NCBI GenBank assembly: GCA_965140785.1
Contig: OZ223519.1
Location: forward strand, 160,001 to 224,000
DNA length: 64,000 nucleotides
Reading direction: 5' to 3'
DNA from: an uncultured Ruficoccus sp.
GTDB lineage: Bacteria > Verrucomicrobiota > Verrucomicrobiia > Opitutales > Cerasicoccaceae
The number at the start of each line of letters is the position of its first letter. The stretch's first letter is position 1. Under the pieces are notes generated by a model, which searched no databases, had not been told where the DNA came from, and worked only from the letters and a program-made list of their open reading frames with translations. Shown here piece after piece: positions 1 through 64,000 of this stretch. The position numbers were made by a program, and so were the translations under genes.

Positions 1-894
<894 letters not shown>

Positions 895-921
895 GCGGGG
901 GGACAAGCCCTGAAGCGTGAC

Positions 922-1545
922 TTAGCGGCGCTTGCGTCGCAGCAGACAGGCTGTCCCAGCCAGTAGAGAGAGACCGAGGGCTACCGTCGTCGGCTCCGGG
1001 ACATTTATAACACTGATGGTGCCTGCTTGCGTGATTTCGGTGGTGTCGCCGTCGGCAGGCCCCTCTATCTGTAGCAGATAGAGGGCGACATTATCCAGGC
1101 CTTCCATAAACTGCTGCCTGTATTGGGAGGCCGAGGCGTAACTGCCCGTGACGTTGGGATTGCCCGAGACGCTGAGGGTGCCGGAGCCAAATCCAAAGAG
1201 CGGCGTCCCGCTCAGCTGCATGATCGTGGTGTAGAGGGTGTAGTCCACCTCATTGACGAGGAGGGAACCGTCGTCATAGATTTCCAACTCCCCAAAACCT
1301 CCAAAGCCGGTATAACCCACATTCAGGCCATTGACGATGTCGAACGTAGATTCGTTGCCTAAGAATGGCCCGATCGAGATGGCGAAAGTGTAATCTTCCA
1401 TCTTATCCAGGTTATCGACCTCCATATCGTTGGCGCTGCCACTCCAGTAGAAGGTCTTGTCGGCGGCGTCAATGGTCAGTGTCAGCAAGCCGTGGGCTCC
1501 CTGGCTGATCACGCAGAACAAAAGGGCGAGAAAGAGAGATTTCAT
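922..1545 (-). CDS. PEP-CTERM sorting-domain surface protein (207 aa)
   Basis: Signal peptide MKSLFLALLFCVISQGAHG; C-terminal VPEP, hydrophobic helix and RRKRR. Confidence 0.88.
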   Translation of the reverse strand: MKSLFLALLFCVISQGAHGLLTLTIDAADKTFYWSGSANDMEVDNLDKMEDYTFAISIGPFLGNESTFDIVNGLNVGYTGFGGFGELEIYDDGSLLVNEVDYTLYTTIMQLSGTPLFGFGSGTLSVSGNPNVTGSYASASQYRQQFMEGLDNVALYLLQIEGPADGDTTEITQAGTISVINVPEPTTVALGLSLLAGTACLLRRKRR

Positions 1546-1719
1546 GGGTTTGAATTGAACTGTGATGTTGTCTGATGAACAAAATAAACCGGTGCACAAC
1601 CCACGCGGGGGCAGCGAAAGTGCTCTACACGATGGCCTGTATGATTGGCAATCGGGAAGTGTCAACCCTTGCTGTCGCCCCCCGCAGGCGCGGCGAGTTC
1701 TTTCTCTGCCTCTCCGCGA

Positions 1720-3057
1720 TCAGGCCGGGGCCGAGGCGTGATTCGGGCGACGACGGCCTTTGCGGTCGGTGTGCTTCCTATTGCGCTTGGGCTTGGAGGA
1801 ACGGTTGTCGTTGCGGAAGCCCCGTCCGCGCTGGCCCGGGCGACCGGAGGACTGGCGGTCTTCACGGCGTTTGCTGGGGTTGCGGTAGCGGATGGCCACC
1901 GGCTCAGCGTGAAAGGGCTGCTCCGAATCCTCCGGGATGCTCTGGCCGATCAGACGCTCGATAGCCATGAGCAGACCGAGCTCTTCACCGCTGCACAGGG
2001 AGACGGCCAGGCCGCTGGCGCCGGCGCGGGCGGTGCGCCCGATGCGGTGTACGTAGCTGTCCGGCTCCATCGGCATGTCGTAGTTGACGACCAGGGTGAT
2101 GTCCTTGACATCGATCCCTCGGGCGGCCACGTCGGTGGCTACGAGCACGCCGATCTCGCCGTTACGGAAGCGGCCCAGCGCCTTCTGGCGGGCGGCCTGG
2201 GTCTTGTTGCCGTGAATGGCGTCCGCCGGGATGCCGTCGCGGGTCAGCTGTGTCGCCAGGCGGTTGGCTCCGTGCTTGGTCTTGGTAAAGATAAGGCGCA
2301 GCTCGGCCGGGTTGCCGTCGGCGTGCTCATTCAGCAGGTGGGTAAGCAGGGCGCGCTTGTTGGCGTGTTCCACGAAGTGCATCCGTTGCTCGACCTTTTC
2401 CGCCGTGGTGGCGGCGGGGGCGATGCGGATCTGCTGCGGGTTTCTCAGCAGGCGCGAGGCCAGCTCGGCGATTTCCTTGGCCATGGTGGCGGAGAACATC
2501 AGCGTCTGGCGCTCCTGCGGCAGCTCCTTGGCGATGCGGCGGATGTCATGGATGAAGCCCATGTCCATCATGTGGTCGGCCTCGTCGAGGACAAAGGTTT
2601 CCACCTCGGAGAGGTCCATGCATCCCTGCTGGTAAAGGTCGAGCAGGCGGCCGGGCGTGGCCACGAGCACGTCGAGGCCTTCCTTGAGGGCGCGCCGCTG
2701 CGGGCTCTGGGCGACGCCGCCATAGGCGAGGCTGACACTCACGCGCATGTACTTGCCATAGGTGCGGAAGCTGTCGGCGATCTGCACGGCCAGCTCGCGG
2801 GTGGGGGCGAGGACCAGCGTGCGCACTTCACGCGGCTTGGGCTTGCGGCGGTCATTGTGCAGGTGCTGCAGGATGGGCAGTGCGAAGGCGGCGGTCTTGC
2901 CGGTGCCAGTTTGGGCGCAGGCGAGCAGGTCGTGGCCTTCCAGCAGCACGGGGATGGCCTGGGCCTGAATCGGCGAGGGCGTGGTGTAGCCTTTTTCGGT
3001 CAACGCACGCTGAAGCGGCGCCGCCAAGGGAAGATCCTTGAAGGAATAATCGGTCAT
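1720..3057 (-). CDS. rhlE: DEAD-box ATP-dependent RNA helicase, RhlE-like
   Basis: Q motif [50 protein letters not shown]; basic C-terminal tail; start taken at MTDYSF. Confidence 0.9.
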   Translation of the reverse strand: MTDYSFKDLPLAAPLQRALTEKGYTTPSPIQAQAIPVLLEGHDLLACAQTGTGKTAAFALPILQHLHNDRRKPKPREVRTLVLAPTRELAVQIADSFRTYGKYMRVSVSLAYGGVAQSPQRRALKEGLDVLVATPGRLLDLYQQGCMDLSEVETFVLDEADHMMDMGFIHDIRRIAKELPQERQTLMFSATMAKEIAELASRLLRNPQQIRIAPAATTAEKVEQRMHFVEHANKRALLTHLLNEHADGNPAELRLIFTKTKHGANRLATQLTRDGIPADAIHGNKTQAARQKALGRFRNGEIGVLVATDVAARGIDVKDITLVVNYDMPMEPDSYVHRIGRTARAGASGLAVSLCSGEELGLLMAIERLIGQSIPEDSEQPFHAEPVAIRYRNPSKRREDRQSSGRPGQRGRGFRNDNRSSKPKRNRKHTDRKGRRRPNHASAPA

Positions 3058-3263
3058 AATCTGTGTGGGCCAGCTTTTAGCCGCTGCGCCATGGGCTCGA
3101 TGAGGATTGCTTGTTGTTGCCCGAAACCAATCGCTCACCGTCTAGACCGAATCAGGGAAGGCGCGCCCGTGAGAGTTTAAACAAACCGGCCCGCCGTAAA
3201 TGTGAAGGCGGATAGGCATCGTATTTCTGGGCATTTGGCAAGCTAATAATTTTCAGCGACTTC
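2891..3263 (-). repeat. Copy 1 of a ~370-bp diverged direct repeat (helicase leader plus first ~56 codons)
   Basis: Aligns by eye to 7687-8049. Confidence 0.9.
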
Positions 3264-3308
3264 GAGCACCGGCATAAAAGTGGCCGGGCTGGTCTCCATC
3301 TTTGGCAT

Positions 3309-3342
3309 AAAAGCCCCGGCTGCGCGTGGCGAGCCGGGGCTT
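3309..3342 (-). terminator. Intrinsic terminator of the large PEP-CTERM gene
   Basis: AAGCCCCGGCT...AGCCGGGGCTT stem followed by a U run on the minus strand. Confidence 0.7.
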
Positions 3343-3372
3343 GGGTGACGTCGGAAGGTGTTCTGTCCGCGA

Positions 3373-6300
3373 TTAGCAGATATTGCGGGTGCGCCGGCGT
3401 CGCCAGACGACAACCGCAGCTCCGAGCGCCAGGAACAGCGCGGTGACGGAGGGCTCCGGTACCGCCGTGAAGTTGAGGTACACGTCGTCGCCCTGTAGCG
3501 TCACGGCGAAGCTGCCAACGCCCGCGGTGAAGTCATTGCCGAAGGCGTCTTGCGAGGCTTCGATATCACTGAAGACGAGCAGGTCCACGTCGGGGGTCAT
3601 CACGTTGTCGAAGATGAGCCAGGACTGGTTGGTGTCCCAAAACGCATCGGTGAAGTTGACGATGGAGGAGGCGCCGTCGAACGACAGATAGAGCGTCGCC
3701 GACGGGTCGATGGTCAGGAGGCCGCCGGTCACATCCACCCCGTCGAAGTTTGTGCCGCGGGCGCTGGTGCTGTTGGCAACGAACTCGATCTCGACCGTGG
3801 AATTTTCGGCCAGGGTCAACCCATTGGTGAAGGTCAGCACGCCGGGTGAATTACCGGGGGCGAGCAGGCCGTTGACCGTGGTTGCGGCATTGATGATGCC
3901 GGTGCCCATGAGCTGGGCCCCGCTGTTGATCACGAGTGTGCCGCCGAGTGAACCGTTGACCGCGAGTATTCCTTGGTTGATGGAAAACTCGCCGGTGTTG
4001 GTGCTGTTGCCGGTGAGGGTGAGATTCCCGAGGCCGGTTTTGACGAGCTTGCCGGAGCCGGTGAAGCCGCCCGCGAAGCTGGCGTTGAAGCCGTTGGTGT
4101 CGATGGTCGATGTCGTGGCGGTGCGCAGTTCCGGGTTGATACCGGAGGTGACGCTGAGATTGCTATCAATTACACGCAGGGTACCGCCGCCGAAGCGGAA
4201 GTTCGCCTCACCGCTGTTACCGGCTTGGATCCGGTTGTTGCCACCGGCTTCGAGGACGCCTCCGTCGAGGTTATAGGTGCCGGTGCCGCGCTGGCCGATG
4301 ATGAGGTTGCCACCGTCACGGATCGAAACCGTGCCGCCGGTCTGGTTGACGGTGCCCGAGCCGGTCAAGGGCTCGGTATCCTGAACCCCGCCCAGGAGCA
4401 GGTCCGTCCCCTCGGTGAAGATGAGGTCGCCACCACTCATGTTGAGCGTGCCATTACCCGTGCCCCAGCTGCCGGAGCGGCCAAGCGCCATGCCGTTGTC
4501 ACCGCTGATATTGATCGTGCCCGCGATCAGGTTATACACACCGGTGGCCTGATTGCCGATGTGGAAAACACCTTTGTCGGAGAGCTTGTTGACCGTACCG
4601 CCTGTCTGGTTGACCGTGCCGGTGCCAGTCGTGCCAAAGGCACCGACATACATATCCGAACGGATCGTGCCATCAGTTGCGTCCCCCAGGTTGAGGACGC
4701 CGCCGTCAATCTTGAGGACACCGGTATTGGCTCCGCTGTCCTGACTGCCCACGAGGACATCCGAACCGTCGGTGAGGTTCAGGTTGATCGTGCCGTCGGT
4801 GAGGGTGAAGGTCCCGTCGGCCACGCTGAGAACGGAAGGCTCGGCCCCGACCAGCAGGCGGGCCAGGTTCGTTGTGCCCGAGACGTGCTCGATCTCGCCC
4901 TGCTCGACGGCGAGCGCGACAAAGCTCCGGTCCGCGGTGCTCAGGCCGAGGGTGCCGGTGCCCGTCTTGACGAGCCAGCCGTCGCCGTTGATCCCGCCCG
5001 AGAGGGCCGCGTCAAAGCCGTTCGTATCGATGACCGACGGTGTAAAGGCCGGGTAGATGTCGTTATTGACCAGCGTGAAGTCCATCGCGCTGGTCAGGTC
5101 GCTCTCGATGACCTTCATCGTGCCGCCTCCGAGGGTGAAGATGCTGATGCCCGTTCCGGTACGGATGCCGTTGGTACCGCCGATTTCGAGCGTCCCGTCG
5201 TTAAGTGTGTAGGAGCCCGCGCCGGAGCCGAACTTCAGGTAACCGCCATTGGTGATCGAGACGGTACCGCCGGTCTGGGTGATACTGCCGGTGGAGGAGG
5301 TACCGGTGGCGACCGCGACGTTACCGCCGAAGTTCGCGGTCCCTCCGCTCATGTTATATTCGCCGTCACCATTGTAACCGATGGTGGTCGCCGTGTTGGT
5401 GGCGGTAAGCGTGCCGCCGCTTTGGTTGAGCACGCCGGTGGCACCATCAGCGGAGCCAAAGCGCAGGCTGACGGTGTCAAAGGTCAGGTCACCGTCTTGG
5501 AGTTTGTAAGTGCCGATGCCGCCGGAGGTGGTGCCGAACCAGGCCGCGCGGCCCGAGGTGTCGCCCCGGAACTCGACCACGGTACCGGAGCCGATTTGGT
5601 TGATCGTGCCTTGGCCACCTTCACCGATAAAGGATTGCGTGTCCACCTCCTGGATGAATTGGGCGTCATCATAGAGGTTCATGATACCGACACCCCCGGT
5701 GGTTTCGCCGAGGTAGAAGCTGGAGCCGTCCCCCCCGAGGATGAGTTGGGCGTCATTGCGGAGGTTGTAGGTGCCGGAACCGCCGACTACGCCGATCTGC
5801 AACGCCGCGGTGGTCTCGAAATCAACAGTGCCGCCGGTCTGGTTGACAACCCCGGTGGATCCGGTGCCCCAGCCGACGTCGTAGGTGACGTACTGACCCG
5901 TGGCGTACTGGGCACTGGTGATGAGGCCGTCGCTCATGTTGAGCGTGCCGGTGCCGTCGTCCATACCGACTTCCAGGCGGGCGAGGTCGCCGTTGAGCCC
6001 GAGGGTGAGCATGCCGCCGTTAACGTTCAAGACGCCGGTGGAGTCACGACCGACAAAAAGCTGGGAGTAGCCGCTGCCGTTACCGATCAGTTCCAGGCTG
6101 GAGCCGCTCTCAAGCGTCAGGGTGGCAACATTGCCGGACTCCTCGCCGCCGACGAAGACGTCCGGGCTGACGCCATCCTGGGCGACGGTTACGTCGGCCC
6201 CGTCTTGCAGGGTGAGGTCGCCGTCTTCGGCCACAATAATGCCGTAGCGGCCGCCGTAGGTGGGATTGTCCTCGCTGCCGCCGGTGAGGATGGCAGTTGT

Positions 6301-7506
6301 GGAGACATTCGTGTCGCCCCAGGTTTCGATGGCGGCGGCCTGGATCGCGCCGACGCCGGTCAGGTTCATCGTGGCGTCATTTTCCGTGAACAGGTAGCCG
6401 TCGTCATTGAGCGTGAGGGTAGCGCCGGTGGCAACGTCCAGGGTGACGTCGCCGTTGAGGACACCGATGCTGCGGGCGTCGGTGTCAGCGTTGACAGCAG
6501 TGGTAAAGGTAGCCGCATCGGTAAAGACGACGTTCTGCGTGGGGGAGGGGCCTTCGTCGTCGCTCCAGTTGGTGGCGAGGGCGAAGGCCTGAGTGCCGGA
6601 GGTGGCGCCGTCCCAGGTTGAAGCGTCCACGAAGTCGATGACGTCCCCGCTATTGAGGAAATTGACCGCAGCCCAGTCGAGGGTACTGGAGGCCTCTTCG
6701 CCGCCGGACCCGACCCCAAACTGCATGTTCGAGACAGTGCCGCCGGAAATGATGTCGCCGAGCGTGCCCTTACCGTTGAGCACAATGTCGCTCTCCATGA
6801 TCTCTTCCAGGGAGTTGAAGGTGCCCAATGCACCAGAGCCGTAGAAAGCGTTTCCGGCCTGAGCATACACGTACCAGATATTTTCGCCGGTGCCACTGTA
6901 GCTGTAGTTTTCGGTGTAGGACTCGCCCGCCTGGTCGGCGTTCTGATTCCACCCGACGATGATGAGATCCCAACTGCCTTCCCCGGAACGGCTGGCGCTA
7001 TAGCCCTGCTGCGACTCGTCGGTTCCGGTGCCCCAGAGGGAGCTTTGGATGCCGATCTTCAGCGACGGAGGCGAGTAAGACGAGGGGCTGCTCCTGGACA
7101 CAACCGAATAGCCAAAGGTCGCCTCGAAATCCGTGTTGAGCAAGGCGGACACTGCCCCGAAACCGGTCGGGCTGTTGAGCAGGCTGATCGTGCTCTTGGA
7201 GGACGGTCCGCTTTGGTCGAGAAAGACGCCGCCCAGATTACCACGTGTTCCGTAGGTGTTTCCCCAGTATATCTGGTTTTCCACTGCGCTTGGGGCGTTG
7301 GTGGCCTCGGCAGCAGGCGCGTGAGTATCATCGGTGATGATGTTCGTGTTATTGAAACGTACATCGTCGGGTTGCCACCCGTTACCGGGGGAGCCATCAC
7401 CGAAGCTGGTGATCGCCGCGTTGTCTGCATAGGCGTCCCGGGGAATGCCTATCCCCAGGAGGGTAGACAGTAAGAGAGAGAGAAGTATCAGGTTCGATTT
7501 TTTCAT
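3373..7506 (-). CDS. Large PEP-CTERM protein with autotransporter-associated beta-strand (PATR-like) repeats, ~1377 aa
   Basis: Signal peptide MKKSNLILLSLLL; many GxGTxNQxGG/GxYxLxxG repeats; LVKTGxGxLxL repeats; LAPGNSPG; C-terminal VPEPS-TM-RRRR. Confidence 0.9.
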   Translation of the reverse strand: MKKSNLILLSLLLSTLLGIGIPRDAYADNAAITSFGDGSPGNGWQPDDVRFNNTNIITDDTHAPAAEATNAPSAVENQIYWGNTYGTRGNLGGVFLDQSGPSSKSTISLLNSPTGFGAVSALLNTDFEATFGYSVVSRSSPSSYSPPSLKIGIQSSLWGTGTDESQQGYSASRSGEGSWDLIIVGWNQNADQAGESYTENYSYSGTGENIWYVYAQAGNAFYGSGALGTFNSLEEIMESDIVLNGKGTLGDIISGGTVSNMQFGVGSGGEEASSTLDWAAVNFLNSGDVIDFVDASTWDGATSGTQAFALATNWSDDEGPSPTQNVVFTDAATFTTAVNADTDARSIGVLNGDVTLDVATGATLTLNDDGYLFTENDATMNLTGVGAIQAAAIETWGDTNVSTTAILTGGSEDNPTYGGRYGIIVAEDGDLTLQDGADVTVAQDGVSPDVFVGGEESGNVATLTLESGSSLELIGNGSGYSQLFVGRDSTGVLNVNGGMLTLGLNGDLARLEVGMDDGTGTLNMSDGLITSAQYATGQYVTYDVGWGTGSTGVVNQTGGTVDFETTAALQIGVVGGSGTYNLRNDAQLILGGDGSSFYLGETTGGVGIMNLYDDAQFIQEVDTQSFIGEGGQGTINQIGSGTVVEFRGDTSGRAAWFGTTSGGIGTYKLQDGDLTFDTVSLRFGSADGATGVLNQSGGTLTATNTATTIGYNGDGEYNMSGGTANFGGNVAVATGTSSTGSITQTGGTVSITNGGYLKFGSGAGSYTLNDGTLEIGGTNGIRTGTGISIFTLGGGTMKVIESDLTSAMDFTLVNNDIYPAFTPSVIDTNGFDAALSGGINGDGWLVKTGTGTLGLSTADRSFVALAVEQGEIEHVSGTTNLARLLVGAEPSVLSVADGTFTLTDGTINLNLTDGSDVLVGSQDSGANTGVLKIDGGVLNLGDATDGTIRSDMYVGAFGTTGTGTVNQTGGTVNKLSDKGVFHIGNQATGVYNLIAGTINISGDNGMALGRSGSWGTGNGTLNMSGGDLIFTEGTDLLLGGVQDTEPLTGSGTVNQTGGTVSIRDGGNLIIGQRGTGTYNLDGGVLEAGGNNRIQAGNSGEANFRFGGGTLRVIDSNLSVTSGINPELRTATTSTIDTNGFNASFAGGFTGSGKLVKTGLGNLTLTGNSTNTGEFSINQGILAVNGSLGGTLVINSGAQLMGTGIINAATTVNGLLAPGNSPGVLTFTNGLTLAENSTVEIEFVANSTSARGTNFDGVDVTGGLLTIDPSATLYLSFDGASSIVNFTDAFWDTNQSWLIFDNVMTPDVDLLVFSDIEASQDAFGNDFTAGVGSFAVTLQGDDVYLNFTAVPEPSVTALFLALGAAVVVWRRRRTRNIC

Positions 7507-7619
7507 GTTGAGCACACGTGGTTTCAGCGATTTTTTGGTTCAGGCTACCTAATATTTTCTCTTCAGCTACTGAAGCTCCATTGTCTAAATAGGTATTGAT
7601 AGATATACTTATAAATTTA

Positions 7620-8049
<430 letters not shown>

Positions 8050-8183
8050 GCCGTCGGGCGAGGCGGAAGAAGGGGTAGTTCCTCCCCGCGGGTCGATTGC
8101 GTCTCCCCCCTGTCTTTGCCGACAAGCCGTCCGCGTGGGTACGACAGATCCTTGCCCCGTTCATACGGGGGCGTCAAGGGCCC

Positions 8184-10484
8184 TTAACCCCGGCGGCGGG
8201 CGCGTGCCCGGCGCCACAGGGCGAAGAGCAGAGCGCCTGCGCCAAGGAGGGCGGCGGTCGTACCCGGCTCGGGTACGGCGGAGACATCCAGTCCCAGCCA
8301 CCAGTTCTCGCCCTGGTCCTGCTGCATGACGAACTCGCCCAGCAGCCCCTCGACATCCGAGTTCAGAACAAAGCTGGCCAGCTCATTCTCGGTCAGGTCG
8401 CGCATGGTTTTGATGATGAGAATGACATCGCCGACCTCGACCGAACTGTCCATCGACACGACGGTAATGGTGCGCGAATCCACGTCGTTTTCGGTCATGA
8501 TAAGCTGCTCGCTGACAATCAACTGGTTGGGGTTGGCCGTGCTCAAGGCCAGTTCGATTGTCGTGCCCACTCCCAAGTCAAGCTTGTCGACAGTGAACTG
8601 ACCGACACCATCTTCGCCCAGGCGGATACTGCCCTCGGGGTTGAGCCCCAGGGTGGTGGTAACCCCGGTGTCGCTGGTCAGGCTGCCGTTGACGAACATT
8701 TTGCTCGACGAGTCAAAGCCCTTGGTCGTCACCAGATCGCAATCGATATAGAGCGAGCCGCTCTGAAAATTGGCTCCCGTGGTCAGTGTCTGGTTGCCGC
8801 CGATGAACTTGACGGTCCCGTTTTCCTGGATGTTGATATAGCCATTGGTCTCTGCGCTGCGGTTAAACTCGATGGTGGCTCCGCCGTAAACGACATACTC
8901 GGAACTCGTATCGGTGCCGGTGAACCGCAGCGTCCCCTCCTCGACCTGCGTCAAGCCCGAGTAGGTGTTCGACCCGGAAACGACCAGGGTGCCGGCTCCT
9001 GTCTTGACCAACCCGCCCCGGGCATCGCCGGTCGGGTCGCTCGTGTTGGCGTTCTCGGTGGTCGTCACGCCGGCCCCGCCGAGTCCGGAAACCGTCACCT
9101 CGCTGCTGGCAATTTCGAAGGTAACGTCCGAGCCGAAAAAGATATTCTCGCCCACGCCCAGGCCGTTGCCGCCCGACTGGGTTTCATCCTGGCTGATTCC
9201 GCCCTGGCCGCCGGTGGCTGAGTTGCCCGAAAAGGAGGCCCCTTCGACGATGAGCGTGGCACCGTTCTGGACATAGACCGCACCGCCCGCGCCCATGCCG
9301 CCGCCCCCGTAGGAAGCACCGTCTTCACCGACTTGGTCGGAGGCGTTGCCGGCGCCGAAGCCGCCCGTTCCGGGCGTGACCGTTTGGCCTCCGCCATTGT
9401 AAGAGCCGCCCCCACCGCCCCCGAAGCCGCCGTTGGAGCCGGCGGAATCTCCATCGTCGTTGTTTTGAGTGCCGCCACCGCCGCCATAGCCGCCAACGCC
9501 GCCTAGACCGTTGTTGCTGCCGCCGCCGCCGCCGCCGCCAAAGCCACCGTTACCGCCGACATTCGCTTCAAACCCGTTATCAGTCCCGTCTTCGCCGCCT
9601 ACGCCGCCGCCACCACCGCTGCTGCTGAAACTCGTTAACAAGTTCGGGTTGGAGAGCCCGCCTCCACCGCCGTCGGCCCCACCGATTCCTTTTCCACCAT
9701 CAGCTCCGCCGCCATCTCCACCGCTGTCAGCTCCCAGCATGCTCCCTTGACCGGCTTCGCCGTCGTTGGTGTAGAAATCGCCGCCTTGGGCATTGATACC
9801 GAATCCGCCGCCTCCGCCAGCGTTGTACACGTACGATCCAACTTGCGAATCTTGAAAGTAGTTGCCTATGCCACCATTGCCGCCCATGCCGCCGCCGCCG
9901 CTGCCGGTTCCCACGCTTTCTTGTTCTGTCGTATAGGTCCCACCATTACCGCCGATGGCTGTATTGTTACTGAAAGATACATTCGAGAGCGTGACCTGCG
10001 TCTGTGTGGTAATGTTGCTGCCGCTGATTCCCGGCCCGTTGAGAACCAGGATTGCGCCCCCGGCACCCATGCCGGCCCCGGAATAATTCACGCCGTCGCC
10101 GCCTTTGGCGTAGCCGTTCGTGATGCTGAGATCACTGAAGGTGACGTTCCCTCCAGCGACCACAAAGGCCCGGTCGCGCAGGTTGGTGTCCGTGGGGGCG
10201 ACGTCCATGGTATGGTTATTGCCATTGATCACCAGGTTGACCCCGTCCTGCAGGCTGATGAAGTTGGTCACGCTGGAGGCTGTGGCAGCATTGATGTCGG
10301 CCGTCAGGTTGATGGTGTAGCTCGTTCCGGACGTGGCAGCATTGGCCGTGGTGATGGCGTTTTGAAATTCCTCGTAGGTGCTGACGTTGACGTTCTCCCC
10401 CTCGGCCCGGACGGCCAGCCAGAGGCAGGCAATCGCAAAAGCGATCAAGGTGGATGTGTGGTGGCTGGCGATTTTAAGATTCAT
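8184..10484 (-). CDS. Glycine-rich PEP-CTERM protein with one PATR-like repeat (766 aa)
   Basis: Signal peptide; GGxGGxGGGGG low-complexity region; LVKTGAGTLVVSGSNTYSGLTQVEEGTL; C-terminal VPEP-TM-RRARARRRG. Confidence 0.9.
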   Translation of the reverse strand: MNLKIASHHTSTLIAFAIACLWLAVRAEGENVNVSTYEEFQNAITTANAATSGTSYTINLTADINAATASSVTNFISLQDGVNLVINGNNHTMDVAPTDTNLRDRAFVVAGGNVTFSDLSITNGYAKGGDGVNYSGAGMGAGGAILVLNGPGISGSNITTQTQVTLSNVSFSNNTAIGGNGGTYTTEQESVGTGSGGGGMGGNGGIGNYFQDSQVGSYVYNAGGGGGFGINAQGGDFYTNDGEAGQGSMLGADSGGDGGGADGGKGIGGADGGGGGLSNPNLLTSFSSSGGGGGVGGEDGTDNGFEANVGGNGGFGGGGGGGSNNGLGGVGGYGGGGGTQNNDDGDSAGSNGGFGGGGGGSYNGGGQTVTPGTGGFGAGNASDQVGEDGASYGGGGMGAGGAVYVQNGATLIVEGASFSGNSATGGQGGISQDETQSGGNGLGVGENIFFGSDVTFEIASSEVTVSGLGGAGVTTTENANTSDPTGDARGGLVKTGAGTLVVSGSNTYSGLTQVEEGTLRFTGTDTSSEYVVYGGATIEFNRSAETNGYINIQENGTVKFIGGNQTLTTGANFQSGSLYIDCDLVTTKGFDSSSKMFVNGSLTSDTGVTTTLGLNPEGSIRLGEDGVGQFTVDKLDLGVGTTIELALSTANPNQLIVSEQLIMTENDVDSRTITVVSMDSSVEVGDVILIIKTMRDLTENELASFVLNSDVEGLLGEFVMQQDQGENWWLGLDVSAVPEPGTTAALLGAGALLFALWRRARARRRG

Positions 10485-10943
10485 TATTGGAAGTGAGTAG
10501 GTGGAAATGGGCCATTGTGCTCTCCGGGCGGCCTCGGATAGGTTTAATCTTAATGCGTTTGTTCTGGTAGGGCCATGATGATTTTAGGTGCGATATTCGT
10601 GTATGATTAAATCGAATTTAACAATACGATAATAAACAAAACAATTAGTTGTCATTAACCCTTCTTGTGGAGTTTTTGCATAAAGAGGAGAGATGAATGT
10701 CCTCGGTCTTGACCACGAAAATTAGCCCAAATCGGGCCAAATGGACGACATGAGCTATTTTTGTCCACGCGGCCTAGGCACTGTACACAAACCTTCTCAG
10801 GTCACGTCTTCGTGTCTGTTTGGGTTTGAATTTCGTGTCCTCGGCTCGACAATTGCCAACGGCGTACCCGCCGCCACGGGGCGAAGGGTAGGGCGCGGGC
10901 GAGTGTGATCGTCGTGGCCAGTGAGAGCAGCTGTGGCCACGCG

Positions 10944-11009
10944 AAGCTGGTCAGACTCCGCACCGGCTGGCCACTCCTTCGCCACGCCTTTACTGGAAAA
11001 CGTAGCCGA
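10944..11009 (+). pseudogene. Degenerate xerD 3' remnant
   Basis: Aligns to xerD 697-761; 16-bp exact core GCCACTCCTTCGCCAC; translates HSFATPLLENVAE vs [13 protein letters not shown]. Confidence 0.75.
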
Positions 11010-11032
11010 GCGGATAAGGGCTCAATGCCTGC

Positions 11033-11140
11033 TCATCTAGGCTTGCGCTCGATGAGCCAAGTCGCGGCCCCGACCAGCAAGCCCGGTCCCGGGCCAACCG
11101 TTAACGGCTCCGGGACGTTGATGACGCTGATGGTTCCAGT
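11033..11140 (-). pseudogene. Orphan PEP-CTERM C-terminal remnant paralogous to the 922-1545 gene
   Basis: GTISVINVPEP is identical in both; the following helix is degraded by Pro/Gly; no signal peptide or body upstream. Confidence 0.8.
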
Positions 11141-11225
11141 TTCACTCTGCCTGATGAGGCTGGGCGTTTTAAGCGAAGGCATCTGGCGTCTTCTGGCCGA
11201 CGGTCTGGGCTTGTTCATTCGGTTT

Positions 11226-12227
11226 TTATTTCAAAAAAGCGACGAAAGCCAGAGCGACAGCGGCGGTGGGAATCCATAAGCCCAGGCCGAGGAGGGCGGG
11301 GGACCAGCCGACTTTGCGCAGGGCGGTGGGGCTGAGGCCCGCGCCGATGAGGAAGAGCGCGGCGCTCAGACCGTGGCGACCAGCAAGGGCGAACCAGTCG
11401 CCCACCGGAGCGAGCGCGGGGACGGCCCAGCGTAGCGCGGCCAGCGCGATGAAGCCGAGGATGAACCACGGAAAGGTGGCCTTGGCGGCCTTGCCGGAGG
11501 CGGCGTTGGCGGGCGATTCGTCGCGGGGCTGGCGGCTCTCCAGGTGGGCGAGGACGAACGCCACTGGTACGATCCACAGGGCGCGAGCGAGCTTGATCGT
11601 GGTGGCCAGGGTGAGCGCCTGCGGGCCGTAGGCCATGCCCGCCCCGACGACCGAGCTGGTGTCGTGGATGGCCAGCGCCGCCCACCAGCCGAAGGCCGGT
11701 TCGCTCAGGTGAAGCAGGTGCCCGATAAAGGGAAACAGAACGAGCGCTACGGCGTTGAGGACAAAGACGATTCCGAGCGCGGCAGCGGTCTCGTGCTGGC
11801 GGGGGCGGAGCACCCCGGCCACAGCGGCGATGGCGCTGCCCCCGCAGATGGCCGTTCCGGCGCTGATTAACAAGCGGGTGTGGCGCGGCACGCCGAGGAG
11901 ACGGCCAATGAGGTTCCCCAACAGCAGGATGCTGCTGATGCTGATCAGGGTGACGCCGAGACCGTCCAGCCCGGCGCGGGCCACAGCCGGCAGTTCGATC
12001 CCGGCCCCCAGCGCGATGACCGAGCCTTGCAGGAGCAGGTGGGCGCGCCGGTGCCAGCGCTCGGGCTCGGCATTGGCTCCGGCGAAGGCCGCCCCGACGC
12101 CCAGAGCCAGCGCCAAGGCCCCCGGCAGGCCGAATCCGGCGCAGGCCAGTGTGCCGACTGGCAGGAGCCAGGCTTTGAGTCGCAGGGGGGCCGGGGCCAC
12201 CGGGTCGCATTCAGCGTCTTTAAACAT
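11226..12227 (-). CDS. yeiH: YeiH-family putative sulfate exporter membrane protein
   Basis: GTAICGGSAIAA, AIHDTSSVVGAG, TTIKLARALWIVP motifs; many TM segments; divergent LysR partner. Confidence 0.85.
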   Translation of the reverse strand: MFKDAECDPVAPAPLRLKAWLLPVGTLACAGFGLPGALALALGVGAAFAGANAEPERWHRRAHLLLQGSVIALGAGIELPAVARAGLDGLGVTLISISSILLLGNLIGRLLGVPRHTRLLISAGTAICGGSAIAAVAGVLRPRQHETAAALGIVFVLNAVALVLFPFIGHLLHLSEPAFGWWAALAIHDTSSVVGAGMAYGPQALTLATTIKLARALWIVPVAFVLAHLESRQPRDESPANAASGKAAKATFPWFILGFIALAALRWAVPALAPVGDWFALAGRHGLSAALFLIGAGLSPTALRKVGWSPALLGLGLWIPTAAVALAFVAFLK

Positions 12228-12296
12228 GGGCGGAGTATATACGCTTGCCAGCGCGGTGAGGTAATCTTAGTTTTCGATGGATTATTTGAATTGCTT

Positions 12297-13247
12297 ATGA
12301 CAGCGAAGAATCCTTTTCCCCGTCTCGATCCCGAGTGGTTGGTCACGTTTTTGACCGTGGCCGAGCGCGGCGGCGTGCTGGCGGCCTCGCGGGCCATGCA
12401 CGTGTCCCAACCGGCGCTTTCTGCCCGGCTGCGGCGGCTGGAGGACGCGGTGGGGCAGGCCCTTTTCGACCGCTCGGCGCAGGGTATGACTTTGACCGAG
12501 GCGGGGCAGCGCCTGCTGCCGGTGGCGCGCAAGCTGCCCACCGTCCTGCGGGAGGCGATTGAGGCGGTTGACCCGGCGGCAGGAGCGCGGCTGGCCGGGC
12601 CGCTGCGCCTGTCGGCCAGCACGACGCTGGCGGATTTCGTCCTGCCACCCCTGCTGGCCGAGTATGCCCGTACCCGCGGCGTGCCGGGGTTGGAACTGCG
12701 CGTGGGCAATACCGATGAAGTTCTCGGTGCGGTGCGCAGTGGCCGCGTGGCAATGGGAGCGGTAGAGGGCCTGCGCCGGGTGGCCGGGCTGCACCTGGAG
12801 CCTTTCGCCAACGACGAGATCATTCCTGTCTATGCGCCGGACCGTCTGCCGCGTGAAACACTCAAGGCCCTCCAAAAAGCCAGGACGACCCGGGATCTGG
12901 CCCAACTCCCCCTGCTCTGGCGCGAACCGGGCTCGGGCACCCGGCGGGTGATCGAGGACGCTTTTAAGCGTCGCGGCGTGTCCGTCTCGGACCTGCGGAC
13001 GGATTTTGTCCTGGGCGGGACGCTGGCCCTGCGCGGCGCCGCCCTGGCGGGGCTGGGGATCGCCTTTCTGCCGCGCCGGACGATCGGTCAGGAACTGGCG
13101 CTCGGGCGTCTGGTCGCGGTAGAGAAGCCCGCCCTGCGCGTGCGGCGGACTTTTTCGTGGGTGCTGGCCTCAGGCGCATTGCCCGCCGAGCTGGAAGCCT
13201 TCCGCCGCTGGGCCAACGCCCGCATCCGCGAAGACGAGGCGCTGTAA
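12297..13247 (+). CDS. LysR-family regulator (YeiE/CysL-like)
   Basis: HTH SQPALSARLRRLE..G..LFDR; ASTTLADFVLP, GNTDEV, VEG, REPGSGTR motifs. Confidence 0.88.
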   Translation: MTAKNPFPRLDPEWLVTFLTVAERGGVLAASRAMHVSQPALSARLRRLEDAVGQALFDRSAQGMTLTEAGQRLLPVARKLPTVLREAIEAVDPAAGARLAGPLRLSASTTLADFVLPPLLAEYARTRGVPGLELRVGNTDEVLGAVRSGRVAMGAVEGLRRVAGLHLEPFANDEIIPVYAPDRLPRETLKALQKARTTRDLAQLPLLWREPGSGTRRVIEDAFKRRGVSVSDLRTDFVLGGTLALRGAALAGLGIAFLPRRTIGQELALGRLVAVEKPALRVRRTFSWVLASGALPAELEAFRRWANARIREDEAL

Positions 13248-13323
13248 GAGAGTGATTTTTTTAATGTTGTGGTGAAGGTCTGGCAGGACTCCGCAGCAGG
13301 TGGCCCCGCTGGCACCGAATGCT

Positions 13324-13369
13324 GGGGTAGCCGCCTTTCCGGCGGCGCAGAAGGCTGGCCCTTCCATGC
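13324..13369 (-). repeat. Partial inverted copy of the GTAG multi-hairpin repeat
   Basis: GGGGTAGCCGCCTTTCCGGCGGCGCAGAAGGCTGGCCCTTC resembles the reverse complement of 37246-37309. Confidence 0.65.
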
Positions 13370-13449
13370 TGCTTCGAGCGGTGTATGCTCCGTCTGGGGA
13401 GAAGACTCTACGCTTGCGTGATGGCGGACGGACCTCATGCTCGGCCTCC

Positions 13450-14655
13450 ATGAAGTGCTCGATTCTCCTGCCGCTCGTCTTCGTCCTCTTGTTTTCCTCG
13501 GTTGGTATCGCCGATGCCAAGCCGTCGACGGAGGCAAAGGTCCAGATCAACACGGTCGTGATCCCCTCGCGGAACCACACACGCATGCAGCCGGAAATCT
13601 TTTACGCCTTTCGCACGGCAGTGAAGGAATTCGCGCCGGACATGCAGATCACTTTTACGCTTTTCAATCCCTTCCAGGCCAAGTTCACCGGCAAGACGAA
13701 GGAGCAGCAGCAGGAACTCCTGGAACTGCTCGAAGCGAGTGTGCCGGAAGTTGTCGCGATCAAAAAGGGCGACCCCCAGACCGATCGCCTGCTGGACGAC
13801 ATTCACGCCTATATCCAGAAGAACCCGGACTCGGCTCTGGCCAAGACCTACGACGGCATTTACGCGTTCATGGAGCCCTACCAGTTTCTTATCATTGAAT
13901 CGAGCGACACCTATGGGGCGCACCCCATGTTTTACAAACCCGGTGTGACCGAGATTGAGACTCCGGATGGGGCGATTGACAAGGACATCATCGAGACCAT
14001 TTACGGCCTGTTCTTCATTGATGCGGCCTTCGCGCAGGACAAGCTCGTCTGGGGCACCTGCCATGGCTCGCAGATCGGCTATATCCACGCCGGCGGCCAC
14101 CTCGGGCGGCTTTTCGACTTCAAGGACGGCGGCCATGACGACGTGGAACTGAAAATTTCCAAGGACGCGGGCTGCCCGATCCCGGAAGAGATCTGGCGCA
14201 TCGGCAACCATCTCTACACGCAGGACAAGGGGTCGGACTACAAGGATTACATGATCGTGGCCTACGAGGTGCCCGAAGAGTTCGCCGAGGGCAAGGACAC
14301 CTCAGGCATGTACATCAACAAGGACTTCCAGCACTCCCTGGCGCTGGTCGAGCCGATCCCTTCGAGTATCGAAGTCATTTCCTATCATCCGCTTTCTAAT
14401 TACGCTGAAAAGATCAAGCAGGGCAAGGCCGAGGCCAGCGAACACTTTTCGGACGTGCTCAAGGACCAGGAGATCGTCGATGCCTACAAGTACCGGAACA
14501 TGGTCGGCACGCAGTACCATCCGCAGTACACCTATGACGATCTGGATACCTTCATCGTCTTCGAGTACATGGTGGATAAGCTCCACGACAAGTACGCCCC
14601 CGAGCCGCCTGTCCGTCTCCCGGCCGGTCCGCCCTCCCAGACGGTGGGGCATTGA
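13450..14655 (+). CDS. Exported class I glutamine amidotransferase-like / peptidase C26-like protein
   Basis: Signal peptide MKCSILLPLVFVLLFSSVGIADA; nucleophile elbow VWGTCHGSQ; GTQYHPQ. Confidence 0.7.
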   Translation: MKCSILLPLVFVLLFSSVGIADAKPSTEAKVQINTVVIPSRNHTRMQPEIFYAFRTAVKEFAPDMQITFTLFNPFQAKFTGKTKEQQQELLELLEASVPEVVAIKKGDPQTDRLLDDIHAYIQKNPDSALAKTYDGIYAFMEPYQFLIIESSDTYGAHPMFYKPGVTEIETPDGAIDKDIIETIYGLFFIDAAFAQDKLVWGTCHGSQIGYIHAGGHLGRLFDFKDGGHDDVELKISKDAGCPIPEEIWRIGNHLYTQDKGSDYKDYMIVAYEVPEEFAEGKDTSGMYINKDFQHSLALVEPIPSSIEVISYHPLSNYAEKIKQGKAEASEHFSDVLKDQEIVDAYKYRNMVGTQYHPQYTYDDLDTFIVFEYMVDKLHDKYAPEPPVRLPAGPPSQTVGH

Positions 14656-14680
14656 GCCAAGAACCCTGTCATCCGCGCTA

Positions 14681-14842
14681 GGCAGTGTACGCAAACCTCG
14701 GAACGAACAGCCAAAGTGGATTTTGGGGGTTGAGTTTTGGGCTCCGAGGCGAGGCAATTTTGAGAATTGTCGAGCTGAGGAAACGAAATTAAGACCTAAG
14801 CAGACACGAGGATGTGACCTGAGCAGGTTTGCGTACACCGCC
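14681..14842. mobile_element. MITE (162 bp) with 18-bp terminal inverted repeats and flanking TA
   Basis: TA|GGCAGTGTACGCAAACCT ... AGGTTTGCGTACACCGCC|TA (one mismatch); no internal transposase. Confidence 0.75.
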
Positions 14843-15017
14843 TAATGTGCTGAGAATGCGGGATTAAAAACACGACCACTTTGGGGAAGATTTCCGCGAA
14901 TGGCGGGACATACGGTCAGAGTACACGAATTTTTCCTGCGCAATCGTCAAAGCGAGGGGGAGGTGCGCAGCACCATAGGGGCATCGCCCCTCAATCGAAT
15001 CAAACGCCGAGCGTTTG

Positions 15018-15109
<92 letters not shown>

Positions 15110-15307
15110 TTTGAAGAAACGGGGAGTACGTCACTGAGGGGTGGGGGAGTCAACCCCAAAGCGTGTAATTTGGCGAACTTGAGCACATGCACTTGTTCAG
15201 AGCATAAAAATGGCTTATGATCGGCTCGTGTCTTGCTCAACATGCACAAATTTTCTAATTAGGTTTGATTCCCGGGGGAGTGCCCCCTAGGCAAGGAAGG
15301 GTTTTTT

Positions 15308-15859
15308 ATGAGTTCTGAGGCTTCATACGGCTATAACAGCAAGGTAGAGGGGGAAGTCATCGTATCGAAGCTCGATGCGGTGATTAATTGGATACGCGCG
15401 CACTCGGTTTGGCCGATGCCCATGGGGCTGGCCTGTTGCGCCATCGAGTTGATGGCCTCCGGCGGGTCGCGCTTTGACATCAGCCGCTTCGGCATGGAGG
15501 TGATGCGTTTTTCGCCGCGCCAGGCCGACTGCATGATTGTGGCCGGGACCGTCACCTATAAGATGGCCGAGGTCGTGCGCCGCATTTACGACCAGATGGC
15601 CGAGCCCAAGTGGGTCGTGGCCATGGGCGCGTGCGCCTCTACCGGCGGGATGTACCGCTCCTACGCTGTGCTTCAGGGAGTGGACCGGATTGTCCCGGTC
15701 GATGTTTATATCAGTGGTTGCCCCCCGCGTCCGGAAACCTTGCTTGACGGCCTCATGAAGTTGCAGGACAAAATCTCTCACGAGCGTTCGGTTTCCAATC
15801 TGCTCAAAAGCGACATGCACGCGGCTCCTCAGGCCGTTGCACCCACGGCTGCCCACTGA
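15308..15859 (+). CDS. nuoB: NADH-quinone oxidoreductase subunit B
   Basis: [32 protein letters not shown]. Confidence 0.96.
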
Positions 15860-16482
15860 TGACGCAAGACACATTGCTTCAAGACCTGCTCAAGCGCTTC
15901 GACTACGTGACGGAGCGTCCGAGCTCGGACGACCCGGCGATCAACGTCCCGGCTGACAAGCTGGTCGAAACCTGCCGCATCCTGCGGGACGAAATGCACT
16001 TCGACCTGCTGACCGACTCCACCGGCATTGACTGGGGCGAGGAGGCGAGCCCGCGTTTCAGTGCCATCGCCCACCTCTTTTCCACCCGGGACAAGCTTTA
16101 CGTGCGTGTCGTGGCCGACTGCGTCGGCGACGAGAACCCCGAGGTCCCCAGCCTGGCCGGCCTCTACGGCATCGCCAACTGGATGGAGCGCGAGACTTTT
16201 GACATGTTCGGTATCCGCTTCACCGGCCACCCGGACCTGCGCCGCATCCTCATGTGGGACAGCTACCCGTACCACCCGCTGCGCAAGGAGTTCCCCCTGG
16301 CCGGGATCGAAACCGAACTGCCCGCCGCCGACGTGGCCGAGGCCACCCAGGCCAAGGTGCTCGCCGCGCCCATGATGGGCGGCCCCTTCCACGCGCCGCA
16401 GAGCGGGGAGATGTCCGACCGCGAGCCGCGGGCCGCTGACCAGAGCTGGAACGAAAAGAAGGAGAAGCCCTCCGGGAACTGA
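15859..16482 (+). CDS. nuoC: NADH-quinone oxidoreductase subunit C
   Basis: ANWMERETFDMFGIRFTGHPDLRRIL..HPLRKEFP. Confidence 0.95.
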   Translation: MTQDTLLQDLLKRFDYVTERPSSDDPAINVPADKLVETCRILRDEMHFDLLTDSTGIDWGEEASPRFSAIAHLFSTRDKLYVRVVADCVGDENPEVPSLAGLYGIANWMERETFDMFGIRFTGHPDLRRILMWDSYPYHPLRKEFPLAGIETELPAADVAEATQAKVLAAPMMGGPFHAPQSGEMSDREPRAADQSWNEKKEKPSGN

Positions 16483-16487
16483 CGACC

Positions 16488-17726
16488 ATGCCGACTACCA
16501 AAGATATTTCCGTGGGCGACGCCGCCCGTCGTGCCGCCGCTCACGAAGAAGAGCTTCAGGGCGAGACCATGACCCTGAACATGGGCCCCTCGCACCCGGC
16601 CACGCACGGGGTGCTCCGGCTCAAGCTCGAACTGGACGGGGACTACATTTTATCGTGCGACCCGGTCATCGGGTACCTGCACCGCGGGGACGAGAAGATC
16701 GCCGAGAACATGACCTACAACCAGTTCGTGCCCTACACGGACCGGCTGGACTACCTCGCCCCCCTGGCCAACAACGTCTGCTACGCCATGGCGGTGGAGA
16801 AACTGGCCGACCTGCAGGTGCCGCCGCGCTGCGAGACGATCCGTCTCATCTGCTGTGAGTTGGCCCGCCTCTCGTCCCACCTGCTTGGGGTGGGGGTTTA
16901 CGGGATGGACTGTGGGGCCATGACCATTTTCCTCTACACCTTTACCCAGCGCGAAAAACTCTACACGCTCTTCGAGGAGCTGACCGGAGCGCGCTTCACC
17001 ACCAGCTACACCCGCATCGGCGGGCTCGCCCGGGACATCCCCGAGGGCTGGCTGGGCCGCGTCAACGACTTCCTCAACCAGCTCGGACCGGCCATCGACG
17101 AGGTCGATAACCTCCTCACGCGCAACAAGATCTTCCTCGACCGCACGAAGGACGTGGGCGTCATCTCCAAGGAGGACGCCATCAGCTACGGCTTTACCGG
17201 GCCGAACCTGCGCGCCTCCGGGGTGGACGTGGACCTGCGCCGCGACCGCCCGTACATGGGCTACGAGAACTACGAGTTCGAGACGCCGATCGGCTCGGTC
17301 GGCGACTGCTACGACCGCTATCTGGTACGCCTGTGGGAGATGCGCGAGAGCATCAAGATCGTCCGTCAGGCCATCGACAAGATGCCCGACGGCCCCTGGT
17401 ACGCCGAGGACGCGAAGAAGATTTTCAAACCCATGAAGGACAAGGTGCTCACCAGCATGGAGGAGCTGATCCAGAACTTCATGATCGTGACCGAGGGGCC
17501 GCAGATTCCTCCGGGCGAGGTGTACTTCGAGGCCGAAAACCCGAAGGGCGTGCTCGGATTCTTTGTTCATTCCAAGGGGGGCGGGGTCCCCTTCCGCCTG
17601 CGTATCCGCGGGGCGAGCTTCTGCTCGCTGAGCATCCTTCCCAAACTCCTGCCCGGCATGATGATGTCGGACATCCCCATTGTGCTCGGCTCGTTCGACT
17701 TCGTCATGGGCGAGTGCGACCGCTAA
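16488..17726 (+). CDS. nuoD: NADH-quinone oxidoreductase subunit D
   Basis: NMGPSHPATHGVLRL, GYLHRG, DRLDY, terminal GECDR. Confidence 0.96.
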   Translation: MPTTKDISVGDAARRAAAHEEELQGETMTLNMGPSHPATHGVLRLKLELDGDYILSCDPVIGYLHRGDEKIAENMTYNQFVPYTDRLDYLAPLANNVCYAMAVEKLADLQVPPRCETIRLICCELARLSSHLLGVGVYGMDCGAMTIFLYTFTQREKLYTLFEELTGARFTTSYTRIGGLARDIPEGWLGRVNDFLNQLGPAIDEVDNLLTRNKIFLDRTKDVGVISKEDAISYGFTGPNLRASGVDVDLRRDRPYMGYENYEFETPIGSVGDCYDRYLVRLWEMRESIKIVRQAIDKMPDGPWYAEDAKKIFKPMKDKVLTSMEELIQNFMIVTEGPQIPPGEVYFEAENPKGVLGFFVHSKGGGVPFRLRIRGASFCSLSILPKLLPGMMMSDIPIVLGSFDFVMGECDR

Positions 17727-17743
17727 CTGATTTGCTATCTATC

Positions 17744-18283
17744 ATGGACCTGGCTCCTGAAACACTGCAAAAGATTGAATCGCTCTTTCCGAAGTACCCG
17801 GACAAGCGCAGCCTGACGCTGCCCTTGTGCCACCTGGTCCAGGAAGACCAGGGCTACCTCTCGGACGAGGCCATGAAATGGATCGCGGCCAAGCTCGACC
17901 TCGAGCCCATGAAGGTGCTGGAGGTGGTGAGCTTCTACCCGATGTTCCGCCGCAAGCCCATCGGCAAGGTCCACGTAAAGGTGTGCCGCACGCTCTCGTG
18001 CGCGCTCAACGGCGCCTATAAGACCTGCGAAAAGCTCGAAGAGGCGCTCGACTGCGCCCGCGGCGGCACCTCCGAGAACGGCAACTACACGATCGAGTTC
18101 GTCGAGTGCATCGCCGACTGCGGCAAGGGCCCCGTCGTCCAGGTCGATGACCGCCTTTATGAGAACTGCGGGCCCGACCAGATCGAGGACCTGATCGCCC
18201 GGATCAAGGAAGCCGCCGCCGACGGTGCCGAACCCGCCAACCACAGCGCCCCCGAGCCGGGCACGCCCGCCTACAAAGGCTGA
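17744..18283 (+). CDS. nuoE: NADH-quinone oxidoreductase subunit E
   Basis: SFYPMF, CRTLSC...ECIADC 2Fe-2S ligands; start MDLAPE. Confidence 0.93.
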   Translation: MDLAPETLQKIESLFPKYPDKRSLTLPLCHLVQEDQGYLSDEAMKWIAAKLDLEPMKVLEVVSFYPMFRRKPIGKVHVKVCRTLSCALNGAYKTCEKLEEALDCARGGTSENGNYTIEFVECIADCGKGPVVQVDDRLYENCGPDQIEDLIARIKEAAADGAEPANHSAPEPGTPAYKG

Positions 18284-18291
18284 CGCCAACC

Positions 18292-18456
18292 AAGTTTGAG
18301 AGTTTCATGTTTGAGAGTTTGAAAGTTCAGCAACGCGTTCAGTCCCGCCTCGGGGCTGGGGATCGTGTGTCTGCCTTTCAATTCTCTAACCGCGCCCCGG
18401 CCAAGGTCGCCGTGTTCCCAACTCTCAAACTCTCAAACTCTCAAACTTTCAAACTT
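18292..18456. repeat. Inverted pair of octamer tandem arrays (AGTTTGAG)n / (AACTCTCA)n between nuoE and nuoF
   Basis: Left arm 18292-18327, right arm 18420-18456, mutually complementary. Confidence 0.85.
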
Positions 18457-18470
18457 CTCTAGATATTGTA

Positions 18471-19832
18471 ATGGCCATTCAGGAACGCCGAATTATTTAC
18501 AAGCACGTCGATGAGGACGGCTACACGGCCGACATCGACTGCTATCTGCGTCACGGCGGCTATGAGGTGCTCAAGCAAGCGCTCCAGGCCAAGCCCGAGG
18601 ACCTGTGCAAGGAAGTCTTTGACTCGGGCCTGACCGGGCGGGGTGGGGCAGGGTTCCCCACCGGCATGAAGTGGAAGTTCCTCGACCGCAAGTCGGGCAA
18701 GCCCATTTACCTCGTTTGCAACGCCGACGAATCCGAGCCGGGCACCTTCAAGGACCGCCAGATCATTTATCAGGACCCGCACCAGTTGATCGAGGGCATG
18801 ATGATCTCGGCCTTCGCCACGCAGTGCAAACAGGCCTTCATCTACATCCGCGGCGAGTTCATCAACGGCGCCCGCATCCTGGAGAACGCCATCGAGGAGG
18901 CCCGCGCCAAGGGCTTCGTGGGCGAGGACATCGGCGGCTCCGGCTACTCCTGCGACATCGTGGTCCACCGCGGCGCGGGGGCCTATATCTGCGGCGAGGA
19001 GACCGGCCTGATCGAGTCTCTCGAAGGCAAGCGTGGCTACCCGCGCATCAAGCCCCCGTATTTCCCCGCCGTTCTGGGCCTGTACCAGTGCCCGACCATC
19101 GTGAACAACGTGGAGACGATGGCCCAGGTCAGGCACGTCATCGACATGGGCGGCAGCGAGTTCGCCAAGATCGGGGTCAAGGGCGACACCGGCACGCATA
19201 TTTTCGGCGTCAGCGGCCACGTGCAAAAGCCCGGCTACTACGAGATCGAGGCCGGATCGGCCACCTTCGGCGAACTTTTATACGACCTGTGCGGCGGTCC
19301 GCTGCCGGGGCGCAAGTTCAAGGCGCTCATCCCCGGCGGTTCCTCGACCAAGATCCTTCGCTTCGGCGAACGCTTCACCGGCAAGCACCCCAACACGGGC
19401 GAGGAGTTTGACTGGGGCGTGGAGGACATCCCGCTGGACGCGGTCAGCCTGCGCTGCTGCGGCACCTTTCTGGGCACCGGCGGCGCCATCGTGATGGACG
19501 ATTCCACCGACATGATGGAGGCCCTGGCCAACCTGATGGCTTTCTACGGCCACGAGAGCTGCGGCCAGTGCACCCCCTGCCGCGAGGGCTCCCTCTGGCT
19601 CAACAAGATGACCACCCGCATGACCAGCGGCCACGCCCGTGTCGAGGATGTGGACCTGATCAGCAGCATTGCCAAACAGATCGAGGGACGCACCATTTGC
19701 GCCCACGGGGAGGCCGTCGCCTGGCCGGCCCAGAGCCACTACAACAAATTCAAGGACGAGTACCTCGACAAGATCTCCCGCCAGGGCGACGGTCGCGGAC
19801 GCTACAACCCGAACGGTTATCCGCTGATTTAA
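18471..19832 (+). CDS. nuoF: NADH-quinone oxidoreductase subunit F
   Basis: GRGGAGFPTG, NADESEPGTFKDR, GAGAYICGEET, ESCGQCTPCREG. Confidence 0.96.
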   Translation: MAIQERRIIYKHVDEDGYTADIDCYLRHGGYEVLKQALQAKPEDLCKEVFDSGLTGRGGAGFPTGMKWKFLDRKSGKPIYLVCNADESEPGTFKDRQIIYQDPHQLIEGMMISAFATQCKQAFIYIRGEFINGARILENAIEEARAKGFVGEDIGGSGYSCDIVVHRGAGAYICGEETGLIESLEGKRGYPRIKPPYFPAVLGLYQCPTIVNNVETMAQVRHVIDMGGSEFAKIGVKGDTGTHIFGVSGHVQKPGYYEIEAGSATFGELLYDLCGGPLPGRKFKALIPGGSSTKILRFGERFTGKHPNTGEEFDWGVEDIPLDAVSLRCCGTFLGTGGAIVMDDSTDMMEALANLMAFYGHESCGQCTPCREGSLWLNKMTTRMTSGHARVEDVDLISSIAKQIEGRTICAHGEAVAWPAQSHYNKFKDEYLDKISRQGDGRGRYNPNGYPLI

Positions 19833-19835
19833 ACC

Positions 19836-20030
19836 ATGCAATTCATCCTGGCACAGGTCCCCGCAGGCATTTTCTTTCAGATTCTGAATGCGATTTTCAT
19901 CGCGGCCCTCGTAGCCATTCCGATTTTACTGATTAACTATTGCGCTAAATACATGAAGTCTTCTCTCCGCAACCAGCAGCAGATCATCCAGAAACTGGAC
20001 GAGATCAAAACTGCCTTGCACGAGAAGTGA
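19836..20030 (+). CDS. Small single-TM hypothetical protein (64 aa) within the nuo operon
   Basis: Fills the nuoF-nuoG gap; hydrophobic helix then a coiled-coil-like tail; AT-richer than its neighbours. Confidence 0.6.
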   Translation: MQFILAQVPAGIFFQILNAIFIAALVAIPILLINYCAKYMKSSLRNQQQIIQKLDEIKTALHEK

Positions 20031-20042
20031 TCCTTTTTTCCC

Positions 20043-21752
20043 ATGTCAGATAACGGACAGCCCAAAATGGTGACCATCAACATCGATGGCAAAGACTTCG
20101 AGGTTCCCGATGGGATGAACCTGGTGGACGCTTGTGAGAGCGTCGGCGTCGAGGTGCCGCACTACTGCTACCACCCGCACCTGACGGTGTCGGGTAACTG
20201 CCGCATGTGCCTGGTGGAGATGGGGACGCCGATGCGCGACCGCGCCACCGGCGATCCCATCATGGACGACGAGACCGGCAAGCAGAAGATCGGCTGGATG
20301 CCCAAGCCCGCCATCGCCTGCGCCAGCAAGGCCGCCAACGGCGTTCACATCAAGACCAAGAGCGAGCTGACCGAGAGCTGCCGCGAGGGCGTGATGGAGT
20401 TCCTGCTGGTCAACCACCCGCTGGACTGCCCGATCTGCGACCAGGCCGGCGAATGCCGCCTGCAGGAGTTTGCCACCGACTACGGCCGGGGCTTCAGCCG
20501 TTACGCCGAGGAGAAGAACGTCAAGCCCAAGCGCACCGTGCTGGGGCCGCGCGTGGTGCTCGACGACGAGCGCTGCATCCTGTGCTCGCGCTGCGTGCGC
20601 TTCTGCGCCGAGATCGACGAAAAGCCCGTCCTGGGCTTTGCCGAGCGCGGCAGCCATTCTTATCTGACCTGCTACCCCGGTACGCAGCTCGATAGCAACT
20701 ACTCGCTCAATACCGTGGACATCTGCCCGGTGGGTGCGCTCACCAGCACGGACTTCCGCTTCAAGATGCGGGTGTGGTTCCTCAAGCCGACCAAGTCCAT
20801 CTGCACCGAGAGCAGCGCGGGCGTCAACACCGAGGTCTGGAGCCGCGAGGGCAAACTTTACCGCGTGACCCCGCGCCGCAACGACGAGGTCAACGACACC
20901 TGGATGACCGACTCGGGCCGCGCCCTTTACAAGCTGGTCGATCGCGAGGACCGCATGCAGCGCTTCCGTATCGACGGGCAGGTCTGCTCCCTGGGCAACG
21001 CCGTGTTGCGCGCCCGCGAGCTGATCCAGCTCGGGCCGGTCGCCTACGTCGCCTCCGGCCACCTCAGCGTCGAGGAGCAGACCATGCTGCGCAAGCTCGT
21101 CGAGAAGGAGCCCGGCGCGGTCACCTTCGTCAGCCACTGCGAGCAGGGCGACGGACGCCTGATTTCCAATGACCGCACGCCCAATGTGCGCGGCGGGCTT
21201 GTCACCGGCCTCATCCGGGAGCTTCCCGTGGCCGACCTTCACAAGCTCCGCGCTCAGCTCGAAGCCGGCGAGATCAAGACCGTGGTCAGCTACGGCGAGG
21301 ACCTGATCAGCGCGGGCATCCCGCCCGAACTGCTGAAGAAGGCCAATGTCATTTACCTGGGCACGCACCGCAACGCCACCGCCGACGTGGCCCGCGTGCT
21401 CCTGCCGACCCTGACCGTTTTTGAGAAGAGCGGCACCTTTATCAACCAGCAGTTCCGGCTCCAGAAGTTCCACCAGGCCATCCCCGGCCCGGCCGGACTG
21501 ATGCCGGACATTTACATCCTCGACGCCCTGCTGGCCGAGTGCGCCGGGGGGGCACCCTGCCGCCCCTCGCTGCCGCAGATCTGGGAAGACCTGAGCGGGA
21601 GCGTGGAGATACTCAAGGGCATCGCCTTTAACAAAATTCCGGAAACCGGCCTGGTGCTGGACGGTTCGGCCTTCGCCGATCTGCCGTTCAGCGAGGGCCC
21701 TGGCTGGCACTACGAATCGCAGCGCGAACTGGCCGCCACCTCGAAATTCTAA
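20043..21752 (+). CDS. nuoG: NADH-quinone oxidoreductase subunit G
   Basis: PHYCYHP, GNCRMC, HPLDCPICDQAGEC, CILCSRCVRFC, CPVGAL. Confidence 0.94.
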   Translation: MSDNGQPKMVTINIDGKDFEVPDGMNLVDACESVGVEVPHYCYHPHLTVSGNCRMCLVEMGTPMRDRATGDPIMDDETGKQKIGWMPKPAIACASKAANGVHIKTKSELTESCREGVMEFLLVNHPLDCPICDQAGECRLQEFATDYGRGFSRYAEEKNVKPKRTVLGPRVVLDDERCILCSRCVRFCAEIDEKPVLGFAERGSHSYLTCYPGTQLDSNYSLNTVDICPVGALTSTDFRFKMRVWFLKPTKSICTESSAGVNTEVWSREGKLYRVTPRRNDEVNDTWMTDSGRALYKLVDREDRMQRFRIDGQVCSLGNAVLRARELIQLGPVAYVASGHLSVEEQTMLRKLVEKEPGAVTFVSHCEQGDGRLISNDRTPNVRGGLVTGLIRELPVADLHKLRAQLEAGEIKTVVSYGEDLISAGIPPELLKKANVIYLGTHRNATADVARVLLPTLTVFEKSGTFINQQFRLQKFHQAIPGPAGLMPDIYILDALLAECAGGAPCRPSLPQIWEDLSGSVEILKGIAFNKIPETGLVLDGSAFADLPFSEGPGWHYESQRELAATSKF

Positions 21753-21755
21753 GTC

Positions 21756-22919
21756 ATGGACTGGATCGATATTTTGCTCAAAGTGCTCTACGCCGTGCTC
21801 ATGATCGCGGTGGTCATGACGATCGCGGGTTATTCCGTGCTGGCCGAGCGTAAGATCGCCAGCTGGATTCAAGGCCGGGTCGGACCCAACCGCGCGGCCA
21901 TTCCGGGGCTCTCCGACATACCGGTGATCGGGCGCGCCATGGTCCGGCTCGGGATTTTTCAGCTTCCGGCAGACGGGTTGAAGTTCCTTTTCAAGGAAGA
22001 GCCGGTGCCCGGGCACGTGAAGAAAGTTTACTACTGCATCGCGCCGGCCCTGGCGCTGATTCCGGCCCTCGTGATCATGGTGGTGCTGCCCTTCGGCGTG
22101 TACTACGTGGACGGGCAGGCGCACCCGCTGGTCCTGGCCAACCTCGACATCGGCATCCTCTTCATCCTGGCGATCAGCTCGCTGGGGGTGTACGGGATCG
22201 TACTCGGCGGCTGGGCGGGCAACAGTAAATACCCCTTCTACGGCGGTATTCGCTCCAGCGCGCAGATGATCTCCTACGAGCTGGCCATGGGCATGAGCAT
22301 CCTGCCGGTCTTTATGTGGGCCAACGGCCCGATGGGCGGCCTCGGCGACCTCACGCTGTTCAATGTCGTCACCTCGCAGACCGCGCTGTGGAATGCCATC
22401 TGGATGCCCGTTCCGGCCTTTGTCTTTCTGACCGCGCTTTTTGCCGAAACCAACCGCCTGCCCTTTGACATGCCCGAAACCGAGACCGAGCTGGTCGGCG
22501 GTTTCCACACCGAGTACGGCGGCTTCAAGTTCGGCCTGTACTTCACCGGTGAGTACGCGCATATGGTCATCGGCTCGGCGGTCTTTACCCTGCTGTTCTT
22601 CGGCGGGTGGCAGTTCCTGCCGACCTTCGGCATCCTGCCGGAGTGGGTGGCCAACCCGTGGGCCTCGTGGGGCTGGATCGGCGCGGTTATCAGCGTGCTT
22701 TTCTTCATCGCCAAGATGTACCTGCTGATGGTGTTCTTTATCTGGATCCGCTGGACGCTCCCGCGCTTCCGCTACGACCAGGTCATGACCATCGGATGGA
22801 AGTACCTGGTGCCGATGGCGCTGGCCAGCATCATCATTTACGCATTCGTCATCGCCGGTTGGGACATCTTCGTGACTATCGATGACACGCCCGCCATCAT
22901 CGACAAGGCCCTTCCCTAA
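21756..22919 (+). CDS. nuoH: NADH-quinone oxidoreductase subunit H
   Basis: ERK..Q.RVGPN, AQMISYE, AETNRLPFD, PRFRYDQ. Confidence 0.95.
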   Translation: MDWIDILLKVLYAVLMIAVVMTIAGYSVLAERKIASWIQGRVGPNRAAIPGLSDIPVIGRAMVRLGIFQLPADGLKFLFKEEPVPGHVKKVYYCIAPALALIPALVIMVVLPFGVYYVDGQAHPLVLANLDIGILFILAISSLGVYGIVLGGWAGNSKYPFYGGIRSSAQMISYELAMGMSILPVFMWANGPMGGLGDLTLFNVVTSQTALWNAIWMPVPAFVFLTALFAETNRLPFDMPETETELVGGFHTEYGGFKFGLYFTGEYAHMVIGSAVFTLLFFGGWQFLPTFGILPEWVANPWASWGWIGAVISVLFFIAKMYLLMVFFIWIRWTLPRFRYDQVMTIGWKYLVPMALASIIIYAFVIAGWDIFVTIDDTPAIIDKALP

Positions 22920-22943
22920 TCACCCAGGAACTTCTCATCAGCC

Positions 22944-23489
22944 ATGTCCAAAGTCGTCGAACGTAAACCGCTCACTTTCCTTGAGAAGACCTACCTGCCG
23001 CAAATTCTCGGCGGGCTGAAGATCACGTTGAAAAACGCCTTCCAACCGCCGGTCACCCTGGAGTACCCGGAGGAGCGCCCGCCCATCCCGGACGGCTACC
23101 GCGGCGTGCCCACGCTGGTCCACGACCCCAATGGCCGGGAGAAGTGCGTCTCGTGCCAGCTGTGCGAGTTCGTCTGTCCGCCCAAGGCCATTCGCATCAC
23201 CCCCGGGGAAATCCCCGAGGAAAGCGAGACCGCCCACGTGGAAAAGGCCCCGCAGGACTTCGAGATCAACATGCTGCGCTGCATCTACTGCGGCATGTGC
23301 CAGGAGGTCTGCCCGGAGGAGGCGATCTTCCTGCAGGACATCTATTCGCTGGTCGGCACCTCGCGCGAGGAGCTGGTTTACCACAAGCAGAAACTTTACG
23401 AGCTGGGCGGCACGCTGCCCGACGAGCACTACAAGTGGGACAAAAAGAAAGAGGCCCACGAACGCGCCGCTGCCGGTGCCCATCATTAA
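22944..23489 (+). CDS. nuoI: NADH-quinone oxidoreductase subunit I
   Basis: Two CxxCxxCxxxCP clusters; TLEYPEE. Confidence 0.95.
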   Translation: MSKVVERKPLTFLEKTYLPQILGGLKITLKNAFQPPVTLEYPEERPPIPDGYRGVPTLVHDPNGREKCVSCQLCEFVCPPKAIRITPGEIPEESETAHVEKAPQDFEINMLRCIYCGMCQEVCPEEAIFLQDIYSLVGTSREELVYHKQKLYELGGTLPDEHYKWDKKKEAHERAAAGAHH

Positions 23490-23597
23490 ACCTAATTAAC
23501 CGATACCCGAGGGATTTTGACTTGAAAGGGCCAAGCCGATACTGAGACTTTCACAGCTTCGCCGGTGCGAACCGGCAGGCGAGAGGGACGCTACGCT

Positions 23598-24182
23598 ATG
23601 CACGACTTTTTCTTTTATCTGTTTTCCGCGCTGACGGTGCTGTCCGCCTTTCTGGTGGTGGTGAACCCGAATGCGGTCAACAGCGCGGTTTTCATGATCG
23701 TGAGCTTTGTGGGGACGGCCGCTTTGTTCCTGCTGCTGGACGCCTTCTTTTTGGCCATCCTTCAGGTGCTGGTTTACGCCGGGGCGGTCATGGTGCTGTT
23801 TTTGTTCATCATCATGCTGCTCGATGTCGAGCGCTCCGGGCGCATACGGCCCGATCTGATCACGGTGGTCGCCGCCTCGGTGGCGACGCTGCTGCTGATC
23901 TTCGGCATGGGCTATCTCTTCCTGACCGGCCATGACACCACCGTGGCCGGCCTGGCCGCGGTGCCGGATGTTCCCGGCGCGGCCAACCCGATGGAGTTCG
24001 CCACGGCCTCGCGCTCGTTCGGCTACGGACTTTTCACCAAGTACATGCTGCCTTTCCAGGTGGCGGGCTTTCTCCTGCTGGTGGCCATGATCGGTGTCAT
24101 CGTGCTGAGCAAGCGCTTCCCCGTTCCGGGGGCCGGCAAGCCCTCGGCCGAGGAGATTCGTGAAGCGGAGGTACAGTCATGA
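23598..24182 (+). CDS. nuoJ: NADH-quinone oxidoreductase subunit J
   Basis: [19 protein letters not shown]; start MHDFF. Confidence 0.93.
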
Positions 24183-24487
24183 GCTCAGTCGGTTTAAACG
24201 AATACCTTTTTGTGGCCGGACTGCTGTTCGCGCTCGGATTTTTCGGGGTGCTGCTGCGGCGGAACACCCTGGTCATTTTCATGTGCATGGAGCTGATGCT
24301 CAACGCCGTGAACCTCGCGCTGGTGGGCTTCTCCCGCTACAACCAGACGATGGACGGCAACATCTTCGTCTTTTTCATCATCACGGTGGCGGCGGCCGAG
24401 GTCGCTGTCGGGCTGGCGATTATCGTCGCCCTTTACCGCAAACGCCGGACCGTACAGGTCGAGGAACTTAACGCCCTCAGCAACTAG
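24179..24487 (+). CDS. nuoK: NADH-quinone oxidoreductase subunit K
   Basis: [21 protein letters not shown]. Confidence 0.95.
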
Positions 24488-26425
24488 ATGAATCCTCTGG
24501 AACTGCTTGCGATCATTCTGCTCATCCCGCTGGCCTCAGCGGCGATCATTTGCCTGTTTTTACGACGCGGCGGCTACTGGGCCTCAGCGGTCTCGGTGCT
24601 GGCGGCGCTCGGCATCCTGGGCTTCAGCTTCTATTTTCTGCTGACCTGGAACGGCGAAACGATCACCGGCTCGATCCCCTGGCTGCAACTGGGGCAGGAC
24701 TACTCCTTTGACCTGGGCTTTCTCTTTAACCACGAGGCGGCCACCATGCTGGCGGTCGTGGCCTTCGTCGGCTTCTGGATCCACGTCTTCAGCGTTGGGT
24801 ACATGGACGACGACAAGGACAAGGGCCGCTTCTTCGGCGGGCTGTCGATCTTCATGTTCTCGATGCTCGGGATCGTGCTGGCCGACAACCTGTTCATGAT
24901 CTTCGTCTTCTGGGAGCTGGTCGGCTTCAGCTCGTACATGCTGATCGCCCACTACTGGGACAAAGACTTCGCCGCCGCCGCCTCGAAGAAGGCTTTCATC
25001 GTCAACCGGATCGGGGACTTCGGTTTCCTCGTCGGCATCGCCTGGGCCTACCACTACTACGGCACCGCCGACATCTCCGCCATCACGGCGCAGATTGTGA
25101 GCGGGCAGAGTGGGGCGGTCACCGGCATCGGCCTGCTGCTGATGTGCGGCTTTATCGGTAAGAGCGCGCAATTCCCCCTCCAGGTGTGGCTGACGGACGC
25201 CATGGCGGGCCCGACCCCGGTCTCGGCCCTCATCCACGCGGCCACCATGGTCGCCGCCGGTATCTATTTCATGGTCCGGGTCTTCTTCCTGCTCACCCCC
25301 TTCGCGCTGGAGTGGATCCTGTGGTCGGGTGCGATCATGACCGTCTTCGCCGGTTTCTGTGCGCTGGGGCAGGTGGACATCAAAAAATCGCTCGCGTACT
25401 CCACGCTGGCGCACCTGGGCTACATGGCCACGGCCATCGGGCTGGGCTTCCCGGGGCTGGCCATCATGCACATGGCCATGCACGCCTGTTTTAAGGCCAC
25501 GCTCTTCCTCTGCTCGGGGTCGGTCATCCACGCCTGCCACCACGAGCAGGATATGTTCAAGATGGGCGGTCTGGCCAAGAAGATGCCCGTCACCTTCATC
25601 GCTTTCTTCGTCGCCACGCTGTCCATTTCCGCCGTGCCCTTCACCGCCGGTTATTACAGTAAGGACACGATCATCGCCGGGGCCTGGGGCAAATTTGCCG
25701 CCGGTCACGGAGACGCCTACGCCTGGGCCTTTGGCCTGACCATGCTCGGCGCGCTGCTGACCGCCCTGTACATGGGCCGCATGCTCTTCGTCGTCTTCTT
25801 CGGCAAGCCCAACTCCGAGAAAGCCTCCCACGCCAAGGAAAGCAGCCCGTGGATGACGGTGCCGCTTGTCGTGCTGGGCTGGATTATGTCGCTGGGCGCG
25901 GGCTGGTTCGTCTATCACTGGCTCTGGGCCGACGGCGCGATGAACGCCCTCGTCCCCGCCGACGTGGCGCAGTTCATGGTCAACGGCTACTCGCATGCCG
26001 CCGGTGGCTGGGAGGCTGCCCACCACCTCTTCGAGGAGTCCGGCGCGCACTGGGTCGAGTACCTGAGCTGGGGCTGCATCATTGGCGGCTTCCTCTTCAC
26101 TTTCTTCTTCTACGGGCGCGGCCCGGCGCAGGACCGCCTGCAGGCGAAGGCCCCCGGCCTTTACCATGTGCTGGAGCGCCACGGCTGGTTTGACGACATT
26201 TACGACTTCTACGTTTCCCACATCCAGCAACGCTTCGCCGACTTTATCGCGTTCATTGACCAGGCCGTGATCGGCGGGTTGATCGTGCGCGGGTCGGGCG
26301 CGGTCGCCGGGTTGGTCGGGATGGTTTCACGCTCGCTGCACGTGGGCAGTATTCACGGTTATGTTTATTGGTTTATCGCCGGTGTCATTCTCTTTGGCGC
26401 CTTTGCTCTGGGACTGCTACGATGA
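24488..26425 (+). CDS. nuoL: NADH-quinone oxidoreductase subunit L
   Basis: NRIGDFG, GKSAQFPLQVWLTDAMAGPTPVSALIHAATMV. Confidence 0.95.
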   Translation: MNPLELLAIILLIPLASAAIICLFLRRGGYWASAVSVLAALGILGFSFYFLLTWNGETITGSIPWLQLGQDYSFDLGFLFNHEAATMLAVVAFVGFWIHVFSVGYMDDDKDKGRFFGGLSIFMFSMLGIVLADNLFMIFVFWELVGFSSYMLIAHYWDKDFAAAASKKAFIVNRIGDFGFLVGIAWAYHYYGTADISAITAQIVSGQSGAVTGIGLLLMCGFIGKSAQFPLQVWLTDAMAGPTPVSALIHAATMVAAGIYFMVRVFFLLTPFALEWILWSGAIMTVFAGFCALGQVDIKKSLAYSTLAHLGYMATAIGLGFPGLAIMHMAMHACFKATLFLCSGSVIHACHHEQDMFKMGGLAKKMPVTFIAFFVATLSISAVPFTAGYYSKDTIIAGAWGKFAAGHGDAYAWAFGLTMLGALLTALYMGRMLFVVFFGKPNSEKASHAKESSPWMTVPLVVLGWIMSLGAGWFVYHWLWADGAMNALVPADVAQFMVNGYSHAAGGWEAAHHLFEESGAHWVEYLSWGCIIGGFLFTFFFYGRGPAQDRLQAKAPGLYHVLERHGWFDDIYDFYVSHIQQRFADFIAFIDQAVIGGLIVRGSGAVAGLVGMVSRSLHVGSIHGYVYWFIAGVILFGAFALGLLR

Positions 26426-28017
26426 CGGACTTTAATTCCTTGCTGCTAATCCTCGCCATCGTCATCCCGCTGGCTGCGGCGGTGCTGCTGTTTTTCGGGC
26501 AAAAGCTCGGCAACTGCGCCGCCAAGCTCATCGCCGGGATCGGTTTTCTGGCCCCGGCCGCCATCGCGCTGTGGCTGTGGGGTAACTTCGGCGACGCCGC
26601 GCACAACGCCGCCGGCTACGCCTACCTGAGCCAGTTCGACCTGGGGATGAAGGAAACGCTCGGCATCAGCCTCTACCTGGGGCTCAACGGCATCTCCGCG
26701 CCGCTGTTTCTGCTGGCCGGGATCGTCGGGCTGGCCGCCGGCTGGCAGGCCATGAACTCGAAGGCCGAGCGACTGCCGCAGTATCTGCTGCTCCTGCTGG
26801 TCATGCAGGCCGGACTGATGGGCGTCTTTGCCTCGATCGACATTTTCTTCTTCTACTTCTTCCACGAACTGGCGCTGATCCCGACCTTTATCATGATCGG
26901 TATCTGGGGCGGGGCCGGGCGCCGCTCGGCCGCGATGGAGATGACCATTTACCTGACGCTTGGAGCGATGCTCTCACTGCTCGGGCTGATCTACATCTAC
27001 AAGGCCACCGACTGGACGGGCTTCGACCTGATCGCGCTGCGCGAGTATGTGGCGGCGAACAGCATCTCCGATGTCGTTCAGCACAACATCTTCGGGCTGC
27101 TGCTGTTTGGCTTCGGCATCCTCGTTTCGCTCTTTCCCTTCCACTCGTGGGCGCCGCGCGGGTACGCCGCCGCCCCCACAGCCAACGCCATGCTCCACGC
27201 CGGGGTGCTGAAAAAGTTCGGCCTCTACGGGCTCGTCCAGATCGCGGCCCCACTGCTGCCGCTGGGCGCGCTGGAGTGGAATCCGCTGCTGATCTGGCTG
27301 GCGCTGGGGAATATTCTTTTCATCGGTCTGGTGACGATCGCCCAGCGCGACCTCAAGCTCATGATTGGTTACAGCTCGGTCATGCACATGGGCTACATCT
27401 TCCTCGGGATCGCCACCCTGTCGGTGGCCGGGGTCGGCGGCGCGGTCATCCTGATGTTCGCGCACGGCCTGTCCGTGGCGCTGATGTTCCTGCTCTCCAC
27501 CGCCGTTTACGACCGCACCGGCACCTACGACATGCGCGACATGGGCGGCCTCGGCCTGAAGGCCCCGGTTCTGGCCGGCTTCTTCGTCGCCGCGACCATG
27601 GCCAGCATCGGCTTGCCGGGCTTCGCCAACTTCTGGGGCGAGTTCACCATCTTCATCGCCCTGTGGCAAAATCACCCCTGGGCGGTGGCTCCGGCTGTGC
27701 TCGGGGTGGTCATCTCGGCTATCTACGGGCTGCGTGCCTCCGCCGCGATTTTCATGGGACCGCCGACCGAGTCCTTCCAGGCAGCCAGCGCGGGCAAGCC
27801 CATCGGCGACATTACCCGTGCCGAGCGCATCCCGGCGATTATTCTTTTCCTCGGTCTGGTGCTGGTCGGTTTCTGGCCGCGCTCGATCTCCAACACGATT
27901 GACCAGCAACTGATGAGCGAACCCGTCTATCAGTCCCGCGTACTCTCCACGGTCCCGGCTCCGGCGGCACCCACGCCCGCCGCCAACGGCCATGAACACG
28001 AGGAGTCGGCATCATGA
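26422..28017 (+). CDS. nuoM: NADH-quinone oxidoreductase subunit M
   Basis: PFHSWAP, YSSVMHMG, GLPGFANFWGE; start MTDFNS overlapping the nuoL stop. Confidence 0.94.
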   Translation: MTDFNSLLLILAIVIPLAAAVLLFFGQKLGNCAAKLIAGIGFLAPAAIALWLWGNFGDAAHNAAGYAYLSQFDLGMKETLGISLYLGLNGISAPLFLLAGIVGLAAGWQAMNSKAERLPQYLLLLLVMQAGLMGVFASIDIFFFYFFHELALIPTFIMIGIWGGAGRRSAAMEMTIYLTLGAMLSLLGLIYIYKATDWTGFDLIALREYVAANSISDVVQHNIFGLLLFGFGILVSLFPFHSWAPRGYAAAPTANAMLHAGVLKKFGLYGLVQIAAPLLPLGALEWNPLLIWLALGNILFIGLVTIAQRDLKLMIGYSSVMHMGYIFLGIATLSVAGVGGAVILMFAHGLSVALMFLLSTAVYDRTGTYDMRDMGGLGLKAPVLAGFFVAATMASIGLPGFANFWGEFTIFIALWQNHPWAVAPAVLGVVISAIYGLRASAAIFMGPPTESFQAASAGKPIGDITRAERIPAIILFLGLVLVGFWPRSISNTIDQQLMSEPVYQSRVLSTVPAPAAPTPAANGHEHEESAS

Positions 28018-29534
28018 ACAAGGAACTTCTCAACCAGCTCTCGGAGCAATTCGTATCGACCAACCAGTGGGGCGCCCTCTGGCCGGAAATTTCGCTGGCC
28101 CTGCTCGCCGTGCTGGTCCTGCTGATCGACCTGTTCGCCCCCCGCGTGCGCGACCGGGCCGTGCCCTTCGCGGCCATCGGCGGGCAGATTGTGATTCTTG
28201 CCATTCTGGTCTCGAAGCTGGGCACCGGTACCGGCGAGGAGCAGCTTCTCTTTGGCGGCATGGTGCTGACGACGAATCTGGCGGCGGTCATGCAGGTGTT
28301 TTTCCTGCTCGCCTCGATCCTGGTCTGCTGGCTGGGCGCGATCTACCTGCGCAAGCAGCCGCTGCCGCGGATGGAGTTCTACTGCCTCACGCTGATGGTG
28401 ACGGCGGCTCTCATGCTGCTGGGCCAGAGCTCGAACTTCGTCATGCTCTTTGTCGCGCTGGAAACGGTGACAATCGGCTTCTACGTGCTGGTCAGCTACG
28501 GGCGTAACAGCGCCTTCTCGCTCGAAGGCGGCCTCAAGTACCTCGTCCTCGGTGGCACCAGCACCGCGATCCTGCTCTTCGGCATCGTGCTGCTCTACGG
28601 GGTGGCCGGCGACCCGAGCCTGCCCGGCCACACCAGCGATTCCCTCAATTTCCTCGCTCTGGAGCAGTTCCTGGCCGCCAACTCCGGCAACGTCCTGGCC
28701 AAGGTCGGCGTCGTTCTGGTGCTGTGCGGCATCTGCTTCAAGATCGGGGCCGTGCCCTTCCAGATCTGGATCCCCGACGTTTATCAGGGTGCGCCCACGC
28801 CGGTGACGGCCTTCCTCGCCGTCTCCTCCAAGGCTGCGGGCTTTATTGTCCTGATCAACCTGCTGACGGGTCCCTTCGGCCCGATGAAGGAGCTGACCCT
28901 GCCGCTGCTCTCGGCCATCACGATCGTGACGATCCTCTTCGGCAACTTCACCGCGCTGGGCCAGCGCAACGTCAAGCGCGTCATCGGCCTGTCCGGGATT
29001 GCCCACGCCGGGTACCTCCTGTTGGGCATCGTGGCGCTGATCCAGGGGGTCGAACTGGCCGCCTGGGCCGTGATTTTCTATTTGTTCACCTACCTCTTCG
29101 GCTCCTTCACCGTCTTCGGCGTCATGGCCCATCTGGCCGGACCCGACGACGAAAACCAGGAGGTCGACCACTATGTGAATCTCGCCCGCCGTCAGCCGTT
29201 TCTGGCCGGGGTGCTGGCCATCGGGCTGGGCTCGCTGGCCGGGATTCCGCCGCTGGCCGGCTTCATCGGGAAGGTTTTCCTCTTCGTGGTCGCTTTCCAG
29301 GCCAACCTCTACCTGCTGCTGGCCGTGGCCATCATCGGGGTGGTGATCTCGATCTACTACTACTTTGGCTGGATGCGCGAAGCCTTCTTTCAGGAGCAGT
29401 CCTGGCCCGAGGGTAAGGAAGAAAAGCTCGAACCCCTCAAAGTCTGCCTCTGCAATAAGGTCGCGCTGGCCGTGCTCGCCATCATCACCGTGGTGCTCGG
29501 CATCTACCAGGGCGGCTTCGGCGCCGGATTCTAA
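28014..29534 (+). CDS. nuoN: NADH-quinone oxidoreductase subunit N
   Basis: FKIGAVPFQIWIPDVYQGAPTPV, SLAGIPPLAGFIGK. Confidence 0.95.
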   Translation: MNKELLNQLSEQFVSTNQWGALWPEISLALLAVLVLLIDLFAPRVRDRAVPFAAIGGQIVILAILVSKLGTGTGEEQLLFGGMVLTTNLAAVMQVFFLLASILVCWLGAIYLRKQPLPRMEFYCLTLMVTAALMLLGQSSNFVMLFVALETVTIGFYVLVSYGRNSAFSLEGGLKYLVLGGTSTAILLFGIVLLYGVAGDPSLPGHTSDSLNFLALEQFLAANSGNVLAKVGVVLVLCGICFKIGAVPFQIWIPDVYQGAPTPVTAFLAVSSKAAGFIVLINLLTGPFGPMKELTLPLLSAITIVTILFGNFTALGQRNVKRVIGLSGIAHAGYLLLGIVALIQGVELAAWAVIFYLFTYLFGSFTVFGVMAHLAGPDDENQEVDHYVNLARRQPFLAGVLAIGLGSLAGIPPLAGFIGKVFLFVVAFQANLYLLLAVAIIGVVISIYYYFGWMREAFFQEQSWPEGKEEKLEPLKVCLCNKVALAVLAIITVVLGIYQGGFGAGF

Positions 29535-29580
29535 CGCGGATTCGTTTTTTTTATCTGGGCTTGTGCAGTCCAGACCCGCC

Positions 29581-29789
29581 CCGGGTTGCACCCGGTGGCA
29601 CTGAGGGGAACAAGTTGCAGGACCGAGTCCTGCACCTGTGATGTGCTTCCGCATCACGGCATGGGCAACCCGTGATTAACACCGGCTCAAACGAACTTCG
29701 CCAAGCACGACCTGCGGGAGGCGCGAAACTTGTAGGCAAATGGGTATTGACTGCAAGTTCCCCTACGCGGCCAGAAAGGCCGCTACCCC
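29581..29789 (+). repeat. GTAG multi-hairpin repeat copy with a 145-bp insert in the loop of its middle hairpin
   Basis: CCGGG-TTGCA-CCCGG TGGCACTGAGGGGAAC[insert]GTTCCCCTAC GCGGCC-AGAAA-GGCCGC TACCCC; flanks match 37246-37309 and 39765-39823. Confidence 0.75.
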
Positions 29790-29841
29790 TGATTGCTCGT
29801 CCAGCCGGACCCTTTCTGGCTCCGATGGGGCTATCGCCCCA

Positions 29842-29899
29842 TTTAGATTAACTACACAAGCCAAGGGCGCAGTCAGCATTTAAATTATTGACCTGACCC
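29842..29899. repeat. 58-bp direct repeat, left copy
   Basis: 49/58 ungapped identity to 30653-30710 by manual alignment. Confidence 0.85.
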
Positions 29900-29945
29900 C
29901 TTCGGGTGACCCCCTAGGTGCCTTTCGATAGAAAGTAATATTTAA

Positions 29946-30452
29946 TCAATAAATTTCAATAATATCAACTTCTTCTCCTTCCGTAGGAATTTTCATTAAG
30001 TCAGGGACCATACGATTTCCAACATTAGCATTGTCCTCCTTCAGTAAATCTTGACCTCTTGCATTGTGAGGATCAAACTTAATAGAGGAACAATTGAATT
30101 CCCCTGCTTGATATTTCTTTTCAATCTCTTGAAGTAATGCAAAAGCCTCTTGCTGCCCAGGCCTCAACTGCTTCTTTTTTTCAAGCTTTCGATAATAGAA
30201 ACCAGGCCGTCCCATGCAGTACACCATCAAGGCTGTTCCTCTGTCACAAAGTGGATGGCAGATTACTTTGCGCAAGACATCTATGTTTCCATCTGCATTG
30301 AAGTTCCCTGCGAACTGGTGAAGCTCCTCGGAGGTCTCAACCTCAGAAAGAGCTAGATCCAACTTTCTTTCTGACTCATTAATATCATCAGAAACCCACT
30401 GATCGAGTAGCAGATATTTGAGACGACTCATTTGTTTTTCCGAATATTTCAT
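29946..30452 (-). CDS. DUF4274-like protein, putative toxin immunity protein
   Basis: ELHQFAGNFNADG...VICHPLCDRGTALMVY matches the DUF4274 pattern LH..A..NWDDG..P.CD..TAL..Y; low GC; starts 5 nt after a toxin-like ORF. Confidence 0.7.
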   Translation of the reverse strand: MKYSEKQMSRLKYLLLDQWVSDDINESERKLDLALSEVETSEELHQFAGNFNADGNIDVLRKVICHPLCDRGTALMVYCMGRPGFYYRKLEKKKQLRPGQQEAFALLQEIEKKYQAGEFNCSSIKFDPHNARGQDLLKEDNANVGNRMVPDLMKIPTEGEEVDIIEIY

Positions 30453-30457
30453 AATAT

Positions 30458-30652
30458 TTACCTAAGTGGAGCAATACTACGGCCCACACCAATTCTTAAT
30501 TGGTCAGCGTATCCTTGGGCCACACGAGCAGCATCAGCATTTGATATATTAGGATTACTCTCTATAATGCGATCAAGTTTACTCCAGACCGCGTCATTGT
30601 AAAGCGGATGCTGCGTCCAATGTTGCCCAGGCCCAAGCCTGATTCCGTTATT
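30458..30652 (-). pseudogene. Orphan C-terminal tip of an AHH/HNH-like nuclease toxin (~64 aa)
   Basis: NNGIRL...H...HPLYNDAVWSKLDRI resembles the NG.L..H..H..Y...V...L core of AHH nucleases; N-terminal part absent. Confidence 0.6.
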
Positions 30653-30710
30653 TTTAGAATAACTACCCAAGTCAAGGGAGCTATCAGCATTTAAATGATT
30701 AACATGACCC
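30653..30710. repeat. 58-bp direct repeat, right copy
   Basis: See 29842-29899. Confidence 0.85.
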
Positions 30711-30852
30711 TTGTGCCTGCCATAAACATGGGTGGGGCCAGCCATGTGTGAGGCATGAGACAATGTCGGTCCGACGTTTTGGGCGTAGCCCGGACGTTGG
30801 ACCGAGGGTGCAGCCCTCGGCTACCGCGGGTCTGGGGCGCGGAGCCCCAGAA

Positions 30853-31269
30853 TCATTCGCCGATGATTTTGATGAGGGCGCGTTTTTTGCGTTTGCCGTC
30901 GAACTCGCCATAAAAGATCTGCTCCCAGGGGCCGAAGTCGAGGCGGCCCTCGGTCACGGCGACGGTGACGTCACGGCCCATGATGGTGCGCTTGAGGTGG
31001 GCGTCGGCGTTGTCCTCGTAGCCGTTGTGGGCGTACTGGTCGTGGGGCTTTTCCGGGGCGAGCTTCTCCAGCCAGCGCTCGAAGTCGGCGTGCAGGCCGG
31101 ACTCGTCGTCGTTGATAAAGACGCTGGCGCTGATGTGCATGGCATTGACCAGGCACAACCCCTCCTGGATGCCACTCTCGCGCAGGGCGGTTTCGACCTC
31201 GTGGGTGATGTTGATCAACTGGCGGCGTTGCGGGATGTTGAACCAGAGTTCCTTGCGGTAAGATTTCAT
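30853..31269 (-). CDS. yjbQ: YjbQ/UPF0047 family protein (secondary thiamine-phosphate synthase)
   Basis: [32 protein letters not shown]. Confidence 0.9.
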
Positions 31270-31284
31270 AGGCCGGATCAAATG

Positions 31285-31803
31285 TCAGTCAGCGGTTGGT
31301 GGATCAGCTACGAGGGCCTTGTTGCGGTAGCGAACGATTTTGATCTCGTCGTTCTCGCGCAGGATGGCCACCGGCTCGAACAACTGCTCGAACGGCGGCA
31401 GAAAGGTGTCGCCCGCGTAGTCGCCTTTGACGTGGGTGAGCAGGAGCTCGCAGCAGGCGGGCAGGGTCTCGGCGAAGAGCTGGGCGCCGCCGATGATGAA
31501 CAGCTCGCCCTTGTCGGGCAGGCCGTCCAGCTCGTCGAGGCCGTTGATCACGGTAAAGCCCGGCGCCGGGAGGTTCGGCTGGCTGGTGATGACGACGTTG
31601 TGGCGGCGGGGCAGGGGCTTACCGATGCTCTCCATCGTGCGGCGGCCCATCACGAGGGTGTGGCCGGTCGTGGTCTGCTTGAAAAAAGCCAGGTCCTCGG
31701 GGATGCGCCAGGGTAGCCCGCCCTTGAGGCCGATAGCGCGGTTTTTATCGGCCATTGCGACAATGGCTTTCCAGGGCTTGATGGTGGAGGCGGAGGGTGG
31801 CAT
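31285..31803 (-). CDS. folA: Dihydrofolate reductase
   Basis: IG..GGLPWRIPEDLAFFK, MGRRTMESIGKPLPRR, IIGGAQLF, GDTFLP. Confidence 0.95.
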   Translation of the reverse strand: MPPSASTIKPWKAIVAMADKNRAIGLKGGLPWRIPEDLAFFKQTTTGHTLVMGRRTMESIGKPLPRRHNVVITSQPNLPAPGFTVINGLDELDGLPDKGELFIIGGAQLFAETLPACCELLLTHVKGDYAGDTFLPPFEQLFEPVAILRENDEIKIVRYRNKALVADPPTAD

Positions 31804-31815
31804 GGGCGGCGAAAT

Positions 31816-32652
31816 TTACACAGCGATGGGGGCCTTGATCGCAGGGTGGGGGTCGTAGCCGATCAGTTCGACATCGGCGTAGTCAAAGTCTTCCAGCCGC
31901 TGGACGGTGGGGTTGAGCTTAACCTGCGGCAGCGGGCGCGGCTCGCGGGCGAGCTGTTCCTCGACTTGGTTAAAATGGTTCTGGTACAGGTGCAGGTCGC
32001 CGAAGGTGTGGATAAACTCCTTCGGGCGCAGTCCGGCCACCTGCGCGACCATGCAGGTCAGCAGGGCGTAGGAGGCGATGTTGAAGGGCACGCCCAGGAA
32101 CAGGTCCGCGCTGCGCTGATAGAGCTGGCAGCTCAGGCCGCCATCCTGCGAGACGTAAAACTGGAACATCGTGTGGCACGGGGGCAGGGCCATCTTGCCC
32201 GCGGCGGCGTTGACGTGGGGCGGCTTGCTCTCGTCGGGCAGGTCGGCCACGTTCCAGGCCGAGACGATGTGGCGGCGGCTGTGCGGCTTGGTTTTCAGGT
32301 TTTCGATCAACTCGTCGAGCTGGTTGATCCGGCGTCCGTCCGGGCACTGCCAGCGGGTCCACTGCGCGCCGTAAACGGGCCCGAGGCTGCCGCTCTCGTC
32401 CGCCCACTCATTCCAGATGGAGACTTTGTTTTCCTTCAGGTAGCCGATGTTGGTATCGCCTTTGAGGAACCAAAGCAGCTCGTAAACCACTGAGCGCCAA
32501 TGGACTTTTTTCGTCGTCAGGAGCGGGAACGACTCCTCCAGGCCGAAGCGGGCCTGGGCGCCGAAAAGACTGCGGGTGCCGACACCGGTGCGGTCCGAGC
32601 GGTTCTCGCCCTTGTCCATTACCAGACGCAGCAGATCGAGGTAGCCTTGCAT
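31816..32652 (-). CDS. thyA: Thymidylate synthase
   Basis: [42 protein letters not shown]. Confidence 0.97.
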
Positions 32653-32821
32653 GCGGACAGATTTCTTCCAAAGGCTGGCAAAGTCAATGATCGCATGCGC
32701 TTTGGGCCGAATATGCCCGGCGGCATGGAGGGTGGGCCGTCCGGGCTGGGTTTTAGGCCGGTTTTTGCCTCGGTAAATTGCCATCTTGCATTGGCCAGGG
32801 CTTTAGGTGATAATAGAGGGT

Positions 32822-33484
32822 ATGTTTCGTTGGCTCCCCATTGTCTTCCTCTGCCTGGCAACCGCCTTGCCGCTCTCGGCCGGATTGAAAAAAATCAATT
32901 ACGGCCAGCGCAGCAAGATCGAGGATCAGAAGGCGGAGGGCTTCGAGGTCAAGCATCCGGAGATGAATACCCAGTTCGGCGGCACTCGTATGGATCTGAC
33001 CGAGTGGCACACGCAGTTCTCCACCCTCGGGCAGAAGAAGTCCACTCTGGTGAGTGGGTCCGACCGTTTCTCCGGGGAGCGGATGGATTTCGACGTGCAG
33101 GAGAAGAAGCTCAAGAACACCGAAATGGCTCCCGGCAACCGTAAGATGGGCCAGGTGCGCAACTGGAATTACGCCATGGAAAACCTCATGGCGAACAAGT
33201 TTCAAGGGAGCGAGATCACTTCTCCGGCCGGTCGTCAGATGCAGCAGTTTATCGACCAAGTGAACCTGCGTGAGGTCAACCGTTTCATGTTCGAGCGCAA
33301 CAAGACCGAGGAGGGCCTCCCGGTCCAGCGCGCCGGTGAAGGATCGCTGGAGGATATCCCGATGCAGCTCCGCGATACCGGCGGCATTCGCACCGTCTCG
33401 CCCGACGACGGCGGTGGCGATCCCAGCCAGCTTTTCCGCAACCCCTTCCAGCGCAACGGCTCCGACACTGATACTTCCGAATAG
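32822..33484 (+). CDS. Hypothetical exported protein
   Basis: Signal peptide MFRWLPIVFLCLATALPLSA; typical codon usage. Confidence 0.7.
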   Translation: MFRWLPIVFLCLATALPLSAGLKKINYGQRSKIEDQKAEGFEVKHPEMNTQFGGTRMDLTEWHTQFSTLGQKKSTLVSGSDRFSGERMDFDVQEKKLKNTEMAPGNRKMGQVRNWNYAMENLMANKFQGSEITSPAGRQMQQFIDQVNLREVNRFMFERNKTEEGLPVQRAGEGSLEDIPMQLRDTGGIRTVSPDDGGGDPSQLFRNPFQRNGSDTDTSE

Positions 33485-33600
33485 GGGAGGCGTCCCCTTA
33501 CGGCCCGGGTGAAAGGCCTTGCTTTTTGTTCTTTTGAGTGAGTAGCAACTGCGAGGCTCTTGCCTCCGCGATCACTCCTGCGCCATCCATCTCTACGTCT

Positions 33601-34110
33601 ATGATCGAGCTTGAATACGTCTATGATAAAGCCTACGCCCTCCGCGCATATATGGAGGTGAGTAAGAGCCGGAACCGTGTTCTGATTCCTGCCTACTGGT
33701 TCTTTCTGCTGTTTTATCTGGTCGTCATGGTTTTTGTGACGCTCGGGAATTACCAACAGCGAGATGGCTTTGATACGGGCTATTTTATTCTTATGGGCAT
33801 CCTTGCCTGGCTGCTGCTGGTGCCTTTTTATATTCGGGGTCGAGTCTATTCCAACTTCAAGAAATCTCCGCTTGGCGGCGCCACCGTACGATGGGCTATT
33901 GATGAGACCGGCCTCAGAAATACCGCCGGAAACAGTGAAGGCAAGTTTGCCTGGCCGGATGTTTATCAGGTTCTCGAAAGACGAAAGGGCTTCCTGATCT
34001 TCTCTCAGCCCAACTTCGCTGCCCTCCTCCCGGCCGAGGCCTTCGCCTCCGAAGTCGACAAGGAAAAACTACGTGCATGTGCCCGTGCGGCAGGTAAGCT
34101 CAAGGCGTAG
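33601..34110 (+). CDS. YcxB-like membrane protein
   Basis: Two TM helices then a W..V..V.E....FLI......LP..AF pattern. Confidence 0.65.
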   Translation: MIELEYVYDKAYALRAYMEVSKSRNRVLIPAYWFFLLFYLVVMVFVTLGNYQQRDGFDTGYFILMGILAWLLLVPFYIRGRVYSNFKKSPLGGATVRWAIDETGLRNTAGNSEGKFAWPDVYQVLERRKGFLIFSQPNFAALLPAEAFASEVDKEKLRACARAAGKLKA

Positions 34111-34179
34111 GGGCAAACACCCCTAAATGATGCCCATCAAGTTGCCGTGATGACAAAAGCGTGTCACCGTTAGTGCAAG

Positions 34180-35439
34180 ATGCTCAACACGTTGCTGTTT
34201 CTCCGTAACCGCTTGGCCGAGCGCTTGTGGCTAAAGCCCCTGCTGATGTGCCTGTTATCCTTCCTGGGGACGACGGGGGCCTACATCGCCGGGACCTGGT
34301 TTGAGCCCGGTGATGTGCCGGAGATCAGCACGGACACGCTGAAGGTGCTCTTAGGTGTGCTCACCTCTGGCATGCTGGTGATCGCCACCTTCGCCGTGGG
34401 GGCGATGATCTCGGCCTACGCCTCGGCCAGCCGGACGGCCACGCCACGGGCCTTTTCCCTTATCATCGCCGATGACGTTACCCAGAACGCGCTCTCCACT
34501 TTTGTTGGGGCGTTCCTCTTTGCGGTCATCGCCCTGCTGGCCGTGATGAACGGCCTGTACGCGGTGCCCGCCCGCTTCTTCCTGCTGGTGCTGACGCTGG
34601 CTGTCTTCTGGATTGTGGTCATGACCTTTATCCGCTGGGTGGACCGTATCGCCCGCCTGGGGCGGTTGGGCATGACGCTGGATAAAGTCGAGCATGCGAC
34701 CCGTCTGTCGATCCAGCATTACCAGGCGGCCGCTTTTGGCCGAGTGGCGGAGACACGGGGGCAGGGGAGCACGACCGACCTGCGTAAGGAGCGGATCGGC
34801 TATCTCCAACGCGTGGACTGGGACGCGCTCCAGCAGTTGGCTGAGCGTGTTGAGGCGAAGATCAAGGTTCATGCGCTGCCCGGTGCTTTCATCACGCCGG
34901 AAAAGGTCCTGGCCACGCTTTCGCGTTCGTCTGGGGAGGAGCTCCCGGACAAGGAGCTCCGACGGTTTCGGCGGGCCTTCCTTATCGGCGACCAGCGTCT
35001 CTTCGACGAGGACCCGCGCTTCGGCTTCATCGTGCTCTCGGAGATCGCCAGCCGCGCCCTGTCGCCCGCCGTCAATGACCCGGGCACGGCCATCCAGATA
35101 ACGGGGCGGCTGGTCCGGCTCTTTCATAACTGGCGACATCCGGACAAGCAGAGCGAGGCCTACGAGGAGCGCCGCTATGACCGGATCGAGGCCCCCCGTA
35201 TCCGGGTGGAGGACTTGTTCGAGGACGCCTTCGTTGGCATCTCCCGTGACGGGGCCGGCTTCCGCGAGGTCATGATCCGCTTGCAGAAAGCCTTTCACGC
35301 CATCGGTGCGCTCGATGCGGATATGGCGCGGGTCGCCCGGCACCACGCGGGGCAGTCCCTCCTGCGGGCAAAAGAAGCGATGCCGTTCGAGCCCGATTAC
35401 GAGGCCGTGAAAGCCGCCCACGACGGATACGGCCAGTAG
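34180..35439 (+). CDS. DUF2254 family membrane protein
   Basis: ATPRA, GYLQRVD, DPRFGFIVLSEIASRALSPAVNDPGTA. Confidence 0.85.
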   Translation: MLNTLLFLRNRLAERLWLKPLLMCLLSFLGTTGAYIAGTWFEPGDVPEISTDTLKVLLGVLTSGMLVIATFAVGAMISAYASASRTATPRAFSLIIADDVTQNALSTFVGAFLFAVIALLAVMNGLYAVPARFFLLVLTLAVFWIVVMTFIRWVDRIARLGRLGMTLDKVEHATRLSIQHYQAAAFGRVAETRGQGSTTDLRKERIGYLQRVDWDALQQLAERVEAKIKVHALPGAFITPEKVLATLSRSSGEELPDKELRRFRRAFLIGDQRLFDEDPRFGFIVLSEIASRALSPAVNDPGTAIQITGRLVRLFHNWRHPDKQSEAYEERRYDRIEAPRIRVEDLFEDAFVGISRDGAGFREVMIRLQKAFHAIGALDADMARVARHHAGQSLLRAKEAMPFEPDYEAVKAAHDGYGQ

Positions 35440-35460
35440 CAACGTCCTGGGGCAGAGATA

Positions 35461-35489
35461 AAAAAGCTGCGCGGAAAAACCCGCGCAGC
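35461..35489 (-). terminator. Hairpin terminator between convergent genes
   Basis: AAAAAGCTGCGCGG-AAAAAC-CCGCGCAGC. Confidence 0.6.
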
Positions 35490-35557
35490 CGATAAAATAT
35501 TTCCTGAATCCAGCACCATCCCGGTGCGCAGCACCGAGGGTCCAGGGCATGCCCGGG

Positions 35558-36769
35558 TCAGAAGGTGTGGATAAAGAGGCCGGAGCGCAGCTTCGGCTCG
35601 AACCACGTGCTTTTGGGGGGCATGATGGCGTTGGCGTCGGCGATGTCGATCAACTGGTCCACCGTCACCGGATAGACCGAGAAGGCCACGCCGCCGCCGT
35701 TGTCCACGAGCTTGACCAACTCCTTCGTGCCGCGGATGCCGCCGATGAAGTCGATCTTCTCGCTGGTGCGGGGGTCGTCAATGTCGAGCAGCGGGGCCAG
35801 GATGTGGTCCTGCAGGCGCGACACGTCGAGTCGGGCGATCGGGTCGTCTTCGCCGCCGGGGAATTTTAAGCCGTACCACTTGCCGTCCAGGTACATGGAG
35901 ACATCGCCGTAGGCGGCGGGCTCGGGACTGGCGCCCGCGGAGACTTCGCACACCTTGGCGATCTCGGCCAGGAGCTGTTCGGGCGTGCGGCCGTTGAGAT
36001 CGTGGACGTAGCGATTGTAGGGCAAGACGTTGAGCTGGTTGCCAGGGAAGGCCACGGCCAGGAACCAGTTGTAGTCTTCCTCACCGGTGTGGGCGGGGTT
36101 GGCCTCGCGGCGCTCGGCCCCGACGCGGGCGGCGCTGGCGCTGCGGTGGTGGCCGTCGGCCACGTAGGTGACCGGGATCTTCTTAAAGGCTTCGATCAGG
36201 GCATCGCCGCCGGGCACGCGCCAGACGGTGTGGACGACTCCGTCGGGAGCGGTGAACTGCACAAAGGGATCGCTCGCAGTGATGGCGTCCACCTCGGCGT
36301 CGATGGCGTCGTCGTCCTTATAGGTGAGGAAGACCGGGCCGGGGTGGGCCGAGAGGGTGCGGTTGAGCGCGGTGCGGTCGTCCTCCTTGGCCTTGCGGGT
36401 CTTTTCGTGCTTCTTGATCAGGTTGTTCTCGTAGTCCTCGATCCGGAAGACCCCGACGATGCCGGTCTGGATGTGCTCGCCCATCTGCTGGCGGTACAGG
36501 TAGAGGCACGGCTCGGACTCGCGCACGAGACCGCCCTCGGCTTCGAGGCGGGTGAGCGCGGCCTTGGCCTGGGCGTACACCTCCGGCGCGTACGGGTTGG
36601 TCTCGTCGGGCAGGTCGATCTCGGCCCGCACCACGTGCAGGAAGCTCAGCGGGTTGCCCGTGGCCAGCTCGCGCGCCTCGGCGGTGTTGACCACGTCGTA
36701 GGGCAGGGAGGCGATTTTCGGGGCCGACTCGGGAGTGGGCCGCAGTCCTTGGAAAGCTCGGATACGCAT
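35558..36769 (-). CDS. DUF1015 family protein
   Basis: PYDVV, IKKHEKTR, YVADGHHRSAS, MPPKSTWFEPKLRSGL. Confidence 0.9.
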   Translation of the reverse strand: MRIRAFQGLRPTPESAPKIASLPYDVVNTAEARELATGNPLSFLHVVRAEIDLPDETNPYAPEVYAQAKAALTRLEAEGGLVRESEPCLYLYRQQMGEHIQTGIVGVFRIEDYENNLIKKHEKTRKAKEDDRTALNRTLSAHPGPVFLTYKDDDAIDAEVDAITASDPFVQFTAPDGVVHTVWRVPGGDALIEAFKKIPVTYVADGHHRSASAARVGAERREANPAHTGEEDYNWFLAVAFPGNQLNVLPYNRYVHDLNGRTPEQLLAEIAKVCEVSAGASPEPAAYGDVSMYLDGKWYGLKFPGGEDDPIARLDVSRLQDHILAPLLDIDDPRTSEKIDFIGGIRGTKELVKLVDNGGGVAFSVYPVTVDQLIDIADANAIMPPKSTWFEPKLRSGLFIHTF

Positions 36770-36936
36770 AGGCCGTCCAAGCAAGTGACCCGCGCCCCCC
36801 AAGGCAAGGGAAATTCCCGGCCACGGACGAAACGTTCCGGTGATTTTACCCGCTGCCGTCGTTTTCCATGGCCCGGCTGCATGGATGAAAAACAGCCCTT
36901 TACAGGGGCGGGGATTTCGCTTTCACTTCCGCTCTT

Positions 36937-37245
36937 ATGGCAGGAGTTGGCAAACTACTCAAGCAAGCGAAGAAAATGCAGCAGAAGGTCGAGGCGATCC
37001 AGGAGGAGCTGACCGCGGCCGAGCTGGACATCACCGCCGGGGGCGGCGCCGTCGCCGTCAAGGTCAACGGCCAGGGCGAGTTCCTCGACCTCAAGCTCGA
37101 CCCCGAATTCCTCAAGGAGGACGCCGAGATGGTTCAGGAAACCATCCTCGAAGCCGTCAAGGAAGCCGCCGCCAAGGCCAAGGCCCTCAACGAGGAAAAA
37201 ATGTCCGAGGCCACCGCCGGCTTCCAGATGCCCGGCTTCATGTAG
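36937..37245 (+). CDS. ybaB: YbaB/EbfC nucleoid-associated protein
   Basis: KQAKKMQQK...AGGGAVAVKVNG; upstream of recR. Confidence 0.92.
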   Translation: MAGVGKLLKQAKKMQQKVEAIQEELTAAELDITAGGGAVAVKVNGQGEFLDLKLDPEFLKEDAEMVQETILEAVKEAAAKAKALNEEKMSEATAGFQMPGFM

Positions 37246-37309
37246 GCGGGGTGCCCCCGCTGGCAATGAGGGGGCGAGCCCCCTACGCCGCCAGCAAGGC
37301 GGCTACCCC
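37246..37309 (+). repeat. GTAG multi-hairpin (REP-like) repeat
   Basis: GCGGG-GTGCC-CCCGC TGGCAATG AGGGGGC-GA-GCCCCCT AC GCCGCC-AGCAA-GGCGGC TACCCC. Confidence 0.8.
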
Positions 37310-37390
37310 AAGTGGAATGTCATACACGTTTTCCATCTTGTCTTCAGCATTATCCCTTCAAAAAATGGTGGCTCCAGTTTTGATGCTCCC

Positions 37391-37436
37391 TCAGCGTTTG
37401 TTGAAAAGAGTTGCAACTCTTTTCAACAAACGCTGA
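37391..37436. repeat. Perfect 46-bp palindrome, probably fused IS/MITE terminal repeats
   Basis: TCAGCGTTTGTTGAAAAGAGTTG|CAACTCTTTTCAACAAACGCTGA. Confidence 0.85.
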
Positions 37437-37524
37437 CGCGATGCGCAGCATCGAAAGTGCAGGCTTTGCCTGCTGCGGGGCTTGGGGGCGCATAGCCCCC
37501 AATAAACAAAAACAAAACCCTCTT

Positions 37525-38121
37525 ATGTCGGAATCACTGGAAAAGGTGGAGCAGTTGCTCAAGCAGTTACCGGGTCTGGGCTACCGGTCGGCTGAGCGCA
37601 TCGCGCTGCATCTGCTGGTCGAGAAGCCCGAGCGCCTGGAGCCGCTGATCGAGGCGCTCCAGCAGGCCGCCGCCAACCTCCGCCGCTGCCCCATCACCGG
37701 CAACCTGACCGAGTCCGACACCTGCGCCATCTACGCCGACCCGGCCCGTCACCGGGAGGTGACGTGCGTGGTCGAGACCGTGCCTGACCTGCTCGCCATC
37801 GAGCGTTCGGGCGTCTTCCGGGGCGTGTACCACGTGCTCCACGGCAAGCTCTCCCCCCTGCACGGTGTTGGTCCCGGTGACCTGAATTTCGCCAGCCTGC
37901 GCCAGCGGATCGACGACGGCGAGGTGCAGGAAATGATCCTCGCCCTCTCCAACGACATCGAGGGCGAAGCCACCTGCCACTACATCCAGGACGAGCTGCT
38001 GGCCGGGCGCGACGACATCCGCCTCTCCCGTATCGGCTTTGGCCTGCCCAGCGGCGGCGGCATCACCTACGCCGACTCCGCCACCCTCAAAAGCGCCCTC
38101 GACGGACGCCGCGATTTCTAG
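37525..38121 (+). CDS. recR: Recombination mediator RecR
   Basis: LPGLGYRSAERIA, YHVLHGKLSPLHG, EGEATC, GLPSGG.I.YAD..TL. Confidence 0.93.
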   Translation: MSESLEKVEQLLKQLPGLGYRSAERIALHLLVEKPERLEPLIEALQQAAANLRRCPITGNLTESDTCAIYADPARHREVTCVVETVPDLLAIERSGVFRGVYHVLHGKLSPLHGVGPGDLNFASLRQRIDDGEVQEMILALSNDIEGEATCHYIQDELLAGRDDIRLSRIGFGLPSGGGITYADSATLKSALDGRRDF

Positions 38122-38124
38122 GCC

Positions 38125-38748
38125 ATGAGCCCGGTGTTTTTAACCCTGTTTCTGATCGGAATCACCGTCGAAGGCATCACCGGCGCGCTGGCCGCCGGAC
38201 GCTTGAAGATGGACCTCTTCGGCGTGGTCATGGTGGCCTGCATGACGGCTTTCGGCGGCGGGACTATTCGCAACCTGTGTCTGGGGCATTATCCGATGAT
38301 TTGGATCGCTCACCCCGAGTATGTCGCCCTGGTCGCGGTCGCCGCCCTGCTGACAACCGTGATCGCTCCTTTCATCGACCGGCTTAAATTGCTCTTCCTG
38401 GCCCTCGATGCGCTCGGTTTGTCGGTCTTTACCATCGTCGGGATAAAGGTGGCCTTGTCGATCAGCCCGGACCCATGGGCGGCGATCCTGGCCGGGATGA
38501 TGACCGGCATTTTTGGCGGTGTGATCCGCGACATGCTCTGCAACCGCGTCCCGCTGGTCTTTCACGAGGAGCTCTATGCCGTGGTTTCGCTGGGCGCGGG
38601 GGGGCTTTACCTGTTGCTGTTGCAGTGGGAGACCCACACCGGCGTGGCCAGCGCCGTGACCATTGTCTGTGGCTTCACCGTGCGCATGCTGGCCATCCGC
38701 TACAAGTGGTGCCTGCCCAGCTTCAACTATAGCGTCCCCGGGAAGTGA
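38125..38748 (+). CDS. TRIC/UPF0126 (YadS-like) membrane protein
   Basis: DLFGV...TAFGGGTIR, DALGL, GIFGGVIRDML..P. Confidence 0.88.
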   Translation: MSPVFLTLFLIGITVEGITGALAAGRLKMDLFGVVMVACMTAFGGGTIRNLCLGHYPMIWIAHPEYVALVAVAALLTTVIAPFIDRLKLLFLALDALGLSVFTIVGIKVALSISPDPWAAILAGMMTGIFGGVIRDMLCNRVPLVFHEELYAVVSLGAGGLYLLLLQWETHTGVASAVTIVCGFTVRMLAIRYKWCLPSFNYSVPGK

Positions 38749-38882
38749 ACGCGCAGCGGCTGCATTGCCAGGCGCGGTTGCCAGGCGTTTTCTGCCCAAC
38801 GGCGGGGTGGACGAGTGCTGGCCGCGAGCGGGCGTGATTCGGGTTGAGGGCGTGCCCCGGTTGTGATACCAACTATCCAGCG

Positions 38883-39680
38883 ATGAAACCCCTGCTCGCG
38901 CTCAGCCTCTTGCTCAATCTCTGCCTGCTCACCGCCCTCGGCTACCTGCTCACGCGCGGTTCGGAAGTCGTCACCGAGACCAAGGAGGTCGTCGTCACCA
39001 AGACCCTCAACCCCAACATCGGGCTGGAGACGCGCATCATTGCGCTGGAGGCGGAGTTGGAGCAGGAGAGAGTCGAGCACCAGGAAGATATTCAGGCGTA
39101 TGCGCAGGAGTTGGCAGAAGCGGATGCCAATATCGCCATGCTGGAAGGAGCGATGCCGAGAGAGCCCCTCCTGGTTGAGGGACCACGGGGCTATGGCAAG
39201 CTGATCGGCCATTATCAACATGGGTTGCTCTTGTTTCATAAGAAATATCCGAAACCACCCGCTCCTGAGAGTGAAGAGTATGTGGAGTACATGGAGGATC
39301 GCAAAGCCCTGAATCCGTTCTTTTTCCTGTACCATGAGGATTTGAAGAGATTGACGCGTTTGCCAGAGTCAAACCCCGATCGACAGGCTTTCATGGCTTC
39401 CAGCGTAGGGGCAACGCTACAGCTGGATGACGCCAAGCAGGAAGAACTGAATACTGTTTTTGCAGGAGCCTATGCACAGTTGCAGGAGGAAGGGCTACTG
39501 GCCGAGAACAGGTACTATTTCTTTTCTTCTGATCGGACCCAAGAAAGACGTCGCAAAGAGATCGAGAAACGGGCTTACGAGCAGACAAGGGCTTTGCTGT
39601 CGGGGGAGCAGTTGGAGATGTTCGACACGTCTTTTCCCGAGAATTTCTTGTTTAGCACCAAAATCATATTTCTTGATTGA
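38883..39680 (+). CDS. Hypothetical membrane-anchored protein with coiled coil
   Basis: N-terminal hydrophobic LALSLLLNLCLL, then a heptad-rich segment. Confidence 0.65.
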   Translation: MKPLLALSLLLNLCLLTALGYLLTRGSEVVTETKEVVVTKTLNPNIGLETRIIALEAELEQERVEHQEDIQAYAQELAEADANIAMLEGAMPREPLLVEGPRGYGKLIGHYQHGLLLFHKKYPKPPAPESEEYVEYMEDRKALNPFFFLYHEDLKRLTRLPESNPDRQAFMASSVGATLQLDDAKQEELNTVFAGAYAQLQEEGLLAENRYYFFSSDRTQERRRKEIEKRAYEQTRALLSGEQLEMFDTSFPENFLFSTKIIFLD

Positions 39681-39729
39681 TGGGGGAGCGTATGAGCAGC
39701 GTCCCTCAATCCCATTGCATGTCACCAGC

Positions 39730-39759
39730 AAAAAAAAGCCCGGTCGATTGACCGGGCTT
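39730..39759 (-). terminator. mdh intrinsic terminator
   Basis: A8-GCCCGGTC-GATT-GACCGGGC. Confidence 0.85.
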
Positions 39760-39764
39760 GAAAG

Positions 39765-39823
39765 GCGGAGTGCCTCCGCAGGCAATGAGGGGCTCTGCCC
39801 CTACGCCGCAAAAGCGGCTACCC
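39765..39823 (+). repeat. GTAG multi-hairpin (REP-like) repeat
   Basis: GCGGA-GTGCC-TCCGC AGGCAATG AGGGGC-TCT-GCCCCT AC GCCGC-AAAA-GCGGC TACCC. Confidence 0.8.
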
Positions 39824-39827
39824 ACGC

Positions 39828-40814
39828 TTAGGCCAGAGCGGCCATCGCGGTTTCCTTCTCGGAGGTGAGCTCTTCGATGGAGACCTGGATCTTCGCCTTG
39901 GCGAAGTCGTTCAGTTGGATGCCCTTGACCACTTCCCACTTGGAGCCGTCGGACTTGATCGGCAGGGAGGTGATGATGCCTTCGGGAGCGCCGTATTCGC
40001 CCTTGGAGCAGACGCACACGCTGTGGAAGTCGCCGGGAGCGGTCGGGGTGGTCAGGCTGACCACGGTGTCAACGACGGCGTTGGCAGCCGAAGCGGCGGA
40101 GGAGGCCCCGCGGGCTTCGATGATGGCGGCGCCGCGCTTGCCGACGACGGGCAGGAAGGTTTCTTCCAGCCAGGCCTTGTCGGTGATGACTTCGGTGGCG
40201 GGCTTGCCGTTGATCTTCGCGTTGGTGAAGTCGGCGAACATGGTCGGGGAGTGATTGCCCCACACGCACAGGTTCGAGACGGCGCTGACGGGCACGCCGG
40301 CCTTCTGGGCGAGCTGGCTCATGGCGCGGTTTTCGTCCAGGCGGGTCATGGCGAAGAAGCGGTCGTTGGGGACGTCCGGGGCGTTCTGCATGGCGATCAG
40401 GCAGTTCGTGTTGCAGGGGTTGCCCACCACGAGTACGCGCACATCCTTGGCCGCGTTGTCGTTGATGGCCTTGCCCTGGCCGACGAAGATCTTGCCGTTG
40501 ATGCCGAGCAGCTCGGCGCGTTCCATGCCCTTCTTGCGCGGCACGCTGCCCACGAGCAGGGCCCAGTTGACGTCCTTGAAGCCGACGTTCAGGTCGGAGG
40601 TCTGGACGACGTCGGTCAGCAGCGGGAAGGCACAGTCTTCCAGCTCCATGGCGACGCCCTTGAGGGCGTTCATACCGGGCTCAATTTCGATCAGGTTCAG
40701 GGCGACCGGTTGGTCGGGGCCGAACATCTGGCCGGAGGCGATACGGAAGAGAAGAGCGTAGCCGATTTGACCGGCGGCTCCAGTGACAGCGACACGAATG
40801 GGTGCTTTGCTCAT
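39828..40814 (-). CDS. mdh: Malate dehydrogenase (type 2)
   Basis: [44 protein letters not shown]. Confidence 0.96.
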
Positions 40815-40902
40815 GGTTTTGCTTCTGTACGGGTTACCTTTGTAAATGACATTAGTTGCGCTCATTGATAGGTCGGGGTACGATAATGGTTACTGATTCG
40901 AA

Positions 40903-41967
40903 TTAGGCGAGAGAAAAGCGACCTTCCAGTGCGTTAAATGCGGTGCGGATCATTTTCTCGGTCTCGTCCCAGCCCAGGCACGGGTCGGTGATGGAGACAC
41001 CGTAGTCCATTTTTCCGCCGGCGACGATCTTCTGGTTGCCGCCGTTGAGATTGCTCTCGACCATCGCGCCGATAATGCCCTCGTGGCCCTGGCCGATCTG
41101 GCGGATGGCATCAGCCAGGATGGCCGGGTAGCGGGTGTAGTCCTTTTGCGCATTGTCGTGGCTGCAATCTACCATTAGCGCGGGGGCCAGTCCACTGGCC
41201 TTAAGCTTTTTCAAATAGTCGGCGACATGAGTATCGTCGTAGTTGGGGCCGTTCTTGCCGCCGCGCAGGACCAGGTGGCAGTCGGGGTTGCCCTTGGTGG
41301 TGACGGAGGCGGCGCGGCCCTGCTGGTCGATCCCGAGAAAGGTCTGCTCGCGGCTGGCGGCGTTGATGGCGTTGATCGCGGCCTCGATCGAGCCGTCCGT
41401 GCTGTTTTTAAAGCCCAGGGGCATGGACAGGCCGCTGGCCATCTGCCGGTGGGTCTGGCTCTCGGTCGTGCGGGCGCCGATGGCGGACCAGCAGATGAGG
41501 TCGGCGATGTACTGCGGCGTGATCGGGTCGAGCAGCTCGGTGGCGGTGGGCAGGCCCAGGTCGATCACCTCGCGCAGGAACTCCCGCGCCATGCGCAGGC
41601 CGGCGGGGATATTGTAGCTCTTGTCGATGTAGGGGTCCATGATGAGTCCCTTCCAGCCGACGGTCGTGCGCGGTTTCTCAAAGTACACGCGCATCACAAT
41701 CAGGATGCGTTCGCGGACTTCTTCGGAGAGCTTGGCGAGTTTTTCGGCGTACTCGCGCCCGGCCTTGATGTCGTGGATCGAGCAGGGGCCGACGACGAGC
41801 AGCAGGCGCTTGTCGTTGCCAAAAATGATGCGGTGAATCTCGCGCCGGGCGGCGGCGACAAACTCCTGCTGAGCATCCGTGCGGGGGATCTCCTGCAGCA
41901 GTTGGGCCGGGGCGGGAAGCTCCCGCGTGGCGGCGATATTGATGTCGGTGACCTTAGAGGGCTCCAT
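40903..41967 (-). CDS. 3-deoxy-7-phosphoheptulonate synthase, class I (AroF/G/H type)
   Basis: GPCSIHD, YFEKPRTTVGWKG, IGARTTESQTHR, DCSH, GVSITDPC. Confidence 0.95.
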   Translation of the reverse strand: MEPSKVTDINIAATRELPAPAQLLQEIPRTDAQQEFVAAARREIHRIIFGNDKRLLLVVGPCSIHDIKAGREYAEKLAKLSEEVRERILIVMRVYFEKPRTTVGWKGLIMDPYIDKSYNIPAGLRMAREFLREVIDLGLPTATELLDPITPQYIADLICWSAIGARTTESQTHRQMASGLSMPLGFKNSTDGSIEAAINAINAASREQTFLGIDQQGRAASVTTKGNPDCHLVLRGGKNGPNYDDTHVADYLKKLKASGLAPALMVDCSHDNAQKDYTRYPAILADAIRQIGQGHEGIIGAMVESNLNGGNQKIVAGGKMDYGVSITDPCLGWDETEKMIRTAFNALEGRFSLA

Positions 41968-42077
41968 GGATCTGTATAAAAAACATCATATCACGTTTGA
42001 CGGAGCGGGTCTTTTCAAGGCTATTCTTGTCACAGGCCGGTTAAATCCGGTTCCGCTCCCTTTATTATTTGTCCCTG

Positions 42078-42965
42078 ATGGCCACTCCTCTCACCACTAC
42101 CGTCCAGCCCGCCGCCGTGCTCCGTGTCAGCGGCGAAGACACCCCGACCTACCTCCAAAGCCAGTGCTCCAACGACTTACGGAGCCTGGAGCCCGGTCAC
42201 TGCTGCTACGGCCTGTGGCTCGACCGCAAGGGCAAGGTCTGCGCCGACAGCTTCGTCTTTCTCCTCGGCGCAGAAAACTACCTGCTGGTCAGCTACCACT
42301 GTCCGGCCGAGGCGCTGATTGCCAAGCTGGAGGAGAATATTATCGCCGACGAGGTGGAGATCGAGGATCTGACAGCGAACGCCGAGCTTGTGGTGGAGAT
42401 CGGCTTGCCTGAGGCAGAAATTCCTGCCGCCGGCACATGCGAGCGGGTGGGAGAGGGCGACGCGCCCTCGGCCCTGCGCTTTGCCGGACGGCGTTCCCGG
42501 CTTCCGTGCCGGGAAACGCTCTGGCTCGCTGGCCGTCCCGCCGGCGAGGAAATCGTCCCCACTCTTGATGTGGACGGGCTCGCCTACGAGCGCATCGCGG
42601 CGGGCATCGCCGCCGTCCCGCAGGACATCGGCCCCGGCGACTTGCCGCAGGAGGGCGGCTTGGAGAAGGTTGCAGTCTCTTTTAATAAAGGCTGCTACCT
42701 GGGCCAGGAAGTTATGGCCCGCCTGCACGCCATGGGGCGCACCCAGCGGGCGCTGCACCGCGTCGAGCTGGAAAAACTCCCTGCAGCGCTCCCGGTGGAC
42801 ATTCTTGACCCGACGGGCAAGGCCGTGGGCGAGCTGCGCTCCGCCGCCAGCGGCGACGACTCCGTCATCGGGTTGGCCATGCTGAAAAAACGCGCCCTGG
42901 AAAACGGCGGCCCCTTTTCCCTGGCCGACGGCGCAAACGTGCAAATAGTAGAAGCGCTTGCCTGA
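42078..42965 (+). CDS. ygfZ: YgfZ/GcvT-like folate-binding protein
   Basis: Signature KGCYLGQE. Confidence 0.88.
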   Translation: MATPLTTTVQPAAVLRVSGEDTPTYLQSQCSNDLRSLEPGHCCYGLWLDRKGKVCADSFVFLLGAENYLLVSYHCPAEALIAKLEENIIADEVEIEDLTANAELVVEIGLPEAEIPAAGTCERVGEGDAPSALRFAGRRSRLPCRETLWLAGRPAGEEIVPTLDVDGLAYERIAAGIAAVPQDIGPGDLPQEGGLEKVAVSFNKGCYLGQEVMARLHAMGRTQRALHRVELEKLPAALPVDILDPTGKAVGELRSAASGDDSVIGLAMLKKRALENGGPFSLADGANVQIVEALA

Positions 42966-43228
42966 TGGATCAGTCACAGGAATCACTGGTGCAGCTCTGC
43001 CAACGTCTGGGGGCTTCCCCGGAGCAGGCCCGTACCATGGCCCGGCAACTTTGGAAACGCTCCGAGCAGATCGCCCGCGAGCGTAATATCAAGCAGGTTG
43101 AGGCCATGGACCATCTTCTGAGGCTGATGGTCAGGGGGAGGCAGGGGGTAGTTTGGACCGATCCCCCGCCAGAAAAGGCCTCAAACCCCGCCAAACCCTC
43201 AAAAAAACAGGGAATAGACCAAGATTAA
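42965..43228 (+). CDS. Small hypothetical protein (87 aa), coupled to ygfZ
   Basis: TGATG stop/start overlap. Confidence 0.6.
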   Translation: MDQSQESLVQLCQRLGASPEQARTMARQLWKRSEQIARERNIKQVEAMDHLLRLMVRGRQGVVWTDPPPEKASNPAKPSKKQGIDQD

Positions 43229-43308
43229 GGTTGACGGTGCGTGGCTCGCATCTACGTAATCACCCTCGTCTTCTCACACCGTAAACATCCAATACAAACT
43301 ATACACAT

Positions 43309-43584
43309 ATGAATAAAGCAGAGCTTGTTATCGAAGTGCAAAAGCAACTCGGTAAAGACACCTCCAAGGCTCAGGCCGAACGCGCCGTTGATGCCTTCCT
43401 CGACGCCGTCAAAAAGGGCGTGAAAAAAGATAAGGCTGTTCAGCTCATCGGTTTCGGTACTTTCTCCGTCACCAAGCGTGCTGCCCGCACCGGCGTCAAC
43501 CCGAAGACCGGTGAAAAGATCAAGATTGCCGCTTCGAAGACTGTTAAGTTCAAGCCGGGCGCCGGTTTGAAGAGCATTCTCTAA
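43309..43584 (+). CDS. hup: DNA-binding protein HU
   Basis: MNKAEL, GFGTF, RAARTGVNPKTGE, FKPG; candidate TTGACG-N16-TACGTA promoter upstream. Confidence 0.95.
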   Translation: MNKAELVIEVQKQLGKDTSKAQAERAVDAFLDAVKKGVKKDKAVQLIGFGTFSVTKRAARTGVNPKTGEKIKIAASKTVKFKPGAGLKSIL

Positions 43585-43607
43585 TCTGTCCTGCAATTTT
43601 AGACTTG

Positions 43608-43640
43608 AGAAAGCCCGCAGTTACTGCGGGCTTTTTCTTT
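43608..43640 (+). terminator. hup intrinsic terminator
   Basis: AAAGCCCGCAG-TTA-CTGCGGGCTTTTTCTTT. Confidence 0.85.
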
Positions 43641-43645
43641 GCATC

Positions 43646-44812
43646 ATGAAAGAAGCCGTAAACCATTTCCACAAGTGCTTCGGGGAAGCGCCCGAGCATG
43701 TTGCTGTCGCACCCGGCAGGCTTGAATTCATCGGCAATCACAACGATTACAACGGCGGCCCCGTCATGGGGCTGGCCGTGGACTGTGTGATGGGCATCGC
43801 CCTGAGCCGCAAGCCCGAGGACACCGCCGAGCTGGTCGATGTAAAACTCGACGGGCGCGTGGTCGTGCCGTTGACGGACCTGAAGCCCGTCCAGGGCACC
43901 GATAGCTGGGTCAACTACCCGCTGGGGGTTTTTCACGTTATGCGCAAGGCCGGGCTCGACCTGCCCGGCGGCTTCCGCATGGCGGTGGCCAGTACGCTGC
44001 CTGCCGGTGCCGGGATGAGCAGCAGCGCGGCTTTCGAGCTCGCCGCCGCTTACGCCTACTCGGCTGCCTTCGGCTTCCAGGCGGACCGCAAGCAGATGGC
44101 CCGCTACGGGCGCCAGGCCGAGAACCAGTTCGTCGGTGTGCCTTGCGGCATTCTCGACCAGGGTGTGAGCGCCTTCGGCGAGGAGAATCACATCGTGAGT
44201 ATCGACTGCAAGACTGAGACCTTCGATCGGGTGCCGATGCCTGCGGGCATCCACTTCTGGGTCTTCAACACGCAGAAAAAACACGCCCTGCTCGACTCCC
44301 TTTACGAGACCCGCCACCGCGAGTGCATGGAGGCCTTTGACATCCTCAAGGTGAAGTACCCTGAGCTCGAGTGCCTGGCCGATACCTCGCTGGCCCAGCT
44401 CGACAGCCTCAGCGAGCAGATGGCGGACAACCTCCTGGCCCGCGCCCGCCACGTCGTGACCGAGACCATGCGCGTGCGCGAAATGGCTTCGGCCCTGCGC
44501 GACGGCGACCTCAAGCGCATGGGCGACCTGCTGCTGGCCTCGCACGCCAGCTCGCGTCACGACTTCGAGAACAGCTGCGACGAACTCGACTTCCTTGTGG
44601 ATGAACTGCGCGAGCTCAATGGCGTTCATGGCGCCCGCTTGACCGGTGGTGGTTTCGGCGGCGCGGTTATGGCCGTGACCGACGGCACTTTCTCCGCGGA
44701 GACCGCGCAGGAAGCCTGTGCCCGTTATCAGGAGCGCTTTGGCCACACCCCGACGATCTTCCACACCCGCTCCGGCGAGGGCGCCCATGTGGTCGAATCG
44801 GCCAAGGCATAG
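43646..44812 (+). CDS. galK: Galactokinase
   Basis: APGRLEFIGNHNDYNGG, GAGMSSSAA, CGILDQ, GARLTGGGFGG. Confidence 0.92.
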   Translation: MKEAVNHFHKCFGEAPEHVAVAPGRLEFIGNHNDYNGGPVMGLAVDCVMGIALSRKPEDTAELVDVKLDGRVVVPLTDLKPVQGTDSWVNYPLGVFHVMRKAGLDLPGGFRMAVASTLPAGAGMSSSAAFELAAAYAYSAAFGFQADRKQMARYGRQAENQFVGVPCGILDQGVSAFGEENHIVSIDCKTETFDRVPMPAGIHFWVFNTQKKHALLDSLYETRHRECMEAFDILKVKYPELECLADTSLAQLDSLSEQMADNLLARARHVVTETMRVREMASALRDGDLKRMGDLLLASHASSRHDFENSCDELDFLVDELRELNGVHGARLTGGGFGGAVMAVTDGTFSAETAQEACARYQERFGHTPTIFHTRSGEGAHVVESAKA

Positions 44813-44841
44813 CGCTGGCGAACTCGGTATTTTATATAGCC

Positions 44842-44874
44842 AAAAGGCCGGGCAGTGTTGCCCGGCCTTTTTTT
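44842..44874. terminator. Bidirectional terminator between galK and melA
   Basis: AAAAGGCCGGGCA-GTGT-TGCCCGGCCTTTTTTT. Confidence 0.85.
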
Positions 44875-44905
44875 GTTTGTGCGTTTAGCGGAAGCTTTGC
44901 ACGCC

Positions 44906-47086
44906 TTAGACGGCGGCGGCGGTCCGGCTCCAGTTGATCCACAGGAAGTGGCCGCTGGTGTCGGTGTTTTCCACTTTGCCGCTGAGGGTGGCGTGACCGC
45001 CGGAGTGCGCGTCGCCGAGGGCGCTGAGGTTGCAGAGGCAGTCGAAGAGCAGAGCCTCGCCCGCGGTCGGCAGCTTGAGTGCCGCGAGGGGCAGGCGCAG
45101 TTGCGCTTCGTAGTACATCGGGGTTGTGCGCTGGGTGGCGGCGGCACCGGCCAGCGGTTTTCCATCCATGAGCAGCGTGGGTTCTTTCTCGTCCTTTCCA
45201 GCCGGACGCAGGACGACAGTGCGGACTTTTTCCGCGTGCTCGGGATCGGCGAAGTAAAACTGCGTGCAGGAGGCCAAGTGGGGACGGTGAGTATTGGTCC
45301 GGATATCCGAGTCGTTCACCTTCAGCTCGATGAGAAGGTCGTCGCCCTCCTTGCGGAGGGAGCCACTGACGGCGTCGAACCCGGCCAGCTTCATGGCGAA
45401 GCGGGCCTCGCCCTCTTCGGTGATTTCCAGGCACTTGCGCGGGCGCAGGACAGCTCCGACGGCGAGCACCTGAGCGCTCTCGGCATCCAGACTGATCCGG
45501 TATTCGCTGTCGATGGCGGATTGGTTGGTCGCGGTTAGCTCCATCGTTTCGCTTCCGTTGGCCGGAACCTTGAGCGAGACGCTCTCCTCCACGCTGATCC
45601 GTCCGTCCTGCGGAAGCAGTCGGAAGCTGACCTCGACGGCTTCGGCGGTCGGGTTCTCGACGCTGAGGTGCAGCGTGTTCTGCCCGTCGGCTTCGGTGGC
45701 GAAGGCGCCCTTGCCCTCCAGCCGGGCAATGAGCCGATCCCCAATGCCCGCGAAGCCCCGTCCGGTGTTCTTCAGGGTGGGGGTGAACTCCCCGAGGTAA
45801 CCGTCCTTCTGGTGGACCTCGATCAACTCGTCGCACATCGCCCAGATACTATCGAGGGTGAGGGTTGAGGCGGCGTTCGGGTCCATCATGACGGCGTGGT
45901 AAATGTGCTCGCGCTTGCCGGTGAGGGCGGCTTTTACGGTCAGCTCCTGCACGTTGATGTTGCTCATGCACATCGCGGCCAGTTGCGGGGGCAGTTTGCC
46001 GATGCGGACCGGATGCAGGCCGGTGCTGTCCACCAGGCAGGGGACCTCGACATTGCAGTTGTAGGGGAGGTTTTCGATCGTGCCTTTGTTGGGCACATTG
46101 CCGTAAACGGTGCGCGGCTGGCCGCTTTCGCGGGAGTGGATGATGTAGGAGCCGTATTCGTGGGACTGCTCGCCCAGCTCGATGTCACCGTTCTCACCCA
46201 GCAGGTTGGCCTCAGTTTCGTGCCAGGAACTGATAATGGCGTCGCAGCGGCGCAGGTACTCGTCGATCGGAATACCAAAGCGCTCGATCACCTCCTGGCC
46301 GTGATGGATGAAGTACGGCACGTACTCGCTCTGGTGCTCGCTGGACTCAGTCACGTAGTAGCCGGTGCGGCGCATCATCTCGAAACGGACAAGCTCATGC
46401 GTGCGCTCCGGGTCTTCCAACGCCTTGAAGAGTAGTGGGTAGGCGTCCTGGCCCTTGTACTGGAATTTCAGGAAGAACGCCATGTGATTGATCCCGGCCA
46501 CCAGGTAGCTGACGTCCTCGGGCGGCAGGTTGGCGAAGCGGCACAACTGGTTGGCCGTGCCGAAGACCGAGTGGCACAATCCCACGTGCGGGATGCCGAC
46601 GGCTTCCTCGACCGCCCAGCAGTTCATGGCCATCGGGTTGGTGTAGTTGAGAAAAAGGCAGTCGGGCCGGGCGTAGTCGGCGATGTCGCGGGCGATGCCA
46701 TTGATGACCGGGATGGTCCGCAGGGCGCGGAAGACTCCGCCCACGCCGAGCGTGTCGGCAATGGTTTGCCGGAGACCATACTTTTTCGGGATCTCAAAGT
46801 CGTGCACCGTTGAGGGCTTGTAGCCGCCGACCTGGATCGTGCAGATAACGTAGTCCGCGTCGCGGATGGCCGCGCGCTGGTCGAGCGTGGACTCGATGCG
46901 GGCGGGCACGCCGAGTTTTTGCGCGATGCGGCGCATCATAACGTCGGCCACCTTGAGGCGGTCCGGGTCGATGTCCATCAGGCAGATGGTCGCGTCGGCC
47001 AGTTCGGGGAAGCGCAGGATGTCGCTGACAAGGGTCTTGGCGAAGACGACCGAGCCGGCGCCGATGAGGGTGATTTTACGGGTCAT
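44906..47086 (-). CDS. melA: GH4 alpha-galactosidase (MelA-like) with ~290-aa C-terminal extension
   Basis: IGAGSVVF, QTIADTLG.GG, NYTNPMA, GLCHSV, GINHMAF, TESSEH. Confidence 0.9.
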   Translation of the reverse strand: MTRKITLIGAGSVVFAKTLVSDILRFPELADATICLMDIDPDRLKVADVMMRRIAQKLGVPARIESTLDQRAAIRDADYVICTIQVGGYKPSTVHDFEIPKKYGLRQTIADTLGVGGVFRALRTIPVINGIARDIADYARPDCLFLNYTNPMAMNCWAVEEAVGIPHVGLCHSVFGTANQLCRFANLPPEDVSYLVAGINHMAFFLKFQYKGQDAYPLLFKALEDPERTHELVRFEMMRRTGYYVTESSEHQSEYVPYFIHHGQEVIERFGIPIDEYLRRCDAIISSWHETEANLLGENGDIELGEQSHEYGSYIIHSRESGQPRTVYGNVPNKGTIENLPYNCNVEVPCLVDSTGLHPVRIGKLPPQLAAMCMSNINVQELTVKAALTGKREHIYHAVMMDPNAASTLTLDSIWAMCDELIEVHQKDGYLGEFTPTLKNTGRGFAGIGDRLIARLEGKGAFATEADGQNTLHLSVENPTAEAVEVSFRLLPQDGRISVEESVSLKVPANGSETMELTATNQSAIDSEYRISLDAESAQVLAVGAVLRPRKCLEITEEGEARFAMKLAGFDAVSGSLRKEGDDLLIELKVNDSDIRTNTHRPHLASCTQFYFADPEHAEKVRTVVLRPAGKDEKEPTLLMDGKPLAGAAATQRTTPMYYEAQLRLPLAALKLPTAGEALLFDCLCNLSALGDAHSGGHATLSGKVENTDTSGHFLWINWSRTAAAV

Positions 47087-47255
47087 GTTGAGTGGGATGT
47101 GAAGTTCTTGCGGGGAGACTTCGTGGCCGCTCCCCTTTGTTTGGTGATCAGGCGAAGATTACGCCTCGATCAGGCTGTTTATCAAGAAGTCCGTTGTGAC
47201 TTAAATCATGCATTTTGTGATCGACCTGATGTGCGGTTGCTTATTGAGTGGAGGC

Positions 47256-48041
47256 ATGGACCCGCTGATGAAGTGTTTTTTCTACGGGGAAGAGGCCCGG
47301 TCGTCGAGCCGGTACTTCTGGAACAACCGAGGCCGTGAAGCAGTCGAAGGAGGGGTGTGTGTGATTCAGCGGACCATCACCGGCGAGGCTTTTTACCGGG
47401 ACACCCGCGAGCACGTGCGGGTGGGGCGGGGCGAGGCCATGTTATTCAGCCATGGCGAGGACTCCTGCTATGGCTATCCACGGGATGCGACCGAGCCCTA
47501 CCGGCTGGGTTTTCTGGCCCTGTCTGGCGTCGCCGACCTGTTTGCCGCCATCCGTGAGAAGGCCGGCTCGCGCATCGCCCTGTCAGCGCGTTCGGAGGCC
47601 CTGTCTGCTTTTCAGTCCGTGGTGCATCACTATCGGCAGCGGAGCTTTCGGGATCGCTTTCACGAGTCCCAATGCATCTATGAGCTTTTACTCGCGCTCT
47701 TGCGCCAGGCTTGGCAGGGCGATCTGACGCGCGATCCGGTGGCCGCCGCCCACGATCATATCCAGGCCCACTTCTCCGAGCCGTTATCCCAGAAGGAGGT
47801 TGCTGAGCGGGTGGGTCTGAGCCGGGAGCATCTGACGCGGATGTTTAAGCGCCGCTACGGGATTACGCCCGGCCACCTGTGCCACACCTTGCGGATGCAA
47901 AAAGCGCGGGAATTGCTGGAGTTGCAATTCGGCCAGGTTTCCGAAGTTGCTGCCTGTTGCGGCTATACGGACGCTAACAGCTTTGCGCGGGCCTTTAAGA
48001 ACACTACCGGAATATCGCCACAACAGTACCTGCGAGCTTGA
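47256..48041 (+). CDS. AraC-family regulator divergent from melA (start uncertain: 47208/47256/47268)
   Basis: C-terminal double HTH VAERVGLSREHLTRMFK...VAACCGY.D..SFARAFK..G.SP..Y. Confidence 0.88.
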   Translation: MDPLMKCFFYGEEARSSSRYFWNNRGREAVEGGVCVIQRTITGEAFYRDTREHVRVGRGEAMLFSHGEDSCYGYPRDATEPYRLGFLALSGVADLFAAIREKAGSRIALSARSEALSAFQSVVHHYRQRSFRDRFHESQCIYELLLALLRQAWQGDLTRDPVAAAHDHIQAHFSEPLSQKEVAERVGLSREHLTRMFKRRYGITPGHLCHTLRMQKARELLELQFGQVSEVAACCGYTDANSFARAFKNTTGISPQQYLRA

Positions 48042-48208
48042 GTGTACTGGATTTCAGCTTTATGTAACAGATATCAGCTTTACTATCTGAGGAGTTGGCT
48101 GATTGAAAATGAAGTTGGTTATTTCATCATAATATAAAATAAACACTCTAGCAGGATGGCCTTCTATAGTTTCGACTTACGGAGACCGCTTCCAGTATAA
48201 CACTTACC

Positions 48209-48825
48209 ATGGAGAACGGCACTATCCCCCCTATGCGTCGAGTGTGTCCGTTATCGGTTTTTGTAGCGATTCTTGTCGGCCTGATCGCGGTCATTGTTCA
48301 TTTCGGCTGGATCTTTCATTCCTATACCCTGGTCCAGATCCTGCCCGGTCTGGCGCCGATGCAGGCGACGACGGCTTTGGGGTTTGTTTTTTTCGCCGGT
48401 GCTCTGTTCTTTCTCTCCATTTCCCCCCTCTGGGATCGCGGGTCCCTGAAAACCTGGTTTAGCCTGGCCCTGCTGATATGGGGGCTGATCAACTTAGCCC
48501 AGCATCTCCTCGGGTTCAATATCGGGGTCGACCACCTGCTCTCCGAACCGTTTGTGGCGGATCGCTCTCCGGCGCCGGGGCGGATGTCCCTGCTGACCAG
48601 CCTCTGTTTCGTCCTGGGTGGGGGGGCGATGACCTTGGCCACCGTACGTAACAAGGGCGTCTGGTGCGAGATTTCCATTTTGATCCTGAGCTGTGCGCTG
48701 GCCGGAATTGCGGGGTCTTCCCTGTTTCGTTACGTGCTGGGTCTTCCCCCGCTGCTGTGGCTGGAGTACCGGCTCTCGGAAATGGCCATCCATACCTCCC
48801 TGGCCTTTTTACTGTTGGCACTGGA

Positions 48826-48829
<4 letters not shown>
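48209..48829 (+). CDS. N-terminal multi-TM sensor segment of the downstream kinase (split off by an apparent frameshift)
   Basis: Multi-TM; PM..TTA, PGRMS..T, MAIHT motifs typical of kinase membrane input regions; its stop overlaps the next ATG. Confidence 0.7.
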
Positions 48830-51711
<2,882 letters not shown>

Positions 51712-51815
51712 AGCAAGCCGCCCTCCGTTTTTGTACTTCTTTTCGCTCTACCCGGCCTTCCTGTTCCATCCTTTCCTGCACTGGGTGGGACGTGCCCAAT
51801 CAGGAGGGCCGCGCA

Positions 51816-53684
51816 TCACTTCTCCGTCGGCACGACGATGCCGCGAAGGATGATCTTTTGCGCGAAGATAAAGACCAGCAGTGGCGGGATCGCGGCCAGC
51901 AGGACCGAGGCGTAAACCCCGCCGCTGGAGACCGTCTCGCGGTACTGGTACATCCACACCGGCAGCAACCACATGTCCTGCTCCGGTGCCACGATGATCG
52001 CGAACAGAAACAGCGTGTAGGCGGCGTTGAACGCACTCAGCGCCACCACGGCCAGGATGGGCTTGCTCAGCGCCATCGTGAGGGTGAAAAACATCCGAGC
52101 CTCCGAGGCGCCCTCGATCTGAGCGGCCTCGTAGAGTTCGCGCGGCAGCGAGTCGAAGAAGCCCTTGAGCAAAAAGATGAGGTAGCCATTGGCCACGGTC
52201 GGCAGCAGCAGCCCGGCGAAGGTGTTCATCAGGCTGAGCTTTTGCAGCATGAGAAAGACCGGGATCGTTGTGACCATCGGCGGGAAGGCCATCACCGCCA
52301 TCATCAGGAGCAGCACCTTGTAGCTGCCCGGCAGTTGAAAGCGCGAGAGCGCATAGGCGGCCAGCGGGTTGATCAATACGGCGACCAGCACCGAGAGTGC
52401 GCAGAAGATGACCGTGTTCCACAACACGCGCCCCTCCAGTGCGATGGCATCGATTACGTTGACGAAGTTGCGCGTGGCGAACTGCCAGCGTAGCGCCCCG
52501 GCGTGTTCGTGGGCGTACAGGGCCTCCAGGTCGGCCAGCGGAAGCCAGCTGTATCCAAAATCCGGATACGATTCGCCATACGCCAGCGAAAGACTCTCGG
52601 GCGTACCGTACTTGTCATTGAGCCAGTCGGCCCAGGCGTACTCCGGGCCGGTCAGCGTCCAGCGCTCCGGCCCCACCGTGCGCAGGAACTCCCCGTAGTC
52701 GAGTCGCTCCGCGCCCGATAGGTACTCGCCTGCAGGCAGTGTTATCTCAATAAAATCACCGTAGCCCGTATCGCCCCACTCCTGGTTGAGCTTTCCAATC
52801 TCGCCGTCGTAGCGCTCGGAGAGGAAGCGCTGATACTCCGCCGCGTCCACGCCCTCCAGTGAAACGAAGGATGGGTTCAGCTCCTCCCCGACGAATGCCA
52901 CCCAGGCCGCCCGAAAGTCCGCCTGTTCCACCGGTGGCACACGCCGGGGCAGACGGAACTCGTGCCAGTCTTTCAGGTTCAGCCCGAGCGCGGTGTTGGT
53001 CTTTTCGAGTGTACCGAATTCCGGATACGCGACCTGCGTGAGGAACGCGCCCGAGAGCGAGACCAGGCGGCGTTCGCCCGGCGGCGACTCGCGCAGGAGC
53101 CGGGCGTATTCCTGGTTGAGCGCGTTATCGGGGAAGTCGTAGCGGTTCGAGAGCCACTCGGGAAAGGGCAGGGAGACCTGCGTCCAACTCGTGATGGCCG
53201 CTCCCGTCTCGCGGGCGAACGCCTCCACCTCGCCGTCGAAGCGTGTCTGTACACGCTGGCGCAGTGTGCGCAGGTTGAGCGGGATGGTCAGCATGCCCGA
53301 GGTTCCGGCCAGCCCCTGCCAATGCAGCGGTAAATCGCTTGTCTCGATGAACTCCCGCAGGTCGCGGGCGGCGGTCGCGTTGAGCGACGGCAGCCCGGCC
53401 TGCGCAAAGGCGTAGGCGTGGCTCAGGTGCGCGGCGTTGAGCTCGCCGATGCGCTGCTCGTATTTGTATTCGAGAAATTTCCGCGTGAGCGCATCTTCAC
53501 TGACGAAGTAGCCGGGCACCAGCCCCAGTTCGTTTTCGTCTATCTCACTGCGAAACGACCCCGACACGAGCAGCAGCAGCGGGTAGAGCATCGTCACCGC
53601 CCCCAATGTGAGCAGCACGAAGGTCGCCGCATGGAAAATGCGCCCGGCGGCGGACTTGGATTCGACTGGCGTAAAGATCGGCAT
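51816..53684 (-). CDS. Carbohydrate ABC permease (MalG-like) with large extracytoplasmic repeat insertion
   Basis: AAYALSRF, EAA loop LPRELYEAAQIEGAS; 622 aa, about twice the usual length. Confidence 0.88.
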   Translation of the reverse strand: MPIFTPVESKSAAGRIFHAATFVLLTLGAVTMLYPLLLLVSGSFRSEIDENELGLVPGYFVSEDALTRKFLEYKYEQRIGELNAAHLSHAYAFAQAGLPSLNATAARDLREFIETSDLPLHWQGLAGTSGMLTIPLNLRTLRQRVQTRFDGEVEAFARETGAAITSWTQVSLPFPEWLSNRYDFPDNALNQEYARLLRESPPGERRLVSLSGAFLTQVAYPEFGTLEKTNTALGLNLKDWHEFRLPRRVPPVEQADFRAAWVAFVGEELNPSFVSLEGVDAAEYQRFLSERYDGEIGKLNQEWGDTGYGDFIEITLPAGEYLSGAERLDYGEFLRTVGPERWTLTGPEYAWADWLNDKYGTPESLSLAYGESYPDFGYSWLPLADLEALYAHEHAGALRWQFATRNFVNVIDAIALEGRVLWNTVIFCALSVLVAVLINPLAAYALSRFQLPGSYKVLLLMMAVMAFPPMVTTIPVFLMLQKLSLMNTFAGLLLPTVANGYLIFLLKGFFDSLPRELYEAAQIEGASEARMFFTLTMALSKPILAVVALSAFNAAYTLFLFAIIVAPEQDMWLLPVWMYQYRETVSSGGVYASVLLAAIPPLLVFIFAQKIILRGIVVPTEK

Positions 53685-53688
53685 GGCG

Positions 53689-56505
53689 TCAGTTCCCCGT
53701 GCCCCCGGATTTGAATTCCGCGCGGGCCAGCAGGCGCATCTGGTAGGCCGTGAACCCGATCAGGATGCCGCCCATGATCCACGCCATGGCCGTGCCCACT
53801 CCATAGTCCAGGTCCATGAACGTGCGGTAAAAGATGGCCAGCGAGAGCGTGCGCGTGGCTTCGTTGGGACCGCCGCCGGTCATGACCAGGATCTGGTCGG
53901 CCCCGCCCTTGAAGGCTGCCACCAGCGCGGCGATCAGGTTGATCACGATGAGAAACTTCATCCGCGGCAGGGTGATGTAACAGACCTTGTGCCAGAAGTC
54001 CGCCCCGTCGATGGCGGCGGCTTCGTACAACTCGTCCGGGATGCTTTTCAGCCCGGCCAGGTAAATGATGCAGCCCGGTCCGCTCGCTGCCCAGACCGAA
54101 GGGATGATGATGCAGAGCATGGCCATGTCCGGGTCCTGCAGCCAGCGCTGCGGCTCGATCTGGAAACGCCCGGCCAGGCTGCCCAGCACCGCTGCCGCCT
54201 CTCCCCATCCGCCCGCTTGCGCCGCTTGCACGAGCGGGGCCAGCGTCAGCACCGCGAAGCCCAGCCCGACGGCCCACAGGCACAGCTTCAGACCGAGGGG
54301 CATTTCGCTCAGCTTGAAGGGCAGGCCCAGCAGCAGCGCGAGCAGCCCCAGCCAGCAGGCCAGCAGCAGGCCCTTAATCAGCGTGGCCGGGACGGAGCCG
54401 AGCTGGTTGAGCGAAAGCAGGAGCTGGTTGAGCGTACCCGAGGGTGCCGGGTCGTACATCTGCAACCACAGGAACATGACCACGATCCCGACCAGCACCG
54501 AGGGCAGGTAAAAGACCGTGCGGAAAAAGTACTTCGCGAAAGTCGTCGGCACCTCCTGCAGCAGGATGGCCAGCAGGATGGGGGGCCAGAAGCCCAGCCC
54601 GATCATCAGCGCGACGAAGTAAAACTCCCGCCATAGCGCGTCCCAGAAGCGTGGGTCGTAGAGGATGGTGGCGAAGTTGTCCACGCCCACCCAGCGGCTG
54701 GGCAGTACCAGCTCGTAGTCCATGAATGTCAGGGTGGCCCCGCCCAGAATGAGCGGCAGGTACTGCCACAGCAGAATGAGCACAAAGGCCGGGAGCAGCA
54801 GCGCCCAGCCACGCAGCAGGTTACGCCGGTGGCTCTGGCGGCTCAGATCGAGCGACGGACCGGTTTGGCCAAAGCTCCGCCACACCGCCCCGATGCCAAA
54901 GGCGAAGGCCGCGCCCAGCACCGCGAGCACGCCCCCGGCCACGAACCGCCGTTCGCGCATTTCCTCCGGGGGAATTTGCCCGAGAGCGCGGGCGTTGACG
55001 TCGGCTTCGGCGGCTTGGAGCAGGGCTAAAATATTGGCCCGCGCTTCCTCCGGGGACATATTTTGGTAATCGCGTTCAAGTGCCTGGTTGATCGGCTGTG
55101 AGAGCATGCGATAGATGAACTGCGTGCCGCGCCCGTAGGGCTCCGGGACGCCCCCCTCGAGCGCTTCGCGGTAGGTGGCCTTCCAGCCGGGCGGCACACG
55201 GGCCAGCAGCCGTTCGTAGCCGAATTTCTCCAGGAGGTCGGGATTGACGAAGGCCCCGTAGCCACGATCGACAAAGATCTGCGTGCGCAACTGCCGGGCC
55301 TCGTCGCCGGTGACAAACCACAGGTAGCGCATGGCGGCGAGCTGCTGGGCCGGGCTGCTCTCACTGAAGACCCCGAGCATGCGGGCGTTGAGCAGGCTGC
55401 CGCGCTGGCCGTCCGGCCCGGCGGGCAGGGGAGCGATGCCGACCAGTTGCGGGTTGATCGCGGCCAGCATTTGGTCATCGAGCGAGCCGAAGCTCATACT
55501 GACCTGCCCGCGTTTCCAGAGGTTGCTAAAGTCTGGCCGCAGGACCGCTGCCCCTTGGAGGGTCACACCGTCGCGGGTGTAGGGCTCGCGCAGCAGCCGC
55601 CAGAAGTACAGCACCCCCTCGGCCGCGCCGGGCGTGGCGAAGGTGGCCCGCCACTGACCGCTCTTATCCGGTTCCATGGCGCGGGTGCCGTCATTGACCA
55701 GAAACTGGTAGGCCTGGTAGCTGATGCCGTCGCCGGGGCTGAAGGCGAGCGCGTAGCGACGGCGGGCGGGATCGTGCAGTTGCCGGGCGTAGGCCAGGAG
55801 TTCTTCCCAGGTCTGCGGCGGGCGGTTGGGATCGAGCCCGGCGGCCTGAAAGTGGTCCTTGCGGTAAAAGAGCGCCCGCACCAGCGTCGAGGTCGGCAGC
55901 GTCCAGACGTGCTTGCCGCTGAAGCGTCCGCTCAGGTCCTCGCGGTAAACGACCGGCCAGGCCCGCTCGGGCACGCGCTGGCGGATCAGCTCCAGGGCGG
56001 CGGCAGTTGCCTCGGCACTCGGGTCGGCTCGCCAGCGGCCTTGGGCATCGGTTTGGCGGACGGCGGGGTCGTCGCTCAAGACCCGGGCCAGGAGCGTTTC
56101 CAGCGGCAGGAGAAAGCCGTGCTCATTGTAAGTGGCCGACTGGCGGAAGTTGACGTAGATGGCGTTCGCGCCCATTCCGGCGGCGATAGCCATGAGCGAG
56201 CCCGAGTCGCGCGCGTCGTCGATCCCGATCGCGGGCATGGCAAAGGATTGGATACGCACGTCCGGATTTTTATCCAGAAAGGCGCGGACGACTTCCCGCT
56301 TGGCCAGCGCGTCGATGGTGACCTCGCCGGGCTGGGGCAGGTTTTCCACCACGATCGTGACGGGGGGCGCGGGTTCGTCCGATGCGGGAGCAGGACCGCT
56401 CGCCCCCACCGCCGTCAGACCGGCCAAAGCCCCGGTCAAACCAGCCGCCAGCCCACGCAGCCGTCGAAAAAGCGGAAGCCGGTGAGAGGTGCGAAGGGCG
56501 GGCAT
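53689..56505 (-). CDS. Fused extracellular solute-binding protein plus MalF-like permease
   Basis: SBP motif LFYRKDHFQAAGLDPNRPPQTWEEL; permease motifs WVGVDNF, FRTVFYLP, LKSIPDELYEAAAIDGA. Confidence 0.88.
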   Translation of the reverse strand: MPALRTSHRLPLFRRLRGLAAGLTGALAGLTAVGASGPAPASDEPAPPVTIVVENLPQPGEVTIDALAKREVVRAFLDKNPDVRIQSFAMPAIGIDDARDSGSLMAIAAGMGANAIYVNFRQSATYNEHGFLLPLETLLARVLSDDPAVRQTDAQGRWRADPSAEATAAALELIRQRVPERAWPVVYREDLSGRFSGKHVWTLPTSTLVRALFYRKDHFQAAGLDPNRPPQTWEELLAYARQLHDPARRRYALAFSPGDGISYQAYQFLVNDGTRAMEPDKSGQWRATFATPGAAEGVLYFWRLLREPYTRDGVTLQGAAVLRPDFSNLWKRGQVSMSFGSLDDQMLAAINPQLVGIAPLPAGPDGQRGSLLNARMLGVFSESSPAQQLAAMRYLWFVTGDEARQLRTQIFVDRGYGAFVNPDLLEKFGYERLLARVPPGWKATYREALEGGVPEPYGRGTQFIYRMLSQPINQALERDYQNMSPEEARANILALLQAAEADVNARALGQIPPEEMRERRFVAGGVLAVLGAAFAFGIGAVWRSFGQTGPSLDLSRQSHRRNLLRGWALLLPAFVLILLWQYLPLILGGATLTFMDYELVLPSRWVGVDNFATILYDPRFWDALWREFYFVALMIGLGFWPPILLAILLQEVPTTFAKYFFRTVFYLPSVLVGIVVMFLWLQMYDPAPSGTLNQLLLSLNQLGSVPATLIKGLLLACWLGLLALLLGLPFKLSEMPLGLKLCLWAVGLGFAVLTLAPLVQAAQAGGWGEAAAVLGSLAGRFQIEPQRWLQDPDMAMLCIIIPSVWAASGPGCIIYLAGLKSIPDELYEAAAIDGADFWHKVCYITLPRMKFLIVINLIAALVAAFKGGADQILVMTGGGPNEATRTLSLAIFYRTFMDLDYGVGTAMAWIMGGILIGFTAYQMRLLARAEFKSGGTGN

Positions 56506-56703
56506 GAAGGGGAGTTTGGAATATCCGGGCGGGCGGGTAAATCTTGTTATTGCGTCAGCCTCGTGCTTCACCCGGGAATCCGCGGGAACCGCGCAGATTT
56601 AAACCTGTCGTAAGGGATGCTTATTCTTTGTTCTTTGTCTATGAAGGTTGTTGATGGATTGGGCGGCCGAGGGTAGACTCAAGAGGTACTGGAGGTTGAA
56701 GTT

Positions 56704-58125
56704 ATGAATATTGCCACTGAAGTGATTGAGCGGAGCAAGCGCAACTGGTCGCGCCTGCCGAAGGTGCTGGGCCTCTCCCGGCGGGGAGCCACCGGCGAGG
56801 GTAAAAACGGATTGAGCGCGTCCGAGGTCAAGCCGCTGCGCGAGCACATCGAGGCCTGCATCGCTCAGCGTGGCGGCCAGGTTTCCGCCTCGCAGCAGGC
56901 CGCCCGGCTCGCTGCACACTACGGCCAATGGAACGCGGCGGAGAAGTACCGCTTTCTCGAGCTGCTGCTGGACGATTTCGACATCGACGAGGCACAGGTG
57001 CGCGAGGCCATGCAGGCTGCCGGGAATGTCACCGGTGAGGAGCTGCGCAACGCCTGCCCAGCCCTGCGCAAGGCGCTGGTGCCGGCGCGGGCCGAGCTGC
57101 TGCGGCAGTGGACGCTGCTCCCGGCGGGGGTGAAGTTTCTGGTCGATCTGCGCCGTGACGTCTTCGGACTGATGAAGGACGAGCCGCGCTTCAAGCCGCT
57201 GAGCACCGACATCAAGGAACTGCTCGCCTCGCTCTTCAACGTCGGCATCCTCCAGCTCCAATCCATCAACTGGAAGTCCCCGGCCTCCCTGCTGGAAAAA
57301 CTCATCGCCTACGAGGCCGTGCACGAAATCCAGAGTTGGGAGGACTTGAAGAACCGCCTCGACGTGGACCGCCGCTGCTTCGCCTTCTTCCACCCGAACA
57401 TGCCGGAGGAGCCGCTCATCTTTATCGAGGTGGCCCTGTGCAAGGGCGTGGCGGACAATGTCCAGAAACTGCTGGATACCTCCCTGCCCGCGCTTCAGCC
57501 CCAGGGGGCCGACACCGCCGTTTTCTTTTCCATTTCCAACACGCAGAAGGGACTGGCCGGGATTCCCTTCGGCGGCTTCCTCATCAAGCAGGTGGTGGAC
57601 CGCCTCCAGCACGACGTGCCCAGCGTCAAGACCTTCATCACGCTCTCACCCATCCCGGGCTTCCGCAAGTGGGTGGAAGGCGAGGGCGGCTTGTCCGTCC
57701 TGAAGGGACTCGACACGAAAAAGCTCAAGGCCGCCGCACCGGGGCTGGCCGCGCCGGAGAATTTCGCCGAGTATCTGGCCGGGCTCGACTGGGAGCATCC
57801 TGAGTCGATCAGCGAGGAGTTCCGCCTGCTGCTGCGCGGGCTGTGTGCACGCTACCTGACCCAGGCCAAGCGCGGGAACGGACCGACTGCCCTGGACCCG
57901 GTGGCGCACTTCCACCTCAACAACGGCGCCCGCATCGAACAGATCAATTGGGGGGCTAACCTCACCGCCCGCGGCCTGCGCGAATCCTGCGGGCTGATGG
58001 TCAACTACCGCTACAAGCTCGAACGCATTGAGAAGCATCACGAGGACTATCTGCACAAGGGCCGGGTCCACACCTCTTCGATGGTCAAGAGCCTGCGCGC
58101 CAAAGCCGCCGAGGCCAAAGGCTGA
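56704..58125 (+). CDS. Malonyl-CoA decarboxylase
   Basis: LEKLIAYEAVHEI.SW.DLK.RL..DRRCFAFFHP, EPLIFIEVAL, TLSPIPGF, DPVAHFHL.NGA, GLMVNY. Confidence 0.93.
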   Translation: MNIATEVIERSKRNWSRLPKVLGLSRRGATGEGKNGLSASEVKPLREHIEACIAQRGGQVSASQQAARLAAHYGQWNAAEKYRFLELLLDDFDIDEAQVREAMQAAGNVTGEELRNACPALRKALVPARAELLRQWTLLPAGVKFLVDLRRDVFGLMKDEPRFKPLSTDIKELLASLFNVGILQLQSINWKSPASLLEKLIAYEAVHEIQSWEDLKNRLDVDRRCFAFFHPNMPEEPLIFIEVALCKGVADNVQKLLDTSLPALQPQGADTAVFFSISNTQKGLAGIPFGGFLIKQVVDRLQHDVPSVKTFITLSPIPGFRKWVEGEGGLSVLKGLDTKKLKAAAPGLAAPENFAEYLAGLDWEHPESISEEFRLLLRGLCARYLTQAKRGNGPTALDPVAHFHLNNGARIEQINWGANLTARGLRESCGLMVNYRYKLERIEKHHEDYLHKGRVHTSSMVKSLRAKAAEAKG

Positions 58126-58260
58126 CGCTTGAAGGGGCTGGCCGGGCTCCGAAGGCCTGTGTTGTATTTGCCCGGCATGACAGTATTTTTAGATTAAAAT
58201 AGATCTTATAAATGATTAATTGATTTTTTTTATTGTGACGATCATGCCTTTTTAAGGAGA

Positions 58261-58274
58261 AACGTTGCAACGTT
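58261..58274. promoter_or_regulatory. 14-bp palindrome, candidate operator upstream of the glycosyltransferase
   Basis: AACGTTGCAACGTT at the end of an AT-rich spacer. Confidence 0.4.
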
Positions 58275-58300
58275 AAGGCAACTGGCTATGCTGGTAGAGC

Positions 58301-59653
58301 ATGGCAGATGAAGTTTACCTTAAGCCACCAACCGTAAAACGCGCCAGACGCGCTCAAAAGCGTTCGCGTATCGCCATGGTGTCCACCCATGGGTATGTGG
58401 CCGCCGAACCGCCGCTGGGCTTGCCCGACACCGGCGGTCAGGTCGTGTATGTGCTGGAGCTGGCAAAGAAGCTCGCTCAGCTCGGCTACGAGGTCGATAT
58501 CTGGACGCGCCGCTTCGAGGACCAGCGCGAAGTCGAAAAGGTGGACGACCATGTGCGCATCCTGCGCATGTGCTGCGGCGGCAAGGAGTTCATCCCGAAG
58601 GAATACCTTTACAAGAAGCTGCCGGAGTGGACCGAGAACGCGCTGCGCTACATCCAGAAGAAGAACTACAAGTACGAGTTTATCAATTCCCACTACTGGG
58701 ACGCCGGGCTCGCCGGGCAGCACATGGCCGAGGAGCTGAATGTGCCGCACATCCACACGCCGCACTCGATCGGTACCTGGAAGCAGCGCCTGATGCGCGA
58801 GGACTCCACGGACGATGACGCGCGGCTGGAGGAGGTTTATAACTTTTCACGCCGCATCCATCACGAGTCCACGCTCTACCGCGAGTGCGACATGGTGGTG
58901 GCGACCTCGCCCATCCAGCTCGATATGTTCAAGGCCGACTACGGCCTGCCCGCCGACAAGGTGAAGATGATCCCCCCCGGCTACGACGACAACCGCTTCT
59001 TCCCCGTGAGCGAGGCCAGCCGCATCTCCATTCGCGAGTCCCTCCAGTACGACCCGGACGTCAAAGTCGTCGCCTCCATCGGTCGCCTGGCCCGCAACAA
59101 AGGCTTCGACCTGCTGGTGGACGCCTTCGCGGTGGTCGCTAAACACACGGACAATGTCGTCCTGCGCCTGGCCGTGGGAACCGAGACCGAGCAGACGATG
59201 GAGGACCCGATGCTCAAGGAATTGATCGACAAGATCAAGGGGCATGGTATCCAGGAGCGCGTCATCCTCAGCGGCTCACTCGAGGACCCGGATATGCCCG
59301 ACTTTTACCGGGCCGCCGATGTGTTCTGCCTGCCCAGCCGCTACGAGCCCTTTGGCATGACCGCGATTGAAGCCATGGCCTGCGGCACGCCTACCGTTGT
59401 GACAACCCACGGCGGGCTTTTCCGTACGCTGACTTATGGAATCGACGCGCTCTACGCTGACAGTTTCGACGCCGGGGATTTTGGTTATACGATTCTCAAG
59501 GCGCTGCGCCATCCGGCCATCCACAACCGTCTGGCCTCTAGCGGTGCGCACAAGGTGCGGAGCCTGTTCACCTGGACGGGGATCGCGCAGCAGTTGCTGA
59601 AAATCGTCGAGGGCCGGCACATCCCGCGCCTGGAAGTTACTGAAGCGGGTTGA
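58301..59653 (+). CDS. mfpsA: GT4 mannosylfructose-phosphate/sucrose-phosphate synthase-like glycosyltransferase (MfpsA-like)
   Basis: STHGYVAA.PPLG..DTGGQVVYVLELA, FIPKEYL, SHYWDAG, HTPHS, EPFGMTAIEAMACG. Confidence 0.8.
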   Translation: MADEVYLKPPTVKRARRAQKRSRIAMVSTHGYVAAEPPLGLPDTGGQVVYVLELAKKLAQLGYEVDIWTRRFEDQREVEKVDDHVRILRMCCGGKEFIPKEYLYKKLPEWTENALRYIQKKNYKYEFINSHYWDAGLAGQHMAEELNVPHIHTPHSIGTWKQRLMREDSTDDDARLEEVYNFSRRIHHESTLYRECDMVVATSPIQLDMFKADYGLPADKVKMIPPGYDDNRFFPVSEASRISIRESLQYDPDVKVVASIGRLARNKGFDLLVDAFAVVAKHTDNVVLRLAVGTETEQTMEDPMLKELIDKIKGHGIQERVILSGSLEDPDMPDFYRAADVFCLPSRYEPFGMTAIEAMACGTPTVVTTHGGLFRTLTYGIDALYADSFDAGDFGYTILKALRHPAIHNRLASSGAHKVRSLFTWTGIAQQLLKIVEGRHIPRLEVTEAG

Positions 59654-59743
59654 TCCTCGCCCGATCTTGTCCATAGTTGCGCGTGACCGGTGCGGATGCG
59701 GTCTTGCGTCAGCCGGTTTACGTCACATTCGTTACATCGATTC

Positions 59744-61828
59744 ATGGCTGCACAAAACGATAAGCAAACACCGCCGTTCCGGGTTTTCTGTTCGGATATT
59801 GACGGCACGTTGCTGGGCAAGGCGGACGCCGCGCTCGCCTTCGCTCACACTTGGGAGTCGATCCCGAAAAAGAAGCGCCCCCTGCTGGTGTATAATACCG
59901 GGCGCCTGCTCGACGATGTGCAGCGGCTGATCAAGAAGAAGCGCCTGCCGATTCCGGACTACTGCATCTGCGGCGTGGGCACGGTGATCTACGACTTCAA
60001 GAAGACCGAGTGCATCAAGGCCTTCTCGGTCGTGCTGGAGGAGGGCTGGGACCTGGGCCGGGTGGAGGAAATCGTGCGCGAGTGTATGCCCGCTGCCGGC
60101 CGCCAGCCTGAGCGTTTTCAGACGCCTTTCAAGTCCAGTTGGTACGCCAGTTGTGAAGACAAGGAGCTGGACCACCTCGAGGAGCGCCTCAACGAGGACG
60201 GGCTCTCGACCAACGTCGTGTACTCCAGTGGGCGCGATCTGGACGTGCTGCCCAAGTTCGCGGACAAGGGCAACGCCCTGTCCTGGCTGCTCAAGTTTCT
60301 CAAGATTCCGCGTGAGAAGTGCCTCGTCGCCGGGGACACCGGCAACGACAACGCCATGTTCCTCAAGCGCGGCGTGCGCGGGATCGTCGTCAGCAACGCC
60401 CAGCCGGAGCTGCTGGAGCGCATGCTGGGCCGCGACGAAATCTACCGTGCCGAGGGGTCCTGTGGCGACGGTGTGCTCGAGGGCCTGATCCACTACGGCG
60501 TGATCGACAAGATCGTCGAGGGCGAGCCGGAGGAAGCGCTCAGCCACGTTCCCGAGATTCAGCACTTGATCGAGGAGGAGCACACCAGCCCCCTGAGTGA
60601 GCGCGACATGGACTTTATCCGCGAGGGTTACGAGCGCGCTATCGACGGGATCCGCCGCAACATCACGCCGAAGGGCTTCTCGGCCTGTTCGCTGGAGGAC
60701 AACAACACCCGCGGCACGGATGCCAACTATCGCAGTGTCTGGGCGCGCGACGGCGCGGTCACCATCGTCGGGACGATTGAGCTGGACGACCCGGACATCC
60801 GCGCCTGCCAGCGGGCCACGCTCGAAACGCTCATTGCCTGCATGACGCCGACCGGCCAGATCCCGGCCAATGTCAGTCTCGACACGGGCGAGCCGGATTA
60901 CTCCGGGGTGGGGGGCATCTGCTCCATCGACAGCGGCCTGTGGGTGATCATTGCTTTTGCCGAGTACATCCGGGCGACGCAGGACTTTGACTTTCTGCGC
61001 AGCCACATCGGCGCGCTGCAAAAGGCGATGGACTGGCTCAGTGCCCACGACAGCAACAACGACGCCCTCCTGGAAATTCCCGAGGCCGGGGACTGGACGG
61101 ACCTCTTTGGCCGCAGCTACCATGTGCTCATCGACGAGGTGCTGTGGTTCCGCTCCAATATCGCCTTCGGGCGGCTGATGGAGTACCTGGGCGAGTGGAA
61201 ACGGGCCGGGGACTACCTGCGCTGGGCCGGCTCGATCAAGAAGAAGATTTTTCGCGAATTCTGGCCCTCGGTCAAATCCGCGGGCGACCTCAACTACACT
61301 TTCGCCGACTCGCAGGCCTCGATGGGCGATACCAGCTACCTGCTGGCGCAGATCACGCCCTTCGACCATGACTGGCGCTGCGACATCTACGGCAACGCAC
61401 TGGCGTTTCTGTTCAACGTGATCGACCATGAGCACGCGCAGATCGCCTTCCGCTTCATGTGGGGCTCGGGTGTGAACGAACCCTTCCCGGTGAAAAACCT
61501 CTACCCGCCGGTCGAGTCGGGCGACCCGAACTGGAAGCGCTACTACACGGTCAACCTGCTCAACTTGCCCCAGCACTACCATAACGGCGGCATCTGGCCG
61601 CTGGTCGGTGGCGTCTGGGTACGCTTCCTCAACCGCCTCGGCCTGCGCGAGCTGGCCTGTGAGCAGTTGGTCAAGCTGGCCGAGTTGAACCACGCGGGCG
61701 CCTTTTACGAGTGGGAGTTCAACGAGTGGGCGCACGGCACCACGGGCAAGCCGATGGGCAAGGCCTTCCAGGCCTGGTCGTGCAGCGAGTACATCGCCGC
61801 CTGCCACGAGATAGGCCTCTTCGATTGA
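59744..61828 (+). CDS. HAD-IIB sugar-phosphate phosphatase fused to a GH100 (alkaline/neutral invertase)-like hydrolase
   Basis: N-terminal SDIDGTL, YNTGR, LDVLP..ADKGNAL, AGDTGND; C-terminal WARD, DSGLWVII, YHNGGIWP, EW..G.TG...Q.WS. Confidence 0.82.
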   Translation: MAAQNDKQTPPFRVFCSDIDGTLLGKADAALAFAHTWESIPKKKRPLLVYNTGRLLDDVQRLIKKKRLPIPDYCICGVGTVIYDFKKTECIKAFSVVLEEGWDLGRVEEIVRECMPAAGRQPERFQTPFKSSWYASCEDKELDHLEERLNEDGLSTNVVYSSGRDLDVLPKFADKGNALSWLLKFLKIPREKCLVAGDTGNDNAMFLKRGVRGIVVSNAQPELLERMLGRDEIYRAEGSCGDGVLEGLIHYGVIDKIVEGEPEEALSHVPEIQHLIEEEHTSPLSERDMDFIREGYERAIDGIRRNITPKGFSACSLEDNNTRGTDANYRSVWARDGAVTIVGTIELDDPDIRACQRATLETLIACMTPTGQIPANVSLDTGEPDYSGVGGICSIDSGLWVIIAFAEYIRATQDFDFLRSHIGALQKAMDWLSAHDSNNDALLEIPEAGDWTDLFGRSYHVLIDEVLWFRSNIAFGRLMEYLGEWKRAGDYLRWAGSIKKKIFREFWPSVKSAGDLNYTFADSQASMGDTSYLLAQITPFDHDWRCDIYGNALAFLFNVIDHEHAQIAFRFMWGSGVNEPFPVKNLYPPVESGDPNWKRYYTVNLLNLPQHYHNGGIWPLVGGVWVRFLNRLGLRELACEQLVKLAELNHAGAFYEWEFNEWAHGTTGKPMGKAFQAWSCSEYIAACHEIGLFD

Positions 61829-61835
61829 GCCGGGC

Positions 61836-62705
61836 TCAGGTCCGGGCGACCGTTAAGCGGTACTGGCGGGGCGTCATCCCCATGTGTCGCTTGAAGGTCC
61901 GGATGAAGTAGGAGGGTTCGTTAAACCCGCAGGCCCAGCCGACCTCCGAGATGTTGTACGTGGCCTCCTCCAGCAGGGTGCGCGCCTGGGCGATGCGCTC
62001 CTGCGCGATCCAGGTGGTCAGGGTCAGGCCCCGCTGGCGGTGGAACATGCGCGAGAGGTGGTCGGCGGTGCAGTTGAGAGCTTGGGCGATGCCCGCCACG
62101 GTGAGCGTGGATTCGCTCAGGTGCATGCGCGCGAATTTTTCAGCCTCCGACACCAGCAGGGAGTGGGGCTCCGTGTCCGGCTGGGGGGGCTGGCTCAACT
62201 CCGAGCACACGGCGAGCAGAAACGCCTCCAGCACCGCGTGGCAGTAGGCCTTTCGGTGTTTGCGCGACAGGCTCTCCAGATCGGAAACATCATCCAGGTA
62301 GCGGAAGATGTCATGCCCGCGTCCGCCCTGAAGGTGAAAGCGGTCGTAGCCGGTGATCTGATCGGAAATGTCGGATCGCGCGCGCAGCAGATAGACACCG
62401 TCGTGGGCATTCATGAATACGATAATGCCGTAAGGGGTTTTCTTGTTCCGGGGGGATTCGGCATGGGGGACGCCCCTGGGCATGACGCAGATGTCGCCGG
62501 TATTCAGTTGAAAGGTCTGCCCGGCGCAGTCGAAGTCGGTCGCTCCGCCCGTTTGTATAAAGAGTTCGGGGGTGGCGTGAAAGTGCGAGCGCGGGCGCTT
62601 GCGGTGCAGCTCCCGCCGCTGAGGGATGTGCACCCGCAGCTTCCCGGCGCGAAGCCGTGTCAGGCTATCATGAAGATCCTGACTGTAACGCTGGGCGGAG
62701 GACAT
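61836..62705 (-). CDS. AraC-family regulator with cupin domain
   Basis: HFHATPEL cupin motif; C-terminal ISEVGWACGFNEPSYFIRTFK. Confidence 0.9.
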   Translation of the reverse strand: MSSAQRYSQDLHDSLTRLRAGKLRVHIPQRRELHRKRPRSHFHATPELFIQTGGATDFDCAGQTFQLNTGDICVMPRGVPHAESPRNKKTPYGIIVFMNAHDGVYLLRARSDISDQITGYDRFHLQGGRGHDIFRYLDDVSDLESLSRKHRKAYCHAVLEAFLLAVCSELSQPPQPDTEPHSLLVSEAEKFARMHLSESTLTVAGIAQALNCTADHLSRMFHRQRGLTLTTWIAQERIAQARTLLEEATYNISEVGWACGFNEPSYFIRTFKRHMGMTPRQYRLTVART

Positions 62706-62868
62706 GGGGAATGTGAAAAATGCGGATGCCGGATTTGTACTATAAAGCTCGAATCAATCTCACTCTGCCCGCTTGTCAAAGCCAAAGAGTCGTGGCACGG
62801 TTTGGGCCATACTTAAAACCCATAACCCCGAGCGCGATGGATGCGCTCGAAACCCGTAGAAAGCGTTT

Positions 62869-63639
62869 ATGAGTTCACCGATCCGAGTCACCGTCTGGGG
62901 CGAATACCGCCACGAGAAGAAGAATCCCAAAGTCGCCGAAATCTACCCCGAGGGCATGCACGAGGCTATCGCCGGTTTTCTGGGCAAAGAGGCGGACCTG
63001 CAAGTGCGCACCGCCACGCTGGACGAGCCCGAGCACGGGCTGGGCGGCTCTGTCCTCGACGAGACCGATGTGCTCGTGTGGTGGGGGCACATGGCCCATG
63101 GAGAGGTTTCAGACGAAATCGTGGCCCAGGTCAAAACACGTGTCCTGGAAGGGATGGGCCTGATCGTGCTGCACTCCGGCCACTACGCCAAAATTTTCAA
63201 AAGCCTGATGGGCACGACCTGCTCGCTCAAGTGGCGCGAATCCACCGACAAGGAGCGCCTCTGGAACCTGATGCCTTCGCACCCGATCATGCAGGGGATC
63301 GGCGATTACTTTGAAATCCCGCAGGAGGAAATGTACGGTGAGCCCTTCGGCATCCCCACGCCGGACGAGTTACTCATGGTCTCCTGGTTCACCGGCGGGG
63401 AAGTCTTCCGCAGCGGGGCCACCTGGTATCGTGGTAACGGCCGGATCTTCTATTTCCGTCCCGGTCACGAGACTTACCCGACCTACCACCAGGCCGAGGT
63501 GCAGACGGTCATCACCAATGCCGTTCGCTGGGCGCGGGCGACGGTTCGCATCGAGGACGTGTGCCCGAATTCGCCCCCGCTCGAACCTCTGCCCGAGGAC
63601 CCCGAAGCCGCTTCACGCCCGACCGAAGGCTTTAAGTAA
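62869..63639 (+). CDS. thuA: ThuA-domain protein
   Basis: [44 protein letters not shown]. Confidence 0.9.
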
Positions 63640-63723
63640 GCCGGACCGTTGCCGTGGTTTTTATTTGGGGCCTGATCTTTGGAAAGGCCCGGTCCGTTAA
63701 TCCATCTGTATTTTGTTGAGCCC

Positions 63724-64000
63724 ATGAAAAAGACACCCAAACGTTCCGCCCCGGTTCGCCTGGCGGTTATCGGTACCGGCGGCATGGCCAATAACCATGC
63801 CCGCCGCTTCAAGGAAGTCCCCGGCTGCACGCTTGTCGCCGCCGTCGATGTCGTGCGCGAGCGCGTGGAAGCCTTTGCCGGCGAACACGAAATCCCCGAA
63901 GTTTATACCTCGGTCAAGGCCATGCTTGCGGCCGGTACGGTGGACGCGGTCACGATTGTCACGCCCGATCCCTTTCATGCGGAGATTTCGATCCAGTGCC
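63724..64000 (+). CDS. Gfo/Idh/MocA oxidoreductase, 5' part (runs off the window)
   Basis: Manual translation MKKTPKRSAPVRLAVIGTGGMANNH...VDAVTIVTPDPFH. Confidence 0.85.
   Translation, partial: MKKTPKRSAPVRLAVIGTGGMANNHARRFKEVPGCTLVAAVDVVRERVEAFAGEHEIPEVYTSVKAMLAAGTVDAVTIVTPDPFHAEISIQC

Follow-up and report, generated by a model that had tools for sequence, protein, structure and literature searches.

The locus lies in a window of 64,000 nucleotides, the whole stretch of DNA that was analysed, from an uncultured Ruficoccus sp. In the spacer between two host genes, one named nuoN by an earlier sequence-only reading and the other a yjbQ-like gene of the UPF0047 family, an insert of low GC content carries an intact DUF4274 gene and the remnant of an AHH-family nuclease toxin, with one partial copy (L and R) of a repeated element at each end. 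The features are as follows.

28014..29534, plus strand: left host gene, an open reading frame (ORF), nuoN by the earlier naming
29826..29841, plus strand: host hairpin GGGGC...GCCCC, directly left of the insert
29842..30730, no strand: low-GC insert of 889 bp in the nuoN-UPF0047 spacer
29842..29916, plus strand: L, partial REPIN-like element (nhmmer model positions 21-83, E 3e-13)
29946..30452, minus strand: DUF4274 gene, intact, 168 aa (Pfam DUF4274, E 7.9e-12, 45.4 bits, cut-off 27)
30458-30763, minus strand: 101-aa ORF with an AHH match over residues 35-75 only
30458..30652, minus strand: AHH-family nuclease toxin remnant, the last 64 codons of that ORF (phmmer, alignment)
30653..30724, plus strand: R, partial REPIN-like element (nhmmer model positions 22-81, E 5.2e-11)
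30653..30763, minus strand: the 37 codons preceding the toxin remnant, of repeat and flank origin, not toxin
30853..31281, minus strand: right host gene, UPF0047 (yjbQ-like; Pfam UPF0047, E 1.4e-37)

The repeat search aligns 29842-29899 with 30653-30710 over 58 nt, at a start-to-start distance of 811 bp. The sequence-only reading had reported 49 identities in the ungapped alignment of these two stretches around 753 bp of low-GC DNA, and the recount returns the same figure (49/58, 84%) and a GC content of 42.0% for the enclosed DNA; both copies also keep ATTTAAAT and TGACCC, as it had stated. When the neighbourhoods of the two repeats are aligned locally with gaps, the score is 83, to be compared with 22.2 +/- 4.3 and a maximum of 40 in 300 shuffles, and the match widens to about 29842-29916 and 30653-30724. 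The GC content of the whole insert is 41.6%, that of its two ORFs, which are co-directional, 40.4% and 46.7%, and that of the surroundings 63.2% (nuoN), 60.6% (UPF0047 gene) and 61.7% (window).

The limits of the insert follow from comparison with DNA that is without it. Homologues of the left host gene adjoin a UPF0047 gene in four genomes (G003, G004, G016 and G024), and in two sister species among them the 889 bp are missing, the spacer being about 226 bp long in G003 and about 403 bp in G004, with no copy of the repeat in either empty site. A GC-rich paralogous repeat at C47:106504-106815 aligns with the window as far as 29616 and resumes at 30731. The hairpin directly left of the insert has its counterpart after nuoN in both empty alleles, and for this reason the left flank of L was dropped as a candidate for a decayed second arm. 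The repeats, which had been taken for sites that bracket the insert from outside, are instead its two ends. Empty nuoN-yjbQ alleles had been anticipated and exist in the two sister species, but no single-site allele derived from this island was found, and since there is also no circle and no cassette at two places, the mobilisation of the cassette that had been proposed is left without support.

Searches around the insert were otherwise unproductive. It has no blastn match in plasmids; Rfam returns for 29400-31000 only a sub-threshold match to ALIL (16.6 bits vs 50, E 0.15); and predicted promoter and terminator sites in 29500-30900 are not more numerous than in shuffles. The assembled contigs of one sequencing run (X1) span the island without differences, and those of a second run (X2) neither cover 29970-30773 nor bridge that stretch, which is uninformative either way. 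Equally uninformative either way is that the assembled contigs of the two runs contain no joint that skips the island and no circle junction.

The DUF4274 protein has 14 relatives at E<=1e-5, and the ones with 62-74% identity over 99-100% of the query have lengths of 167-168 aa. Within the order it is matched in 2 of 301 genomes, the present one (G000) included. A homologue with 36% identity adjoins an Imm35 gene in G258, and a search for related DUF4274 loci across genome contigs confirmed no relative. From its position only, the protein is presumed to be the immunity protein of the AHH toxin.

The 101-aa ORF matches the Pfam AHH profile at positions 46-95 of 111 (E 0.005; its 17.2 bits miss the cut-off of 22.3), while three full relatives exceed that cut-off over positions 8-106. 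From the restriction of the match to residues 35-75 follows that toxin homology starts at codon 38 (NNGIRL), which directly follows the right repeat and is the point named by the sequence-only reading. With the remnant as query, phmmer finds 36 proteins at E<=1e-3, all matched at their extreme C-termini and ranging in length from 61 to 5694 aa; for the 101-aa ORF, a comparison with longer proteins gave no homologue at E<=1e-3. The Tox-AHH motif consists of [AG]HH and subsequent N, H, H and Y positions (PMC3482391, in excerpt). In the alignment with the relatives, the columns of N39, H48 and H52 do not vary and the Y can be seen, so that the remnant retains the N, H, H and Y positions; in the window ORF, repeat-derived sequence takes the place of the [AG]HH motif and of the next 30 or so residues of the relatives. 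Judged by this alignment, the toxin tip is decapitated, with its catalytic motif lost, while the DUF4274 gene is intact, in agreement with the earlier description of a cut toxin beside a whole immunity gene.

As R supplies, on the minus strand, codons to the 5' end of the 101-aa ORF, consider the case where the 58-mer is a conserved part of the toxin gene and L the start of a second orphan tip, in an array of Rhs/CDI type. R is indeed in frame with the toxin remnant, and MAFFT puts its GHV under the AHH of the relatives. However, the full-length relatives lack the 58-mer and share nothing else with residues 1-37, and in L the frame that R keeps open is interrupted by a stop codon. Residues 15-37 find other matches in the genome only in REPIN copies on contig C39, and the reading of the 37 codons recurs in non-coding REPIN copies, as in the tail of the ORF C39:143399-143671. 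The repeat, moreover, is half of a palindrome in non-coding positions; it borders a transposase gene and is located between housekeeping genes in other organisms. A coding duplication is therefore scarcely credible. The sequence-only reading had named three conditions that would refute it (a coding duplication, a repeat that occurs nowhere else, and no empty allele), and none of them holds.

That reading also expected the repeat elsewhere, and an nhmmer profile built from 10 full copies finds 17 clear copies in the genome (E<=1e-3), namely these 10, five half copies, and L and R, clustered at seven loci. The full element is a REPIN-like palindrome of ~80 bp, in which two inverted REP arms are separated by an asymmetric spacer of 28 nt, and the full copies form long hairpins when folded (-21 and -20.6 kcal/mol, z -7.1 and -7.5, with 0/200 shuffles as good). 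The arms start with GGGGTCA. A tag, GTAG or CGTC, conserved at the base of the REP palindrome is part of the definition in PMC3733652 (in excerpt); GTAG occurs here only in the asymmetric spacer of the copies of this genus, and not in symmetric copies from a metagenome. At 13 of 34 arm ends a second TGACCCC-like heptamer lies 5-12 nt farther out, compared with 3.3% of random 29-nt segments.

L consists of one REP arm and the asymmetric spacer, the other arm being missing; after it comes a short stretch in which the arm terminus is repeated in tandem (TGACCCC...). It is identical to the copy at C39:143597-143679 in 64 of 71 positions, and R to C39 copies in 59 of 64, so that each is nearer to the C39 copies (90-92%) than to the other (84%). 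Both break off at the same model position, after TCTAAA; this shared break point, seen in two copies, would also be explained if a copy that was truncated beforehand had been duplicated once, long ago. Neither folds better than its shuffles (L z -0.6 and +0.1), which means that an enzyme in need of a hairpin may at present be unable to act on them. By their match to the profile, L and R are truncated copies of a REP/REPIN family that has its own transposase-like gene. Because REP/REPIN families are of a known kind, the proposal that the site is new in kind is unsupported.

The association with an HUH or RAYT transposase that had been suggested is found elsewhere in the genome, where an ORF of 308 aa sits between REP arms in inverted order in two units.

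C10:480074-481079: RAYT-like unit with inverted flanking arms
C43:224653-225658: RAYT-like unit with inverted flanking arms, its ORF of 308 aa at C43:224708-225634

The two units share 99.0% identity across 1006 bp, up to the outer ends of the arms, where it stops; the genome has in addition one RAYT remnant, and a 144-aa integrase fragment lies beside one of the units. The 308-aa protein matches Pfam Y1_Tnp (E 4.4e-9, 36.9 bits, cut-off 23), and its best NCBIfam match is REP_Tyr_transpos, the REP-associated tyrosine transposase, with 64.3 bits (below the equivalog cut-off of 80), the score for IS200 being 18.6 bits. H62-Y63-H64 and Y121 are visible in the alignment and, by the positions in Escherichia coli TnpA-REP, are the putative HUH motif and catalytic tyrosine; that enzyme cuts at CT beside REP and carries out strand transfer in vitro (PMC3479197, in excerpt). 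No RAYT match at E<=1e-10 was obtained in the sister genome G001, yet REP-bounded low-GC ORFs are present there.

With a Y1 transposase of the right superfamily present in two near-identical copies, L and R could be the direct-order ends of a non-autonomous transposon of IS200/IS605 type, a passenger-carrying element of 0.8-0.9 kb that the enzyme would move in trans as a single-stranded circle. The position of the repeats at the very ends of the insert, in direct order, and the absence of a repeat copy from the empty sites are as such a model would have it. Against this, neither end forms a significant hairpin, the two points of putative insertion have no motif in common on their 5' side, and the genome contains no second 889-bp unit. 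The inner boundary of R, furthermore, coincides with the outer boundary of L, which the model does not need, and the arms around the enzyme's own gene are inverted rather than direct. We regard this transposon as distinctly unlikely.

The distribution of the repeat points in another direction. Sixteen of the 17 copies touch segments below 45% GC, which account for 7.2% of the genome, and their polarity relative to the adjacent low-GC ORFs is the same in 9 of 10 full copies (five loci), as well as in L and R. Among low-GC segments of at least 600 bp in this genome, 8 of 91 have an element. Two arrays, on C12 and C43, have one unit per inter-element interval and abut the RAYT gene or the RAYT remnant; the C12 array has three ORFs at 38-39% GC, and the ORFs of the C43 array are at 26-42%. 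Varied immunity-type genes lie between other copies, as had been predicted: the units hold Imm30, Sel1, HEPN, DUF3997, toxin remnants and small co-oriented ORFs, and others hold short ORFs and then membrane proteins after an Rhs toxin. The idea that cassettes are cargo within arm-bounded units was dropped, as the outer arm ends face the cassettes, from which follows that these lie between the elements and not inside them.

One site can be followed across species. After the stop codon of the host gene C12:33856-34887, a REP arm is common to this genome and G002, and a decayed arm is present in G001; at this conserved REP site G000 has three cassettes, G002 a single Imm74-like one, and G001 and G004 lack any. 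In the four sister genomes nothing matches the C12 or C43 array cassettes at the DNA level (E<=1e-10).

In a more distant organism, known from metagenome contigs (GC 0.62-0.72), the arm is identical over 21 nt and the RAYT, flanked by the same arms, is 55% identical. There, the same arm forms short symmetric REPINs in GC-rich surroundings, 1 of 26 REPIN loci being low-GC overall. Hence the repeat does not need cassettes, and its link with them is not intrinsic to it. A search of genome contigs for the exact REP-arm pattern gave one other MAG record only, and a search of viral contigs none.

From such observations it may be argued that an ordinary REPIN/RAYT family has passively colonised dispensable AT-rich orphan islands, into which it spread preferentially. 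L and R would then be decayed singlets from one truncated copy, without part in the arrival of the cassette, and the island would have come by unrelated illegitimate or homologous recombination. REPINs are established to leave singlet remnants (PMC3337134, in excerpt), and the same arm is dispersed without cassettes in another organism; the 16% by which L and R differ is compatible with an old duplication, and the poor folding of both and the lack of any moved cassette point the same way. Random insertion does not, however, predict one element per unit with 9 of 10 in the same polarity, nor the absence of elements from 83 of the 91 low-GC segments, nor the keeping of a REP arm at one host position in three species with differing cassettes. 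Passive colonisation is a plausible account of the data, but less likely than not.

The preferred reading, to which we assign a probability of about 0.5, is that L, R and the orphan AHH-tip/DUF4274 module together make up a foreign insert of 889 bp, and that REP elements are the joints of such modules in this genus. Each low-GC unit of toxin remnant and immunity gene would end in one REP element, with the units co-oriented, and arrays would grow and change at fixed REP sites. Most likely, modules would be joined at REP copies, either by a RAYT that nicks single-stranded DNA beside a REP and ligates it to another end, or by recombination between REP copies, and the immunity gene would then be kept for the protection it may give against the matching toxin of neighbours. 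Several observations weigh against this reading: no cassette recurs at a second place, the arm forms cassette-free REPINs in the metagenome organism, only 8 of the 91 low-GC segments have an element, G001 gave no RAYT match, L and R fold poorly, their common break point is known from two copies, and the NCBIfam score lies below the equivalog cut-off. We infer a part of the REP copies in acquisition, and the near confinement of the repeat to the borders of foreign toxin-immunity modules hints at a new route by which such genes are gathered.

A stronger version, where the RAYT-like HUH enzyme and the REP sites form a device that collects cassettes by nicking beside a REP and joining incoming toxin-immunity DNA, is put forward tentatively and must be called doubtful. 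If true, it would be an integron-like system built on single-strand HUH chemistry, RAYTs would gain a job useful to the host, and co-oriented arrays of orphan immunity genes would be built at fixed REP landing sites. To our knowledge, the moving of cargo genes by RAYTs has never been demonstrated, the host role of RAYTs and REPINs is an open question, and the gathering of orphan immunity genes is understood for few systems. A literature search for RAYT or REPIN together with immunity, gene cassettes, Rhs or polymorphic toxins gave, within the library searched, no paper linking them. A REP family at toxin-immunity joints thus offers a testable link between the role of RAYT/REPIN and the gathering of orphan immunity genes; if the link is passive, there is still a new REP/RAYT family in Verrucomicrobiota, and the locus is an ordinary orphan immunity module.

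Among known systems, the nearest for the repeat is the REPIN-RAYT of Pseudomonas and enterobacteria, with which it has in common the doublet of inverted short arms that folds into a long hairpin, a Y1/HUH gene between inverted arms, an arm sequence conserved together with the enzyme across organisms, and singlet remnants. REPIN-RAYT systems are recognised by a single-copy, housekeeping-like enzyme gene and abundant dispersed extragenic repeats (PMC5581495, in excerpt), a pattern that the metagenome organism seems to follow. Here, in contrast, about 17-22 copies are clustered at seven loci instead of being dispersed, and in this genus they are nearly confined to the edges of low-GC toxin/immunity units. 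The enzyme gene occurs twice, in IS-like units of 1006 bp that are 99% identical, with a remnant besides, and the protein of 308 aa has a long C-terminal part and scores below the NCBIfam equivalog cut-off.

For the genes between the repeats, the comparison is with rAID-1 of Bacteroidales, defined by a tyrosine recombinase, XerD-like and located 5', with no less than 44% identity to the one of B. fragilis, and at least two co-directional downstream genes with GC <=41% (10.1101/471110, in excerpt). Co-oriented low-GC arrays of orphan immunity genes, repeated intergenic sequences and an enzyme that breaks and joins DNA occur in both systems as far as that excerpt describes them, and runs of two or more co-directional low-GC genes are found here. 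The likeness would also suit a cassette of integron or rAID type, with a tyrosine recombinase acting on the repeat. Yet Pfam scans of 47 array-associated ORFs show no complete tyrosine recombinase, only the integrase fragment of 144 aa, and the gene that the repeat flanks encodes an HUH enzyme instead; the probability of such a cassette is very small. Compared with rAID-1 as excerpted, the enzyme is an HUH Y1 transposase and not XerD-like, a REP palindrome serves as the repeat, the scattered arrays are short, with 1-5 units, and the phylum differs. With no XerD-like recombinase at the loci scanned, the island is not a member of rAID, to which the sequence-only reading had likened the site-bounded immunity cassette; that interpretation as a whole is partly supported.

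Polyimmunity loci and orphan toxin cassettes, as treated in the available part of PMC3482391, likewise bring together diverse immunity genes, some with toxin C-terminal remnants, near Rhs-type toxins, and the toxin here belongs to the Tox-AHH family of the polymorphic toxin systems described there. In those loci recombination runs through conserved coding sequence, whereas the joint here is a non-coding palindrome; the 300,000 characters covered of that text have no mention of palindrom, IS200 or integron. Integron cassettes (attC) share with the present units a single structured and imperfect palindrome for each unit, contents that vary at a fixed site, and co-oriented units that look promoterless; unlike in integrons, the element is a REP doublet, and no IntI was found at the arrays. 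The REP/RAYT family is thus of a known kind, and it is its integron-like deployment that is unusual.

Between the repeat copies L (29842-29899) and R (30653-30710), 49 of 58 nucleotides are identical and the start-to-start distance is 811 bp, which confirms the direct repeat proposed in the sequence-only reading. When the two neighbourhoods are aligned locally with gaps, the score is 83, compared with 22.2 ± 4.3 for 300 shuffles, and the similar stretches reach about 29842-29916 and 30653-30724. The GC content is 42.0% between the copies and 61.7% in the window, and the island is flanked by two genes:

28014-29534, plus strand, left flanking ORF, named nuoN in the sequence-only reading
30853-31281, minus strand, right flanking gene, UPF0047

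The nuoN/UPF0047 pair is also adjacent in two genomes from other families of the order. In the same-genus sister genomes G003 and G004, the two genes are separated by gaps of about 226 and 403 bp that hold no repeat copy, and these are empty nuoN-yjbQ alleles. The hairpin directly past nuoN in these genomes is the counterpart of window 29826-29841, from which it follows that the insert starts at 29842. A paralogous copy at C47:106504-106815, in the window's own genome, matches the window through 29616 and then from 30731 onward, which shows where a GC-rich dispersed repeat resumes, and with these two limits the insert is 889 bp. The island is an insertion whose left end is L and whose right end is R plus about 6-20 nt. 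GC-rich dispersed repeats (29538-29814 and 30731-30856) border it, with further copies on contigs C13, C26, C30, C42 and C47 and in sister genomes. Since contigs from three sequencing runs skip 29611-29753, these 143 bp represent a nested insert in some repeat copies.

The minus strand between the repeats carries a 168-aa ORF with a DUF4274 match (E 7.9e-12) and, 5 nt upstream of it, an ORF of 101 aa. Relatives of the DUF4274 protein with 62-74% identity across 99-100% of its length measure 167-168 aa, and the immunity-type gene is therefore intact, as had been claimed. Residues 35-75 of the 101-aa ORF align, with a score short of the gathering threshold, to the latter half of the AHH nuclease profile (positions 46-95 of 111), and the last 64 residues of the ORF match the extreme C-termini of 36 proteins of 61-5694 aa at E ≤ 1e-3. 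Eleven of these were inspected; in nine, the AHH motif and a further 25-30 residues precede the NNGIRL-type segment, and three of the nine exceed the Pfam threshold for AHH, with a match spanning profile positions 8-106. In the window ORF, 37 codons stand in for the part with the AHH motif and have only one H and one V in common with the relatives, while residues 15-37 match nothing else in the genome except repeat copies on another contig. The toxin is truncated precisely at R, in agreement with the earlier proposal that it had been cut at the repeat. A coding duplication, in which the 58-mer would itself be toxin sequence, is among the less likely readings and was rejected, because L has a stop in the frame that is open in R and because the 37 codons differ from the relatives and match only repeats; the full-length toxins have no stretch that aligns with the 58-mer. 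In G258, a genome of the order, two DUF4274 homologues with equal scores (L054 and L055, at C1:1428352-1428816 and 1433255-1433719) lie 4.9 kb apart, one of them adjoining an Imm35 gene, an arrangement suggestive of a polyimmunity block that has been duplicated.

In the genome that contains the window, a DNA-level search locates the repeat on four further contigs. Comparison of the copies reveals an element of about 80 bp, in which two inverted arms, each of about 22-26 nt, are parted by a 28-nt asymmetric spacer; the inner end of an arm is ATTTAAAT or a variant, and the outer end is TGACCCC. A profile built from ten full copies detects 17 copies at E ≤ 1e-3 (the 10 full, 5 one-armed, and L and R), together with three additional weaker single arms, so that the genome scan proposed in the sequence-only reading reveals a repeat that is not private to the island. 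Rfam contains no family matching it. Full copies form long hairpins (-21 kcal/mol, z -7.1); neither L nor R folds better than its shuffles. L covers model positions 21-83 and R positions 22-81, each consisting of one arm and the spacer, and both stop after TCTAAA, where the second arm is expected. The two are 84% identical to each other and 90-92% identical to the copies on contig C39, and they are REP-family copies. A second TGACCCC-like heptamer occurs 5-12 nt beyond 13 of 34 arm ends, compared with 3.3% of random segments, and the outer heptamer often belongs to a 13-19 nt tandem duplication of arm terminus and flank (for example at C10:294876, C43:224655 and C12:36930, and for L at window 29894-29918). 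This duplication may record nicking or repeated insertion at the arm ends.

At two sites of the genome, a pair of inverted single arms encloses a gene:

C10:480129-481055, RAYT-like ORF, 308 aa
C43:224708-225634, RAYT-like ORF, 308 aa

The two units are 99.0% identical across 1006 bp, a match that runs up to the arms' outer ends and no further, and the start of a decayed third RAYT gene lies at C12:36985. The protein matches Pfam Y1_Tnp (E 4.4e-9), and H-Y-H at residues 62-64 and Y121 are visible in the alignment; an HUH/RAYT-type transposase was one of two kinds of enzyme that the sequence-only reading named as possible neighbours of the copies. Among NCBIfam models, 'REP-associated tyrosine transposase' fits the protein best, with 64.3 bits and so under the cut-off of 80, and IS200 reaches 18.6. 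The anatomy of repeat and enzyme gene is that of a REP/REPIN-RAYT system, as the literature describes it (PMC5581495, PMC3479197), and the present system has two IS-like traits, a duplicated enzyme gene and low repeat number. An IS200/IS605-like passenger transposon is an unlikely alternative for the island. The repeat belongs to the REP/REPIN kind, within which its copy number, its clustering and the number of its enzyme genes are unusual. Of 16 genomes of the family, this one included, 8 have a RAYT homologue: that of sister genome G002 is 84% identical with REP arms directly beside it, that of G003 is partial (89%), and at E ≤ 1e-10 none was found in G001 or G004. Directly after one RAYT unit lies a fragment of 144 aa from the C-terminus of a recombinase of the phage-integrase family (C10:481100-481534; L016:3101-3535), and this unit may have landed in or beside such a gene.

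All but one of the 17 copies touch a segment below 45% GC, a class of DNA that accounts for 7.2% of the genome; among the 91 low-GC segments of at least 600 bp, 8 hold a copy. The copies are grouped at seven loci, where they separate small ORFs of 26-42% GC.

Arrays and loci with repeat copies in the window's own genome
C12 array: host gene, arm, 171-aa ORF, element, DUF3997 ORF, element, HEPN ORF, arm, RAYT remnant
C43 array, first part: element, 212-aa ORF, element, 66-aa ORF and 110-aa membrane ORF, RAYT unit
C43 array, past the RAYT unit: 88-aa ORF, element, 127-aa ORF, arm
C39 array: 363-aa ORF; IS3-type element; Imm30 gene (E 2e-14); 175-aa ORF with Kelch-like ORF; each preceded by an element
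C39:140932-142112 (L012:4933-6113): the IS3-type element (HTH ORF and rve integrase-core ORF), between a cassette and the next element
C10 locus: Rhs toxin, small membrane ORF, element, 65-aa ORF overlapping 105-aa membrane ORF, element
C10, other locus: single arm, then Sel1 ORF

With respect to the low-GC ORFs next to them, nine of the ten full copies are oriented alike, as are L and R; the element usually lies 0-70 bp past the stop codon of the preceding ORF, and an ATG inside the arm is the start of several short downstream ORFs. Varied immunity genes had been predicted between the copies, and this holds for a few, such as Imm30; since most scanned ORFs are without a Pfam family (12 of 22 array-associated ORFs in one scan, 18 of 25 in another), 'immunity' is shown for few only. 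The main rival to the reading favoured below, that REPINs spread passively into dispensable AT-rich islands, is less probable than that reading and more probable than the other alternatives. A GC-rich gene beside the C43 array (C43:226892-227625; L013:6893-7625) has multiple copies in the sister genomes, seen as numerous matches of 64-85% identity, often at contig ends, and is probably another mobile element.

Element DNA is present in 5 of 41 related genomes, this one included; the others are three of the four of the same genus and one of another genus, in which only the arm is conserved. The arms likewise lie at the edges of low-GC small ORFs in G001, G002, G003 and G007, and in two of these cases the ORFs adjoin Rhs or YD-repeat fragments. 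Past the stop codon of the host gene C12:33856-34887, a REP arm occupies the same position in the window's genome, with three cassettes, and in G002, with one 111-aa ORF (weak Imm74 match, 23.4 bits, cut-off 27.1); the arm is decayed in G001, G001 and G004 have no cassette there, and G003 has unrelated DNA and no arm. The exact 21-nt arm pattern also occurs at 26 metagenome loci (27 rows, one duplicate), most from one assembly of 66-70% GC, where the arms pair as short symmetric palindromes 0-27 nt apart; only L066 is low-GC overall. The central few bases of these palindromes (L059-L084) vary among copies with self-complementarity kept. One locus carries a RAYT 55% identical to the present one, flanked by the same arms and lying between an oxidase-like and a transporter-like gene. 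Joint conservation across organisms supports arm and RAYT as a functional pair. In the metagenome organism the repeat behaves as an ordinary dispersed REPIN, and the cassette link is a trait of the genus that the window comes from and is not inherent in the repeat.

The reading we favour, at about even odds, is that REP copies are joints at which toxin-immunity modules would become strung together. It is based on one element per unit, uniform polarity, arrays that adjoin a RAYT gene, a conserved arm with changing neighbours, and the fact that L and R are not mutual closest relatives, yet end at the same nucleotide. RAYT might cut beside a REP, and the end might then be joined to unrelated DNA at a fixed position; E. 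coli TnpA-REP cleaves at a CT next to a REP and, in vitro, can ligate the resulting end to another strand (PMC3479197), so that chemistry for such junctions is available. Recombination between REP copies would serve equally well. Against REP copies as joints count four points: no cassette turned up at more than one place (for the C12 and C43 cassettes, no DNA match in the four sister genomes at E ≤ 1e-10), G001 has REP-bounded ORFs without detectable RAYT, L and R lack a hairpin, and the shared break point is known from two copies only.

Within the literature searched, no paper links RAYT or REPIN to immunity, gene cassettes, Rhs or polymorphic toxins. A tyrosine-recombinase system is a less likely alternative. 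The analogy with rAID-1 of Bacteroidales drawn in the sequence-only reading holds for low-GC, co-oriented orphan immunity genes and a repeated intergenic sequence (10.1101/471110), and fails for the defining recombinase, of which Pfam scans of 47 array-associated ORFs found no complete example. A further parallel to the arrays is offered by the heterogeneous polyimmunity loci that Zhang et al. 2012 describe (PMC3482391).
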